DNA of 64,000 nucleotides from Neophaeotheca triangularis (taxonomy: Eukaryota). The stretch covers positions 62,001 through 126,000 of the forward strand of contig BAAIJX010000028.1 in assembly GCA_054600435.1 (NCBI GenBank), read 5' to 3'. Shown here piece by piece: positions 1 to 64,000 of the stretch (positions within the stretch are counted from its first letter, which is position 1; the number at the start of each line of letters is the position of its first letter). The notes beneath the pieces are model-generated. The model made no database searches and was not told the origin of the DNA. It saw only the letters and a program-made list of their open reading frames with translations. The position numbers and the translations under genes were made by a program.

Positions 1-1672
1 CGGGGGGCCGATGATCAAACAGCTTGTGTGGTTGTCTTTACGCCTGTAGCCCGCTGATACGGGTGAAGGATTCCCGTTCTATGCATAGCAATGTTGAGAT
101 GAGTGATATCAAGGCTACTGCCGTGGCGAAGTCTTGGAGAGTGACGCTGAAAGGCCGCGTTTGTCCGTAATGGTAGATTGTGTCTTCGGAAGTGAAGTGC
201 AAAAGGCGTCGAAGGACGGGAAAAGGAGTTGTCGGGAGGAATGTGTTTAAGCTCGCCAAGTGACCCAACGGCGCGCCCATCCCACGGGGTCGGTGCAAAC
301 TCTGGTTTCCCCTGAGCTGGAACATGTTCAAGATGCAAGACGGAGTTCGAGATGACGGTAGGCGACAAGACAAGTTCATGAACCGGCCGAATTTGACCGA
401 CTAGTTCGACCCATCGGCTCATGCACGCACTCTCTAGAGCATTAAAACCTTGCCGTGATGCGAGGTGAGTCGCGTATCGATTTTCCAGTGGCGATGTCGC
501 TGGGCGTAGTATGCTTTGCTTCGGATGCTAACAAGTACTTGCATGCAAGAATAGCTGCAATGTTGGCAGACTTCCACATCAGGATGTCACACGCTGACAG
601 CTTTGTGCTGGTCTGGTAAAGGGTCGCTAAGGACGAGTTGAAGTGGCAAGACCGAGAACGAGCAGTGCCGAGCGGCCGAGAGTGTTGTGCTGGATTCGTG
701 CTCCTACTGCCGACCGAGATTGCTGGCCGCCTGTTTGTTTCAGTCGACACCACCGAGTGAAGGTTGAAATAACGTTAAGTAGGTGGCGGGCTAGGGGTCG
801 GACATTCAAGCGGAGATCCCGCCTGTCGGTCTTAACTTAGCACCTGCAGAATAGTAGTACTATCTCGTCTCCTCCCGAACCTGTAGCGAGCATCACAAGA
901 CACCCAATCAATCCAATTAATGAATTCAGCGTTGCCTTCATTCAACAATGAAAATGTTTAATAATGCTATCCGGATACGCCCGGTGCGGAGACAGAGTGC
1001 GGAGAAAAAGTTGACCGAACGCGAGATCCAAAGTGTCTGCATGGCGCTAGTGAGTTGGCATGCATGAACATCTACTACAACTTTGCGGTGTATTCCAAGG
1101 TTCATGTGCGTTATCTGCGAGGTTTCGAATGTCCGAGAAGGTTGTCTGACAGGCCGCTCACGTGGCTATACAAGGTCGAGAGTACGCTCGCCAAGAATAG
1201 ATTGGGACTGAGAAAATGGACGTTCGAACCTCACTTTGGAATTGAAAAGCGAGGCCGGCCAAGTCCGTGTTGTAAGCCACGGGCATTTCCAGCTAGCCGT
1301 GATAGGTAGAGTATAGGAACAGAAGAAGATCAACGTCCCACGAATCTGGCCTTTGACGAATCGTGCCAGAAGACCAATACTTTGTGGGTCGACGAATCCG
1401 GAAAGGCGTCCACGTGGTGTCTATCACAGAGCTCGATTGACAATTCCCATGCGAGCGCGTAAGAGAAGCCGAATCTTTCAATATCGAGGAAGCTCAATGT
1501 AGAGAGAGCATGCGAGCAAGAATCTTGAAGCCGATCGTTTCAATGGCCGGAGTATCACAGATCACTGCACCAGCTAAAGCTGTCCGACCGGACATCACAG
1601 CATTCCAAATATGTACACATCGTTCATCAAATGACATAAAACCGGCGTTCTTTCTCCATCCCATACACTTCC

Positions 1673-3203
1673 CTAATACGACATGGCATCCTCAAACAAC
1701 CCTCTCAACTGCTCCCTCTCCTCCTGTCCTCCAGAGGCGTCAAGATTCGGCGCCAGCATCAAAACTCTTGCCTGAGGGATCGTTCCCTCGACAAGTTGAT
1801 CAATATGTCCCGAGTTGAACCCCAAGTCTTTCAATCCCCTCGGTTGATCGCCCAAATCCACCAAGAACTTCGCCAGAGCCTCTGCCAAAACCTCCCCAGC
1901 GCTTTCTTTCTTGACTTGGCTAATGTCTACGCCAAAGCACTCGGCTGCTGCTAGATGGCGCTCGGGGTTGCTTGCGCCTGTGAAGCGGAAAACTGCTGGA
2001 GCGCTCACGGCGACGGAGACACCGTGAGGTATGATGGGGGAACTGGTTTGGTAGCCGGCGTGTTTGTAGCCGGGATTCTGACCGGAGATGGGATAGCTCA
2101 TTCCATGGCAGAGATGAACGCCTGCGTTTCCGAAACCTACACCTGCCAATGTCGCGGCGAGTAGCATTTTGGATTGCGCTTCGAAATCGTCTGGATCTTT
2201 GGAGGCGCGTGGAAGGTACTTGACCGTATCGCGGAGAGCTTGAAGGGAGAAGATGTCAGAGATGGGGTTGGCACCTTGGTAGGCGGGTCGGTTGATGGGG
2301 TTGGTGGGGCGGGGAGTGCGTTCATGGTAGGGGATTGCTGTCCAAGATTCGAGGGCATGGCACAGCACGTCGAGACCCGAGGAAGCGTGGACGGCACTGG
2401 GCATAGTGCGAGTGTTGAGGGGGTCGCATATACCGAGAGTTGGCTTGAGGTTGCGGTGCGCAATACCAGTCTTTGCCTTCTTCTCGACCAGATCGAAAAT
2501 GGCTGTGCCGGTTGTTTCTGAGCCTGTACCTGCAGTCGTCGGGACGGCAATGAGAGGGTGCAGCTTCGCTGTTATGGGCAAACCTTTACCGAGAGGGGCG
2601 TTTACAAAGTCGAGGAAGTCGGCTTCAGGGAAGGTGTTGTAGAGGTTCATGAGCTTGGCCGTGTCTATGACGGAGCCACCTCCTACTGCCAGGAACGCAT
2701 CTGGTTGGTAAGGTTTGGCAAAGTCGATAGCTTCTCGGATGCTGGTACAAAGTCAGTATACCTCCTAGCAGTCATACACATGAGGACGTGTCGACTTACG
2801 AGCTGTCCTTTGGCTCAACCCTAACCTTGTCGTACACGGTGTAGTTGATGCCTTCTCTCTCCAATCCTTCCTGGACCTGCTTCATGGCATCCAGTTTCGT
2901 AACATTCGAGTCGGTCACAACCATGACCTTCTTCGATCCCATGTTCTTAAAATCCATGCCAACTTCTTTTGTGCATCCGGGTCCGAACCTGATGCTTGAA
3001 GCTGCCATTTCGAACGCATATTCCTTTTGTCTCGAGTGGTCTAGAGGTGTTGCGAGATTACGTTGGTGGCCGGCGAAAGGGTTGATGCTGTGGTGGTGAC
3101 CAGGATTCGAGTGGCATGGACATGTGCTGTGAGTGCTGTTGACGGTGCGAAGGAGGTTGAGAGCTTGTCTGGCTCGAGTTGGAGCTGCTTTGATAATGGC
3201 CAT
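1673..3203 (-). CDS. Mitochondrial hydroxyacid-oxoacid transhydrogenase (Fe-containing alcohol dehydrogenase family, ADHFE1-like); 2 exons, intron 2742-2799
   Basis: Motifs EYAFEMAASSIRFG, GGGSVIDTAK, PTTAGTGSETT and GNAGVHLCHGMSYPI. The GTAAG...CTGAC...CAG intron joins KDSS to IREAIDFAK in frame. The N-terminus is basic and presequence-like. Confidence 0.93.
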
Positions 3204-5031
3204 GGTTGCGGTTGTACTGACTTTTCAAGGTGGTATGCAACCTATTCAATCTGGTTTGAGTGGGTGTAGTGGTAGGTAAGAGGTTATTGTTGTAGACATG
3301 GCCGCCATTCTACAAGTCATCATCGCGTGTCGGTACCGCGGCTATGTGCATCGCCAATGTCACCCGGAAGAGGGGAGCTGTACAGTAGTAAGGTACTAGT
3401 AGCTTCGCGGAGGTTGGATTTCAGCCCCCATCTTGACTCCACAACGGCAATCGAGTTGCGTGGGGCAGCAGCCCGGTTGTCGGACGGCAAAGAGATTACA
3501 AGTCGTCGGCAATCACATTTCCGTTTCAAGATACACACGGTTCTTTGTTTTGTCCCGGGATCATGTCGCCACACATCTTCATTACTTGACATGATCCAAG
3601 GAGAGTCTTCCTTTGCTGCGATGAGGATAACATCGTTCGCAGAAGATCTAGGAGTGGTGGAGTTAAGAGCCCAAGAGTAGAGCAGGGTGTCGGCCGCTGG
3701 TTGGGAGAACCGCACCACTTGCACTTCGAGTAAAGAAAGAAGAAGCTATTACAGCTCGTCGAACGACAATATCCAGACCACGCCAAAGACACGCCAAAGA
3801 ATCGGGATGAGGATCTTGAGATATTGCTGCTAATTGACTCAAGTAATGCCCCCGATACGCCGTGGATGGTCTTGGATAGTCGAGCGGATCGATCTGATAC
3901 TGGAACATGGAAACCGATTTAAAAGCCGGAAATTGTAGCGTTATCCACATAGAGGCGTCAAGCCTCTGGCATCGCCTTTATAGACGAAAGGCTTGCGCTA
4001 GTCCAGGCTCATGGGATACTGAAGACGCTCCCATCCAAACTCTAGTCACAGCACTCCATGGCCGACTGGAATAGCTCCGCCAGGCCGTGTGACCCTGGCG
4101 TAGCCTTATGTTTGCGATATCGACAGTTCAGTCACCTAGCAAAGAGCTCAAAGGTAATTTGAATGGAGTCCTAACTAGCGTAGCTCTTGAACGATGGAGT
4201 CGAAAAGGTTCATAGGATAATAGATCTTGCGGAGGAGACATCCATCCCCTATTTGGACATATCTGCGCGTGCTGGCCAAGGTTCACGTAAGGATCCAAAG
4301 TCGTAATTCTGCTCCTTTATGCTGAGCTCCTCGGCGGATCCAACACAGCATCCGTTTCCCAACGGCCGATGTTCAGAGCTTTGCGGAAAGTCAGTCAAGA
4401 GAAATTGCAGTTCTGCGAGCACTTTTTCTTGCTGCTCTTGTCGCGCCAGAGGGCTATGCGGTCGATCTCAGCTTTATCATTTGTGCTTCCACCGGAAAGC
4501 AGTCAAGCATCAATGACCTCGCAGTGGGAGATAGTACGATGTATGCGTAAGGTGTGAAACCCCTGCGGAACGTCGCAATGCAGATGCAGATTGGTGCAGT
4601 CTGCTGAGCCAGTATTCCATGCTGAAACTGCAATTCAATATCGATTAGCCTTGAAGAGCAGATCAATCCTCCCACGCATTATAAAGCTGCTTTGCTGTTT
4701 GGATTTAATGGCACAGTAGCTAATCCTCCGTTCCAACGCTCCAACCCTGCCAAACCCGCGAGACACGGTAGAATAACTAGCATCGCTTCTCCAATATGGT
4801 ATATCATACTCTAAACGTGGTGCTTGCCGGGCGCCAGAATTGACAGACTGGGATAGAGTGTATCTGTAATTGGGTATCCAGCCAGTAGCAGCCAAACCCC
4901 CTGAAACTCAAGAGTCGTCGTCCGTACATATGCCATGAGATCGAACCGGTAGACTAGACTTCGGACCAATCTCAGCGGGACCCGCTGCAAGAAAATGCAG
5001 AAAATGGGCAAAAAGAATGAAGACTACACTG

Positions 5032-5125
5032 CTCTGATGCTGGGATTCGAACCCAGTGCCTGTCGGCGCCCCACTCTCCAATGAAGAGAAGTGAGAGCGA
5101 CAAATGTTGCAGTACCTCCATCACT
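5032..5125 (-). pseudogene. Atypical or degenerate tRNA-Glu(CTC)-like element with a 25-nt intron (5067-5091)
   Basis: Minus strand shows a perfect T arm CTGGG-TTCGAAT-CCCAG, anticodon stem TGTCG/CGACA around CT-CTC-A, an intron at the canonical 37/38 position and a T5 terminator at 5010-5014. Only 5 of 7 acceptor pairs form, and the D arm is short and lacks D-loop GG. Confidence 0.6.
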
Positions 5126-5437
5126 TTATTAGACTTTTCCTTATAGTAATACCGTGACTTCTAGTAGTACCCTACCTGAGAGGTCTAGTAATAATAAGCG
5201 AAGAACACTTCATGATCTTTGTAGCCCGCTGAATTGTGGCGTAAGGTGTCTTTCAAGCTAATGGTCGAAAGTCGGGGTGGTCATTCCGAAAGCTAGGTAG
5301 TCGAATAGTCATCTTCGGCTAGGCTGAATTTCGCCTTCAAAAAAATGGTACGCCTCTCAAGTAGAAGAAAGCACTCCATTGTAAGAAAAATTTGGGAAAG
5401 CTAGGGAAAAAAACTATTCACTCAAAGATATTGAATG

Positions 5438-5509
5438 CTCCGGTACTGGGAATCGAACCCAGGCCACCCCGGTGAGAGCGGGATATCCTAACCACTAGAC
5501 TATACCGGA
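5438..5509 (-). tRNA. tRNA-Glu, anticodon CTC, intronless
   Basis: Sequence TCCGGTA-TAGTCTAGTGGTTAGGATA-TCCCG-CTCTCAC-CGGGG-TGGC-CTGGG-TTCGATT-CCCAG-TACCGGA-G gives a full cloverleaf with A and B boxes. T7 terminator at 5407-5413. Confidence 0.95.
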
Positions 5510-6915
5510 TATTGTTGGAGTATGTTTTGAATTATCTTATATAATGTATAATAATCGCATTGCCTCTCTATGGCGCTCGGCGTTACAAGACCAATCACAG
5601 CAGGGTCCGACGGGGAGTCGAGCCCTATGCCGACTAGTCTTCTACTATCCTCTAAAGAGCCGATTAACAATGTTGTATACTGTATCAAAATATGAACAAG
5701 AACGAGCAGCCTCAGTCTCGTTGCACTGCAACAGTGTCAGCTCGCTAGGAACCGCCCGGTACACCACATCGGATAATCGATGGGGAGTATGCCCGCTATA
5801 CATATATATCGAATAATTTGCGAAGAAAGCACGATCGACTGATCCTGGAACGCGCCTCCAAGAGGAACAGAAGAGAACTATTTTTCCGCAGGGGATCCGC
5901 AACTCGCAGGAGTCACACCTGTCAAATTCCGAAACCCGTATGCCAAAATCTCACTCCCCGACGGCTTCCACCTCGGATCGTTGGCATTCGATGGCATCAA
6001 CATGGATCGATACAACAGGCCGCCCATTCGACGCGCGAGCATTGCTTCTACAATATTGTCATATTACCCCTGGATAAAAGGCTGATGTTTGAACACACAA
6101 AATTGCTGCAAACATGGTCCAGCCGGGATAAAGCGTCTGTGTGGGAGAATTTTGTTGCAGTGATTGGGCAAGGGTTCTCTGAATGGGATATACTGTTATT
6201 CTGATTGTTCAGGCAAATACGTAGAGACTCAGAGATATATCAACTCGTCTGGTAGCTCTTCACTCGGGCATATCCGTATTCCAGTGCACCATGTTATACT
6301 ACATACTTCTCTTGTTGCACTTACCTCCTACCTCCAAGCCGACGGAGAACAGAAGTGCAGCCTCGGAACGCCGAATCCACGACAAGTCCGAGATCAGCTC
6401 CCCTCGCTCAACAAAGTCTCTCAATTCGAAGATCCCAAATCCTCGAGCATGGTTCATGACCAGCGGCATGCCGTGGGAGAAGCAAGAAATTCAAAACACC
6501 ATTCCCAAATCAACTAAACCACTTCATGGAGGGTCAAGTGTCTCGTCTCCTTTCGAGAGGCCTCGATCGAATCAACCGCAGCTCTTTCGCATACCCTCTT
6601 GACACTGTTGCTAAACACATCAGACTCATGGCTATAGTATCGTCCTGAAGAATGCTGTACATTGTTGGTGGTATGTAAGCTTCCCTCTGCCCACCCAACC
6701 CAAAGTCACTCTTCAGTCTCCAAATGATCAAGTGAAACGTTATTCAATTCTCAGTGGAAAAGGGATGAAATTTGCAGCACCATCTTAGCAACGCCTTTTC
6801 TATCTAATCTAAGAGAACGCCCGCCCCCAAAGCACTTACCGTCACGTATCCCCAGGGTATACAAAACGCCATTCACGCCAATCCGCATCATCATCCATCA
6901 TTGTCCATCATAACT

Positions 6916-7804
6916 TCATGCATTCCCCTCAGCCACACCCTTGCTCTCTCCGGGCTCCTTACCCTTTCCCTTCTCACTGCCACCACCATCTTCATCGTAC
7001 AGATTGTGTTCCTCGATGTAGTTGACGACGGGCTCAGGGACGAGGTAGCGAATACTCATGTCGCGCCGGCGGAAAAGGCGAATCTTAGTCGAAGAGATGT
7101 CGTTCTGCACCAGCTGTTGAATCACGTAGATATTGTCCTTCCACTGCTGAAGAGTCGAGAGCGCTTCATCAATGTCCGTGCCAGTGCGCTGTTTCGTTAA
7201 AGAAAACGTCAGCAATCAATGAATGCCGCACGAATAATTGAACAGCCGATATTACCTCAACAATAAAAGCTCCAAAGTTCCTCAGAATATAATCAATATC
7301 CTTGGGCGCCCACACGTTCGGCGTGCTCATTGTCTGAATCAAATCCGCGCCCGCCAACAACGCAATCTTCGCCTTCTTCTTGCCCTGTGGTGTCTGAATC
7401 CCTCCCATCTTGTTGTTGATCTCGTCATCGAAATGGTCCAACACCTTGGCAGTCTCCAAATACTCCGAGTGCAGCGCCTCCCAAGCATCGACGCTGATCC
7501 AGGAGCTCGCGGAAACAGCCAGCGAACACATGTTCAGCCTGTGCGAGGCCTTGACTAGTCCGGTCTTCTTGTAGGCATCACCCACGCATGACAGGTAGGC
7601 GCCACAGACTTCGAACTGAGTGTTGAAGCGGGCGAAGTCGGCGGCCATTTCGAACATGCGGAGGTGGAGGAAGGTCAGAGGTGAGAAGGAGCCACAGGCT
7701 ATGAGGACGAGGGGTGTGCGATCGGGGGTGTAGATGCGGGTGCGTAGGCGTTCGGTGGGGAAGGTGTAGTCGTCCATAGTCATTGGGGTGTTTTCGGTAG
7801 ACAT
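6916..7804 (-). CDS. NMA1: Nicotinamide/nicotinate mononucleotide adenylyltransferase; intron 7189-7255; possible upstream GTG start at 8050
   Basis: Motifs ACGSFSPLTFLHLRMFEMAAD, LLAGADLI and ISSTKIR...SIRYLVP. The intron joins FIVE to RTG. Confidence 0.93.
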
Positions 7805-8581
7805 GGTTGGTGGAGGTGGAGGTGAGGGTTTGTTGAGTGGGAGAAGGTTGGTGAGGGTGACGGTCGGTGGTTTTGTTTGTCGGGAGGGGCTGCTCCCAAA
7901 GGCAACACGAGGCTGTCTAAGAGTGAATGTCGGTTGTTTAAGTGAGGTAGGTCGCAGGCTGTTAGTGAGACCAAGGCAGCTCCAGGCAAAAGGCGAGGCA
8001 CGTGCGACCGGCCTAGGCTGAAGGGTCCAGTGAGATAAAGGGTAGGCCACTGTGAATGGTCAAAGGCGCGATAGAGGTTGGCAAAGGTCGCAGGTAGAGG
8101 TTGAGGTGTCGAGGTTTGATGGTGAGTCGCACTACAATTTGTTCTCACGTAGCCCGAGCCTCGTTGCTTCTTCCCTCGTCCGAAACCGGTACTGACACGG
8201 CGATGCGAAGTGGGGCATGGGGGCTTGGGGGAAGACAGCCCTGGACTTCAAGAGGCGCACGGGCTATGTCATCAGATGTGCCAAGACTTGCCCGAGAAGG
8301 TGGTCTCTTTGTTCGAGTATGCGCAATACCTTGATAGCAATCGATCCTTGACTTTTTTAAAGGCCTGATAGAAGCCTATCAACGACCATTCTTCGCTTAC
8401 TCGTCAATTGCGACAATGTTGCAACGAAACCGACATCAAAAGCACTTTAGCCTCACAATCAGCTTGCCCCAGTACCTCCAGCTGTTGCGGGGTCCAACGT
8501 CATGGAAACATCTTTCCAGAGGCCCAAAGGAAACAACCACGCTTTCGATTCTTCCCTCCCAACCCCACCACATCCAAACCC

Positions 8582-9669
8582 ATGCTCGCGGCTCTTAGAC
8601 GGTCAACCGCAGTCTCCAATCAACTCCTCAAATCCCCAATCAAGGCCTACACAACCGCCACCATGACGGACACCAGCACTTACAAACTAAATCACTCCAT
8701 GCTTCGGGTCAAGAACCCAACCTCGACAATCAAATTCTTCGAGCACCTGGGCATGAGCCAGATCAACAAGCTGTCTTTCCCTGACAACAAATTTGACCTC
8801 TATTTCCTAGCCTACGACTCCCCTAAGGCCGTTAGCCACGGCAACCACTGGACAGACCGCGAAGGCCTCATCGAGCTCACCCACAACTATGGCACGGAAA
8901 ACGATCCAAACTTTCAAGTCGCCAACGGGAACAAGGAGCCAGGCAAGGGCTTCGGCCATGTTTGCGTCAGCGTCGACAATATCCAAGCGGCTTGCAAGAG
9001 ATTGAGCGACGCTGGGTACAAGTTTCAGAAACGGTTGGAAGATGGCCGCATGAGGAGCATTGCCTTTGCATTGACGCCAGAGGACGAGTACTGGGTGGAG
9101 ATTATCGCGCAGAACCCCGTCGACAAGACTGAGAACGTGACAGAGACCGACCTCAGCACTTACCGCATGAACCACGTAAGCTGCCAAAACCCCTGCCTTT
9201 ACGAAAACACCGACGTACTGACTCGACTTGACAGACCATGATCCGCGTAAAAGACATTGAAACCTCCCTCAAATTCTACCAAGAAACGATGGGCATGACC
9301 CTGATCCGTACTTCGGAAAACCCCTCGGCAGGCTTCAACCTCTACTTCCTCCGCTACGGGCCCAAGCCTTCGGACGGCTCCACCGCCCCTTTCGAAGGCA
9401 TCCTCGAACTCACCTACAACTACGGCACGGAAAAGCAAGAGGGCAAGGTTTATCACAACGGCAACGACGAACCGCAAGGATTCGGACACGTGGCGGTTGC
9501 CGTGGATGATTTGGAGAAGGCTTGCGAGAGGTTCGAGTCTAAAGGTGTGGATTGGAAGAAGAGGTTGACAGATGGGAGGATGAAGAATGTCGCTTTTGTG
9601 CTCGATCCGGATGGCTATTGGATTGAAGTTATTCAGAATGAGAGGTATAAGCAGGGTCAGAAGTATTAG
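8582..9669 (+). CDS. GLO1: Glyoxalase I (lactoylglutathione lyase), two-domain fungal type; intron 9176-9234; second in-frame ATG at 8663
   Basis: Duplicated motifs NH(S/T)MxRVK, ELT(H/Y)NYGTE, GFGH and YW(V/I)E. GTAAG...TACTGAC...CAG intron. Confidence 0.95.
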
Positions 9670-10754
9670 AGAGGGGGGAATGTTGAATAAGTGTATGAAT
9701 TCGGATGATGACCGCTCAAACGTGTTCAGCTTGCCGCTTGAAGCAGCTTTTAGGTACCAATTACTCTTGAAACCGCCTGGTTGTTGTTGTGGCCAAAGGT
9801 TGCTGACTTTCTGGTAGATACAATGCGACAGGAGTGGGACGATAGGTGGAATGAGAAGTTACTGCTGCGGGTGGCGTCGTTGGAATACAATCTTGAGCTC
9901 TGTTCTAGGAATACTGGTGTGGTCTCATTTGGACATTGAGCAGAAGACAAGAAGACGCTAAATATCGATCTCAATTGACTGCATTGGCTTCGGAGATGCT
10001 ATTGATTGATCATCCAGGTAGGTCTGCCTTATAACAGGTCAAACCATCACTTGTCGCCTTTTTATAGGACGGTACATTGCTACATTGCTGTCGGAGGTGC
10101 AAGAATGCGACAAACCAAACTCTGACCCTGAAACCGATGTTCCTGCCGCACGGACCCGCCAGGAATCGACCTCTCGCTTTCACGTCGACAAATACCTACC
10201 TAGCTAGATATGCACCGCGTGCTCGAAACCCTTGAAGCATCTCTCTTGGATGACCAGGTATTCAAGATGCCATTCAGATGAAACAAGGACCGAGCCGGCG
10301 ACTTTAGCATGCGCCGTCAAGGGGGCGGCGGGGTGCAGCAATGCAGCCTTCCATCAGCATCGCGACTATGTCGACACGTCCGGACAACAGGCATCGCAGA
10401 ACGCACTACTCGAATAGCACGCTAACAGCCTGGCAACACGCGGATACATGCATCTTTCCTCGCTGCAACATAAGACCGCTGCGTTGGTTCGGGTCGCAAG
10501 CCACCTGCACAAAGGGGCGGCAAAAGGTACGTGTCACCCATGCAGGTCTCTGTTCGAGCTGTGTCGAGCTGTTTCCAGCACGATCGAGCAAACGGTGTCG
10601 ACCGCGGTCAGTAGGTGAGGTGTTTCCAAGCCACCTACAACGCGTTTTGCTGCCTCGTAAAGATCCCTCCTTTCTTTTGCTGCCTTGATTTCCTCGTCTT
10701 TCAACGCTCCATCTCTCTCTTCCAACCGCCCTTCCGCAAACAATACCCTGCCGA

Positions 10755-13700
10755 ATGGCGACCCCTCAAGATGCACGCGCTGCCCGTCTGTCCAAGCTGC
10801 TTCATAGCTACACCCAAGGCAGCAGAGCTGCAAAGAGTGCCGCTGATGGCAAACTACTGCTCGAAGCAATCGCCGCTCAACAGGACTCTGTGGGGTGCGT
10901 CGAACGCCTTGTCGCAAGCAAAAATGCACATGCAGCCCTGCAACTGGCCCTTCGGTTTGATTTGACGCCCACGTTCTTCAACAGCACTTTCAAAGACTTC
11001 ATCACTGTTCTCAGAGATCCAGCCGTCAGACAGGCTTGCGGAGGCCATTTGTGCAAGCAGTTGTTGACAGTCACTTTGAACCCACCCACTCTGTGGACTG
11101 CTCTCTCGGCCGCACATGACAGCAGACAGCTTACGGTAGAGGGTGAAATCTGCTTCGCATGGTTGTTGTTTGAGCTCATCACCTGGACCGACCACCCACC
11201 GATTATTGCCGACGAACTCGCCCAGGATATCACGAAACGGAAAAGTTTCCTGGCCGCCGAAGATCACGAACTACGTACTCTGTAAGATTCACGGACACTG
11301 TGGTATCGCCCGCGACAGGATAAGCTAACACACTATTCCAGGGGCTATCGAATCGAGAACGTACTACAAACAAAAGAGACTGGAGCTAGACAAGATGCGT
11401 ATGCTCCTGGGGGACGGCACGATAACGATCACTCGGACTTTCGCAAGATCGCCTTCTTCCCTACCAACGATGAGCTACTCAGCAAGCAAATGCCGTTCTA
11501 CCTCCCAGCAAACGCCATCAAGCAGAAGTCGTTCTCAGAGAGACCAGGTTCTCACTTGGAGAATCAATTCCGATTACTCCGTGAAGACTTTCTTGCAGAG
11601 CTCCGTGACGACATCAAGGCAAGCACTGGGGGAGACAAACGACATCGCCACCCACGTACTGTGCTGCAGGGGTTGGCCCTGGCGGGTATGTACTGCGGGG
11701 ATAGAAAGTTCAAGACTCCTTTCGCATTGACGCTGTCAGTTCAGCGTGGCCTAGAAGAGCTCACCAAACGAGACGAGAGTCAGCGCAAAGCTTTCGTGAA
11801 GAACAACCCAAAGTACCTGAAGCATCAATCATTTGGCTGCGTCCTCGATCGCCAACAAATCGTTACCTTTGCCACGCTCATCCGCGCCGAGGACAAGCTC
11901 CTCGAAGAGGTTCCGCTCGTCACTCTTCGGGTTCCAGACCGGAAGTCCCTAGAGAACCTGCTATTGACCCTCAAAACCTCGGAAACGGCGAAATTCGTCC
12001 TTGTTGACACTCCAGTCTTTGCTTACGAACCCGTCCTTCGGTGCTTGCAGTCGACAGTCGAATTGCCACTATCGCAGGAGCTCTTTGCCGTGAGTGCCGA
12101 AGAGATTGAGGCAAGCGTACGCGAGTCCAAGGTCTCACCTCTTGATCTACTTGACGATATCAAAATGGGCGCAAGCGGAGATCTGCAAAAAGCCCTTTCG
12201 CTGCCCAAATCCGTCACCTTGGACAATTCTCAGCTGGAATCTCTCATGGCCGGGTTGTATCAGTCCGTGAGCCTGATTCAAGGGCCACCTGGGTGTGGCA
12301 AGTCTTTCATCGGCTCCTTAATGACAAAGGCGTTGATCGAGAACACTTCGGAAAAGATACTCGTGCTTTGCTACACCAACCACGCCTTGGATCAATTCCT
12401 GTAAGACCTGTTAGACACTGGCATCTCGCCCGATGACATAGTCCGCTTGGGAGCTAAATCTACACCTCGGACAGAGTCGCTTCAGCTGTTTAAGCCGTCT
12501 TTCAAAGGCCAGCGTCCTTGGAACGTAATCAATGCCAAGAAAGATGAGGCGGACGAGCACGAGAGCAAGTTGAGAGGCTTGCTGTCGGCGCTGAAGAGCT
12601 TCAAGGTCAGCGATCAGAGCCTTATGGAATATCTGGAGTTTGAAGAGGACGACTCGGATTTCTACAAAGCCTTCCAGCTCCCCGAGCACGACGCAGAAGA
12701 GCAAATCATCGGCGAAGGTGGAAAGAAGGTCACCAAGTTCTACCTTCTTCAACGATGGGCTCGCGGTCAAGATGCAGGCATATTCTCGGCAATCATCTCG
12801 GATGACTTTTTGCACATCTGGACCATGGGTAGAGACAGCAGAGCCAAGAAGCTTGATTCGTGGAGAGAGCAGCTCGTGAAAGAGAGCATCGGTGGAATCG
12901 GAAGCATCGTCGATGCGTACAACAAGAGCGAGCACATTATACGCGAGGCCTTTGACCAAAAGAACGCCGAGATCATCCAAACAAAACGAATCATTGCTTG
13001 TACAACTACCGCGGCGGCCAAATACACCAAGCAGCTGCGCAGTGCCTCGCCTGGTATCGTTGTCGTTGAAGAAGCCGGAGAGATTTTGGAAAGCCACATT
13101 CTCACTGCGCTTACACCTGAGACCAAGCAGCTCATACTCATTGGCGATCACCAACAGCTTCGTCCGAAGATAAACAACTACGCGCTGACCGTGGAGAATC
13201 ATAGTGGCTACGATTTGAACCGTTCCATGTTTGAGCGTCTCATCCTCGGCGGGTTTCCTCACACCACACTGCTACAACAGCACCGGATGTGCCCAGAGAT
13301 ATCCTCTCTGGTCCGCCACCTTACGTACCCTGACCTTGAGGACGCGCCCTCTACTCGCGACCGCGACCCACTTCGAGGCTTGTCAAGCCGAGTGGTGTTC
13401 ATCGACCACCGCAATCTTGAGCTCGCGGCGTCAGCTGTAGCCGACCGCCGTGACGCCGGCTCAACAGTTTCCAAGCAGAATCAGTGGGAAGCCTCGATGA
13501 TTTTGAAGGTGGTTCGCTACATGGCCCAGCAGGGCTATGGTACTGCGAACCAAGCAGTACTCACTCCGTATCTCGGGCAGCTGAGTCTGTTACGTCAGGA
13601 ACTATCCAAGGAGCATGACCCCGTACTCAGCGATTTAGACTCTTTCGAGCTTGTGAAGGCCGGCTTGCTATCGCCTGCCAATGCTGCGCAACAGAAGCGT

Positions 13701-16700
13701 CCACTGCGCATGTCTACCATTGACAATTTCCAAGGCGAGGAGAGTGATATCGTCATCGTCAGCCTGACGCGCAGCAACGACCATGGTGACATTGGTTTCA
13801 TGGCATCCCCGGAACGACTCAACGTACTTTTATCCCGAGCCCGTGAATGCTTGGTCCTGATAGGCAATTTCGACACCTTTCTTGCAAGTCGCAAGGGCGA
13901 AGCAGTCTGGAAGCCCTTTCTGAAGATGCTCGCCGATCGCGATGAAATCTACCACGGCCTCCCGGCACGATGTCAAAGCCATCCTGATCGCCAAGTTGAG
14001 CTCAAGCAGCCAGAAGACTTTGTAGAGCTTTGCCCGGATGGGGGTTGCTTGGCCCCCTGTGAGGTAAAGCTCAGCTGTGGGTTACACAACTGCCCACAAA
14101 AGTGTCATTCACTGGCGGACCATTCAAAAATGCCCTGCCAAGAGCCCGAGAACGGCCAGTGTCCCAAAGGGCACAAGGTGAAATGGACGTGCTCCCAGCC
14201 GCTGGAGGTGTGTCCGAAGTGCGATGCTGAAGCCAAAGCCGAGGCCAAACGCCAAAGTCGCGACAAGCAGCTCGATCAAGCCAGACAGCAGAGACAAGCG
14301 CGCTATGCCGACCAGCTGGCAGAAATCCAAGATGAGATCGATCACGAGCGACGTATCATGCGGGAATCCCGTGAAGATCATGACAGGGAAAGCTCACTTC
14401 GCCAGAAGTGGCAAGACCTGGAGAATGCACGAAAACAACGGGCTCGGATGTCGAAAGAGAAGGAGACCAGCCCTCCACAAATCCCCGGCTCATTTCCCTT
14501 GGCTCCAGCTGACCAGGACATCAACCGACCCGACTCACCTTCACGGAGCAGTCAGACGGGCGATCCTCAAGATGCTAGCAACGCCACTACTGTTTCGGCA
14601 GCGCGTGGTGACTGGGAGGCACAAAAGACACTGTTTGGCGCAGACAACAAACACCTTGATGAACTGATGGATATGATTGGGCTGGAAAACGTCAAGGAAG
14701 ACTTCCTCGACCTCAAAGCCAAAGTCGATCTCACAGTGCGCCAAGGGGTCGATCTATCCAAGGAGCGGTTTGGCGTCTCGCTGCTAGGCAACCCGGGAGT
14801 CGGCAAGACGACTGTGGCACGTTTGTACGGCAAGTTCCTTGCATCTGTAGGCGCACTACCAGGAGACGAGTTTTGCGAAACGACAGGGGCCAAGCTGGCG
14901 AACCAAGGTATCGGAGGCTGCGAAAAGATTCTAGACGGGATCAAGAGCAACGGAGGCGGCACGCTATTCATTGATGAGGCGTACCAGCTCACTTCAGGAG
15001 CCAACAGTGGTGGCGCTGCCGTCCTGGACTTTCTCCTCGCCGAGGTCGAGAACCTGACAGGCAAAGTCGTCTTCATCCTCGCCGGATACAACAAAAACAT
15101 GGAGTCCTTTTTTGCCCATAATCCCGGGTTGCCTAGCCGCTTCCCTCGACGAATCCAGTTCGCTGACTACGAGGATAAAGAGTTGCTTGATATCTTCAAT
15201 TACCGACTCGCACGAAAATATGGAAAGCGAATGCAGGTCGAAGGCGGCAGCAAGGGGCTCTATGCTCGCATCGTAGTGCGACGGCTTGGTCGCGGCCGTG
15301 GGAAGGTAGGCTTTGGCAACGCTCGCGCAGTGGAGAATGCTCTCCAGAAGATCGCATCACGTCAAGCCAGGAGAGTTGGGCGAGAGCGCAGCAAGCGCAA
15401 AAACCCCAGTGACTTTCTGCTCACGATGGAAGATCTGATCGGTCCCGAACCTGAGAAGGTGCTAAAGAACAACAAGGCGTGGGAGAAGATGCAGAGTATG
15501 GTCGGTCTGTCGTCGGTCAAGGATTCAGTGCATGCCCTGTTTGAGAGTATCAAATACAACTACCAGCGAGAACTCGAGGAGAAAGCTATCATGGACTTTT
15601 CTCTCAACAAAGTCTTTCTCGGCTCGCCTGGAACTGGTAAAACTACCATCGCCAAGCTCTATGGACAGGTACTGGCCGACCTCGGGTTGCTTTCGACCAA
15701 CGAAGGTGAGTTGTTCCCATTTTCGAATACCGCCAAATACTGACAGTTTTACAGTCATCATCAAGACCCCGGCCGACTTGGTCGGAAGCGTCATCGGCGC
15801 CTCGGAAGCCAACACCAAAGCCTGTCTCGATGCCGCCATGGGCAAAGTTCTGGTCATTGACGAAGCGTATGGGCTGCACAGTGGGACGAACCCGAAAGAT
15901 CCGTACAGGATTGCCATCATCGACACAATAGTCTCCGAGGTGCAGAATGTTCCAGGCGACGATCGTTGCGTGTTGCTACTTGGTTACAAGGAACAGATGG
16001 AAAACATGATGCAGACCGCCAACCCGGGACTCGCCAGGCGTTTCCCAATCGCCTCCGGGTTCTTGTTTGAAGACTTTACCGACGGCGAACTGGCCATCAT
16101 CTTCGACTCGAAACTCAATTCTCAAGCTTTCACCGTAACGGAAAAGGCCCGGGAAGTTGCGTTTGAGTGCCTGGGTCGTATGCGCAATCGCCCAAACTTT
16201 GGCAACGCTGGTGAAATCGACATCTTGCTCAACGATGCAAAGGTTCGACAGCAGAAGCGTTTTGCTCGTGATCGCCTGCCACCGACAGCTGAGTTTGAGG
16301 CAGAAGATTTCGACCCCGACTATACTCGAGCAGATAACGCGGGCACCAATTTGCATACGCTATTCGAAGGCGTCATTGGTTGCGAGGCCATTGTCTCTCA
16401 AGTTCAGGACTATCAGAATATCGTTGCCAACATGAGGTCCATCGGCATGGACCCGAGACCGGAGCTTCCCTTTACCTTCCTCTTCCGAGGACCGCCAGGT
16501 AAGTTACGCTTCGCAACCTCGTAGAATCATACTAGGGCTAACTGTAAATAGGCACAGGCAAGACTACCACCGCTAGAAAAATGGGCCAGGTCTACTACGA
16601 TATGGGCTTCCTAGCTACCCCCGAGGTGATTGAGTGCTCTGCTAAAGATCTTATCGGCGAGTATGTCGGCCACACCGGACCAAAGGCTCAGAAGCTCATC

Positions 16701-17825
16701 GAGAGCGCACTGGGCAGAGTGCTCTTCGTGGACGAGGCTTACAGACTCGGTGATGGACAATTTGCCAAGGAAGCCGTCGATGAGCTTGTGGACTGCATCA
16801 CAAAAACGAAATTCCTCAACAAAGTCGTCATCATCCTTGCCGGCTATGTCCATGAACTCAACCGCCTGATGGACGTCAACCCAGGCCTGTCTTCGAGATT
16901 CTCTGAATCGATCGACTTCCAGCCTCTCAAGCCCAGAGACTGCCTCAAGCTCTTGCAGTCTTCGCTCGATAAGAGGAAACAAATCGACACTTCAGTCCTG
17001 TCCCCTCCAGCCGCCGACTTTGAACAACAGGCCTTGGAAAGGTTCCAGGAGCTATCTTCACTCGCCAACTTCGCCAACGGCCGGGACGTGCTGACGATTG
17101 CCAAAGCCATCACAGCCCGCATCATGAAAGGTAAAATGCCGACAAGAACCTCCCTAGCCGTGTCCAAAGGCCTCGTCATCGACGAAATCAACGTCCTGAT
17201 CTCAGAACGCAAAGCAAGAACCCACTCCGCATCTTCCCTCGCGCCGCCTATTTTGGACAGCCGCCCCCTGCCAACTCGGGCACCGACCAAGGAGCCTTCG
17301 TCCACGCCCCAGGCGACCAGCGGTGCCCCAGCCCAAGCCACCGACCCGGACACAGGCGTGCTACCGGACGAGGACCCTTCTCCAGCATCCTCCGACGACG
17401 ACGAAGGCCCGGAAGACGGCTCTCGGCCGTCACGAACCGCCAAAAGGGACGCTGGCGTCAGCGACGAAACCTGGGAGCAACTCCAAAAAGACACGTTGCT
17501 AGCAGAAGAGAAGGGGCGCGAGGGAGAAAACCTCGCGCAAGCCGAGGAAGAGCTGCGGCGGTTTTTGAAAGCGAGCGGGGACGCAAAGGAGAAGCGAGAG
17601 AGCGAGGAGGCGGAGAGGAAGAAGCGGGAGTTGGAAGATATTGAGCGGAAGAGACGGGAGGTGGAGGAGCAGCTGAGGCAGGAGGCCGAGGCGAAGGAGA
17701 AGCTGAAGCGGATGGGGAGGTGTCCTGTGGGGTATGAGTGGATCAGGCAGAGTGGTGGGTATCGTTGTGCTGGAGGGTCGCATTGGGTGTCGGACGGGCA
17801 GATGGTGAAGATGATGGGTGGTTGA
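10755..17825 (+). pseudogene. ZNFX1-like SF1 helicase + Cys/His zinc fingers + three CbbX/SpoVK-type AAA+ domains (~2300 codons; introns 11282-11341, 15706-15754, 16499-16551); interrupted by in-frame TAA at 12402-12404
   Basis: ZNFX1-type motifs PGGRHDNDHSDFRKI and QFRLLREDF. Helicase motifs QGPPGCGKS, CYTNHALDQFL, EEAGE, IGDHQQLRP, TIDNFQGEE and RLNVLLSRAR. Three Walker A motifs (GNPGVGKT, GSPGTGKT, GPPGTGKT), each with a Walker B of form hh(I/V)DEAY. Reading continues in frame through HALDQFL*DLLDTGI. Confidence 0.85.
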
Positions 17826-18180
17826 GTTTTCGAAAGCTTGTTCTTCCATGCCTGGCTGGGGGAAGGGGGAAGTTCCCTTGAGAGGGCTGGATCAGGTAGC
17901 CTTTCGATCAAGTTGATTATTACAACGGTTTCCGTAGCTTTGCGCTATTCTAGTCTCTTATCTCGGACTTCATACTCTAGCCCATTGCCCGGTTCTCATG
18001 ACGCGATAGGACTCTTTTTATCACCAAGTCGTTGACCCCGACAGAGTCCAGACACGCAAGGCTTGCCAGAAGATCTATTCGGTTATTTGGAGTCGGATAT
18101 CCTACGCCCGTACCTCGAGAAGTACTGCGAAAAGTCACCCTTTGCAAATCCTCCGTTTGCCAGTCCTCCATCTGGGTTGC

Positions 18181-20344
18181 TCACATAGCATCCCTAGGCA
18201 AATTTTTCCTCTCACTCAGCCCAATATCAGTTTCATCCCAATCGCTCCCAAGCCCACTCTCGCTGCTCCTTCTCCTGCCATCCTTTTCATCCTCACTCTC
18301 CTCAAAAGCCTTCATCATCGCCTCATGATCGTCCTCCACTCCCATACCCGCGTACGCCACGCCGCCCGCCGCGCCGGAGCTCATGGCCATCTCCTCGCCG
18401 CCTTTCCACGACTGGTCGGCTTTGTGCACCAGCCAGCCTTGGTTGGCTTCGAACCAGCTGTCCATTTCCTCAAGCGTCTTGCCTTTGGTTTCGACGACAA
18501 GGTAGTAGACCATGGGGATGAAGCAGACGTTTAGGATGGCGAAGATTAGGTAGAAGCCCCAGCGGAGGTGCTCGATGCCTGGGGGTGTAGCTTGGACGAC
18601 CTGTGGGGATTAGTTAGTAGGAGTGATGATGTGGATCGGTGGCAGGGTAAACGAACGCAGTAGTTGCTTATCCAATCGCTGGCAGTCGCCAAAGCGGCAC
18701 CCTTCCCTCTCCATTGTAAGGAGTTCACCTTGGTTCGTTAGCTTATGCAAGCATTGAATCAGAGTAGATCGGCAACTCACCTCCGCAGGGTAAAGCCAGG
18801 GCACCGAAACCCAACCGGAACTGAACGCAGTGAAAAACAAGAAAATGGACACCGTCGCTGCAATGCCGCCGCCGTTGTGTTCCGGGCTAGCAATACCCAC
18901 ACCAATAGCGACTCCCAGAAAGGCCACAGCCATGCCCCCCGCTAACACCATGAGCAACGGGCGACGACCTACACGGTCGACGAAAAAGACGGAGGCGGTG
19001 GTTGTGAGGAAGAAGCAAATAGCATTGACAGTGGCGACGATGCGGGCGGTAACTTGTTCGAGGCCGACCGAGCGGTGAAGCACGACTGGTAAGTAGTAGC
19101 AGAGAACATTAACGCCGGAGAATTGTTGCGCCTAGCGGATATTGTCAGCATTTACAGCTTTTGGATGTATTAGGAAGGAGCACTCACAGTTTGCAGCATC
19201 ATGCCCAGCAATACACGCCTAGCCGCGATACCGCCACGGAGGAGCTGCTTCCAGGAAGTCTTTGCCGCTTTAGCTTGCTCCTCTTTGACGGAACTTCTGA
19301 TTTGTTGGAAGTCTCGTTCGGCCTGATCACCGCGCTCGCACAGCAGACGAAGGACTTGTTTCGCTTCGGCGTCTCGTTTGCGTGCTAGAAGCCAACGGGG
19401 TGATTCGGGTAGCATAGGAACCATGATCATGATGATCGCGACGAAAATGAGTTGTATCCCCTGTTCATCTGCGTTAGACCGAAAAGTCAGAGAGGGGCTA
19501 GGGGATGTACTGCATACCAAAGGAAAGCGCCACTGAGCCTCGGTCATGAGCGGGCTGAAGGCGAGCGTGATAGCATTCGACAAGACGAATCCAAGGACAT
19601 TTACAGCCTATCAAGAAGTCAGCGCATGTTTAATAGCAGAAAGGCAGAGCGATGCTCACCATCTCCTTGACCACAGCCTTCCCTTTGGCTTCAGCCTCAG
19701 AAGTCTCAACATGCCAAACAGGCGCTGTAGCAGTATTGCCACCATTACCAATACCGGCGATCAGTCTCCCCCAAACGAGAAAAGCCATGGTATGCGAGAC
19801 AGTCTGCATGAGGATGCCCACACCCATGATGACGGTAAAAACAAGCAACATTCTCTTCCGCCCCAACTTCTCTCCCACGAAAATGGTCAAAATCGCCCCG
19901 GCAAAACATCCGAGATCATAGACTGAAGTGACAAACCCTTGCATTCCAGGTGAAGGGTCATTAAAATACTCGAGGAAATCCTCACCGACAATCTGATGGC
20001 GAATGTCAGCAAACCAGCAAGATACAACGAGACCCAGCACATCATGCGAATCGCGCCACGCCTGGGGGTTAGTCGGTGAAGAAACTCACAATCCCGCCAA
20101 AGACACCCTGCTCGTAACCAAACAACATCATAACCGTCCCGGCGGCGACGGAAATGGCCGAATGCAACGCCTTGCTCGACTTGAAAAACCGCCTTTTAGG
20201 CTCCTCAAGGATCTCCGGGGCGAAGGTCTTTTCGTCGACATGTTCGCCTTCGGTGCTGTTCCTCTTAAGGGTTGGCGATTCAGGTTCGTCGTACAAGGAC
20301 TCATTGCGGTGGGTACCGGTGTCGAGGCGATTGTAGTCGCCCAT
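18181..20344 (-). CDS. MFS sugar porter family transporter; 6 introns (approx. 19993-20089, 19608-19659, 19461-19517, 19132-19188, 18729-18780, 18601-18656)
   Basis: Motifs LFGYEQGVFGG, GEKLGRKR, GRLIAGIGNG, PESPRWL, QQFSGVN, DRVGRR, WLYPAE and ETKGKTLEEM. Canonical splice signals. Confidence 0.92.
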
Positions 20345-21127
20345 GGTGGTGGTGGTGGTGGTGTCTCAGATGAAGCCGGAGAAAGGAAGGGTGTTGAAGG
20401 TGACTTGCGTAGATATGGTCTCGTAAAAGTCCAGAAGCAGTATTCCAGTACCTAAGCTGATGAATGGCGAGTGTCTGCTCCCGCCCCAAAGTCTCAGCCG
20501 TAGGAAGCCCAAACAGTAGCGGAGCAGTAAACAACAACCTCAAGCTTCACGATCGACAGCATATGGAGGCGCGATCAATTGCCGTCGAAGTAACTATGCA
20601 CACAGCGACCCGGCAGGTGGTGATTATTGTTGGAGATGGTGTCAAGGTGAAGTCGGCAAACAAGAAAACAAGAGATGCGTGGGTGGAAGAGGGAGGCAGC
20701 GTGTCGTCAGGGAGTTGGGTTAGCCGAGAGGCTGAGGCGGGATAAGGTACCTTACGCTATCGCTGCTTGGCTCGCTCCGCGGCTAGGACATCTGCTTTTG
20801 GCGAATAGTCAAGCGACAGCCTCTATCACGTGATTTGTTTCTCACGTGGCGGAAGTCGGAAGTCGGAAGTCCATCTCCACTTCATCTGTTGTTCGCAAGC
20901 CACGCGCTAGCGTAGTTTCTTCTGAACCAATAAGGTAGGAAGCGACAATGCGACAAGTCAATGCTCTCACTACCATAACACATAGGTAGGCACTACCTAT
21001 CTCTAGGCCCAAGGAGATCCTCAATGTTACGAAATAAGAAAGCATCATCATCATCGATCCAGTCCAAACTCATGCGCCTCGTAATAAACCAATCCACATC
21101 GAATCATCAACTTCTCGATAACCCCCC

Positions 21128-24100
21128 CTACCAGCGCCTCCCATAAACCGCATGCTCAGCCCTCTGCCCACTGCCCCTATCCCTCTGCGCCTTCCTATCA
21201 TCAACAGTCCCACCAACTGGTCTTGCACTCTGCTGCACAGCAGCAACCGGCTTCCTTGCCATCCCCCCACCATCCTTCTCCAACAGCCCAACCTCCTTGC
21301 CCCCAGCCAAACCACTATACTTGACGTCATCCTCATGACCCGCGCCGTCTTCGGCATCCCGTCTGAACAAGCCAAGGATGTCCTTCATACTCAGCTTGCC
21401 CATCTCCTTGCCGCCTTCGATGGCCGCTTTGGCTAATTCGCGCTTCTTCTCCTGCAGTGCTAGGATCTTCTCTTCCACGCTGTCCTTGACTGTCAAGCGG
21501 AAGACTTTGACGTCGACGGTCTGGTTGAGACGGTGGACGCGATCGATAGCTTGCTCTTCGACAAAGGGGTTCCAGAAGGGTTCGAGGATGACGACGCGCG
21601 AGGCGGCTGTCAAGTTTAGCCCTAGCGACCCGCACTTGAGCGAGCACAGCAGGATGCGGGTTTTGGCATCGTTGCGCAGGGCGTTGAGGGAGGCTTCGCG
21701 CGCGTCGTTGCGCATGCTGCCGTCGTAGCGGGCGAAGCGAATGGCCGAGTGGTGGAGGTGGGGTTCGATTAGGTCGAGCATTGAGGTGAATTGGGAGAAG
21801 ACAATGGTTTTGTGTTGAGGCGTTTCAGTGTGGAGGATGCGTAGGAGGTGGCGGATTTTGGTTGATGGTTCGATGTTTAGATGGGCGGAGGGGCGCATGC
21901 CTGCGAGGACAGGGGGTGGAGAGACGGAGTCGGAGTCTGATGCGCTGTCCACGTCGCGATCGTCATCTTCGTGCTCGGCCGTGGACTTGTTGTGACCGGC
22001 TTGGTGAGAAATTTCGCTGTCGTCCTCGTCGCGTTCAGTGTCGATGGAGTCCAGAGTCTCTCCGCCACCCTCAGCGTCTTCGTCATCGGTGCCTCCAGCT
22101 TTACCCAAACTGATGTGCCTCTCCGGTCCCTCGCCAATCCACTCTCCCTCGTCATCCTCATCATCGCTATCCTGCAGAATCTTGCGATTGCGCATTCTTG
22201 GCTTCGGAGCCTCTTCCTGCTTCACCGCCTTTGTCTCCCTTTTGACTTTCTTACTCTTCTTCTGGCCTTTCTTACTCTTCAGCGCAGCAAGGTCAGCCTC
22301 ACAATCACCACACCTCGTGCCTCCCTCGCTCGCCTCATCAGCTGAAAGCTTAATCTGGCAGACATCGCAGTTTTTTGCCGCGACACTGACACCACCCATC
22401 ATGGCGGCCAGATCATCCATCTCGTCGTCTGCAGATCCTTGCTTCTTCGTGGGGCTTTGGATCCCAGTCGACAGCGCATCCTTGTCCTTGTTGAGGGCCT
22501 TCTCAATCAAATGAGGATGGTCGCAAACTTGTCGCAACCGCAGCAACATCACGAGCGCTCCCATGTATGCGTTATGACCCTTCTTGACCATGTCGTCAAG
22601 GCGGTCGTTTGCACGCTCCTGCAAACGCGTGTAGAATTCCTGCTCTTCTTCATTGAATTCGCATTCCATGTGTACAATCTCGCGCTTGACGATCTGCATG
22701 CCGCCGCTCTTCTCCTCGCCCTCCTTTGGTTTGCCACCGAAATTCAACGCGCCTTCCTTTTTCAAAATGTCCTTTGTTCGGCGCTTCATGAAAGCTCGCA
22801 GGAAGAGCTGAAGTCGTCTCATCGCCAGACCGCCTCGGCCGTTCTTCATGGGAGTCATGATGCTGTCCTTCCAAGCGCCAACCTCGCAGTAAGGCTTGAT
22901 CCGCAAGAACTTGATCAGCGACTGCAGCTCATCGAGGTTGTTCTGCATTGGCGTGCCGGTCAAACACCATCTGTACCAGCTGTTCAGCGCGCAGCATGCT
23001 TGGGTAGACTTTGCGCTCTTGTTTTTGATGCTGTGGGCTTCGTCCAGAATCACCCGGTACCAGTGCACGCCGAAACAGCCGACACGAGAGCCACCTTCGA
23101 CTGTCATGTTTGAGCCGGCATGTTCAGAGGCTAGAATTTGATAGGTGGTGATGACGACGTCGTATTTCTTGAGCTCGTAGGAAGATTTGGTGCGGCTTGG
23201 ACCGTGGTGGACGAGGACTTTCATGGCGTGGGATTTGCTGACTTTGTCTTTGATCTCGGCCTCCCATTGCTTGATGAGAGCGAGCGGGGCGACGACGAGC
23301 GTGCCTTTGCCCACTTCCTTGCTGGGTAGCTTTTGTTTGGGATGTTCTGGCTTCGCGTCTGGGCCTGGTCGTGGGTTCGTGAGAAGGAGTGAGACACTCT
23401 GAATCGTCTTGCCGAGACCCATGTCATCGGCGAGAATGCCACCCTTTGGAAGGACGCCACGGTTGTTCTTCCTGATTCCATTCTCTTTGTCGATCATCCA
23501 GGCCACACCTTCAACCTGATGTGGCAGCAGTTTGCACTTCAGACCCTCGACTGTACCATCTTCCTCATCCTCGTCTTCCTCAGGCTTAGGTCCCTCTTGC
23601 CTCTTATCCTCCACATCAAGCGTAGCGAGCCGGTCAGCAAGACTCCTAGTCTCCTTATCCTCCTCCTTTGCCTTTTTCGCGCGCTTCCTAAGACGCGTTT
23701 TCGGCTTATCCTCGTCGTCGAAAGCGCCTTCCAACAGTGCCTTTATATTCTCGTTGGCTTGGCTCGAGTCCACGTACATGTAAGGATCAGGCGCGCCGAA
23801 ACCGCCCCTCTCAGCAGCAATCTCTGCGTCAGGGTTGAATCCTTCATCGTCGTCTTGCGTGAGGTCGACAGTCTGCTTTGGCTTGGGAGGTGGTTGAGTG
23901 TAGGCTTGGTAGAGGTTGTTCGGAGCAAGGGACGAGAAGCCCGGTCTTGACGGTGGTTGGATGGTGGTCGGTGCGGTGTTGTGAGGGCGGGGGATAGGGA
24001 CAGGAGGTTGGAATGAACGTTGGTAGGGTTGAGCCATGGCGGTTCGGGCAGCTCCGACTGAGTTGGGCTGCTGCTGTGTTGGTGCTCTTGGAGCTTGGCC

Positions 24101-24814
24101 GGGCAGATAGAACGACCTTGGCTCTTGTGGCGCGAACGGATCAAAAGTGCGATTCTGGTATTGCGGCACAGCTGCAGGGTATGGTTTGTACTGCTCCACC
24201 TTCTTCTCTGCCGGCTTCTGCCAGTTGCTCTCCTGAGGTCCATTCTTCAGCGGGTTACGCAAGGGACTTGCCGTGCCAAACTCTGCTTGCTGAGGCGCCT
24301 TGAAGGTTTCCGGTGCATCTTTTGACGCTCCCTGCTTTGACGAAGGCGACTGCATCTTTGCGCTGATGTTGGCTAGTGGCTGCCTTTCGCCCTTGTGCGG
24401 GGAGAAGTGTTGACCTGAAGATGCTCGACTAGGACTTCTCTCCTTCACCATCTCGCTCGATTGTTCTTCGAGTTTCGCAGCTTGTCTTCCCTTCCTGCCA
24501 GGCGATAGACTGAATCTCAAGCCCTTGGAAGGATCCCAGACGGACGACCTGCGGGATGTGTCTTTTTCACCACTATCAAAGAGTGACGTGCTGTTCCCAA
24601 GACTGCCAGCGCTTTCTCGTTTCCGCTCAGCAGCGACTGTTGGGCTCAGCGCGTTTAGTTGTTCTTGCAGCTTGCTGATATCGAAAGAGTTGGGCGTATT
24701 CAGGTGTGCATCTTCTGTACTGGCGGTTCGAGAGAAGGTGGGCGTTTCGTTCGAGGAGAGGGTGTTGGTGGCGCGGAAGTTGCCAGTCGGCTTTGAGCGT
24801 GACCTGGATTCCAT
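21128..24814 (-). CDS. SNF2-family helicase/ATPase (Ris1/Uls1-Rad5/16-like group)
   Basis: Motifs GGILADDMGLGKT, RVILDEAH, CLTGTPMQN, LLRLRQ, FSQFTSML and SLKCGSLGLNLTAAS...QAIDRVHR. Long disordered N-terminus. Confidence 0.92.
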   Translation of the reverse strand: MESRSRSKPTGNFRATNTLSSNETPTFSRTASTEDAHLNTPNSFDISKLQEQLNALSPTVAAERKRESAGSLGNSTSLFDSGEKDTSRRSSVWDPSKGLRFSLSPGRKGRQAAKLEEQSSEMVKERSPSRASSGQHFSPHKGERQPLANISAKMQSPSSKQGASKDAPETFKAPQQAEFGTASPLRNPLKNGPQESNWQKPAEKKVEQYKPYPAAVPQYQNRTFDPFAPQEPRSFYLPGQAPRAPTQQQPNSVGAARTAMAQPYQRSFQPPVPIPRPHNTAPTTIQPPSRPGFSSLAPNNLYQAYTQPPPKPKQTVDLTQDDDEGFNPDAEIAAERGGFGAPDPYMYVDSSQANENIKALLEGAFDDEDKPKTRLRKRAKKAKEEDKETRSLADRLATLDVEDKRQEGPKPEEDEDEEDGTVEGLKCKLLPHQVEGVAWMIDKENGIRKNNRGVLPKGGILADDMGLGKTIQSVSLLLTNPRPGPDAKPEHPKQKLPSKEVGKGTLVVAPLALIKQWEAEIKDKVSKSHAMKVLVHHGPSRTKSSYELKKYDVVITTYQILASEHAGSNMTVEGGSRVGCFGVHWYRVILDEAHSIKNKSAKSTQACCALNSWYRWCLTGTPMQNNLDELQSLIKFLRIKPYCEVGAWKDSIMTPMKNGRGGLAMRRLQLFLRAFMKRRTKDILKKEGALNFGGKPKEGEEKSGGMQIVKREIVHMECEFNEEEQEFYTRLQERANDRLDDMVKKGHNAYMGALVMLLRLRQVCDHPHLIEKALNKDKDALSTGIQSPTKKQGSADDEMDDLAAMMGGVSVAAKNCDVCQIKLSADEASEGGTRCGDCEADLAALKSKKGQKKSKKVKRETKAVKQEEAPKPRMRNRKILQDSDDEDDEGEWIGEGPERHISLGKAGGTDDEDAEGGGETLDSIDTERDEDDSEISHQAGHNKSTAEHEDDDRDVDSASDSDSVSPPPVLAGMRPSAHLNIEPSTKIRHLLRILHTETPQHKTIVFSQFTSMLDLIEPHLHHSAIRFARYDGSMRNDAREASLNALRNDAKTRILLCSLKCGSLGLNLTAASRVVILEPFWNPFVEEQAIDRVHRLNQTVDVKVFRLTVKDSVEEKILALQEKKRELAKAAIEGGKEMGKLSMKDILGLFRRDAEDGAGHEDDVKYSGLAGGKEVGLLEKDGGGMARKPVAAVQQSARPVGGTVDDRKAQRDRGSGQRAEHAVYGRRW

Positions 24815-25145
24815 GTTAAGACTATATCAAAGAAGCAGAGCACGAAAGAGAAGATCACTTACGAGTTTGACCGATATTGGCGATTTTAGTGTGGTCAGAG
24901 TTCCTACTCCACCAGGGATGTCGTCGCGAAAGACGCTGACTCGAGGTGGAGGAAAACAAATAATAGTGTAGCTGCCTAGCAACGCGATAAGAGCAGTCTT
25001 GGCGTCCAGCTGCCTGAGGATTCACACTTATCGCTCGGTTGAAAGATATCTATGTTCAGTAAGAGAAACAATGCTACTACACAAGACCCAGCGAATGGTC
25101 TCTTCTCTTCTCATCTCCTCTCTCCTCTCTCCCCCTTCTGCAGTC

Positions 25146-26707
25146 TCACCGAGAAAACAACATCAACCCATCCCCACCCTCAGCCTCCTCACCATCAACC
25201 TCCCCATCCCCAGTCTCCTCTGCGAGCCCCAATCTCTGCCCAAACAACCCTGCAAAAAGCTCATCCGCCTGCCTATCACCCCACTGCCTCCTGTCCTCGG
25301 GCGCCATAAAGTTCTGCAATTTCTCATGAACATTATACCTCAACTTTCGACCCTTGCTAGCCTTGGTATCAACTTGGCGTTTCGTTTTCGCATCCCGTCG
25401 CATTTGCATGCTTAGGTCTAGACTGTTGGAGTATGAAGCTGAGGCGACGGAATCGGCGGATTTTTGCTCGAGAAGTTCTTTCAATAGCAAGCCGTAGAAG
25501 TCTGCGTCGTCGTAGATGCGGGCGTCGTGGGGGGTTTTGGCGGCGAGTTGGACGGGAGCGCAGGAACGGGGGGTTTGCGCGCGGGTTAACAGGCGGGAGG
25601 TGTCGGAGAGATGTTCGTTGAGGACGTCGACGATGCTCGCTTGGGCGGTCGTGTTGTTTAATTTGCTTCGCTGGGCAAGAGCGGTTTGTGGGCGGGCCTT
25701 CTCCGACCATTTACGGAGGGTTGCGTTACGATGGGGAAGGGATGCTTCTTCTTGAGATTGTTGGTGGGTAAGGAGGTCGGCAATGGGGGTGTCTGCGGTG
25801 AATTGAGAATGCTTGCGTTTTGATCCTGTGCGGGCTGCGCTGAGTTCTTCCCGGAAGTCCGTCAGGGTTGACCATAGGTTGAAGGCGGCGGTCTCGGCGG
25901 CTGAGGCCGCTGTCGAGGTTTCTTTGCTCAGTGTATTGGCCGGCATGTCGACCATAGTATTGGTAGCAATCAAGCTCTTCTGAAGCTTAATTCGCATGTT
26001 CAGTAGAGAGTCGAAAGCCGTTCTTTGTCGCTTGACAGCCCTTCCCTTCTCTGCATCCGCCTTGGCCGCCTGCATAATCGAGGCTGTCCCAGTCTTCTGC
26101 TCCTCAGCCATTGTTCTGCGAAGCTCCTCCCTACTATCGCCATCGACCACAGGCTTGACTTCCGGCGCTTCCGCGTGATCATCCTCCTCAATATCTTCCT
26201 CATCCCCACCTCCCTCAGCCATGATCCTTCTCAACTCCGCCCTCCTACCACCTTCCTCCTCCTCCTCCTCCTCCTCCTCCTCATCCCCACTTTCACTCTC
26301 ACTCCCCTCACCCATTTCCTCATCTTCCTCACTACTCTCTTCTCTCCCGTCCTCAAACCCAAAAGGCCCATCCTCATCCTCCTCTTCCTCAGCCTGCCCC
26401 CTACTAACCTTGGAACCCCGATACTGCGGTCCCAAAGCCGTCTCGCCCTTTCCCCTCAATTTAGCCTTCCCAACATCCACATAATGGTCGCGTCCCGCCG
26501 AATCATCGATCTCGCTCGCGGCATCGCTGTCGTCGTCGGAGTTTGTGGGGCCTTGATCAGAATCATCTGGGTTGAAGTCTGTACGGAAAGTGTCAGTAGG
26601 GGTTTTGGGTGGAGTGGTGGGTAAAGAGTGGAGATACCCTTTGCAGGAGCCGAAGAAACAAGGTCGTTGAATTCATCAACGCGAGTACGCTTTTTGTTAG
26701 GTGCCAT
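25146..26707 (-). CDS. BFR2: Bfr2/AATF ribosome biogenesis protein; intron 26579-26637
   Basis: Motifs YRGSKVSR, IYDDADFY and VDTKASKGRKLRYNVHEKLQNFMAP. Acidic N-terminal tract. The intron joins APAK to DFNPD. Confidence 0.93.
26253..26283. repeat. (TCC)n trinucleotide run encoding poly-Glu in Bfr2
   Basis: About 9-10 TCC units are directly visible. Confidence 0.8.
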
Positions 26708-27182
26708 GGCGTGGAATAGTATGGCGGGTGGAGAATAAGTCTGTCCAGAGCTTGCGACGAAAAGATTCATTACCTTAGATTCCGAGCTGAAGCGATCGTT
26801 CAGATAAGATAAAAGATCACGACAGAGACTATTGGTTGAGCTCTGATACGCTAGCGTGTGGCTGCCTTTGAGAGCAACAGATCATGGAGGCTGATTCGAG
26901 AATCGCCTTTGATTGGGCTAATATGCAATACGCCAGTGTATGGCTGAATCTCGACAAGTTAGCCTGCGATCCCAGAGGCGTCGAATTGCAAAGGGCTACT
27001 ACTCCGAAGAACTTTCAGTCGGCTCAAAATCAACGTTGAGAAATGTATGAGCAACCCGTTTGTCTGCGAAACTCAAGTTCCTCGAGAGCAGTGTGAAAGC
27101 GTCGTCTAACCATTCATCACATCGTAAATTCTATGTAGCTCTCACAGTCTATGCATTTACACAGTCCCCATATCTGAGGAGT

Positions 27183-28466
27183 CTATAATTTCATCTCCGT
27201 AACCGGCTTAGCACTCGCCTTGCCTCTCCCACCAAAACCCCATCTGATTTGATTCGGCATCTGAACTTGCACTCCCAGCTCATCCGCCCAAGCGAAGACC
27301 AACCCAGGATTCTTCTGAAACGCTCTTCCAACGGTGATGAGATCTAAGCCATCCTCTTCGAGAAGCTTGTTGGCCAACTTGGCGTCTCCGATCGACCCGA
27401 CCGATCCAACGGCCATGCGATCGCCGACAGCCTTCTTCACATTGATGGCGAAAGGTGCTTGGTATGCAGGACCAACGTGCGGATGCTGGGCTGGGTGGTT
27501 GCCACCACTGGAAACGTCAAGGAGGTCAACGCCGCGTTCAGCGAGGAGGGGTGCGAGCCGGACGGTATCCGAGGGTTTCCAGCTGTCCTTAATATCCGAA
27601 GCTTCTTCGAGCCAGTCGGTGGCGCTGATGCGCAGGAAGAGAGGCATGTCCTTTGGAATCAGACTGCGGGCCAGCTCAACAACTTCCAGGGTGAGGCGAG
27701 TGCGGTTTTCAAAGCTCCCACCGTATTGATCGGTTCGCTGGTTCGAGACCGGGGACAAGAAACTATGAAGCAAGTAGCCGTGAGCGTTGTGAATTTCAAT
27801 GGCATCGAAACCAGCTTTCAGAGCACGTTTGATGGATTCGCCAAATGCTGTTTTGAACTCTTCGATTTGCTGAAGGGTCATTTCTTTGGGCTGGGCGTGG
27901 TCAGAGTTCCAAGGAATTGCAGAGGGAGCCAACACATTGTCAGGCCAACCGTTTAGATCCTTCCCAGCCACGGCACCCGCGCTTAGCCAAGGGGCAACTG
28001 TGGAGGCCTTCCTCCCCGCGTGCGCTAGCTGGATCATTATCTTCTGGTTCTGAGAATGCGCGAAATCGCAGACTTCTTTCAGTGGGGCAATCTGGCTGTC
28101 CTTCCAAAGCCCGACATCTTCCGGTGTGATGCGCCCTTCTGGTGTCACGCCCGCCGCCTCCACGCAACTGATGCCCGGCCCTCGCTGGATTATGGCTCCC
28201 ATGTGAGCATGATGCCACGGCTGATAATGGCCGTCCTGCGCTGAATATTGACAGAGAGGCGAGAGCATGATCCTATTCTGAAGCTGCAGCCCCCGGAGTT
28301 TGAGCGGCTTGAAGAGCTTGGGAACTTTTGCACCGTCCTCCGCTATCAGCATGGTTCCGGCAGCGGGATCTTGGAAGGGTGTGAAGAATGGAACGCCGGG
28401 GGCTGCCCTGTTGACCAAGTGATCGTCCTCGAATTGAGGTTGGTGGATATTGTGATGAGAAGTCAT
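27183..28466 (-). CDS. NADH:flavin oxidoreductase / old yellow enzyme (YqjM-like subgroup)
   Basis: Motifs NRIMLSPLCQYSA, EGRITP, QLAHAGRKAS and AGFDAIEIHNAHGYLLHSFLSPVSNQRTDQYGGSFENR. Confidence 0.93.
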   Translation of the reverse strand: MTSHHNIHQPQFEDDHLVNRAAPGVPFFTPFQDPAAGTMLIAEDGAKVPKLFKPLKLRGLQLQNRIMLSPLCQYSAQDGHYQPWHHAHMGAIIQRGPGISCVEAAGVTPEGRITPEDVGLWKDSQIAPLKEVCDFAHSQNQKIMIQLAHAGRKASTVAPWLSAGAVAGKDLNGWPDNVLAPSAIPWNSDHAQPKEMTLQQIEEFKTAFGESIKRALKAGFDAIEIHNAHGYLLHSFLSPVSNQRTDQYGGSFENRTRLTLEVVELARSLIPKDMPLFLRISATDWLEEASDIKDSWKPSDTVRLAPLLAERGVDLLDVSSGGNHPAQHPHVGPAYQAPFAINVKKAVGDRMAVGSVGSIGDAKLANKLLEEDGLDLITVGRAFQKNPGLVFAWADELGVQVQMPNQIRWGFGGRGKASAKPVTEMKL

Positions 28467-29280
28467 TTTGCTGGACAGAGCGTAGGAAGATCGACCTAGG
28501 CGTCGGAATGTTGTACGAGGATGGTATCAAAGAGAACGTGGGTTGGTTTCTGGGCGAGTGTTCCACAGGATCGACGAGTTTGCTGCGCGAAACGGGGTTT
28601 TTTCTATGTATACTGGAATGATTGTATCCTTTATATTGCGCGAGGCAGCAATGGCGTCACCGGTGATCGCCAGGGACTCCCGATCCCATCGATTGCGAAC
28701 GTGGTAATGATGACAAACCTACCTGCGACACACGGTTAGCCCGAGAAGCACTTGAAGATGCGGGATCATCGGTGGGTATCTGATATCGGCGTTAACGGGC
28801 TTAAAGGCGAAGCGGGTCGCGACGGACCTCGTCTCTTTGTCAGGTCGGCATTCGAACTTGTGAGGAGCGGTTGTTGACGAAGGCACCAAAGACCTTTACC
28901 TATATTCGCCGACCAATGTCATAGCTGGTGATCTCAAGTTGGACGTTGAAGAGATTATCAGGTCGAAGGAGTTCAACGGGACCAACTTGGAAGCGGAACG
29001 ACTAAACTTTTGCTGCAGGTAGGTATTACGTATTGGGCAGTTGCAATTTATGAAAACAGCCAGAAAGTTCTCCTCCTTGATCCGATTGGTAAGAAAGATG
29101 GCGTATCTCGACATTGCTATAGACCTCGAAGCCCGTCCTCACCTGTTCCTACGACGAAGAGCTTCTGGGTAATTCTTCCCATGGAGTAACGCCCAACGCC
29201 CCTTTCAGTCGTCCGTCGACAGTACGCCGAGACTCTAAAGCACGATTACATGAAGCGTCATTGAAATACTCATTCCACAA

Positions 29281-30667
29281 TCACTCCCAATCATCATCAC
29301 TATCCTCATCCTTCTTGTCGCCGCCGGCCGTACCCTTTTTCTCTTCCTTCGGACTACTCGGCGTCCGACTAGTAGCACCAGAAACGATGTCGTAACTAGC
29401 ATCCGAGTCCGCAACACTCTTGTTTTCCTCACCATCATTGCTTCGACGTGGCGACTTCGGCTTGAGAAGTTCCTTGTCGGCGGGGGCATTGAGAGTAGTA
29501 GTGGATTGCGCGGCGTTGGGGGTAGAGGCGTCTTTTTTGTTCTCGCCCTCGTCGTCGGACTCATCCCACGCGATCTCTTCATCAGGGGCTTGGGTTGTCG
29601 TGGCTGAGGTAGTGCGTTAGTGAACGTTCTCCGAGGCTGATCACGAGTCACAAGTGTAATATAAACGCACCTTTCAGCACCTCCTTCCGCCTCTTCTCGT
29701 CCTCCTCAACAGCACTCCTCAAGAAATAATACCTTGTCCAGAAATCCTTGTACTCCACCTTTTCAGGCACCAACTTCTCCATAGCCCGTCTGAGATCTTC
29801 ATACTTCTCGAGATCCTTGGCAATATCATCCGTCTTTGCCTCTACGTCAAAGCTCTCCCTCCATTTGTTCCACTGCCCGCCTTCAGCAGGATCGTCTGTG
29901 AAGCTCTTGGCCGTAGTATGAATGGCATGCAATTGCGCCTCGAAACGACTGCTGTGGAATACTTTCCTCCCTGTACCAGCCTCTTGTGTCTCGAAGAGGA
30001 CTTCACCGCCCGCTTTGCTGCTGTCTTGATCGTCGGGAGATGTAATGACCACGGCGTCCCGCAAGAAGTTTCGCACATTGCTGCCGAATTGCAGTAGAGC
30101 TTGGTCGGCAGCGTCTTCCGCTCGTTGAATGTCTTTCAGTTTCGCGGCGGCAGTACTACGGAAAGAGGAAACGAGGGAGGTCGCTTCTTTCATAATGTCC
30201 GCGGGGAGGGAGTCGGGTCTCTCGGTGTGAGGTTGCTCCATGCTGGCCTCTTTCTCTGCCGGTGCCGTAGTGGTAATGTTGGGTACGCCCTCCTCTCCCG
30301 GGACCTTTGACTCCGCTGCTGGCTCCGCATTAAGAGTAAGCCCTCTAGTCCTCTGCGCGAGCTGCTCTTGTAAACTAGTGAAGCCCTTCGTTGCTTGTTC
30401 CGAGGCGGCACTGGCTTCCTTGGACGCTTCGCTGTAGAGGTTTTCGCCTTGCTTGCGGACCTGTCCAAACCAGCCACCTAATTTGGCTCCCCATGGTGAC
30501 GCTTGAACGGCTTTGAAGGCTTCTTGAAATTCGGTATTTAAGTCTGGAGCTTTCGATGCTTGTGAACTGCTAGTGTTGTCGCTGCTGCTGCCCTCGTCGC
30601 TTGGTTTGGCAGTCTTTGCGTGGTCGGGGTAGGATTCCTCCTGCACATGATCATAGGCGACGTCCAT
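29281..30667 (-). CDS. BSD-domain protein (Dos2-like); intron 29604-29670
   Basis: BSD signature MEKLVPEKVEYKDFWTRYYF. Acidic tail ending DDDWE*. The intron joins VLK to ATTTQ. Confidence 0.88.
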
Positions 30668-30847
30668 ACTTGTGGTTCGAATATTTCAAGCACGTCAAGC
30701 AGGCCTCGCAATTGTGAAGCTACCTTAGTACCATCCCTTCTACCCTAGAGGACATTCAAAGTGGAGCTCCCTCTGTAAATATAGCTTGGTCGGCGGCCCG
30801 GCAAGTACCGGCAGCGGGGGCATCCACTACGGCGGGATTTTCGACTT

Positions 30848-30871
30848 CACCTCACCTCACCTCACCTCACT
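30848..30871. repeat. (CACCT)n pentanucleotide microsatellite upstream of the BSD gene
   Basis: About 4.5 tandem copies are visible. Confidence 0.75.
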
Positions 30872-31678
30872 CATGCTACCACAAACGATAGCATCACATA
30901 ACAGTATGGCACGTGTTTGCGCCCGGATTTTCGAAGCGCTCTAGTAGGTATTGAAGAAAAGCTTCTAAGCCCAGTGAACTGAGGCATGTTTATCTTTCAA
31001 GAACTTTTCCATCGTATCAATAAGGTAGGGACATGTCGGCGGTTTCTTACAACACCTTGAACTAGAAACAAAACGAGGCATCAATGAGGAAAAGAATAGA
31101 TGCAATATTCACTGGACCTGACAGAAGAAGGGCAACCTATACTAGATTATAAGACGGAAAAAAGGTCCCCCGCGAAGGACCACACCGTTATGGGCAGCAG
31201 CAACGCTGTACATGGCTGTTGTGTTGACAAAAAAAAATATTCATCGAGCTTACCAAGACAGCGCTAACGCAAGCACGTAAAACATTCCACTGCAAGATGA
31301 AACATGTGGTCTTATCGCTTTGGCTGCTAGATTCACTTGTCCCTCTACTACAAGCCTGATAACTGCTGTGGATACCATTCATGCTTAATGTAAGTCGAAA
31401 AGCACTGCGGTATGCCTCACTTCCAATACATTCTTTCAGTTTCATAAAGGCTGTTTGATGCTAACAACTCTTACCATAAGCTTAGAAGAGATGGTGAAGA
31501 TTTAAGGTGATCTGGTCGATTCCGCAACTTGCCAAGACGTAGCCGCAGCCTGGCTTTCGCCTTCAAGTTCACCTCTGCACTCGCATTGCAGCAACACGCA
31601 TCTTGCAGCAACACGCAATTTGCAGCACCGCAACATCGACTGGTCTTTGCTTGTTACAAAACAAACCCTTCAATAACT

Positions 31679-32892
31679 ATGGACCCTACCACCGCTCGAC
31701 TGATTCTGGGGTGGCGTATCGAGGACGCCCGCCAGCTCGAAATCGCACGTTCTGCCGCTCTCGGCCCGTACGGCCATGGTGCAGCGGACGCTCATGAGGC
31801 TATTCGAATCCTTGAAGCAGAGCTAGACGGCCTGAATGTAGCTGGAAGTGAAGACGGAAAAGACCCAGAAGAGCGCCTAGCACGCTCGCCAGAAGGCCCT
31901 CAAAGTGATGGTAGCGAGGTTTCGGAGCCATTCGTGGACTCTCAAGAATATCCCGACAGCGCTAGCGAAGCCCCAAAGCACGCAGACGAGACTCAACCCC
32001 ACAACAAGGAGGTTACCAGCGCAGATCAGGAAGAGGGAAGCACACCCAAGCCACAAAACCACGAATGTGTCAGCTGCGCGAGCCATTTCAACCGCGAGGA
32101 AGTTTATGTTGCGCCATGCACACACATCTACTGCCACGCCTGTATCGCAACCATCTTCACTATGTCAATGGAGGATCTCAACCAGTATCCGCCTCGCTGC
32201 TGCAACGACCACTTCCCCTTCGAAGCTATCAAGCCACTTTTACCACCACAGTTGGCAGTCGACTTCGAAGCTAAGCAATCAGAACTCGACACCCATCCGA
32301 AAGACCGCACGTACTGCCATCGACCTGCATGCAGTACATTTCTGAACGCTACTAGTGCCGCCTGTATCGTCGAGGGTACTCGAGATCTGCTCAAGTGCCC
32401 CATTTGCGACGTAACGACTTGCATCTTCTGCAAAGGGGCAAACCATGAAGGCGACTGTCCCGAGGATGACTCTACAAGAATGTTGCGAGAGACTGCTAGG
32501 GCACAAGGCTGGCAGACTTGCCGTGCGTGTAGGCGTGTAGTTGAGCTTATTCATGGGTGCAATCATATCACGTAAATCATTATCTTGACTCTTCATCCAT
32601 GATCTCATGGGCAATGCTAACCCTTTGTAGTTGTTCCTGCGGCGGCACCTTTTGCTACGTCTGCGGTGCTGCGCCGTGGAAAACCTGCACTTGTCCGCAA
32701 TATACAGAAGCCAACCTAATAGCCGACATTCCACTCTTCAGGCCTGCTCCGCACGAATGTGCGCATGGCACCTGGCGTCGATTGAACGGACCCAACGACT
32801 GCGCCAATTGCGGGGGTTGGCTGCGGGAGTTTTTTTGGCAGTGCAGGCATTGTCATACTCTGAGATGCCGTCGGTGTAGGCCATATGAGTAG
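31679..32892 (+). CDS. RBR (RING1-IBR-RING2/Rcat) E3 ubiquitin ligase, paralog 1; intron 32572-32630
   Basis: RING1 CVSC...PCTHIYCHAC...YPPRCC; IBR RTYCHRPAC...CPIC...CIFCKGANH; Rcat CRAC...GCNHITCSCGGTFCYVCG; extra C-terminal Cys finger. Confidence 0.9.
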
Positions 32893-33183
32893 CCCGGTGG
32901 GAAACGGCCAAAGTCCCTTTACGCTGCTCGAGTGCAAGCGTCGTGGGGGATAAACAATGGGGCATTCGAAAATGGACCGTCTCGCTAAAAATGGTGCGCT
33001 GGTATACTGTGTATCCACTCGGAAGGCTGGGACAATTGAACTGTCTGCAGAATCGAATGCAGAGGGCGTATTGGTTGGACTCCAACTTCCGCAGCCTTCG
33101 TACCGGGTCGCTTTCAACCTTTATAATCTTTAGCGCCACTTCAAGGCTGTCGCAAATCTCCACTTCACTCGCAATTCTTAAAC

Positions 33184-34654
33184 ATGGACGCTGCCACCGC
33201 ACGCTTAGTACTGGAATGGCAGATTGAAGATGCTCGCGCCATCGAAACCGCTCTCCTCATCCGAAGCACCGATATGAATAGCAATAGCCCCGAAGAAGCA
33301 CGCCGGATGGTGCAGACTCTTGAAGATGAGCTCATGGCATTGAATCTTGGAGAGGAAATCGAGGAAAGCATTTCGGACGAGCCCACCGAAGAATGCACCA
33401 GCTGTACGGCCGATTTTTTACATAAAGAGCTCTACACTGCCCCTTGCGAGCACTTGTACTGTCGCACTTGCCTCACAACCCTCTTCGAGATGTCCATGAA
33501 CGACCTCAATCGCTACCCGCCAACTTGCTGCAAGGAAGAGATTCCGTTCGACCCGAAAACTCAGCTCCATCTTCTTCCCGCCACTGCTACGACATTCGAA
33601 GCTAAGATTCCTGAGCTAAAATGTACCAACCGCACCTATTGCCACCAACCTTCTTGCAACGTCTTCATCAATGTCAACATACCCGATGCCGTCACTGGCG
33701 AGGATTTAGTCAAGTGCCCTGCTTGTGGAGAAGAGACTTGTACGATCTGCAAGGGTGCGGTCCACGAAGGCGATTGTCCGCAAGATGAAAGCACTAGGAT
33801 GCTGCGGGAGACGGCAAAGGATGAAGGTTGGCAAACTTGTTATCGCTGCAAGCGTGTCATTGAACTCGACATTGGATGCAACCACATCACGTGAGTTCTT
33901 TCGTACAGCGGTGTACAAAACGCAGCACCGGGATGCAACGCTAACTTTATCCAGGTGCACGTGTGGAGCTGAGTTCTGTTACCAATGCGGCGCGGAATGG
34001 AAAACGTGCAACTGCGATCACGCCAACGAGGAAAACCTGATTGCAGACGAAGACGAGGATCATGACCGGGCTGCGAGAATCGTCGCCGAGTTACTAGTGC
34101 CCGGAAGGCTCCCTATCCCTGACGCTGCAGCGTTGATGCGGTTGAACGATGCGGGAAGGTTCCAAGAGGCGCTAGATGAATTCGACCGTCAAATCCATCT
34201 ACGTGACCAACCGCAGCTGGCATTGTTGAATGGGATACCCGAACTCATCCGTCAAGAGCCCATCCGTCAGGAGCCCATCCGTCAAGAGCCCGCACAGCTC
34301 GAAGAGCAACCTCAACCCTGCACACATGCCCACTTCCGCCGCATCAACGGCCCTCACGAGTGCACCATTTGCCATCAACGCATGCATGGCTTCATCTTCC
34401 AATGCCGCGGCTGCTTGCAGCGCGTGTGCCTCAACTGCAAGAACCATCGTCTACAGCGGGTAGAGCCTGTGGCCAATGGTCGCGGTCAGAGGAGAGGAAA
34501 TTGGGGACAAGGCCGGTCCAGGGCTAGGCAGGAGAGGGCTAGAAGGGACAAGCTGAAAAGGGATGCTAGGAGGGAGCGGGCGGGTATTGAGAGGGAAACT
34601 AGAATGAGGGCGGGGGCGGAATTGGACCCGACCATTGAAGATGAAGCTTGGTAG
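33184..34654 (+). CDS. RBR E3 ubiquitin ligase, paralog 2; intron 33891-33954
   Basis: Same Cys/His pattern as paralog 1 and the intron sits at the identical codon position within GCNHIT. Shares the N-terminal MDxxTARLxLxWxIEDAR. Confidence 0.9.
34247..34291 (+). repeat. 3 x 15-bp coding tandem repeat (IRQEP)3 in RBR paralog 2
   Basis: ATCCGTCA(A/G)GAGCCC occurs three times in tandem. Confidence 0.85.
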
Positions 34655-35153
34655 GCTTATTGCGAAGGTGGGAGGGTAGTCTCTTGACGATGCTGGAGCC
34701 GGAGCCAGAGCCTTGGCAGTTGCGTGGATTCAATCTGGATTTCAAGTCTGGAAGATCAGGAGGTGTGAAGCTATGGAAAAGGCTGCAAGGTATGATCCAC
34801 ACCGCTTGCCAGCCATGAAACCATTGGAAGAAGTGGAGAGCTTCAAATTCCTCCCTTGCAAACGACGAGAGACAACAGCGTTCTCAGGGTAAGACCAATA
34901 CGCTGATAGACCGCTTTTATTAGATAGCCAACAGAACCGAGAAATCAAACATTCAAACACAGCAGCATGCCAGTGGTGAGTAAAAGGATATCGTCGTGAA
35001 TAGAGTATGCTATGAAGGGTATCTCGCTCGATAAACAGTTTCAAAACAACACTACACTTGCAGTGCAATGAAAAAGAAGGAAACCAATGCCGTCGCTATG
35101 CAGTCTCGAATTGTAGCGCACTCCCCCGAACTGGACTCGTCAATCCATCTACA

Positions 35154-37519
35154 TCAACCACCCTCCTCCTCTCCCTCTTGCAAAACCCCTTCATCCAACC
35201 CAGCAAATTCTCTGCCCAGCGGACTCCTAACTTTAGGCTCACTCCGCGACCTCAAAACCTGCTGCCGAGTCTTCCCCAAACTCGGCGGTGTCCGCGCAGT
35301 CTCCCTCTCCTTGTTCGCATTCTCCGTGCTGCCAGAGCTACTGGAAGCGTACTTGGCTCTCACGGCGTCCCGATGCGCGAGGCTGCCGCTACTGCCGCTT
35401 GCGAGCGTTGGGGCGGTTGAGGGGGATGCTAAGCCCGTGGCGGCGTTGTATGATGAGGAGCTAGTCACTGGCCGACTCGCGGGCATCGAGGAGCGGGGCG
35501 AAGGCGTTTGCCGCATACCACCTCTGAGCGGGGAAGGCGAAGAAGGGAAGGTGTAATCTTCAACGCGCTCGATGGAAGTGTGTACAGGGTTTCCGTCGCC
35601 ACCGTAACCGTAGTCGTCGTCGTACGGTAAGTCTCGAGTACGATAGGGCGAAGGATCGAAGCTCGGGCGCGGGCTCGCTGCGCCCCGAGGGTGTGAAATG
35701 TATTCCTCCCCGCGGCGCTTGATAGGGCTTTCGTCGTAAGGATCGAAGCCGACGCGTTTGACCGCTTCGGAGCGGAGGTTTTGGCGGTAGGTCCTGTCTG
35801 GACCCGCGCCGGCGGTTGCGGAGTCTTCGAGGAAGAAGTTAAGGAGTTCGTCTTCGATTGCTAGGTGGGATTCTTGGCGAAATTGTTGGAGAGCTGAAAG
35901 CTTGAGGAGGGTTTCGAGGAGGGAGAGGGAGGTTTTGATTGTGGGAGGCGGGGTTGGGGTAGGGTGCTTTGGGGGTGAGGCTTGGAGGTGAGTCGGGGTG
36001 GGGACGTGGGTTAGTTGGGAGTTTCTGTGGGGTTGTGGGGATGAATTGGAGCGTAGGTTTAGGGCAGAGAGGGCGGACAGCATGGAAGGGTCGAGGGAGG
36101 TGGATCGTCGACCGGCTGGTGCGGATTCGGTGGGGGAGTCTTCGTCGCTGTCGCTGGAGGGATCTTCGGTGTAGACTTCGAAAGCCATCCATTCTGGGTC
36201 TAGGTCAGGAGGTAGGCGCCAGGCTGTGCTTGAGGCTGCTTCAGTTTCTGTTGTGGGGTATGGTGTACCTGGTGTAGACTCTCGTTCGATTTGTGCGTCG
36301 AGTTCAGATTGTTCGTCAGCTTTTTCGTCGGTGTTGGCAGCTGCATGATGATTTGGCTCGTCGAAGTATGCTGAATGGCTTGACTGTGATATTTGCAGCA
36401 TACGTCTTGGTGGCTCAGCGTGAACATCTCGTTTGAGTAGCAATACAGGGTTGTTGGGCTCGTCGTCCCCGCCGATGTTGAGGATCTTGCCGGTATCAGC
36501 GTAGAAGATTTTGGATACTTCGTGAACCGGAATGACATCCCTGATGCCGGCATGTGAAACATCATCGAACTGTCCTGGTTGAGGTTGGTCGTTCTCAAAA
36601 GTGTGTACACGGTCATCGTCAAGGTCCTCAATAACGACCAGCTGATATGCAAATTCGGCAGCTTTGAGATCGGAACGAAGAGGGTTGTTACTGCCATCTT
36701 GCTGAGAGTGCTGACCCGGAAGATTATAGACATCGTCAAGTCGTACTCTCATCAATTTCAAGCGTGCTTTGTGAATGGTCTCCTTCCAAGTCGTCTCTCG
36801 CATCCCATCCTCGTCAACAGGCCTAGCATGCCCGGCGAAGAGCATGTACAGCGAGACGATGTAAGTTGGTCCGACTTGTTCGCGATCCTGGGAAGAAGCC
36901 GAATAGTTGCCATCTGCAGCAGTGAGAAATGTACTAGCTTGGAGTAGTCTAGAAGGAGAGATGTTGCCGGACAGTTTCGTAGACAAATTGACTCCCGACG
37001 TCGTAATGGCGAGGTTAATCAAAGGCACGGCGTCTTCAATCCGGTCCAGTAACTTTTTGATGTCGTCGATGATGGCTCGCAGTTCTCGTTCCGTTTCCTC
37101 ACGAGATTTGGCACGGCTGCTGTTTTTACGAGACAGCTCTTCTTCGTTTGCTGCATTGTTGAGTCGAGCGCCCAGAGCTTGAATTTCAAGGCGAATGTCT
37201 TTGGTCACGGAGACTGCTGATTCGAGGGATGTGTTGCCTCGAGCTGCTACAAGCTCTATCATGTCGATTGCTGGGGAGATGATCTGGCAGAGGTAATTAA
37301 TATCCCATCAACATATGGTAGACCCCTAAATTGACTTACCCTGATCTTGCTTTCAAGCTTCAACTGCAACCGCATCAACTCTTCCCTTTGGCTGCCCTTT
37401 GGTGTTTCTTTGAGCAATCGGCGACATGATGAGATGGCATATGTAGTAGTCAAGGTCACACCAGAGCGAATGGCATAGTTCATCGCCTGCTGGGTGACCT
37501 TGCTCAGTAGTATGTCCAT
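35154..37519 (-). CDS. RanGTP-binding protein (Yrb30-like); intron 37284-37339
   Basis: MDILLSKVTQQAMNYAIRSG, IISPAIDMIELVAARGNTSLES, SPSRLLQAS and SLSLLETLLKL match the family as I recall it. Confidence 0.82.
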
Positions 37520-38031
37520 GTTGGCGGCGTGGGAGTCAGCCGTTGGGCTTGCTGTTGGGGACGAGTATTCTGCTATTCAGCATGGCTGGGAAGATGTTGT
37601 CTTGATATCACCAAGTGTTATATGTTGCACAAGTGAAAGTCGCTCTGCCTTAACTTACCCCTGCTCACGTCGGTGCTGACACGAACAGTCCGCGTCATCA
37701 CGTGCTGATTGAATACCTCACTGTAGAACCCCGCTACTTTGGCTCTGCCTTCGGAGGCAAAATAATTTTGGCGCCGACGACATGCCCACCTCCGCTGGAC
37801 TCGGCTCCCGCCCTCCCCCCCCCAACCAACCGTGACTAAATCGCTGAACTGACTGAAGACCACCTCATACTTTATCATTACATACATCCTCCCTCTTCGA
37901 TACCATACACCTCATTCCGCCCAATAAGGTAGGAGGTAAGACAGATCAACAATCTCAACAGACTTGGCAGTATTCTGACCCCTCAAACAGGAACGAGCAC
38001 CACTTCACACTAGCAGCAGTCGACAGCAAAC

Positions 38032-40230
38032 ATGGCCAACGGAGGTCCAGACTCGTGGGAGGATGAGATGAGGGACGACGATCTATCACAACAGGCACAG
38101 CAAAGCCTCAACTTCCAGAACGGCGCAGCGAGAGGCAACACATTCACACCGGGCGCGAACACCTTTACCCCAGGCGCAGCGTCTTTTCAACCAGCCCAAT
38201 TCCAGCAGTACGGATACGGCCAGCAATACGGCCAATTCCAGCAGTATGGCTACCCTCAGCAGGGCGGATACCCCCAGTATGGCGGTTACGGTGGACAGGC
38301 GGGTGGCTACCCTCAGTATGGTCAGCAACAGATGTATGGCGGTCAGCCAGGATTCTCGCAATACCAGCAGCCACAGCAACCACAGCAACCACAACAACAA
38401 GCATACGTCCCGCCTCAGCAGAGACAGACGCCCATGATTGCCAAGCGGGGAGAAGCTCTTCCTACGGCCACTCAACAACCAGCTGCTCAACCAGCAGCAC
38501 CCAAGCCAGCACCCGCACCTGCAGCAGCAGCGCCCAATGGTGGTGGTGCTCCGCCCGTCAAGACGCTCTCCATTAGTGCGACGGACGCCAAGCCTGCGCC
38601 AAAGGTTGAGAAGACTACTGGCGGCGGCAAGGTACTTTCACTCAACACCGAACCCTCGCCTTCCCCCGGTCCCAAGGAGAATGTCGACAAAGCTGCGCCG
38701 GGAGCTGGTAAATCTGTGGCCGCAGCTAAAGCTATTGATAAGACTGGAGAAGCCGCCGGAGCAGCAGCCAGCAGTGGCAACACGTCCCCTACAGCATCGG
38801 GCAGATCATCTCCAGTTTCGAAAGCGGAGCAAAAGGCCGAGGCCAGACGAGCGGACCTGGTGGCGCAGGAGCAGGCAGCTGAAATCGACGAGGAGACGCT
38901 GGAAGAAATGTACGGAAAAGAGCATGTCAACGTCATCTTTTTGGGTCACGTTGATGCAGGAAAGAGTACACTTGGTGGCAGCATCCTTTACGCAACCGGA
39001 ATGGTGGATGAGCGGACAATGGAAAAGTACAAGAAAGACGCCAAAGACCTCGGACGTGAATCGTGGTACCTTTCATGGGCACTCGACCAGACCAAGGAGG
39101 AGCGCGCAAAGGGTAAAACCGTAGAAGTCGGCCGCGGCTTCTTCGAAACGGAAAAGCGTCGCTACTCCATCCTCGACGCACCAGGCCATAAAAACTTTGT
39201 CCCCAACATGGTCTCTGGCGCCTCTCAAGCCGACGTGGGTGTGTTGGTCATCTCCGCGCGTAAAGGCGAGTACGAGACTGGATTTGAAAAGGGCGGTCAA
39301 ACCCGCGAGCACGCCGTCCTTGCCAAAACCCAAGGTGTCAACAAACTCATCATCGTCGTGAACAAGATGGACGATCCAACAGTCGAATGGTCCGAAGAAC
39401 GCTACAAGGAGTGCACCACCAAACTCGCCATCTTCCTCAAGGGTCTCGGCTACAACCCCAAAACCGACCTCACTTTCATGCCCGTCGCCGCGCAACAAAC
39501 CCTGGGTGTTCGACACCGCGTTCCCAAAGACGTTGCTCCATGGAATGAGGCGCCCTCGCTCCTCGACTACCTCGACGACATGGTGACGCTCGAGCGCAAG
39601 GTCAACGCCCCCTTCATGATGCCCATAGCGGCCAAATACCGTGACCTGGGCACGATGATTGAAGGCAAAATCGAAGCGGGCGTGCTCAAGAAAGACGTCA
39701 AATACTTGATGATGCCCAACCGCGCCGAAATCATCATCTCCACCCTGTACGGTGAGACGGAAGACGAAATCCCGCTCGCAACCTGCGGCGACCAAGTCCG
39801 TGTCCGCATCAAGGGCCTGGAAGAGGAAGATATCCTGCCCGGTTTCGTGCTATGCTCCCCCAAACGCCCCGTTCACTGCGTCACGGCGTTTGAAGCGCAA
39901 ATCTCCCTCCTCGAACTCAAATCCATTCTGTCCGCGGGCTTCAACTGCGTCATGCACATCCATTCCGCTACCGAAGAAGTCACTTTCGCCGCGCTGCTGC
40001 ACAAGCTCGAGCCCAAAACTAACCGCAAGAGCAAGAAAGCCCCCGGTTTCGCCAAGCAGGGGATGCGCATTATTGCGAGGTTGGAGATTACGGGCAATGC
40101 CGGTGCGCTTTGTGTCGAGCGTTATGAGGATTATCCGCAGTTGGGACGGTTTACTCTCAGGGATCAGGGTCAGACTATTGCAATTGGTAAGATTACCAAG
40201 TTGATAACTGAGGGAGGTGTTGTGGGTTAA
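38032..40230 (+). CDS. SUP35: Eukaryotic peptide chain release factor eRF3 with Q/G/Y-rich N domain; probable 5'-UTR intron ending at 37990
   Basis: Motifs GHVDAGKST, KGKTVEVGR, DAPGH, NKMD and GRFTLRDQG. N-terminal low-complexity domain. Confidence 0.97.
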   Translation: MANGGPDSWEDEMRDDDLSQQAQQSLNFQNGAARGNTFTPGANTFTPGAASFQPAQFQQYGYGQQYGQFQQYGYPQQGGYPQYGGYGGQAGGYPQYGQQQMYGGQPGFSQYQQPQQPQQPQQQAYVPPQQRQTPMIAKRGEALPTATQQPAAQPAAPKPAPAPAAAAPNGGGAPPVKTLSISATDAKPAPKVEKTTGGGKVLSLNTEPSPSPGPKENVDKAAPGAGKSVAAAKAIDKTGEAAGAAASSGNTSPTASGRSSPVSKAEQKAEARRADLVAQEQAAEIDEETLEEMYGKEHVNVIFLGHVDAGKSTLGGSILYATGMVDERTMEKYKKDAKDLGRESWYLSWALDQTKEERAKGKTVEVGRGFFETEKRRYSILDAPGHKNFVPNMVSGASQADVGVLVISARKGEYETGFEKGGQTREHAVLAKTQGVNKLIIVVNKMDDPTVEWSEERYKECTTKLAIFLKGLGYNPKTDLTFMPVAAQQTLGVRHRVPKDVAPWNEAPSLLDYLDDMVTLERKVNAPFMMPIAAKYRDLGTMIEGKIEAGVLKKDVKYLMMPNRAEIIISTLYGETEDEIPLATCGDQVRVRIKGLEEEDILPGFVLCSPKRPVHCVTAFEAQISLLELKSILSAGFNCVMHIHSATEEVTFAALLHKLEPKTNRKSKKAPGFAKQGMRIIARLEITGNAGALCVERYEDYPQLGRFTLRDQGQTIAIGKITKLITEGGVVG

Positions 40231-40736
40231 GTTATGAGTGACTTGACGGGGTCGGGGGAGTGAGGGTGAAGTTTGAAAAGAACGGGATGGAGACGAGGTT
40301 TCTTTTGTTGTCAATCATCCACGTTTATGAATGTCTGTCCCAAGATGAGAGGGTATGGCTCTCTTTTTTCTCTAGCGTAAACGACTACGTGGGCGAGATG
40401 TGATGAATGGGACGATTGGCAATGAGACTGGTGGCGTTTGCTTGCGTGCGAGCGAAACTGGCTAACTATAGAAACACTCCCGCATTCCAGAATCAGCAAA
40501 AAATTACGGCGTTGTCATTGCTTCAATTCCACGTCATCTGTTTTTCCTTCTCCACCGCGCAGTCGTCTTCATTTGGGTATCATTGTAATCATCATCTTCC
40601 CTCTGCTCAATTCTAGCAAGCCCAGCAACATGCCGCCACCTCCGTCGTCTTGAACCCCGAATATCCCTCTCCACTCCCCTCCCCCACCTCGCACTCAAAC
40701 CCCCTCCCAGATCCATCTATAGGATACACTCCATCC

Positions 40737-43064
40737 TCACAACTCAACAGGCGAACTCCTAATCCCCTCACTATTCCTCCCCGACCATGAACTCACAGGC
40801 GGCGGCGGTGGCAAAGAAAAATCATCCAACTCGCCATACACGCCATTCTTCCAGACTCCATTGCCACTTGTCCCTTGCGTTCCCCTCGTTGCAGAATCTC
40901 GCTCCAACTCCGCGAAGTAACGTTCTCGACTCGGTGAGCTCCAGGGGGGTAGAGGTAAGGGCGAGGAGGAGAGGGTGGATTGGGTTTGGGTTTGGGTTTG
41001 CGGTGGAAGAAGGGATTTCGCGGTGGTGATTGTGGGTTGCGAGGGAGCGGCGGGTTTGAGGGGAGCGTATTCGGTTTGTTGTGGCGGCTGTAGTGGGGGT
41101 TGGGTTGGGAGGAGGGTTGTAGCTTGGGAGTAGGTTGTTTTTTGATGTGGAGGTATGCAGGGTGTTGTTGGGTTGATAGGAACGGGGCTGTCGTTTTTAG
41201 CGTCAAAGGGCTGTGGACTGGGTTGTCTGGAGGCGGAAGGAGGTTTATAGTGGCTGGCTTGAGGTAATGAGGCTTGCGTTGGCACGACTGTGCTGACTTG
41301 GGAGGGGCGGATTGGTGGCGAAGAAGGCTGGGATGACGATCCTGCGCTTAATGGCTCGGCCACCTTTGTTTGACTTTCTTCGGTTGTGTAGGGTAGAGGA
41401 TTTGGCTTCTTGATCGCCGTTGTCGGTAGCTCGATCTCGAGTGGTGGTGGGGAAGATTGCGTGATGGGTGTGTCAAGGTCGTCGCTTGAATCGACATGTA
41501 TTATGGATTCTGGGGCAGTGATGTCGGTATCAATCTGCGGCTCCAAAGCTCCTTTGGTTGCGCGAGATTGGGCTGGCTCCCCAAGCTCTGGCGATGACGG
41601 TGCTACTTGAGTCTGTTGTTGGTCTTCGGCATTCTCGTCAATTTGGTCTTCCAGCTGAGTCTCCGCGACCGCCTGATACTGGCTCCTATTTTGGGTCTCA
41701 GCCACACGTTCACGCATAATCTGCGTCTCGGTCTGGTTGTAACGAGCAGCGTCACGGTCCAGAGCAGCTGCCAAAGGATCGTAGGTATTGGGGCCCATAT
41801 CTTCCCAATCCTCGTCCTCCCTGGAGTTAGGTTGAAATTCTGATTCCGCTTCTGATTGCGTGGCATCCGTATCAATAGCCGCCAAATCTAATTCGTCAGG
41901 CTGAGAGTCCTCCACGGTATTGACACGCTTTAATTTGCGGACAGGTGAGTCTGGTACAGGCGATTGGTCATCTCGAGGCGGGAGATGGGGAGGTGATGAT
42001 GCTGTGGCAGCGTTTTCCGTCTGCGAGTCTTCCTCGATGCGATCGAGTTCGTTGGATTGAGGTCGATGCCCTCGCGACGGACTTTTAGCTTGCTCAGCGG
42101 ACCCCTGTTGAGAGGATTCAGGAATCTCAAGCATCTCCGGCACCGCTTGTTGGACGTCATTCAGAGCAGCTTCGTGAGTGGGCATTGCTCCCCGCGTGAA
42201 CAGCTCAAGAGACTTTCCGGCAATCTTGCTCGGGCTTGACTTATTCGAAATGATGTTGGTGCTGCGGTCCTTCAAGGGCGAACGCTGCGGAACTGGCGTC
42301 TTTCGTGACCTTTGGGTCGATAGCCTAGCATCACACGGCGTTTGCGAGGAGGGTATTTCTGTGAACCGCGCCTTCTTCGGCGTCTGAAAGGTCGGTTTGG
42401 GTGGTGGCGAGCGAGCTTTGGGACTTTCTGCATCCCCGGTAGAGTAAGAATCTTTGATCTCCAAACGAGGAGACCTCGGCATCTCCTGGTCCGCCCTGTC
42501 GTTTGATCTCAGACTTCCGAGACGAGGTGACTTTCCATCCCACACAAGCATTGAGAATTCATTGTCAACCAGTTGCGCTCCAGCTCTTCCAATTGGCGCG
42601 CGTGGCGTGGTGCTATCGTCTCCGGCCTCAAAGCCATCTTCATCCTGGTCTGGCTCCACCTGTTCTTCTGAACCATCCCAAACCTCAAACCCATCCTCGT
42701 CCAGTCTAGGTCTCTTCCGCCCTGATCCAAAGCCACCGGCCACCATCTGCGTAAGTGTATTATTCTGATCGCTCTTCCTCTTCCTCTTCTCCCGTGCGGA
42801 GGACAGCCTTGAGCGTTTGGTACTCAACTCATCCTCTCCATCACTGTCTAGTCTCCGCTCGCTACCACTGGGAGTTCTCGTGATCTGGAATCGAGGTTGT
42901 GTGAGGGTCGATTGCTCTTTTCGTAGCCGGAGATTGCTTGCGTTTGATTGAATTGGCGGCGTCCTGAGCGAGCGGCGTTTGGTTGTAAAAGTTTGTTGCG
43001 TGAGGGGAATATCGGAGGTGTAGATGACATCGGGATCTCGCTTCCTCTTCTTAGCAGTAGGCAT
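40737..43064 (-). CDS. Hypothetical intrinsically disordered, S/T-Q-rich nuclear protein (775 aa)
   Basis: Long ATG-initiated ORF with NLS-like KKRKR and many SQ/TQ dipeptides. No recognisable catalytic motif. Confidence 0.75.
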   Translation of the reverse strand: MPTAKKRKRDPDVIYTSDIPLTQQTFTTKRRSLRTPPIQSNASNLRLRKEQSTLTQPRFQITRTPSGSERRLDSDGEDELSTKRSRLSSAREKRKRKSDQNNTLTQMVAGGFGSGRKRPRLDEDGFEVWDGSEEQVEPDQDEDGFEAGDDSTTPRAPIGRAGAQLVDNEFSMLVWDGKSPRLGSLRSNDRADQEMPRSPRLEIKDSYSTGDAESPKARSPPPKPTFQTPKKARFTEIPSSQTPCDARLSTQRSRKTPVPQRSPLKDRSTNIISNKSSPSKIAGKSLELFTRGAMPTHEAALNDVQQAVPEMLEIPESSQQGSAEQAKSPSRGHRPQSNELDRIEEDSQTENAATASSPPHLPPRDDQSPVPDSPVRKLKRVNTVEDSQPDELDLAAIDTDATQSEAESEFQPNSREDEDWEDMGPNTYDPLAAALDRDAARYNQTETQIMRERVAETQNRSQYQAVAETQLEDQIDENAEDQQQTQVAPSSPELGEPAQSRATKGALEPQIDTDITAPESIIHVDSSDDLDTPITQSSPPPLEIELPTTAIKKPNPLPYTTEESQTKVAEPLSAGSSSQPSSPPIRPSQVSTVVPTQASLPQASHYKPPSASRQPSPQPFDAKNDSPVPINPTTPCIPPHQKTTYSQATTLLPTQPPLQPPQQTEYAPLKPAAPSQPTITTAKSLLPPQTQTQTQSTLSSSPLPLPPWSSPSRERYFAELERDSATRGTQGTSGNGVWKNGVYGELDDFSLPPPPPVSSWSGRNSEGIRSSPVEL

Positions 43065-43140
43065 CTTTCTGGGCGCAGTGGTGCGTACGATGTTGTAGGA
43101 TGTTGCTACCTACCTACCTAATCATCCACTTTAACAAGGT

Positions 43141-43159
43141 GACGCGCTTAGACGCGCTT
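43141..43159. promoter_or_regulatory. Tandem GACGCGCTT x2 (MCB-like ACGCG cores) in a ~200-bp bidirectional promoter
   Basis: gacgcgctta gacgcgcttt lies between divergent ATGs at 43064 and 43273. Confidence 0.45.
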
Positions 43160-43272
43160 TCGGGAAGTCCCAGGTCGCTCGTCGGGATTCGGAACTTGCC
43201 CGACTTCAACTTCATTCTTGGCAGAGAACATTTCTCTCGATGAAGTGACCAGGATGCGTGACTGATGCAAGC

Positions 43273-44313
43273 ATGGACGCTCACGCAAGGCCACCTCAGA
43301 TCCTACGCGATATTTACAAAGGCGTGCAGAAGAAAGGACAGGAAACTACTTTACCCCCACCGGAGATACTAGATCTTTCTATCGACAGTTTAACGGAACA
43401 TCCGGATCTTGAAGAACATGTATTTGCTGGAGATCAAGAGAAAGCGTTTCGAATCTTTCTAGAAAGCGATATTCCTGCTCGAGAGAACAGCCTTCCCAAC
43501 CATACCGCTCCGCCCAAGGTGTATGAAAGCAATCAAGTACCAGGTAAGCAGTCCGCGTCACATCGCCTCCGCAGTAGTCTGAAAAAGGTAGGCCTCTTCA
43601 TCTACCCCGACATCCTACCGCCCAAAATACAGCTCCTTCTCCTAGACAAGCTCCTCCATCGCGACCTCTCCAATCCCACGCACCAAACCAACGTTCACCT
43701 CCACCACAACATCACCTACCCCTCACCATCTCACACCACCTTTTTCAACCAACGCCCAACCACAACCTTCCCTCCAAAAGACCCCTCCATCCACAAACCT
43801 CTCAGCCTGACCCAGTTCCTCACTAAAAAACTCCGCTGGCTAACCCTGGGCGGGCAATATGACTGGACCGCCAAACGCTACCCATCCACGCCACCACCTC
43901 CTTTTCCATCAGACACGAAACAACTCCTCGAAACCCTCTTTCCCATGCTCAAAGCCGAGGCAGCGATTGTAAACCTCTATTCCCCAGGCGATACGCTATC
44001 ACTTCACCGAGACGTCAGCGAGGAATGCGATCGCCCACTTGTGAGTTTGAGTCTGGGATGTGAGGGTGTCTTTGTCGTTGGTCTGGAGGACGGGGGGAGT
44101 GTGACAGTGAGGCTGAGGTCGGGGGATGCTGTGGTGATGAGTGGTGAGGCGAGGTATGCTTGGCATGGTGTTCCCAAGGTTGTGAGGGGGAGTTGTCCGG
44201 AGTGGATGAGGGACTGGCCGGCGGGGACGGAGGGTGGGAGAGAGTTTGAGGACTGGAGGGGTTGGATGGAGGGGAAGAGGGTGAATTTGAATGTCAGGCA
44301 GATGTTTAATTAG
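43273..44313 (+). CDS. AlkB-family Fe(II)/2OG dioxygenase (ALKBH1-like); probable in-frame intron 43544-43591
   Basis: Motifs KLRWLTLGGQYDW, EAAIVNLY...LSLHRD (HxD), LRSGD, WHGV and RVNLNVRQ. Confidence 0.9.
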   Translation: MDAHARPPQILRDIYKGVQKKGQETTLPPPEILDLSIDSLTEHPDLEEHVFAGDQEKAFRIFLESDIPARENSLPNHTAPPKVYESNQVPGKQSASHRLRSSLKKVGLFIYPDILPPKIQLLLLDKLLHRDLSNPTHQTNVHLHHNITYPSPSHTTFFNQRPTTTFPPKDPSIHKPLSLTQFLTKKLRWLTLGGQYDWTAKRYPSTPPPPFPSDTKQLLETLFPMLKAEAAIVNLYSPGDTLSLHRDVSEECDRPLVSLSLGCEGVFVVGLEDGGSVTVRLRSGDAVVMSGEARYAWHGVPKVVRGSCPEWMRDWPAGTEGGREFEDWRGWMEGKRVNLNVRQMFN

Positions 44314-44929
44314 GATGGTAATGGATCTGTTACTACGAATTGCTCTGGAACGGGCCTTTTGGCAGGGGGCTATCCTTGATCGCACCAATTCATCGCACCC
44401 TTACCGCCCATGCCCGCTACTCGCCAATCATGACATCCACCTTTCTGCGCCATCAGCTCAAGTCACGAAACAAGACACCCGCGGGGTTGTACTAATGTGG
44501 AGAAGTAACAGAACTTGTGAGAATGAAGACGACACATTCCGCGAGGGACGCTTTCGACGCTGGTGGTGGCTATCTCGTATACGCTTTCGACGTTGGCATA
44601 CTCGCGGTCTTGGGCAATTTGCGTCGGATTAGTCTTTAACTCGGCTCGGATTTCGAGGGAGGAGGGTGGTCGTACCCCGTAGGTGATGTACTTCATCTTC
44701 GGCAATTCCTCGTTCGACTGTGGGTAGCCTGAGCGCGAACCATGAAATGCAATCACTGGCGGCAGAAGCTTGCGAAAAAGTTTGGAATGTTTCCTAACAA
44801 AAATGTACCTACTTGGAAGCATCGGGAATGAATGTGGGCGTTTGTATGTAGCCCTCCCATCCCCCATTTCCCAGTGCCTCCTCTTCTTTACTCAGCCTAA
44901 GACTAGAAAAAAGTAAGTCTGGCACCAGC

Positions 44930-45145
44930 AAAAATAGCAAAACTTGATCTCTTCACCCGTATCTATGCCCTAGAATATGGGAGTGAAGAGTCAGTAAACA
45001 CGCTTAGCCCACCTAGCGAACATCAATGGCGGGCACCTTCTATGTTTGAATTTTTAAATTCAAGAAGGCCGGTTTACCCCAAGACTCGAACTCGAGTCCC
45101 AGGTTTGGGGGAGGGGGATACACACAACCACTGAGCCATTGGCCG
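44930..45145 (-). ncRNA. Putative Pol III-transcribed structured RNA or tRNA-derived SINE-like element
   Basis: A box TGGCTCAGTGG (45138-45128) and B box GAGTTCGAGTC (45093-45083) at tRNA-like spacing, several hairpins, then TTTT and TTTTT. No full cloverleaf. Confidence 0.5.
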
Positions 45146-47012
45146 CGGCGGTTGTGATGGTGAGATTTGCAGGCAATGAAATATATTATTTGCTCTGCTC
45201 GCTGCATTAACTCAAGAAGCCTCAGCTCTACTCGCTTCATACATGATGAGCAAAGTACAGCTTCATCCTTGAATACTTTCACTGGCTGGCTTATTACAAG
45301 CTATACGCACGAGACAAGCCGACGGATGAGCGTTGAGAAGATACTAGGAAGCTGTTATATTAGCGGGATAATAACCATGAAACTTTTTAGTGCCCTACTT
45401 TCTACCTTTAAACTGCGTGTACTTACCATCGGCGACCTACACTCCTACGGAGGAAACCCCTGAACGTTTTGATGTCTTATGATCGTCCAACATATCGGTA
45501 TACCTGTTTCCGCTCTGCACCTAGACCAATTCCTTACTACTACTACCACCACCTCACACCACTAAACAAGAGTGCAAACAGGGGACAAACGTCTCATGAC
45601 ATTCACGAAGGAAAAGCTGAACGCCCTCTTCCTCCACCGAGGAAGGAAACGCCATTGCCGTATGGTAATCTAGACGATCATAGATTCTACTGACGAAGTA
45701 AGCTCGCTAGTATACGAGCTGATGTATGATCGCATGATGTTGCTGGCACTTACAGAACAGCTTTACTCACTTTTAGCAACACTTAGAGGTCGGAGCAGTC
45801 GATCTTGAAGTCTTCGATGCTAGTTTATCAAGGAAGGTGACTCTCTTGACAAGGAATTATATCCGAATAACAACGACTTACTCAAACAGTATCGAAATAC
45901 GGCCGGTGCCTGTCATGTTAACTTCGAAGTTCGCACTCGAGGCGTCGAAACCGTCGCTGCGCCGCCAGCTTTGAGGGCCATGGGATGGATTGCGAACGTC
46001 GGTTAGCCATCATGCTAATATCTATGAGTTCTTCGGTGGAATGTGACCTGCACATCACACATCCTAGGGGAGTACGGGATGTGTCAGCCATAGTGATGGT
46101 TTCTTCGTCGAGTGGCGCCATCGTAGAGTTCCCAAAGCACCGAGAGCCGGGATACGAAGCGGACATGGCCTCAAGAACCGCTATTCTGACGGACTTAAGG
46201 CTTACGGTCGGGGGAGCGTTCAATGCTCATATTCGTATTGACTTCTACTTCCGCGAAGACAGATAGACGTGAGGAGCGGTAAGGGTTTAGAGAAGACTTG
46301 GTGCTGAGTCCAAAGCTTACTATTGAGGCGATAGGAAAATGCTCGTCGTCATCATAGAGCCGGATTATCATCGAACTTTCAAGTCCATAGCTGTTCGAGT
46401 TAGGCTCCAACAAGTATCAAGCCCTCCCCGTCTGTTTTCGATAGCCGCACGATTAAAGTTTGCGTCCTTAGTGGCTCGATTCTACCATTTCTATCGTAGC
46501 GAACGAGACAGTGAGGCTTCGAAGTTGATAGAATGCTAGCGAGAGAGAGTCGGCATAAGCATAGATTACGAGGTTCACGAACGCCGAGAACCAAGCTCAT
46601 TTGTTTTCTACTAGGTATCTTTTGATGAAGAGAGGCGTTCTCCCGAGCCAAGTATAGCGCTCTTGGCAAAGACTGTGCAAGGAAAAGGCGAAATTTTGTT
46701 ATATCCACAATGGAGCCAAACCGTCCCCCGTAGCCATGTTACAAGTGATATAGGATCATACTTGAGGCTCAAGGGACCGTGTAGACATTCAAGTGAAGTT
46801 CTAATCTTCTGACTAAGGCGAGCGGAACCCCGAGCTCCCGCGCATGCTTATGTCATCATTGAAGGGTTCGTGTGCCTGCCTCATTGGAGCTTCGACTTCA
46901 GTAACCAGTACCGACCTCCTTCATATTCCCAACTGAGCTCCACACATTCTCTCAACTGTCTACTTCACTTTTCTCACTCGCATCGACTTCACAACAACAT
47001 CACCGCGCCAAC

Positions 47013-50000
47013 ATGGCGCAAGACGGAGAGGATGATCGCAATCGCGACAGACAGGCGCAAGCACAGAGGGTACTCCTGCATCTCTGCTTCACGCCCTACC
47101 AGATTCACTTCGGCAGCCCGGCATATATGAAGCCAGAGATGCTCGACATGCTTGACAAGAAATGTGTCAAGGCTACGCTCAAAGCCTGTGCGGACAAGAT
47201 TGAAGTGAGGCATGTGATTGGCACCGACGCCAAATTCTGGGTTGAGCTTGGAGGATTGCTCAAGGCCGCCATACCAAGCCTCGAGAGACGCAGCTTTTCC
47301 ATTTGGGACCCCACCAGCGTCGACTACGATAGCACCAGCGGCGCCTTGATCGCAGCCCACTATCCCGGACTGGACAAGGACCTCGAGCGCATCAACGACC
47401 TCGTTAGTATCGCAAGGAATGTTTTTGTTGCTGGGGAGGAGGTACAGAACCTTGCGGCGGAACACAACATCGAGACAGACGTGTTCAGGTTGATCAATTG
47501 CTGTGTCCGCGTGACTGCGAGGGGATTTGACGGCGACGCTGGGACTGGGGATGAAGAAAAGTGGCAGCATGTCATCAACAACTACAAGAAGCTGCTCATT
47601 TCGTGCATTCAGATGCTCAACAACTATGGAGCGCAGAACGAGCACAAAAAGCTTTCGTTGTGGATTGCGCTCTTCGATCACACCTCGCAAACACCTCTCA
47701 CGCAAGAAGACATCCCAGAGACTTCCGGCAGCAGCCTGAATGATGTCCCATCCAACCCAACCGCCGAGCCCGGCCCACCATGCAACGAGCTTGACCTTCT
47801 CTACGCTTACGGCCGTAACCACACCGAAACGATCGACCTGGATGGCGCCGAAGTTTTGTGGGAGGATGACCCGTGGCTGCGGTTCCCTACAAACCTGCAA
47901 GAAGACAAGGACAACCTCCGCGGGAATGGATATACCTACTTCCTTCACTGCAACGCCAGCATGATCATCGAAGACTATCAACTCACAAAGCGTCGTCCTG
48001 CGACTGCTGCAGAGATCCACCTCGACATGCCGACCAGATGGAGCCAGCTTGGGGAAGAGTACGAGGAGATGTGGCATAAGAAGTACGAGGATGCGCATGA
48101 GAAATACCTCAAAGATCTTGCTGTCTGGGAGGCCAAGGTGATGGCTTCACCTAGACATCAACGAGCGAGACAGGCACAGCAGGAGGCAGCCCAAGAAGAG
48201 AGTGAGATTGATCGCTTTTCAGGAGAACTCCCGCCAAAAGCCAAAAAGCAGAGCTTGAACGATGTCATCTCCGAACAACTTCTGCAACCTCGCTCCATGG
48301 TCGCCGACGATCTCAAGATGCTGTTTAGTGCTACCGCTGGGACCAAGATTCTCCGCTCGGGCAAGTACGAACTCATGAAGCGTCTCGAAGGGTATGAGCC
48401 ACGCCATCCCGGAGACCCCAGCCTACCGCCCAGTCGCAACCCGGATTTCGTCACAACCCGCCTACCTGGCCACGACCCTGACGGCGTGATTTGGGAGCGT
48501 ACTCCAAGCATGAGCCGTAGTCCTGATCGCTTGCATTCTGATGACCCTCGCAACATGAACCCCAAATACCCAAGCAGAGAGACCCGTCGACTGGCGAGAG
48601 AGGCAGGTGCCATGCATATCGCGAATGCTCCTGGACGACCTGCTGACGAGGAGCCTTCTGAGGAAGAGGAGAGTGAAGAGGAAGAGGAAGAAGCTGACGA
48701 TGAGGAATATTCTGGCTCTACCGAAGACGGCCGCGGCCTTTTGACGGATGTGCCTCTTATTCTTGGACCCAGTGAGATTGAAGTGCTACCGATGCTCGTT
48801 ATGAGCGGCATCACCACGCCTGAAGTTCAACTGGCCGAATGCAAGAACAGAGGGGAGGAGAATGCACTCATCAACATGCATACCGTTCGCTGCCATCTAC
48901 TCCTTGCTCAAGACAATGGTCGCAATCTTCTACGCGAACTCCTCATCTTTGTCGCTGCCTGGGACTTGCGCGAGGAGGAGCTCTATTTCAAATTCATGGT
49001 GAAGATCATGGAGGCAATCCTTCAGAACGGTCTGATGCCCTACGCTTACCACGCCTTCCGCGACCGCAGCAGAAGCAAAGACATCATCAGCCCAGCGCAA
49101 GCCGTCATCATGAAACTTCTCACCAACATCTTCCGCGCTAGAAGTGAAGCTCGCAAAGCTGCCGAAGCCGCCGATCCTTCTCTCCGTATGAAACCCAACG
49201 ACGGCGCCAGCATGGAGAATCTGACCCCGTTTGAGCGTGTCGAGCGTCTTCTCAACCAGAAGCATACTCCGAATGTGCCTCAGCGTGTTGATTTGCATAT
49301 CCTCAACTTCATCTTTACCGAGTTCAGGCAGCACATCATCCCCCAGACATGCGCACTCATCTTCTTGCAAGGACAGATCCACCAAGGTCGAGCATCACCT
49401 GAAGACTTTCCACTCAACCTTTGGGACATGGAAAGGATGTATGAGGGCGTCTATCAATACCTCGAGTTCTTTGCCGTTTTGACCGAAGAGGGTGTTTGGA
49501 AGGAGGTACTTGGAGGGTGGGAGGTTGCAAGCGAGCTCGTCACTTTGCTTCGTGAATTGGAAGCCGGCATCCCTAAGATGGGTGGTCAAGTTGCGCCGAC
49601 GAGGCGTGCTGCTGCTCAGCCTGCTCCTCCCGTGCAGCAACCAGTGAGATCCGCCAGCGACGACGCAACTACAAGAGGCAGGGATCCCACTCCCGTCGCA
49701 GTGGAGCGTCCTTTTGATGTCGAGTCTCCCGAACCCACGCTACCGCCTCTCCCACTGCCAGTCCCTGCATCTACGCCAAACCAAATCTTCGAAGCCGAGA
49801 CACCTCTCGCGTACCCAGAAGACACCCAAGACGAGCCTTCTGACTTTGAGTGGCGCAACCTGAAAAAGCTTACTGTCCTCGTACTCTCTTCCCTCATCTG
49901 GAAGAACAAGCTCGTCCAAGATCAAGTGCGCAACTTCCAAGGCCTCTCCACCCTCGTCTCCTGCTGCCGTCCAGACGATCACAACCCCTACATACGCGAA

Positions 50001-51013
50001 CACGCCATTATGTGTCTCCGCTTTGCCGTTGAAGGTAATGAAGAGAATGCAAAGGTGATTCAACGCATGGCAGGTCTCCGTCCGGAAGTTGAAGGCGGTA
50101 CAGTCACACTCGCTGGCAGCGGCAGCACCGGCAGTCACCATGGCTACGAGCCAGAAGTCCCCCGTGAAGTCCTTGATACCAACGGCTACGAGACTTTTAT
50201 GGACGTCAAAGGCCAAGTCGGTCTACGGCGCAAAGCCGACAGCGTCAAGGTTGGTATCCTCCTCAAGGCAACGTCCAAACTACTATCCAAAGCTAACACG
50301 GATCAAATGAACAAAAGCCCGAAATATCATCTGGACAAGCTCCCCTCGGTCTTCAGCTACGACAGGCACCAGCCCATCAAGTTCAAGTACCCTCAATCCC
50401 CTCCTCTACCCCCATCCAACACACCGCCACCACCGTTGGAGCGAAGGCAGGAACACTCCCCTCCTCCTCCACCACCACCTCCCCCTCCTCCACCTCCCCC
50501 GGACTCCCCTCCCCCACCTCCACCTCCAGACTTCCCTCCACCTCCGGACTCACCTCCACCTCCACCGCCTCCGGGCTCCCCTCCTCCCTCCCCAACAGCA
50601 TATTAACCCACCCAACCCCTAGCTCATCATTTTCTGGGAATACTACGAACTCAACCCACGAACCCGACACACTCCCCGCTACTACCCACAACCAGAATAC
50701 CCAAAATTCGACAAAAAAACCCAACGCCGTATTCACACCTACCATTGGAAACGAAACAACCAAGCAGTTCTCCGCCTCCTTACCCGGGGCGGTCCACCCC
50801 GCTCAGCACCGCGACCAACAACGTCTCACGACTAAACTTACCGCGGAAAAGGCTGCCGAATTAATGCAGAATGCGCTGAGGGATTTGCCATTGGGGGATA
50901 AACTTGTTACCGATCGACAAAAGGCTGAGGCGTTGGCCAAATTGGATCGAGCTTTTGAGAGTACGGAAAAGGCTTTGGGTAGGGGGTATGGGGGTGAGGG
51001 GAGTAGGAGATGA
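47013..51013 (+). CDS. Ataxin-10-domain (Ctr86-like) protein; probable intron 50250-50317 giving ~1310 aa
   Basis: Ataxin-10 motif QDQVR...CRPDDHNPYIREHAIMCLRFAVEGNEEN. Splicing GTTGGT...GCTAAC...AAG opens a frame ending in the protein-like helix LTAEKAAELMQNALRDLPLGDKL...RR*. Confidence 0.8.
50457..50592 (+). repeat. CCT/CCA-rich low-complexity repeat (poly-Pro in one frame, Ser/Thr-rich in another)
   Basis: Degenerate (CCTCCA)n arrays punctuated by GGACTC-like units. Confidence 0.8.
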
Positions 51014-52015
51014 GTTCCAAGGAAGTGGTTTTCTTTATGTGGATTGAGAGGGTTTTTCATTGTTTTCACTTCTTGAGGGGGTTTTAATTGCGAATGGCGT
51101 GGTTCTGAGAGGTCTACTTTTCTCGAGTAGATTCGTTTTCATGGTGGATCGACGGCATTACTCTCTTCTTCCACAAGGCGGCATTTTCAAGGGTGTTGGG
51201 TGACACGGCACGACGAGAACGACTGCTACGATGGCATGGGCACTGTATCTTTAGTTTCTGTTTTTCTTCTCTTCTCTCCCTTGGTGATGGGGGGGGGGGA
51301 GATGTGTATCATAAACTTTCGTCTCCCGCTTCCTTCTTCATCTAGACCGGTTGTGTTTGACCCCTTCTTTGAAATGCGATGACCGGTTTTGTGGACACTG
51401 TACTGGATTTGTACGATAATGCGAAAGAAAAAGGGGGTTTAGCAAGATTAAACGCCTCGGTGGAACAGATAAAAGCTGTCCTGAGATTTTCTTGGTTTTC
51501 CCCTAGGCGAGCTGGGAGGAAGGAGTATGAGCTTCTGTTCTTTTGAACTGTGGAGAATGAGTAACAACGACGGGAAACGAGAGAAAAGTGTCAAAAGCTA
51601 GAAGAAAGAAAAGATAAAGGAGGTCTTGGCTCCTCCCACCATTCGAACATGGGACTTTCTCTCTGGACCCGGCAGTCAAGCCCGTAAAAGCAGCGGGAAG
51701 AGAAACTCTGGGGATTTGAATCGAAGAATTATTTTCATTGTTGGATTGGTTGGTTTGAAGCCGGGACTAAGTCACCCAGCGGTATGTCTCGAGACGAACC
51801 CTCAAGCTCCTCCACTCTCTCCTTTGGCTTGATAGCTTGGTGAGCGTACGTGACGTGACTCTTGTAGATTAGGATCGAGAAGCGCTGACTATTGCGCTTA
51901 AAGCCCCGGGTGCGTAGTACACCTTTTTGCTATAGACGTGAGAAAGGTGGAGGTGTGGATATAGTCTTGATTCATCAATCTCTTTTTAATTCCAAGCTTT
52001 CGTCCAGCTCATAGC

Positions 52016-53257
52016 TTACTTCCCTCCCAGCACAGCCTGCACAGCCTCAATAACACTCGCATGAACATCCCTCGGCGCGGCAATCACTCCCTTATTCCTG
52101 GACAACGTCCTTCCCTGAGAGAAATCCAACCTCTTTCCTTCGACATCCGTAACCTCGCCCCCGGCCTCCCTAACGATCAAATCTCCTGCCGCGTGATCCC
52201 AGATCTTCTCCACATAGTCTTTCTTGACAGGCAACCGCAAGTACAAGTCTCCGGCACCTCTGGCGATACTCCCATATTTGGCTTGCGAGTCCATGCGAAC
52301 CGAGGGTTTGGTGATGCCGAGCTTGTTCGCGATCTGAGCGGCGTCGGATTGGGAGGAATGACCGGCTTCGACGGATTCACAAAACGTGGCGTCGGCGATA
52401 CGGGAGAGAGGGGCCATGGAAATGGGGGTTTCGGGGGTGAGTGCGCCTTTGGATAGGGGGCGGGAAGTTGCGCCGGAGTTTTGGACGGCGGCGAAGAGCA
52501 CGCCCTTGCCCTCTGCGTCACTGGCGTCGGCGCCGGTGTTTTCGGTCAGGGGTTCGGCGTCGCTGACGGGTAGGTTGGGGCAGCCTAGTACTCCGACTTT
52601 GACGTCGCCGTCGATCATTAGACCCAGGCAGACGGCGTATTGGCCCCCACGGAGGAAGCCTTTGGTACCGTCGATAGGGTCGATGGCCCAGATTCGCCCG
52701 CTCGCACCGCCTTTGCTTTGCCCTTGGTCGAGAACTTCCATCATGTGGTTTTCGTCTTTGATAGAACCTCCCAATTCCTTCTCAGCACTGTCATCTTGGA
52801 GTCGGCAGTTCTTGACAAGCTCCCAGACGGTCTCGCGCAGCTCTTTGTTTTCGCGCAAGTCCTTTGCTTCTTCTTCGGCAACGATTTCGTCTTGGGGGAA
52901 GTTTGCTTTGAGAGCGGCGATGATGAGAGCTTGAGCGCCGAAGTCGCCAATGGTTACGGGGGAAGCGTCGAGTTTGGTTAGTGTGTTTTTGGCGTGCGAG
53001 TTGAAGACGGTTTTGGTTAGAAGGGTTGCGCGTTGGACGGCTAGGAGGGCGATTTGAAGGTCGCGGGTATGGTTTGTGGAGGACATGGTGGTGGTGATGG
53101 TGGTAGTGAGCGGGTTTGATGTGTTTAGGGGGAGGTGGTGGGCGGTGAGTTGGCGGAGACGAGGGAGGAAGTTTGTAGTTGTGAGAGCCAGGATGAGGAT
53201 TGAGAGGGACAAGAGTGTGAGGGATGTAGTTGTGGAGGTAAGACGATGTGGTGGCAT
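52016..53257 (-). CDS. MET22: 3'(2'),5'-bisphosphate nucleotidase; second in-frame ATG at 53086
   Basis: Motifs SPVTIGDFGAQA, AEE, WAIDPIDGTKGFLRGGQYAV, DSQAKY and EKIWDHAAG. Confidence 0.95.
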   Translation of the reverse strand: MPPHRLTSTTTSLTLLSLSILILALTTTNFLPRLRQLTAHHLPLNTSNPLTTTITTTMSSTNHTRDLQIALLAVQRATLLTKTVFNSHAKNTLTKLDASPVTIGDFGAQALIIAALKANFPQDEIVAEEEAKDLRENKELRETVWELVKNCRLQDDSAEKELGGSIKDENHMMEVLDQGQSKGGASGRIWAIDPIDGTKGFLRGGQYAVCLGLMIDGDVKVGVLGCPNLPVSDAEPLTENTGADASDAEGKGVLFAAVQNSGATSRPLSKGALTPETPISMAPLSRIADATFCESVEAGHSSQSDAAQIANKLGITKPSVRMDSQAKYGSIARGAGDLYLRLPVKKDYVEKIWDHAAGDLIVREAGGEVTDVEGKRLDFSQGRTLSRNKGVIAAPRDVHASVIEAVQAVLGGK

Positions 53258-53979
53258 TGATACGAAAGCGGTGAAGCTTGGAAGTTGAGATTTTTGTTTA
53301 TGTTAGCACGTCAGCCGAGGGGTTCCAGGTTGCCCCGCTACCGTAAGGTAAGGTACAGTATCTAATCACACAGTGGGGGAGGGGTGTTTGCTTTGGATGC
53401 CTGATTGGTGAGGCTGCAAGAGAAGAGGTAAGACGAGCAGGCAGCCTGAGGCCATGAAGATCTTGCCGTACATCTTCACAGGTGGAGATTACTGCCGAGT
53501 GAAGCATTGTACATATATGTAGGTACCCAAGGTGTATTGAATGGATATATACTACTGTACTGTCGTCTGTCGTCGTATACTATTACTATTCAAATAACTT
53601 GGTACAGTCTCTTCATCTATCTTTACCAACACGGCCCGTCCCAGATGTTGCGCAATGTAACGCGCGCCTCCACTGTGTCCGCACTTCCATTTGCTTCATC
53701 AGACACAGCCACACCTGATGACTACCTACCTCCTAATGGGTGTACCTACCGCGGGAGCCTCAGCCTCGTCCTCGTCGTCGTCGTCGTCCTCGTCCACGTC
53801 TCTTCTATCCACGACACACTATCACATCAAACTCGACGGATCACCCGGCAATGCTTGCTCTCGATTCTCCATACCACATCAGTAGGTGCCGCGAAGCGCC
53901 TTGAACTTCTTTTTCATATCCGCCTCGTCTTCTACATCTAGACCATCATCCACCTACACACTCCCACTTCCTGCCTACC

Positions 53980-55578
53980 ATGCTAGATGACAACCTCCCA
54001 ACCTTCTTCCTCAAACCCCACGGCAAAGCCAAAGACTCTGCACACCAACAACCCGTCTACTTTTCCTTTGAAGGCAGCGAACCAAGCCCAACCTACACCA
54101 TCCAACATGGCAACACCCCCAACGCCTACGCCCTTGGTCTCTTCGACTCCTACAACCCAGACGTCCTCTACGGCGAAGTCCTAGCAAAACCAACATGGAC
54201 ACACCCAACTCTCAATGCCGAAGACATCCGCGCCAACACCCCCCTCCAACCCACTCTCCCCTCCTCCTTCGACGTCCAACTCTACGAACCCGCCCAAACC
54301 GTCCGCATAAACATCAAAGAAGGCAAATGGGGCGGCAGCGACAGTTACGAATTCTCCGTCCCAGAAACCTCCTTCCGCGTCCCCTCCGCCAGCGTCCTAG
54401 ACCACTCTCAATCCGGGCCAGCCGAGTTGGAAATAACTCCCCGTCTCAACTTTGTCTGGCGCAAAGAATCCAAGCTGAGTCGTGATCTAACCTGCTACAT
54501 GACCGGCCGCAGCACCGACAGCCTGACAGCCATGAAACAAAAACGCAGTAAACGAGACCCAGACATCGCCGTAGCCCTGTGGCGACAATTACGCGAACTC
54601 ACAATCTATGAACCCAATCTCCAACGCATGGAACTCGAAGATCCGAAAGGGTTTGAAGTCGTCTTACTTCTGAGCGCAGTAGTCATCAAAGACTTATACA
54701 TGACGAGCAAAGACGTACGGCAAACTTTCAACATCACGTCAGACTCGAGTCGTAAACTCTCCTCCGGCGGCCGCAAACTCTCCAACCCGCCTCCTCCCAC
54801 CACCGCGCCGAAACCCCCGCACCTCCAGCGTCCACCCCAACCTTCACACACCTTCCCTCCCGACATCAAACACGCCCCACCCACCGCACCATCCCGTCCA
54901 TCCATACCCACGGCCTCCTCCCCCACCCCTCTCGACCCCGAAACCGCCAACATCCTTGCGCAAACCGAGCACGAAGCCACCCAAGCGCGTCAATCCCGCG
55001 AGCGAGCCGAAGAAGCCGAAACGCAACGTCTTCGCGCCATGGTAGAAGCCGAAGCACGGGAGGCCGAACGGAAAAATGCCGAACTCGAGCGGGAAACACA
55101 AAGATTACGACGGCAATATGGCGTGCAGTCGCTGCCTACGGAGAGACGAGGGGGCCAGATGAATAGTGGAAGACATAGACATCACGGTGGTGGTGGAGGT
55201 GCTGCGGGTTATGGTGCTGCTGGGGGGAATTACTTGCAACCTATATCTCAGGGTAGACCGAGTCATCCTCAGCAGTTGTCGAGACCGGCCGCCAGACCTA
55301 GTGCAGCTCAATCGACGCCAAAGTTGGGGAGTAATGGCTTGTACTCACAGCCCTCTGCTAGTGCAAGTGGGTTGGTAATGTCTGGCGCGAATGGCCCTGG
55401 TTCTGGTGGTAGTTCTGGTGGGGAAGGGAGGATGGGGAAGAAGAAGAAGAGTTTTTGGGGTCTGAGCTCGAGTTCTTCTAGCTCGAGGGGTGATGTTGCC
55501 AGGGAGGATGAGGCAGGTCTTGGGGTGGACGGCAGTGGCAGGAATCGACTGGCGAAGAAGGGGAGTGCCATGTGGTGA
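53980..55578 (+). CDS. Hypothetical fungal protein (532 aa): globular N-half, Pro-rich linker, coiled coil, KKKSFW tail
   Basis: Long ORF with good start context (ACCATG) and biased codon usage. I cannot assign a function. Confidence 0.8.
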   Translation: MLDDNLPTFFLKPHGKAKDSAHQQPVYFSFEGSEPSPTYTIQHGNTPNAYALGLFDSYNPDVLYGEVLAKPTWTHPTLNAEDIRANTPLQPTLPSSFDVQLYEPAQTVRINIKEGKWGGSDSYEFSVPETSFRVPSASVLDHSQSGPAELEITPRLNFVWRKESKLSRDLTCYMTGRSTDSLTAMKQKRSKRDPDIAVALWRQLRELTIYEPNLQRMELEDPKGFEVVLLLSAVVIKDLYMTSKDVRQTFNITSDSSRKLSSGGRKLSNPPPPTTAPKPPHLQRPPQPSHTFPPDIKHAPPTAPSRPSIPTASSPTPLDPETANILAQTEHEATQARQSRERAEEAETQRLRAMVEAEAREAERKNAELERETQRLRRQYGVQSLPTERRGGQMNSGRHRHHGGGGGAAGYGAAGGNYLQPISQGRPSHPQQLSRPAARPSAAQSTPKLGSNGLYSQPSASASGLVMSGANGPGSGGSSGGEGRMGKKKKSFWGLSSSSSSSRGDVAREDEAGLGVDGSGRNRLAKKGSAMW

Positions 55579-56542
55579 ATGGGGTTCCTTTCTTGGTTGC
55601 TGGGTTAGGCGTTGGGGTTGGGTATTGGACGTCTACTTCGCTGAAACGGGGTTTCGGATGTGGTACTACTTGCGGTGATTGCCAGTGTTATGCTCTGCGC
55701 TCTACCTACCTTCTTGCACGGAGCTGAAGCGATTGGACGCGGATTCTGTCATTTAAATAAGACGGGCACACTGCACCCCACTACTCTCCGGTTTTTTCAG
55801 GCGAACCGATGGAGATGGATCACGAAACCCGCAGCAACGGGAGCATTTCGTCTGGATGGGCGTTCTTGCATGCACGGGTGCATCAGGTTTTCCTTGGTTT
55901 ACTTTGGATACCCGTACGAGCGAGCTTTCTCTTTTCTTGCGCTTTTGTGGTTTCCTCAGGGGAGGCTGGGTGGTTGTCGTGCTCTTTTGGACGTGGCACG
56001 TCCGGGTTAGATTAGGTGTCGGGTTGTCTCGCAAAAGCAAGACCTTTGACTTACATACTACAAGTCATCTCCGAAAACTATCGCTAACACATCCAACCCC
56101 TCTCCCAGCCTACAAACCCGCCTATCTCCCCGCACGTGACTGCCTTCAACTTCATCTCTTGGCGGCCAGCCTCCAGCTCCAGCTTGCTTGGCCTCGCGTG
56201 CCGCTAAGTAGACCGTGCATCAGTACTTCACTGCCCGAGTAAAGATAGGTCAGATAACAGATCCGACCTTGTTCGTTCTGGGAAGGTGACAAGATATCAT
56301 TTCGCCTAGAAATGGTCTTGGATATCTGCTGAGAACAGGTTTTCTACACCTTGTCCATGCTAGATTGCTTTTACACTCGGCTAGACTTGAACAATGTTTG
56401 CTTCCCGCTCGCGTGGCTGGGTATACAACAGTAGTATGCGAATGCAAGGTACGATCGAGAAGCAGCATATAAACCATGGCCTCCCCTAAGGTAGGAAATA
56501 CTCGCTATCCTCGTCCATCCATCCATCCGTTTCACCGCCAAA

Positions 56543-57730
56543 ATGCTTCCCCCAACCCCCCTCAAGCCTCTCGCCCTCTCCCTGGCAACCCTCTCCCTCG
56601 CCTCCGCAGGCCTAACCGGCGACATCCTAAACGGCTACCCGGTCATCGACTCCCTCGACCTAGACACCGTCCCCTGCAACAATGTCACCCGCTACTACCT
56701 CCGCATGCCCGACGTCGCCGGAAACTGGGCCCAACACATCCCCATCTTCGTCGCCCGCGGTTCCCCAGAAGGGCCCAAACTCTCCGTCTCCGCCTCCATC
56801 CACGGCAATGAGCTCTCCCCCGTCCGCGTCGCACAGAAAACTCTCGCCTATCTCGAAGCAAACATCGACTCCCTCAACGGCACCGTCATCGGCATCCCCA
56901 CTCTGAACCCCTCCGGCACCTACCTCTCCCAACGCGAGTACTTTGAAGGCGGCAACGACGCCGACTACGACCTAAACCGCTACTTCCCCGGCGCGCCTTG
57001 GACGTTCGAGTCCCCTGCTTCGGCCGCTTCCATCTACACCGACATCGTATGGACGGCTCTCTGGGGCAATGGGAGCAACGTCGACGTCGCCGTGGATGTG
57101 CACACTGCCGGTGCGGGCAGCTATGCCCCGCTGTGGGTGTATGCGGATGTGCGAGCGCCGTATGTGCAGCGCATGGCGGAGCTCGCCGAGCCGGATTTGC
57201 TGAAAGTTGATGCTGGTGAGCCTGGCAGTGTGGAGACGACGTTTGTTGGTGCGGGAATTCCCGCCTTGACGTTGGAGTTGGGAGAGGGGTTGGTGTTTAC
57301 GCCGGAGTATATTGAAAGGGGAGTGACTTTCCTCGAGCGCTTGATGGGGGATTTGGGTATGTTGCCTACTGAGGAGGTTTACGAGGCTGATTTGGCGGAG
57401 ACTTTTGTCGGCGAGATTTTCCAGAGCTTGCCTTGTCAGTACCCTGGGTGGATGGAGTCGCTCGTCTCGATTCTGGATGATGTCGAGGAGGGTCAGGAAA
57501 TCGCAAAGATTTACAATCACTGGGGTGATTTGCTTGAGACGGTTACCAGTCCTGTGGCTGCGAGGGTTTTTACTGTCAGGAGTGATCCTGTTATTGGGCC
57601 CGGAAACTCTGTTGCGAGTTTGATTTTTAACTCGACTAAGGTGTCTGGGTGTGATGGAGGATGTGTTATTAGTGGGAGGGAGTTGCCGACGGGTGATGGT
57701 GAGGAGGCGATTAGGAGGAGGAGGCGTTGA
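56543..57730 (+). CDS. Secreted succinylglutamate desuccinylase/aspartoacylase-family (M14-like) zinc hydrolase
   Basis: Signal peptide LALSLATLSLASA. Motifs ASIHGNE, DLNRYFPG, VDVHT and LTLELG. C-terminal barrel-sandwich-like segment. Intronless. Confidence 0.85.
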   Translation: MLPPTPLKPLALSLATLSLASAGLTGDILNGYPVIDSLDLDTVPCNNVTRYYLRMPDVAGNWAQHIPIFVARGSPEGPKLSVSASIHGNELSPVRVAQKTLAYLEANIDSLNGTVIGIPTLNPSGTYLSQREYFEGGNDADYDLNRYFPGAPWTFESPASAASIYTDIVWTALWGNGSNVDVAVDVHTAGAGSYAPLWVYADVRAPYVQRMAELAEPDLLKVDAGEPGSVETTFVGAGIPALTLELGEGLVFTPEYIERGVTFLERLMGDLGMLPTEEVYEADLAETFVGEIFQSLPCQYPGWMESLVSILDDVEEGQEIAKIYNHWGDLLETVTSPVAARVFTVRSDPVIGPGNSVASLIFNSTKVSGCDGGCVISGRELPTGDGEEAIRRRRR

Positions 57731-58885
57731 GGGGGGTCGTAAGTATGACAGTCACCTATCGGTTTTATGAACATGGTCTCAAAACCAGCTTTCACTAGAT
57801 TATGCTATTCCTTCTAATCCTTCCCTCCCTATAGCGAGAGAACACTAGCAAATCGCAATAGGTCCGTCATTCGACGACGACGATGCCGCCGAGGTGTAAG
57901 CACTATATACTTTCGTACAGCCTCGAATCAAATCCCTTGTGGCAAAGCTGCCCGAGCACCCGACTTGATATGTTCGCTAATCGCAGCATAACCTACATCT
58001 CTTTGAGCGGTCTTACTTTACTTGCAGCGCAAGTCTTCCCCCACGGGGTTAAGTATCTGCAGTCAGCTTGCATATACTCACAGACATGGCTAAGTGGTAT
58101 GAGCTGAGCTGAGTTGAAGCGAGTCCGGTCCTTTCTTTCTGTTTGTCTGCCACGATCGGATCATGGAAGAAGCCTGTTGGTATTGGATTCGGATACGTTT
58201 GGTTTCTACACTCTCCCCTTCTTTTCTTCAGCAGTGCGACTCTTAAGTATCGCCGCCTCTAAAGCATGGTGAGTGGCAAGGTAGCAGTATGAAGAAGTGA
58301 CGTTTTTCATCTTGCCGAAGGCGATCGACGATCCTGGCACGCGTACTTTTGTCGGACGAGATTGGTCAAGCTCGTGCGTGGTGACCTCCGGGCGAGACTA
58401 CAACATACTCCCATATCACATTCCGTTCCATCGAAATGCTTCTAAAAGTAGTCTGCATCTCCAACTCTAACGCTCACTTTTCTTGCCAAGAGGCCACGAC
58501 GACATGCTCCACTTCTCCTCGTGTTGCAGCTATGAATGTCTCAAGTTTCCATCGGATCGTCGTCAATGGCTTCAACTACTGATTCAGTACGATGCATTGT
58601 TCTTCACCGCGTATTGGGAAAGATCAAACCTTTTCCGTAGCAATGACATACTAGTGCCCTTGCTTCATCACTCAAGGTAGGAGTACTTGAACACTTTCCT
58701 TAAATCAATGTCTTCATCCCAAGGCAGGAGTTATGATGGCCGAAATACAGTCAATGGCGAGCTGCAAGAAGATTTACAATCTCTCTCGCAACAAAATATT
58801 CCTCCGTATATCTAGTAAAAAGAAAAACCCTCACGACAATCCAACACAGCATCGATCGATTACTACCAACCCTACAAAGAACGAT

Positions 58886-59715
58886 ATGAGCGACACCAAA
58901 ATCATCCACTGCGTCCGTCACGCTCAAGGCTACCACAATCTCAACATTGCCAACCATGCCCTTCGAGATCCAAAACTCACTTCCTACGGTGAAGAGCAAT
59001 GTCGTCGACTCGCCAAAGACTTTCCTAGCAAAAGCGTGGACTTGATAGTCGCCAGCCCGATAGTACGGACTCTGAATACATCTCTCATAGGGTTTGAGGA
59101 AGTGATTAAGAGCAAGGGCTTGAAAGTTGTGGCTATACCTGAATTGCAGGAGACTTCTGACTTGCCTTGCGATACTGGTAGTTCACCGGAGGACCTTGCA
59201 AAAGTCTACGAAGGCAAGCCTGTGGATTTGTCGAGAGTCAAGGCTGACTGGACGGACAAGCAAGGCAAGTTTGCGCCTACTGCTTCTGCGATTGAGGCTA
59301 GAGCAAAGGAGGCAAGGCAGTGGTTGATGGCGAGACCTGAAAAGGAGATTGTTGTGGTTACGCATGGTAGGTCTACTTTTCTCTTTCAAAACGTTCCTAC
59401 TGACTCTTTTCAGGCGGCTTCCTCCACTACTTTACCGAAGACTGGACGGGAGATAATCGTTTCCCTGGCACCGGCTGGGCCAACACCGAACTCCGCTCCT
59501 ACAATTTCAACACCAATGACGCCGACCCTCGCTTAGTGGAGTTGACGGAGAGTCGTCGTCGTCGGCTCGGGGATGAGAAGCCAATGGATCAGAATGAGCA
59601 GGCGAATCTGAAGCGCTCCGTCTCACGCGAGTTGGAGGGCAAGGGATATGTGCAGGTGCAAGAGATCAAGCACAAAATTCAGGCCGCGAGGAGGGATGAT
59701 GTTGGTGGGTATTGA
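58886..59715 (+). CDS. Histidine phosphatase / phosphoglycerate mutase-like protein; intron 59367-59413; in-frame upstream ATGs back to 58733
   Basis: Motifs VRHAQGYHN, ASPIVRTLNT, QETSDLPCDTG and VVTH/GGFLHY across the intron. Confidence 0.9.
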
Positions 59716-59777
59716 TTGCGATACTACGATTACGAGACCTAGATTAGATTGTGCTACGACGCTATGAACACTTCTTC

Positions 59778-59825
59778 ACTCCAATTTAGCTTTACTCCAA
59801 TTTAGCTTTACTCCAATTTAGCTTT
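59778..59825. repeat. Three perfect tandem copies of the 16-mer ACTCCAATTTAGCTTT
   Basis: Directly visible in the sequence. Confidence 0.95.
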
Positions 59826-59953
59826 AAACAGGGCCATCCTCAGTACCTAGAACATTCGCGGGACACAACGCACTCCAATCAAGCCAAAAGGCTAAGATTG
59901 TTCACAAGAAAGCGCGTTGACACGTGATATCGTGATGGTCGAAAGCCCACTAA

Positions 59954-61645
59954 AATCTCCTTCAAGACGAAAACACAGTCGAGCTCCTTCCCGCCGCAGC
60001 TGCTAGAAGGAGTGACGCTCTCTCATTGATCGAGCGAGTGCTGACTTTGAAACCCACCGTGCAAGTTCTCCTCGACGTCGGCGCTTTTTCACTCGAACTC
60101 TCGAATTTATCCGTTGCAAAAGAGTGGCTTCGGCGTTGCGACAAGAGTCAGGTTGATGGCGTTGTTTTTGTGGATGATAACGATGAGGTCTCTGTCGTAG
60201 ATCGCCAAGAATGCGTTGAGTGCTTGCGTGTCTCCTCCTTTGCCGCGCGTTTGGATAGATGCCGAGTCTTTCTTGATGAGAGCTATTGTCGCGGCATCGA
60301 TTTGGAATTTCCTGAGCACTATCGGGCTGCCGTAACGCTAGGAGCCTATCTCGTGAAAGACAGACTAGTCCAAGCCTGCATGAGGTTGCGAAAGCTGGGA
60401 CAGGGCCAGACCGTGATTTTTTTGGTACCAGATGAGATCGCTCGAAAGGTCACCGCGCTGGGGGGCAAGCCGGCCAAAGATCTGACAAGCCTCGACATCT
60501 TGCACTGGTCCATCTCCGAGATGTTCCAGGATGCTCGCAAAAGCATGCCGCTCTGGAGTATGCAAGGATATCGTTTCACTCAGCAGAAAGAGCGCTGGAA
60601 CGGTCTTTGTTCTAACAACACGACCGAGGACGATGCGAGACAATTCTTAGAGCCTGAAGCGCAGACTCTCGAGTACCGCTATCGTCCAAAGGGCAAAGGA
60701 GACACGATTCTGAAGCTGCTGGAATCTGACAACGATTCAGACATTGTTCAGATCAGGGAGAGATACCAGATGTTTAGAGAGATGCAGCTAAGTGCTAGCC
60801 AGCTACAAGAAGAACAGGAACGGGAACTCAGCCCCTAGATCGAACAAGAGAAAGAGAAGGAGATCCCCCCTACTGCGACCTCAGCACCACACAAGCTTCA
60901 CCAGGATTTGGTCCATTTTGTGTCTACCGGCATTGTCAAACCAAACTCAGGAGCCTAGCATACCGCGTTTCGAGTGTTGAAAGAGACAAGCGCCACCGAT
61001 GCTTTTGACATTGAGCCCCTCGCTAGGAAATGCCATCTGCTTGCAACCGACGACTATGCAAAGACGGTCCTCAAAACCGCCAAGGTGGACAAGCTTGATC
61101 TCTTCCAACGCCCAGCTCAGTTCCTATTGAGGTCGAAGCACTCCAACGGAAGGTACATCATCATCTCTCCATTCGAGGGCAACGCCCTTATGCCCGCCAT
61201 CATGAGGTCGGCACATACGCAGCTTTGTCTTTACAACCCACGGATCAATCTCGACCACACCTCTACGGACAGGCTGGACTTCATGAACGTCCCATGCTTC
61301 GAGAGCGTGGCGAAGCTTCCCAAAGACATCAGACTCGAGCTCATGTTGTTTTCGGGGCAGCTGTACTTGACAAGCTACACAGACTACGTGGATATATGCA
61401 AGTATCTTGGGCTCTTGGCCGTGCCTACCCCTGGAGGCTGGAAAGTTGCCGCAGATGGCTACATTCTCGAGGACAACATGGGACGAAAGGGAGGAACTTC
61501 ACGTCTGACGCAGTCTCCTGTCGGCTTCTTGAAGGCTGTCATGACCAGGATTCGCGGTGGGAGCGCGGACATCCAGAAAACGCATGTGGGGAGTGTTCTC
61601 AGTTGGCAGGTATTGCAGGCGGAGGATTTTGAGGTGCAGGAGTGA
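59954..61645 (+). pseudogene. 5'-truncated C-terminal fragment of a giant fungal DUF3638/DUF3645-type protein with two in-frame TAG stops (60836-60838, 60956-60958)
   Basis: Motifs VLLDVGA, FLDESYCRGIDL, AAVTLG...KDRLVQACMRLRKLGQGQ, EEQERELSP*IEQE, IIISPFE and LFSGQLYL...Y match my recollection of this family. One frame throughout, with no upstream portion. Confidence 0.72.
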
Positions 61646-62308
61646 ATTGTGGGATAGAGGGGTGGGTGTCGAGGAGTTCGAAAGGGAGCAGAGTTAGATA
61701 GCTAATCGTGAGGGTGATGTAGTTTAGCTGCCGTTAGATGCTAGTATGAACACCCTTGCAGACCACCTCTCCGTCTATTCTTGCTGTTTGGCACTGAGAT
61801 AATGGCCGGCTGGGCTTCGTGGTCGTGATTGTTACGACGACGATGACCCTGCCTTTGCTAACCCTACAGAGCAGATCGCTTCAAGAGGGTACTGCTAACG
61901 ACTGCGACAAAAGGCAAGCCAATAGGGATCAATGACTGAGAGCATGTTACCTGTTTCCACCTTCTAATCTTTTGCTCTTGTACTAGTAGTCTAATGTTGA
62001 TGCGACCCGTGGACATCGCCAGTCGCAGAAAGTCACCAATCGGGACATTGCCGATGACTGTCCGACTGACTCATGACAGTACTGAACGACTGCCTTGCTG
62101 TCGATCAATGGAAACTTATAGACTGGACTACCTTACCGTAGATACTTTACATGAATGTCCAGTCTTAAAATACATTAATGAACCAACTTACTATCGCCTA
62201 TCGCCTAGCGCTAGACGAGTGATCGATAGCAACACCCTGAGGACATGACCTCCGATGCTGGGACGAGACTCTCTTTTGAGCGAGGCGACCTTACCTCCAT
62301 AACGTAGT

Positions 62309-64000
62309 ATGAACTCGGCAGAAGCACCAGAAATCGCCGCACACCGCGCTTGCGCTACCTGCCGGTTGCAAAAGGTCAGATGTATACCGCAAGACGGAAG
62401 CCCGGACGTCTGCCAACGATGCGCGAGACTCGGGAAGCATTGCGTCTTCGCGCCATTGCAAAAGCGCAAGCAGAGGAAAAGGACTGACACCAGGGTCGCG
62501 GAGCTTGAGCGGGAGATGAGGACGATGAGGACGTTGCTTGATAGGAAGGACAGCGAGAATGCAAGAGTGGAAAGTATGGCAGCTGAGAACAATGGCGGAA
62601 ATGCTCAAAGAGGCCACGCAGTTGGGTATCCGGGACATGGAGAAGCGACGCCGTCGGGTCGAGATGACCCACCTGATCAAGATGAAAGTGATAAAGAGAA
62701 GGTAGGGTCGATCGCGGTTGAAGATGCACCGGGGAGGCGCATTGATGAGAGCTATCAAGATGACTGCATGGACGTTGTAGAGCGAGGCGTCCTGTCCCTG
62801 GCTACCGCAAGGCATCTCATCGACTTGTATAAGAACGATCTTGTTCATCACTTCTACTTCGTCGTCATCGACCCTTCTGAGACGGCCGACAAGTTGCGAC
62901 AGACAAAACCAACGCTATTTCTTGCGGTTTTGGCAGCGGCGTCTGGATCTTTGAACCCACAGCTCTCCAAGACTCTAGACCAGGAGATTCTCCAGATGTA
63001 TGCTAACAAGGTCCACATCAAGAGCGAAAAGTCCCTCGAGATTGTGCAAGCTCTGCTCGTAAGCTCAGTCTGGTATTCTCCACCAAACAAATTTGAGCAG
63101 CTCAAGTACTATGAGTATATTCACATGGCTCTTACAATGGCTCTCGACATTGGTCTCGGCAGTAGGGCAACAAGCTGCAGCCAACATTTTCCTCAAACTC
63201 GGACTTCACCCAGCACTGTCGCCCACCCTTGGAAAGATTTAAGCAATCGCGATGTTTCAATGTCGTCACGAGATTCTTATTCATCTCTGCAACACCAAAA
63301 CGCCGCGGCTGAGCTCGAGAGACGCCGCACCCTTCTGGCTGTGTACGGCACGTGTGCTGGCGCGGCTATGAGCCTGAGAAGATCGGCGATGCTCCGCGCA
63401 ACCAGCTACGTTCGTGAATGTATCGAGTACATTGAAAACGCGCCTCATTCATTAATTTCAGATGGAATATTGGTCAATTGGGTCAAGTTGATCGTCCTTG
63501 GCCAAGAGATAACCACTGCATTCTCATACGATGACACCGGATCAATCGCCTCCTTTGCCGACCGCAGCACTCAAGGCATGCTTGAAGACTTTGATCGACG
63601 GCTTACTCAAAGCTGGGAACAAATTCATACGGAGCACCGCAGTCTCTGTCTGAAGATCAATTACTACACCACTCGACTATACCTTTACGAAATCGCTCTC
63701 CACATTGACCACACACCAGAAGACTTTAAAGCCCCATACCAGCTAGGCACGGTAAAACCACGACAACAATGCAGCGCCGAGATACCAACTCGACCCCTAG
63801 CCAGCGCTGTTGCCGACATCGTGGACAGCTGTCACAGCCTCTTGGAAGCCTTCCTCACGCCAGAACCAAAGACAATGCGCGGTCTCCCAGTTTTCATCTA
63901 CGTCCGCCTCTCTCTCGCCGCTTTCACTTTAGCCAAACTCACACTGTCAGCATCGCACCCCGAGAGCAGGATTGGTCAGGTCCTGGATCATAGCTCTCTC
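62309..64000 (+). CDS. Zn(II)2Cys6 fungal transcription factor, truncated by the window end
   Basis: ACATCRLQKVRCIPQDGSPDVCQRCARLGKHCVF, followed by a middle-homology-like region (KPTLFLAVL, KSLEIVQALL, ERRRTLL). Confidence 0.92.
   Translation, partial: MNSAEAPEIAAHRACATCRLQKVRCIPQDGSPDVCQRCARLGKHCVFAPLQKRKQRKRTDTRVAELEREMRTMRTLLDRKDSENARVESMAAENNGGNAQRGHAVGYPGHGEATPSGRDDPPDQDESDKEKVGSIAVEDAPGRRIDESYQDDCMDVVERGVLSLATARHLIDLYKNDLVHHFYFVVIDPSETADKLRQTKPTLFLAVLAAASGSLNPQLSKTLDQEILQMYANKVHIKSEKSLEIVQALLVSSVWYSPPNKFEQLKYYEYIHMALTMALDIGLGSRATSCSQHFPQTRTSPSTVAHPWKDLSNRDVSMSSRDSYSSLQHQNAAAELERRRTLLAVYGTCAGAAMSLRRSAMLRATSYVRECIEYIENAPHSLISDGILVNWVKLIVLGQEITTAFSYDDTGSIASFADRSTQGMLEDFDRRLTQSWEQIHTEHRSLCLKINYYTTRLYLYEIALHIDHTPEDFKAPYQLGTVKPRQQCSAEIPTRPLASAVADIVDSCHSLLEAFLTPEPKTMRGLPVFIYVRLSLAAFTLAKLTLSASHPESRIGQVLDHSSL

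Follow-up and report, generated by a model that had tools for sequence, protein, structure and literature searches.

The four-exon gene at 10755..17825 on the forward strand of the window (the whole 64,000-nt stretch of Neophaeotheca triangularis DNA that was analysed) is probably a broken copy of a conserved helicase/triple-AAA+ family with a mobile, non-RZ tail, and the intact orthologues of this family would act as an RNA-triggered remodeller, a function that we infer. Recent work on animal innate immunity has brought ZNFX1 to the fore as a helicase and E3 ligase activated by RNA, and the fungal gene carries a helicase of the same type on a different machine. The copy described here is interrupted by a nonsense codon, and together with the intact copy of a sister isolate it forms a natural knock-out pair.

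Gene structure and family

The exons (10755-11281, 11342-15705, 15755-16498 and 16552-17825) are separated by three short GT..AG introns at 11282-11341 (60 nt), 15706-15754 (49 nt) and 16499-16551 (53 nt), with translations and splice sites read directly. Joined, they give a CDS of 6909 nt, i.e., 2302 codons plus the stop. An earlier, sequence-only reading of this DNA had described one four-exon frame of about 2300 codons; the exon count and the length stand, but an in-frame TAA at codon 530 had been missed.

From N- to C-terminus, the protein consists of a ZNFX1-type SF1 helicase, NFX1-type Cys/His fingers, a charged helix, three AAA+ modules of the CbbX/EccA class, a disordered linker, a second charged helix and a C-terminal Cys-Cys-His mini-domain (hereafter the tail). 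The coordinates of these domains, all on the forward strand, were derived by hand from translations and from Pfam and PDB alignments and are accurate to a few codons. The flanking genes within the window are ordinary, encoding a cytidylyltransferase, a glyoxalase, a sugar transporter, SNF2 and AATF.

Judged by sequence, the locus is the N. triangularis copy of a conserved family of proteins of about 2300 residues in Dikarya. A homologue search scored 5261 of 8000 candidates at E ≤ 0.001, and the 120 matches listed include Dothideo-, Eurotio-, Leotio-, Lecanoro- and Orbiliomycetes with 51-66% identity over the helicase (700 residues). Among Basidiomycota, Marasmius carries a homologue. Similar fusions are annotated in many fungi, as had been stated before, and no functional study was found in the literature. 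Our literature search returned no paper on the fungal ZNFX1-helicase/AAA+ fusion or on its tail, and none linking ZNFX1 with mycoviruses, though other papers swamped that last query. For the domains of fungal NLR proteins, the literature likewise yielded nothing specific to this family.

Helicase and Cys/His fingers

The first part of the protein (10755..12209) is a helical N-terminus followed by a pre-helicase region, which aligns weakly to ZNFX1 residues 397-613 (i-Evalue 0.0046); the product of exon 1 matched no Pfam family. The helicase core itself (12210..13877) has two RecA-like domains and an insertion. Pfam finds AAA_11 in two parts and AAA_12 (E 5.6e-38), which make it a Upf1-like core, and motifs I-VI are readable, with the TAA falling after motif I. 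In PDB sequence searches, human ZNFX1 (9q9z_A) is the best match (E 2.8e-85), aligning in four stretches that include the pre-helicase region and the fingers; stretches 2-4 fall on the core. Other solved helicases are weaker, i.e., Upf1 at 4e-29, aquarius at 4e-24 and Sen1 at 1e-14.

Directly after the helicase come the fingers (14001..14216), with 11 Cys and 4 His and about three zinc sites. Here, stretch 4 of the ZNFX1 alignment pairs the Cys/His columns, Cys for Cys, with residues 1361-1432. The Pfam model zf-NF-X1 scores below the cut-off on them (E 0.049). A Miz-like (SP-RING type) domain was sought among the exon products with Pfam and none was found at E ≤ 0.01; the stretch between the fingers and the C-terminus is occupied by charged helix and disordered linker. 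The first charged segment, followed by a Pro/Ser-rich linker, lies at 14217..14471, and the second at 17472..17699. Both were read from the translation and are coiled-coil-like, being rich in Glu, Lys, Arg and Gln and free of proline as judged by eye; the last 19 residues of the second form a helix in an AlphaFold2 model.

AAA+ modules

Pfam places three PF00004 modules in the protein. Module 1 (14637..15401; E 1.4e-15) has Walker A GNPGVGKT and Walker B IDEAY. Module 2 (15462..16308), which contains intron 2, has GSPGTGKT and IDEAY, and module 3 (16369..17198; E 4.9e-10) has a Walker A interrupted by intron 3 (between GPPG and TGKT) and the Walker B VDEAY. NPGL-x-SRF regions can also be read in the translation. 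AAA_lid_6 follows module 1 (E 1.7e-5) and module 2 (E 4e-8) and was not found on module 3 at E ≤ 0.01. Across the family, 69 of 70 full-length homologues have three copies of the Walker B pattern hhDEAY.

The only AAA+ matches in the PDB for all three modules are CbbX and EccA1: module 1 is closest to CbbX 3syk (E 7.8e-29), module 2 to CbbX 3zuh (E 1.3e-22), and module 3 to EccA1 9lur (E 1.3e-24) and then CbbX (E 2.4e-21). No module matched RNF213 in these PDB sequence searches, and the Pfam family AAA_5 gave only sub-threshold P-loop matches. The sequence-only reading was right about the ZNFX1/Upf1-type SF1 helicase, the NFX1-like fingers and the three CbbX/SpoVK-like AAA+ modules. A Pro/Ser/Asp-rich linker (17217..17447), which is poorly conserved in the homologue alignment and probably disordered, separates module 3 from the second charged segment.

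Proposed function

In intact orthologues, the helicase would bind RNA and translocate on it as ZNFX1 does, and the three AAA+ modules would form a CbbX-like protein-remodelling motor. Two chains would probably pair via the flanking helical segments, giving a six-module ring. The tail may serve for docking, recognising the same ligand or partner as the NACHT and TPR proteins that bear this module. The pairing and docking ideas are drawn from analogy with CbbX hexamers and from domain co-occurrence. Taken together, such a protein would remodel RNA-protein assemblies when triggered by RNA, either in defence or in ordinary RNA surveillance. The one hint towards the antiviral or nonself-defence role suggested in the sequence-only reading is the tail, a module that NACHT- and TPR-bearing fungal proteins also have at their C-terminus.

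A different possibility, which we consider unlikely, is that intact orthologues are no defence machine but housekeeping cofactors of RNA silencing or RNA surveillance, like Hrr1 of S. pombe or SAD-3 of Neurospora. Hrr1 and SAD-3 are ZNFX1 relatives of small-RNA pathways, and we take them to share the helicase clade of the fungal fusion protein. The strong identity of the helicase across fungal classes would suit such a role, as would the ordinary neighbours of the gene. To our knowledge, however, Hrr1 and SAD-3 are much shorter and have neither the AAA+ cassette nor the tail module. The apparent dispensability of the gene in this isolate and the presence of the same tail on NACHT and TPR proteins also argue against a housekeeping cofactor.

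C-terminal module

The tail (17700..17822) contains Cys at 17721-17723, Trp at 17739-17741, Cys at 17766-17768 and His at 17781-17783. The terminal motif GRCPVGYEW...GGYRCAGGSH, singled out in the earlier reading, is indeed there and is strongly conserved, with a complete motif ending 68 of the 75 long homologues among the matches listed. Its core can be written C-x2-G-[YF]-x-W-[IV]-K-x3-G-[YW]-R-C-x-G-G-x-H, within a module of about 35 residues. Only Cys, Cys and His (C-x14-C-x4-H) are invariant, whether one takes 23 family tails, 32 tails and repeats, or 167 instances with the 21-residue spacing. Since this leaves three invariant potential metal ligands and not four, zinc binding by the tail is uncertain.

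The module is not confined to this family. A profile search with the tail found 1348 proteins at E ≤ 0.001, including proteins without helicase or AAA that carry arrays of 16, 8, 7 and 4 copies. In other fungal proteins it occurs, singly or in arrays, with NACHT, TPR, ULD_2 (ubiquitin-like), ankyrin and thioredoxin domains, and in the proteins examined it sits at the extreme C-terminus; it is also found on many small, otherwise featureless proteins. Two proteins, P0373 (whose gene id prefix is that of Mastigamoeba balamuthi) and P0376, have the triple AAA and the tail without the helicase. In a separate word-based search among proteins of 233-744 residues, 37 of 38 candidates matched the tail, and all of these appear to be last-exon pieces of members of this family. 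ESM Atlas, queried with the tail, yielded nothing usable.

No Pfam family covers the module. Weak Pfam matches of the 16-copy array (SBD_N, WWE_1, HRM and DUF5541) were set aside as summed noise, as no single stretch passes. We read the tail as an unannotated, mobile C-terminal module common to other fungal proteins, and as such it is a concrete new domain, with more than 1000 carriers but neither a Pfam model nor a solved relative.

We tentatively propose, as a possibility we do not favour strongly, that the tail is an undescribed eukaryotic domain which ties the helicase/AAA+ machine and fungal NLR-type proteins (NACHT, TPR, ankyrin, ubiquitin-like) to a common ligand or partner. The triple AAA with its tail would then be an old unit, fused to a ZNFX1 helicase in fungi and to something else in Mastigamoeba. 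If true, the tail would represent a new type of module, for recognition or signalling, in fungal cell-autonomous defence.

Rather than binding a ligand, the tail could be a homotypic signalling or oligomerisation motif that pairs with partner copies, as in fungal NLR pathways. It is short, terminal and common to an ATPase machine and NACHT/TPR proteins, and many of its carriers are small and featureless, all of which would fit. We nevertheless regard this as quite improbable: the AlphaFold2 model (56 residues, pLDDT 82.7) predicts an initial helix followed by three short strands and a further short helix, i.e., a helix plus a three-stranded sheet with no amyloid-type motif, and the window holds no co-localised partner gene. 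A complex prediction for two copies of last-exon residues 299-423 with two zinc ions, run without controls and without a family alignment, scored 0.00 and speaks for neither side.

Nonsense allele and deposited gene model

The in-frame TAA (12402..12404) separates motif I from motif Ia within domain 1A of the helicase. A G>T change has evidently turned the ancestral Glu530 (GAA) into TAA, making this a recent, strain-specific nonsense allele. Run X2 comes from a sister isolate that differs by about 2%, with 156 substitutions over 7201 nt, and has G at 12402 and thus GAA. Apart from substitutions it shows only two indels, a 12-nt insertion after 14466 that keeps the frame and one beyond the stop. 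Its copy is intact in the part inspected; 116 of the 156 differences and a few short breaks between the X2 contigs lie outside that part. Glu also occupies the codon-530 position in human ZNFX1 and in 106 of the 111 homologues matched by regular expression (out of 120).

The TAA is the sole lesion across 2302 codons. With the rest of the gene undamaged and GAA in the sister isolate, the allele must be very recent, and either null or truncated. Over codons ~10-830, pN/pS is approximately 0.44 (13 synonymous and 19 non-synonymous codons), which indicates moderate constraint and applies to the N-terminal third only. Given the nonsense allele, the gene is apparently dispensable for growth of this isolate.

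It is very unlikely that the TAA is no true loss, i.e., that it is a sequencing or culture artefact, or is read through, and that the strain makes full-length protein. The lack of a second lesion would be expected in that case. A separate contig assembly of run X1 kept the T at 12402, with word depth 132, no differences and no alternative letter; X1 is the probable source of the deposited assembly and hence not independent of it, so this excludes an assembly slip while leaving room for a mutation acquired in the culture that was sequenced. Readthrough is disfavoured as well, as TAA is the least leaky of the stop codons. The annotators' pipeline met the same stop and spliced around it. Candidate GT..AG pairs that might remove the TAA in frame were also considered and rejected: they span 14, 41 or 74 nt, none a multiple of three, and conserved residues would be lost.

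The deposited protein model conceals the nonsense codon behind a false intron. The deposited N. triangularis protein (P0004), compared with the joined CDS, is identical to it at residues 1-493 and over the last 1768 residues, and the difference is a 120-nt intron at 12295..12414 (GTGGCA..TTAG). This drops exactly 40 codons around the stop, removing both the TAA and the Walker A GKS with its lysine. The case illustrates how gene callers can mask fresh pseudogenes and delete catalytic motifs in the process.

The RZ-finger interpretation

The sequence-only reading suggested that the tail may be a reduced RZ-type catalytic finger. The protein would then be a sensor-motor-E3 effector that ubiquitylates its targets after RNA sensing, which we hold to be highly improbable and which the comparisons made here do not support. 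There is a loose common pattern (C-P-x-G-aromatic ... G-G-x-H), a helix precedes the tail as it does an RZ finger, the Cys-x4-His pair is conserved, and the helicase is truly of the ZNFX1 type. The specific residues are a different matter. According to a preprint on ZNFX1 (bioRxiv 10.1101/2025.10.14.682297), the zinc ligands of its RZ finger are C1849, H1853, C1869 and C1872, the catalytic residues are C1860 and H1881, and the RZ pattern is C-x3-H-x6-C-x8-C-x2-C-x8-H, which covers 33 residues. Set against that, the tail covers 21 residues, has Tyr or Phe where RZ has its first His, and lacks the four-ligand set. It has no Cys between its two invariant Cys, so there is no loop catalytic Cys, and its spacing, C-x14-C-x4-H, does not match the RZ layout, in which a His base follows the last ligand by 8 residues.

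The sequence searches agree with this. The Pfam set used, which presumably includes an RZ model, gave only PirA-like and RcnB noise on the tail at E ≤ 10, and the 16-copy array had no Pfam RZ match at E ≤ 0.001. Sequence (phmmer) and profile searches of the PDB with the tail at E ≤ 10 gave zero matches. Structural comparison is weaker ground, with a model of 56 residues: Foldseek, suggested as a check in the same reading, found nothing in the PDB at E ≤ 0.001 among the 46 matches listed, and these include no RNF213 or ZNFX1 chain. With the same model, a VIA fold search gave 390 chains at Z of at least 2, none reaching Z 5 (best Z 4.4), and no RNF213 or ZNFX1 in the best 50 listed. The absence of a Miz domain from the exon products is a further argument, and arrays of up to 16 copies resemble a binding repeat rather than an active site. 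The tail lacks the defining RZ residues and the AAA+ modules match CbbX and EccA1 but never RNF213, and the notion that this gene joins the ZNFX1 and RNF213 architectures is not supported.

Comparison with known systems

RNF213 (mysterin) resembles the fungal protein by analogy only, as a giant protein with several AAA+ modules and a C-terminal Cys/His element. In RNF213 the AAA modules are six in number and dynein-like, and the RZ finger is genuine, whereas the fungal protein has three modules of the CbbX class.

CbbX (red-type Rubisco activase) and EccA1 (ESX-1) share with the fungal modules their AAA+ class, their Walker A and B motifs and NPGL-x-SRF, with E-values from 1e-21 to 8e-29. However, both have a single AAA+ per chain and form homohexamers, while the fungal chain carries three in tandem, fused to a helicase and flanked by charged helices.

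Animal ZNFX1 has the same Upf1-like SF1 helicase, with its pre-helicase region and motifs, and the same NFX1-type fingers right after the helicase. Its fingers form a long stalk, in contrast to the roughly three zinc sites of the fungal protein, which has three AAA+ modules and a different terminal mini-domain in place of Miz and RZ. Fungi retain the ZNFX1 helicase and fingers and swap both E3 domains for a triple motor and another terminal module, and the family is therefore a natural experiment on how a ZNFX1-type sensor can be coupled.

Gene structure and the deposited model

The gene lies in frame-0 and frame-1 open stretches at 10689-17825 (+), connected via three short introns on the same strand (11282-11341, 60 nt; 15706-15754, 49 nt; 16499-16551, 53 nt), each with GT..AG ends and a CTAAC-like branch site. 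The CDS begins with an ATG at 10755 (+), terminates at 17823-17825 (+) and, once its exons are joined, measures 6909 nt (2302 codons plus stop), which bears out the coordinates, exon number and length proposed in the sequence-only reading. That reading also took the gene for a single open frame, which it is not: codon 530 is an in-frame TAA (12402-12404), in the interval between helicase motifs I and Ia (...NHALDQFL*DLLDTGISP...). Splicing around the TAA was considered and rejected, as the GT..AG pairs there are 14, 41 or 74 nt, none of which keeps the frame, and the flanking residues are conserved. Antisense to the last exon runs a 366-codon stop-free stretch (16844-17944, -), probably a by-product of codon composition.

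The best database match is the deposited Neophaeotheca triangularis protein, P0004 (2262 residues, source name "hypothetical protein"). Its residues 1-493 and last 1768 residues are identical to our joined model, and exactly 40 codons are absent, so the window belongs to the assembly behind P0004 or to one almost identical with it. These correspond to a 120-nt model intron (12295-12414, GTGGCA..TTAG) with a weak GTGGCA donor, which takes out the TAA together with the Walker A lysine and the conserved residues leading to motif Ia. Its sole effect in the model is to get past the in-frame stop, which the public annotation thereby hides.

A recent nonsense allele

All sampled words are present in the public sequencing run X1, probably the source run of the assembly, and 54% are present in X2, a run from another sample with the identical organism label. 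X1 gives one 20.8-kb contig at word depth 132 with 0 differences and has T at 12402; since X1 and the assembly are not independent data, this rules out an assembly slip, not a mutation arisen in the sequenced culture. X2 gives 14 records with 156 substitutions over 7201 nt and has G at 12402 (GAA, Glu), while a third run, X4, has no sequence placed over the gene and so no letter there. When 120 homologues were examined at codon 530, 111 matched the search pattern (the nine unmatched include P0004), and 106 of these have Glu, as does human ZNFX1. Given Glu in X2, the homologues and human ZNFX1, the change is G>T, GAA>TAA. The TAA is therefore a recent, strain-specific nonsense mutation, and because there is no further lesion across the 2302 codons, the event is very young.

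The only X2 indels are an in-frame 12-nt insertion after 14466 and a 1-nt insertion after 17874, beyond the stop. Of the 156 differences, the 40 examined fall at 5 sites of intron 1, at the stop codon and in other codons (19 non-synonymous, 13 synonymous). They give a pN/pS of ~0.44 for codons ~10-830, where constraint is moderate, not strong. Intron 1 (11282-11341) has 5 differences per 60 nt between the isolates, and the adjoining exons differ by ~2.4% at synonymous sites. Across the gene, X2 assembles only into short, broken contigs; at 13211-13361 there are two alternative 151-nt contigs, one at depth 51 with 4 differences and one at depth 73 with 3, which look like two haplotypes in the sister isolate.

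The copy in the window is a fresh pseudogene. This makes the locus itself worth less, yet together the two isolates provide a naturally occurring knock-out pair.

Helicase, fingers and AAA+ modules

Pfam recognises the SF1 helicase as AAA_11 plus AAA_12, gives three PF00004 matches, the last two of them interrupted by introns 2 and 3, and two AAA_lid_6 matches, and has no family for exon 1. When the exon-2 product, with X placed at the stop codon, was compared with solved chains, human ZNFX1 (9q9z_A) matched at E 2.8e-85 in four stretches, which take in a pre-helicase region, the two RecA-like domains and the foremost NFX1-type fingers. Behind it came Upf1 (4e-29), aquarius (4e-24) and Sen1 (~1e-14). 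The finger region (14001-14216) has 11 Cys and 4 His and aligns Cys-for-Cys to ZNFX1 1361-1432, with Pfam zf-NF-X1 sub-threshold (E 0.049). Among solved chains the AAA+ modules match only CbbX (E 8e-29, 1e-22 and 2e-21) and EccA1. All three contain both Walker motifs, A as G-x-P-G-x-G-K-T and B as h-h-D-E-A-Y, and 69/70 full-length homologues have three copies of the B pattern. The proposed combination of ZNFX1 helicase, fingers and three CbbX/SpoVK-like AAA+ modules is thus confirmed.

The C-terminal module is not an RZ finger

According to a preprint on ZNFX1 structure (bioRxiv 10.1101/2025.10.14.682297), the ZNFX1 RZ domain is a beta-sandwich after a short ubiquitin-binding helix, with zinc ligands C1849, H1853, C1869 and C1872 and catalytic residues C1860 and H1881. 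These positions give the pattern C-x3-H-x6-C-x8-C-x2-C-x8-H. The preprint follows RZ as far back as choanoflagellates and is silent on fungi (0 occurrences of the word). The fungal tail (17700-17822) instead follows C-x2-G-[YF]-x-W-[IV]-K-x3-G-[YW]-R-C-x-G-G-x-H, with G, C, G, W, G, C, G and H invariant in 23 family tails and C, G, C, G and H invariant in a set of 32 that comprises tails and repeats of other proteins. Of 178 pattern instances in 147 proteins, 167 share a 21-residue spacing. Where RZ has its first His the tail has an aromatic residue, and no Cys stands between the tail's two conserved Cys, leaving it two Cys and one His.

Searches at E<=10 gave only noise in Pfam and 0 matches in PDB sequence and profile searches, and Pfam found nothing RZ-like in a 16-copy tail array. 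AlphaFold2 predicts, from a 32-row alignment, a confident small fold (pLDDT 82.7) with helix 2-20, strands 29-32, 35-38 and 44-46, and helix 47-53. With this model, none of 46 Foldseek rows reached E<=0.001, the VIA wide fold search gave 0 of 48,161 chains at Z>=5 (best Z 4.4), and neither RNF213 nor ZNFX1 is among the matches listed, a model this small being a weak basis for judging fold. Judged by its residues, the tail is clearly not an RZ finger, since those that define RZ are absent, and the earlier view of it as a possible reduced RZ-like finger is not supported.

A mobile module

A profile of 23 tails against 1.84 billion representative proteins found 1348 at E<=0.001, 540 of them also reaching E<=1e-10, the top matches being family members, their last-exon fragments and tandem-copy proteins. 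The tandem copies number 16 in P0161, 8 in P0162, 7 in P0173, 4 each in P0169 and P0171, and 3 each in P0165, P0166 and P0191, and no Pfam family covers these repeats. Elsewhere the module follows other domains: a NACHT-type NTPase (NPHP3_N, E 1e-21) before two modules in P0313, and TPR_10/TPR-S repeats before four in P0308. It also accompanies a ubiquitin-like domain, ULD_2 (P0171, P0378), ankyrin repeats (P0374) and thioredoxin (P0360). Named carriers are Ascomycota (Cudoniella, Polycauliona) and Basidiomycota (Pleurotus, Mycena, Piloderma), all "hypothetical". In most of 16 proteins examined, the module or last array copy lies at the extreme C-terminus, the chain ending 8-11 residues past the module His. 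P0173 and P0315 have a variant, found in 7-copy arrays, whose first Cys stands in a C-x-[HC]-G context, possibly providing a fourth metal ligand not present in the helicase-family tail.

Marasmius has a complete helicase, 3xAAA and tail member, so this family spans Dikarya. P0373 and P0376 (~1900 residues) have three PF00004 stretches of CbbX type, AAA_lid_6 and the tail, with neither AAA_11 nor AAA_12 and with no Pfam family at E<=1e-5 in the N-terminal ~900 residues. Because they carry the triple-AAA and tail cassette without the helicase, the cassette appears to be an independent unit that fungi fused to a ZNFX1 helicase. The P0373 gene-id prefix, m51a1, is used in the Mastigamoeba balamuthi genome paper. 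A relative of the family, P0163 (1044 aa), keeps the N-terminal region, the beginning of the helicase, the fingers and a pair of tail modules, while its AAA+ cassette and part of the helicase are absent; its gene model may be faulty.

Many orthologues are deposited under generic names ("AAA family ATPase", "CbxX/CfqX" or "NFX1-type zinc finger-containing protein 1"). In the literature searched, mostly outside the subscription journals, neither the fusion nor the tail was the subject of a study. The most original element is this unannotated C-terminal module.

Possible function and comparison with known systems

Intact orthologues may have a conditional or conflict role, as the gene is dispensable in the isolate of the window, its N-terminal third is only moderately constrained, and the tail module is common to NLR-type architectures. 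They may instead have a housekeeping role, which is favoured by 51-66% identity over 700 residues across five ascomycete classes and by ordinary neighbours: a cytidylyltransferase-like gene and a glyoxalase-fold gene upstream, a sugar-transporter fragment, an SNF2-family ATPase gene (21128-24826, -; SNF2-rel_dom E 2.6e-65) and an AATF/Che1-TRAUB protein gene (25146-26672, -).

ZNFX1-type helicases bind RNA and move along it, CbbX threads a protein tail through its hexameric pore, and EccA-type relatives are chaperone-like. Three AAA+ modules per chain are too few to close the usual six-fold ring alone, and by analogy two chains could close it, held by charged helical segments flanking the cassette. 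The whole protein might then be an RNA-triggered remodeller of RNA-protein assemblies, with the C-terminal module docking the machine to a ligand or partner also addressed by the NACHT/TPR proteins that share it. We offer this mechanism tentatively and think it somewhat more likely wrong than right, whereas the descriptive parts (architecture, nonsense allele and non-RZ tail) are highly probable.

The sequence-only reading also joined in an RNF213-type architecture. This part is not supported, as RNF213 is absent among the solved-chain matches of all three AAA+ modules, and the likeness is an analogy of size and plan only. Animal ZNFX1 carries a Miz-like E3 domain besides RZ, according to the preprint (10.1101/2025.10.14.682297), whereas Pfam finds no Miz domain in the fungal gene product; in the fungal protein a ZNFX1-type helicase is coupled to another kind of effector half.
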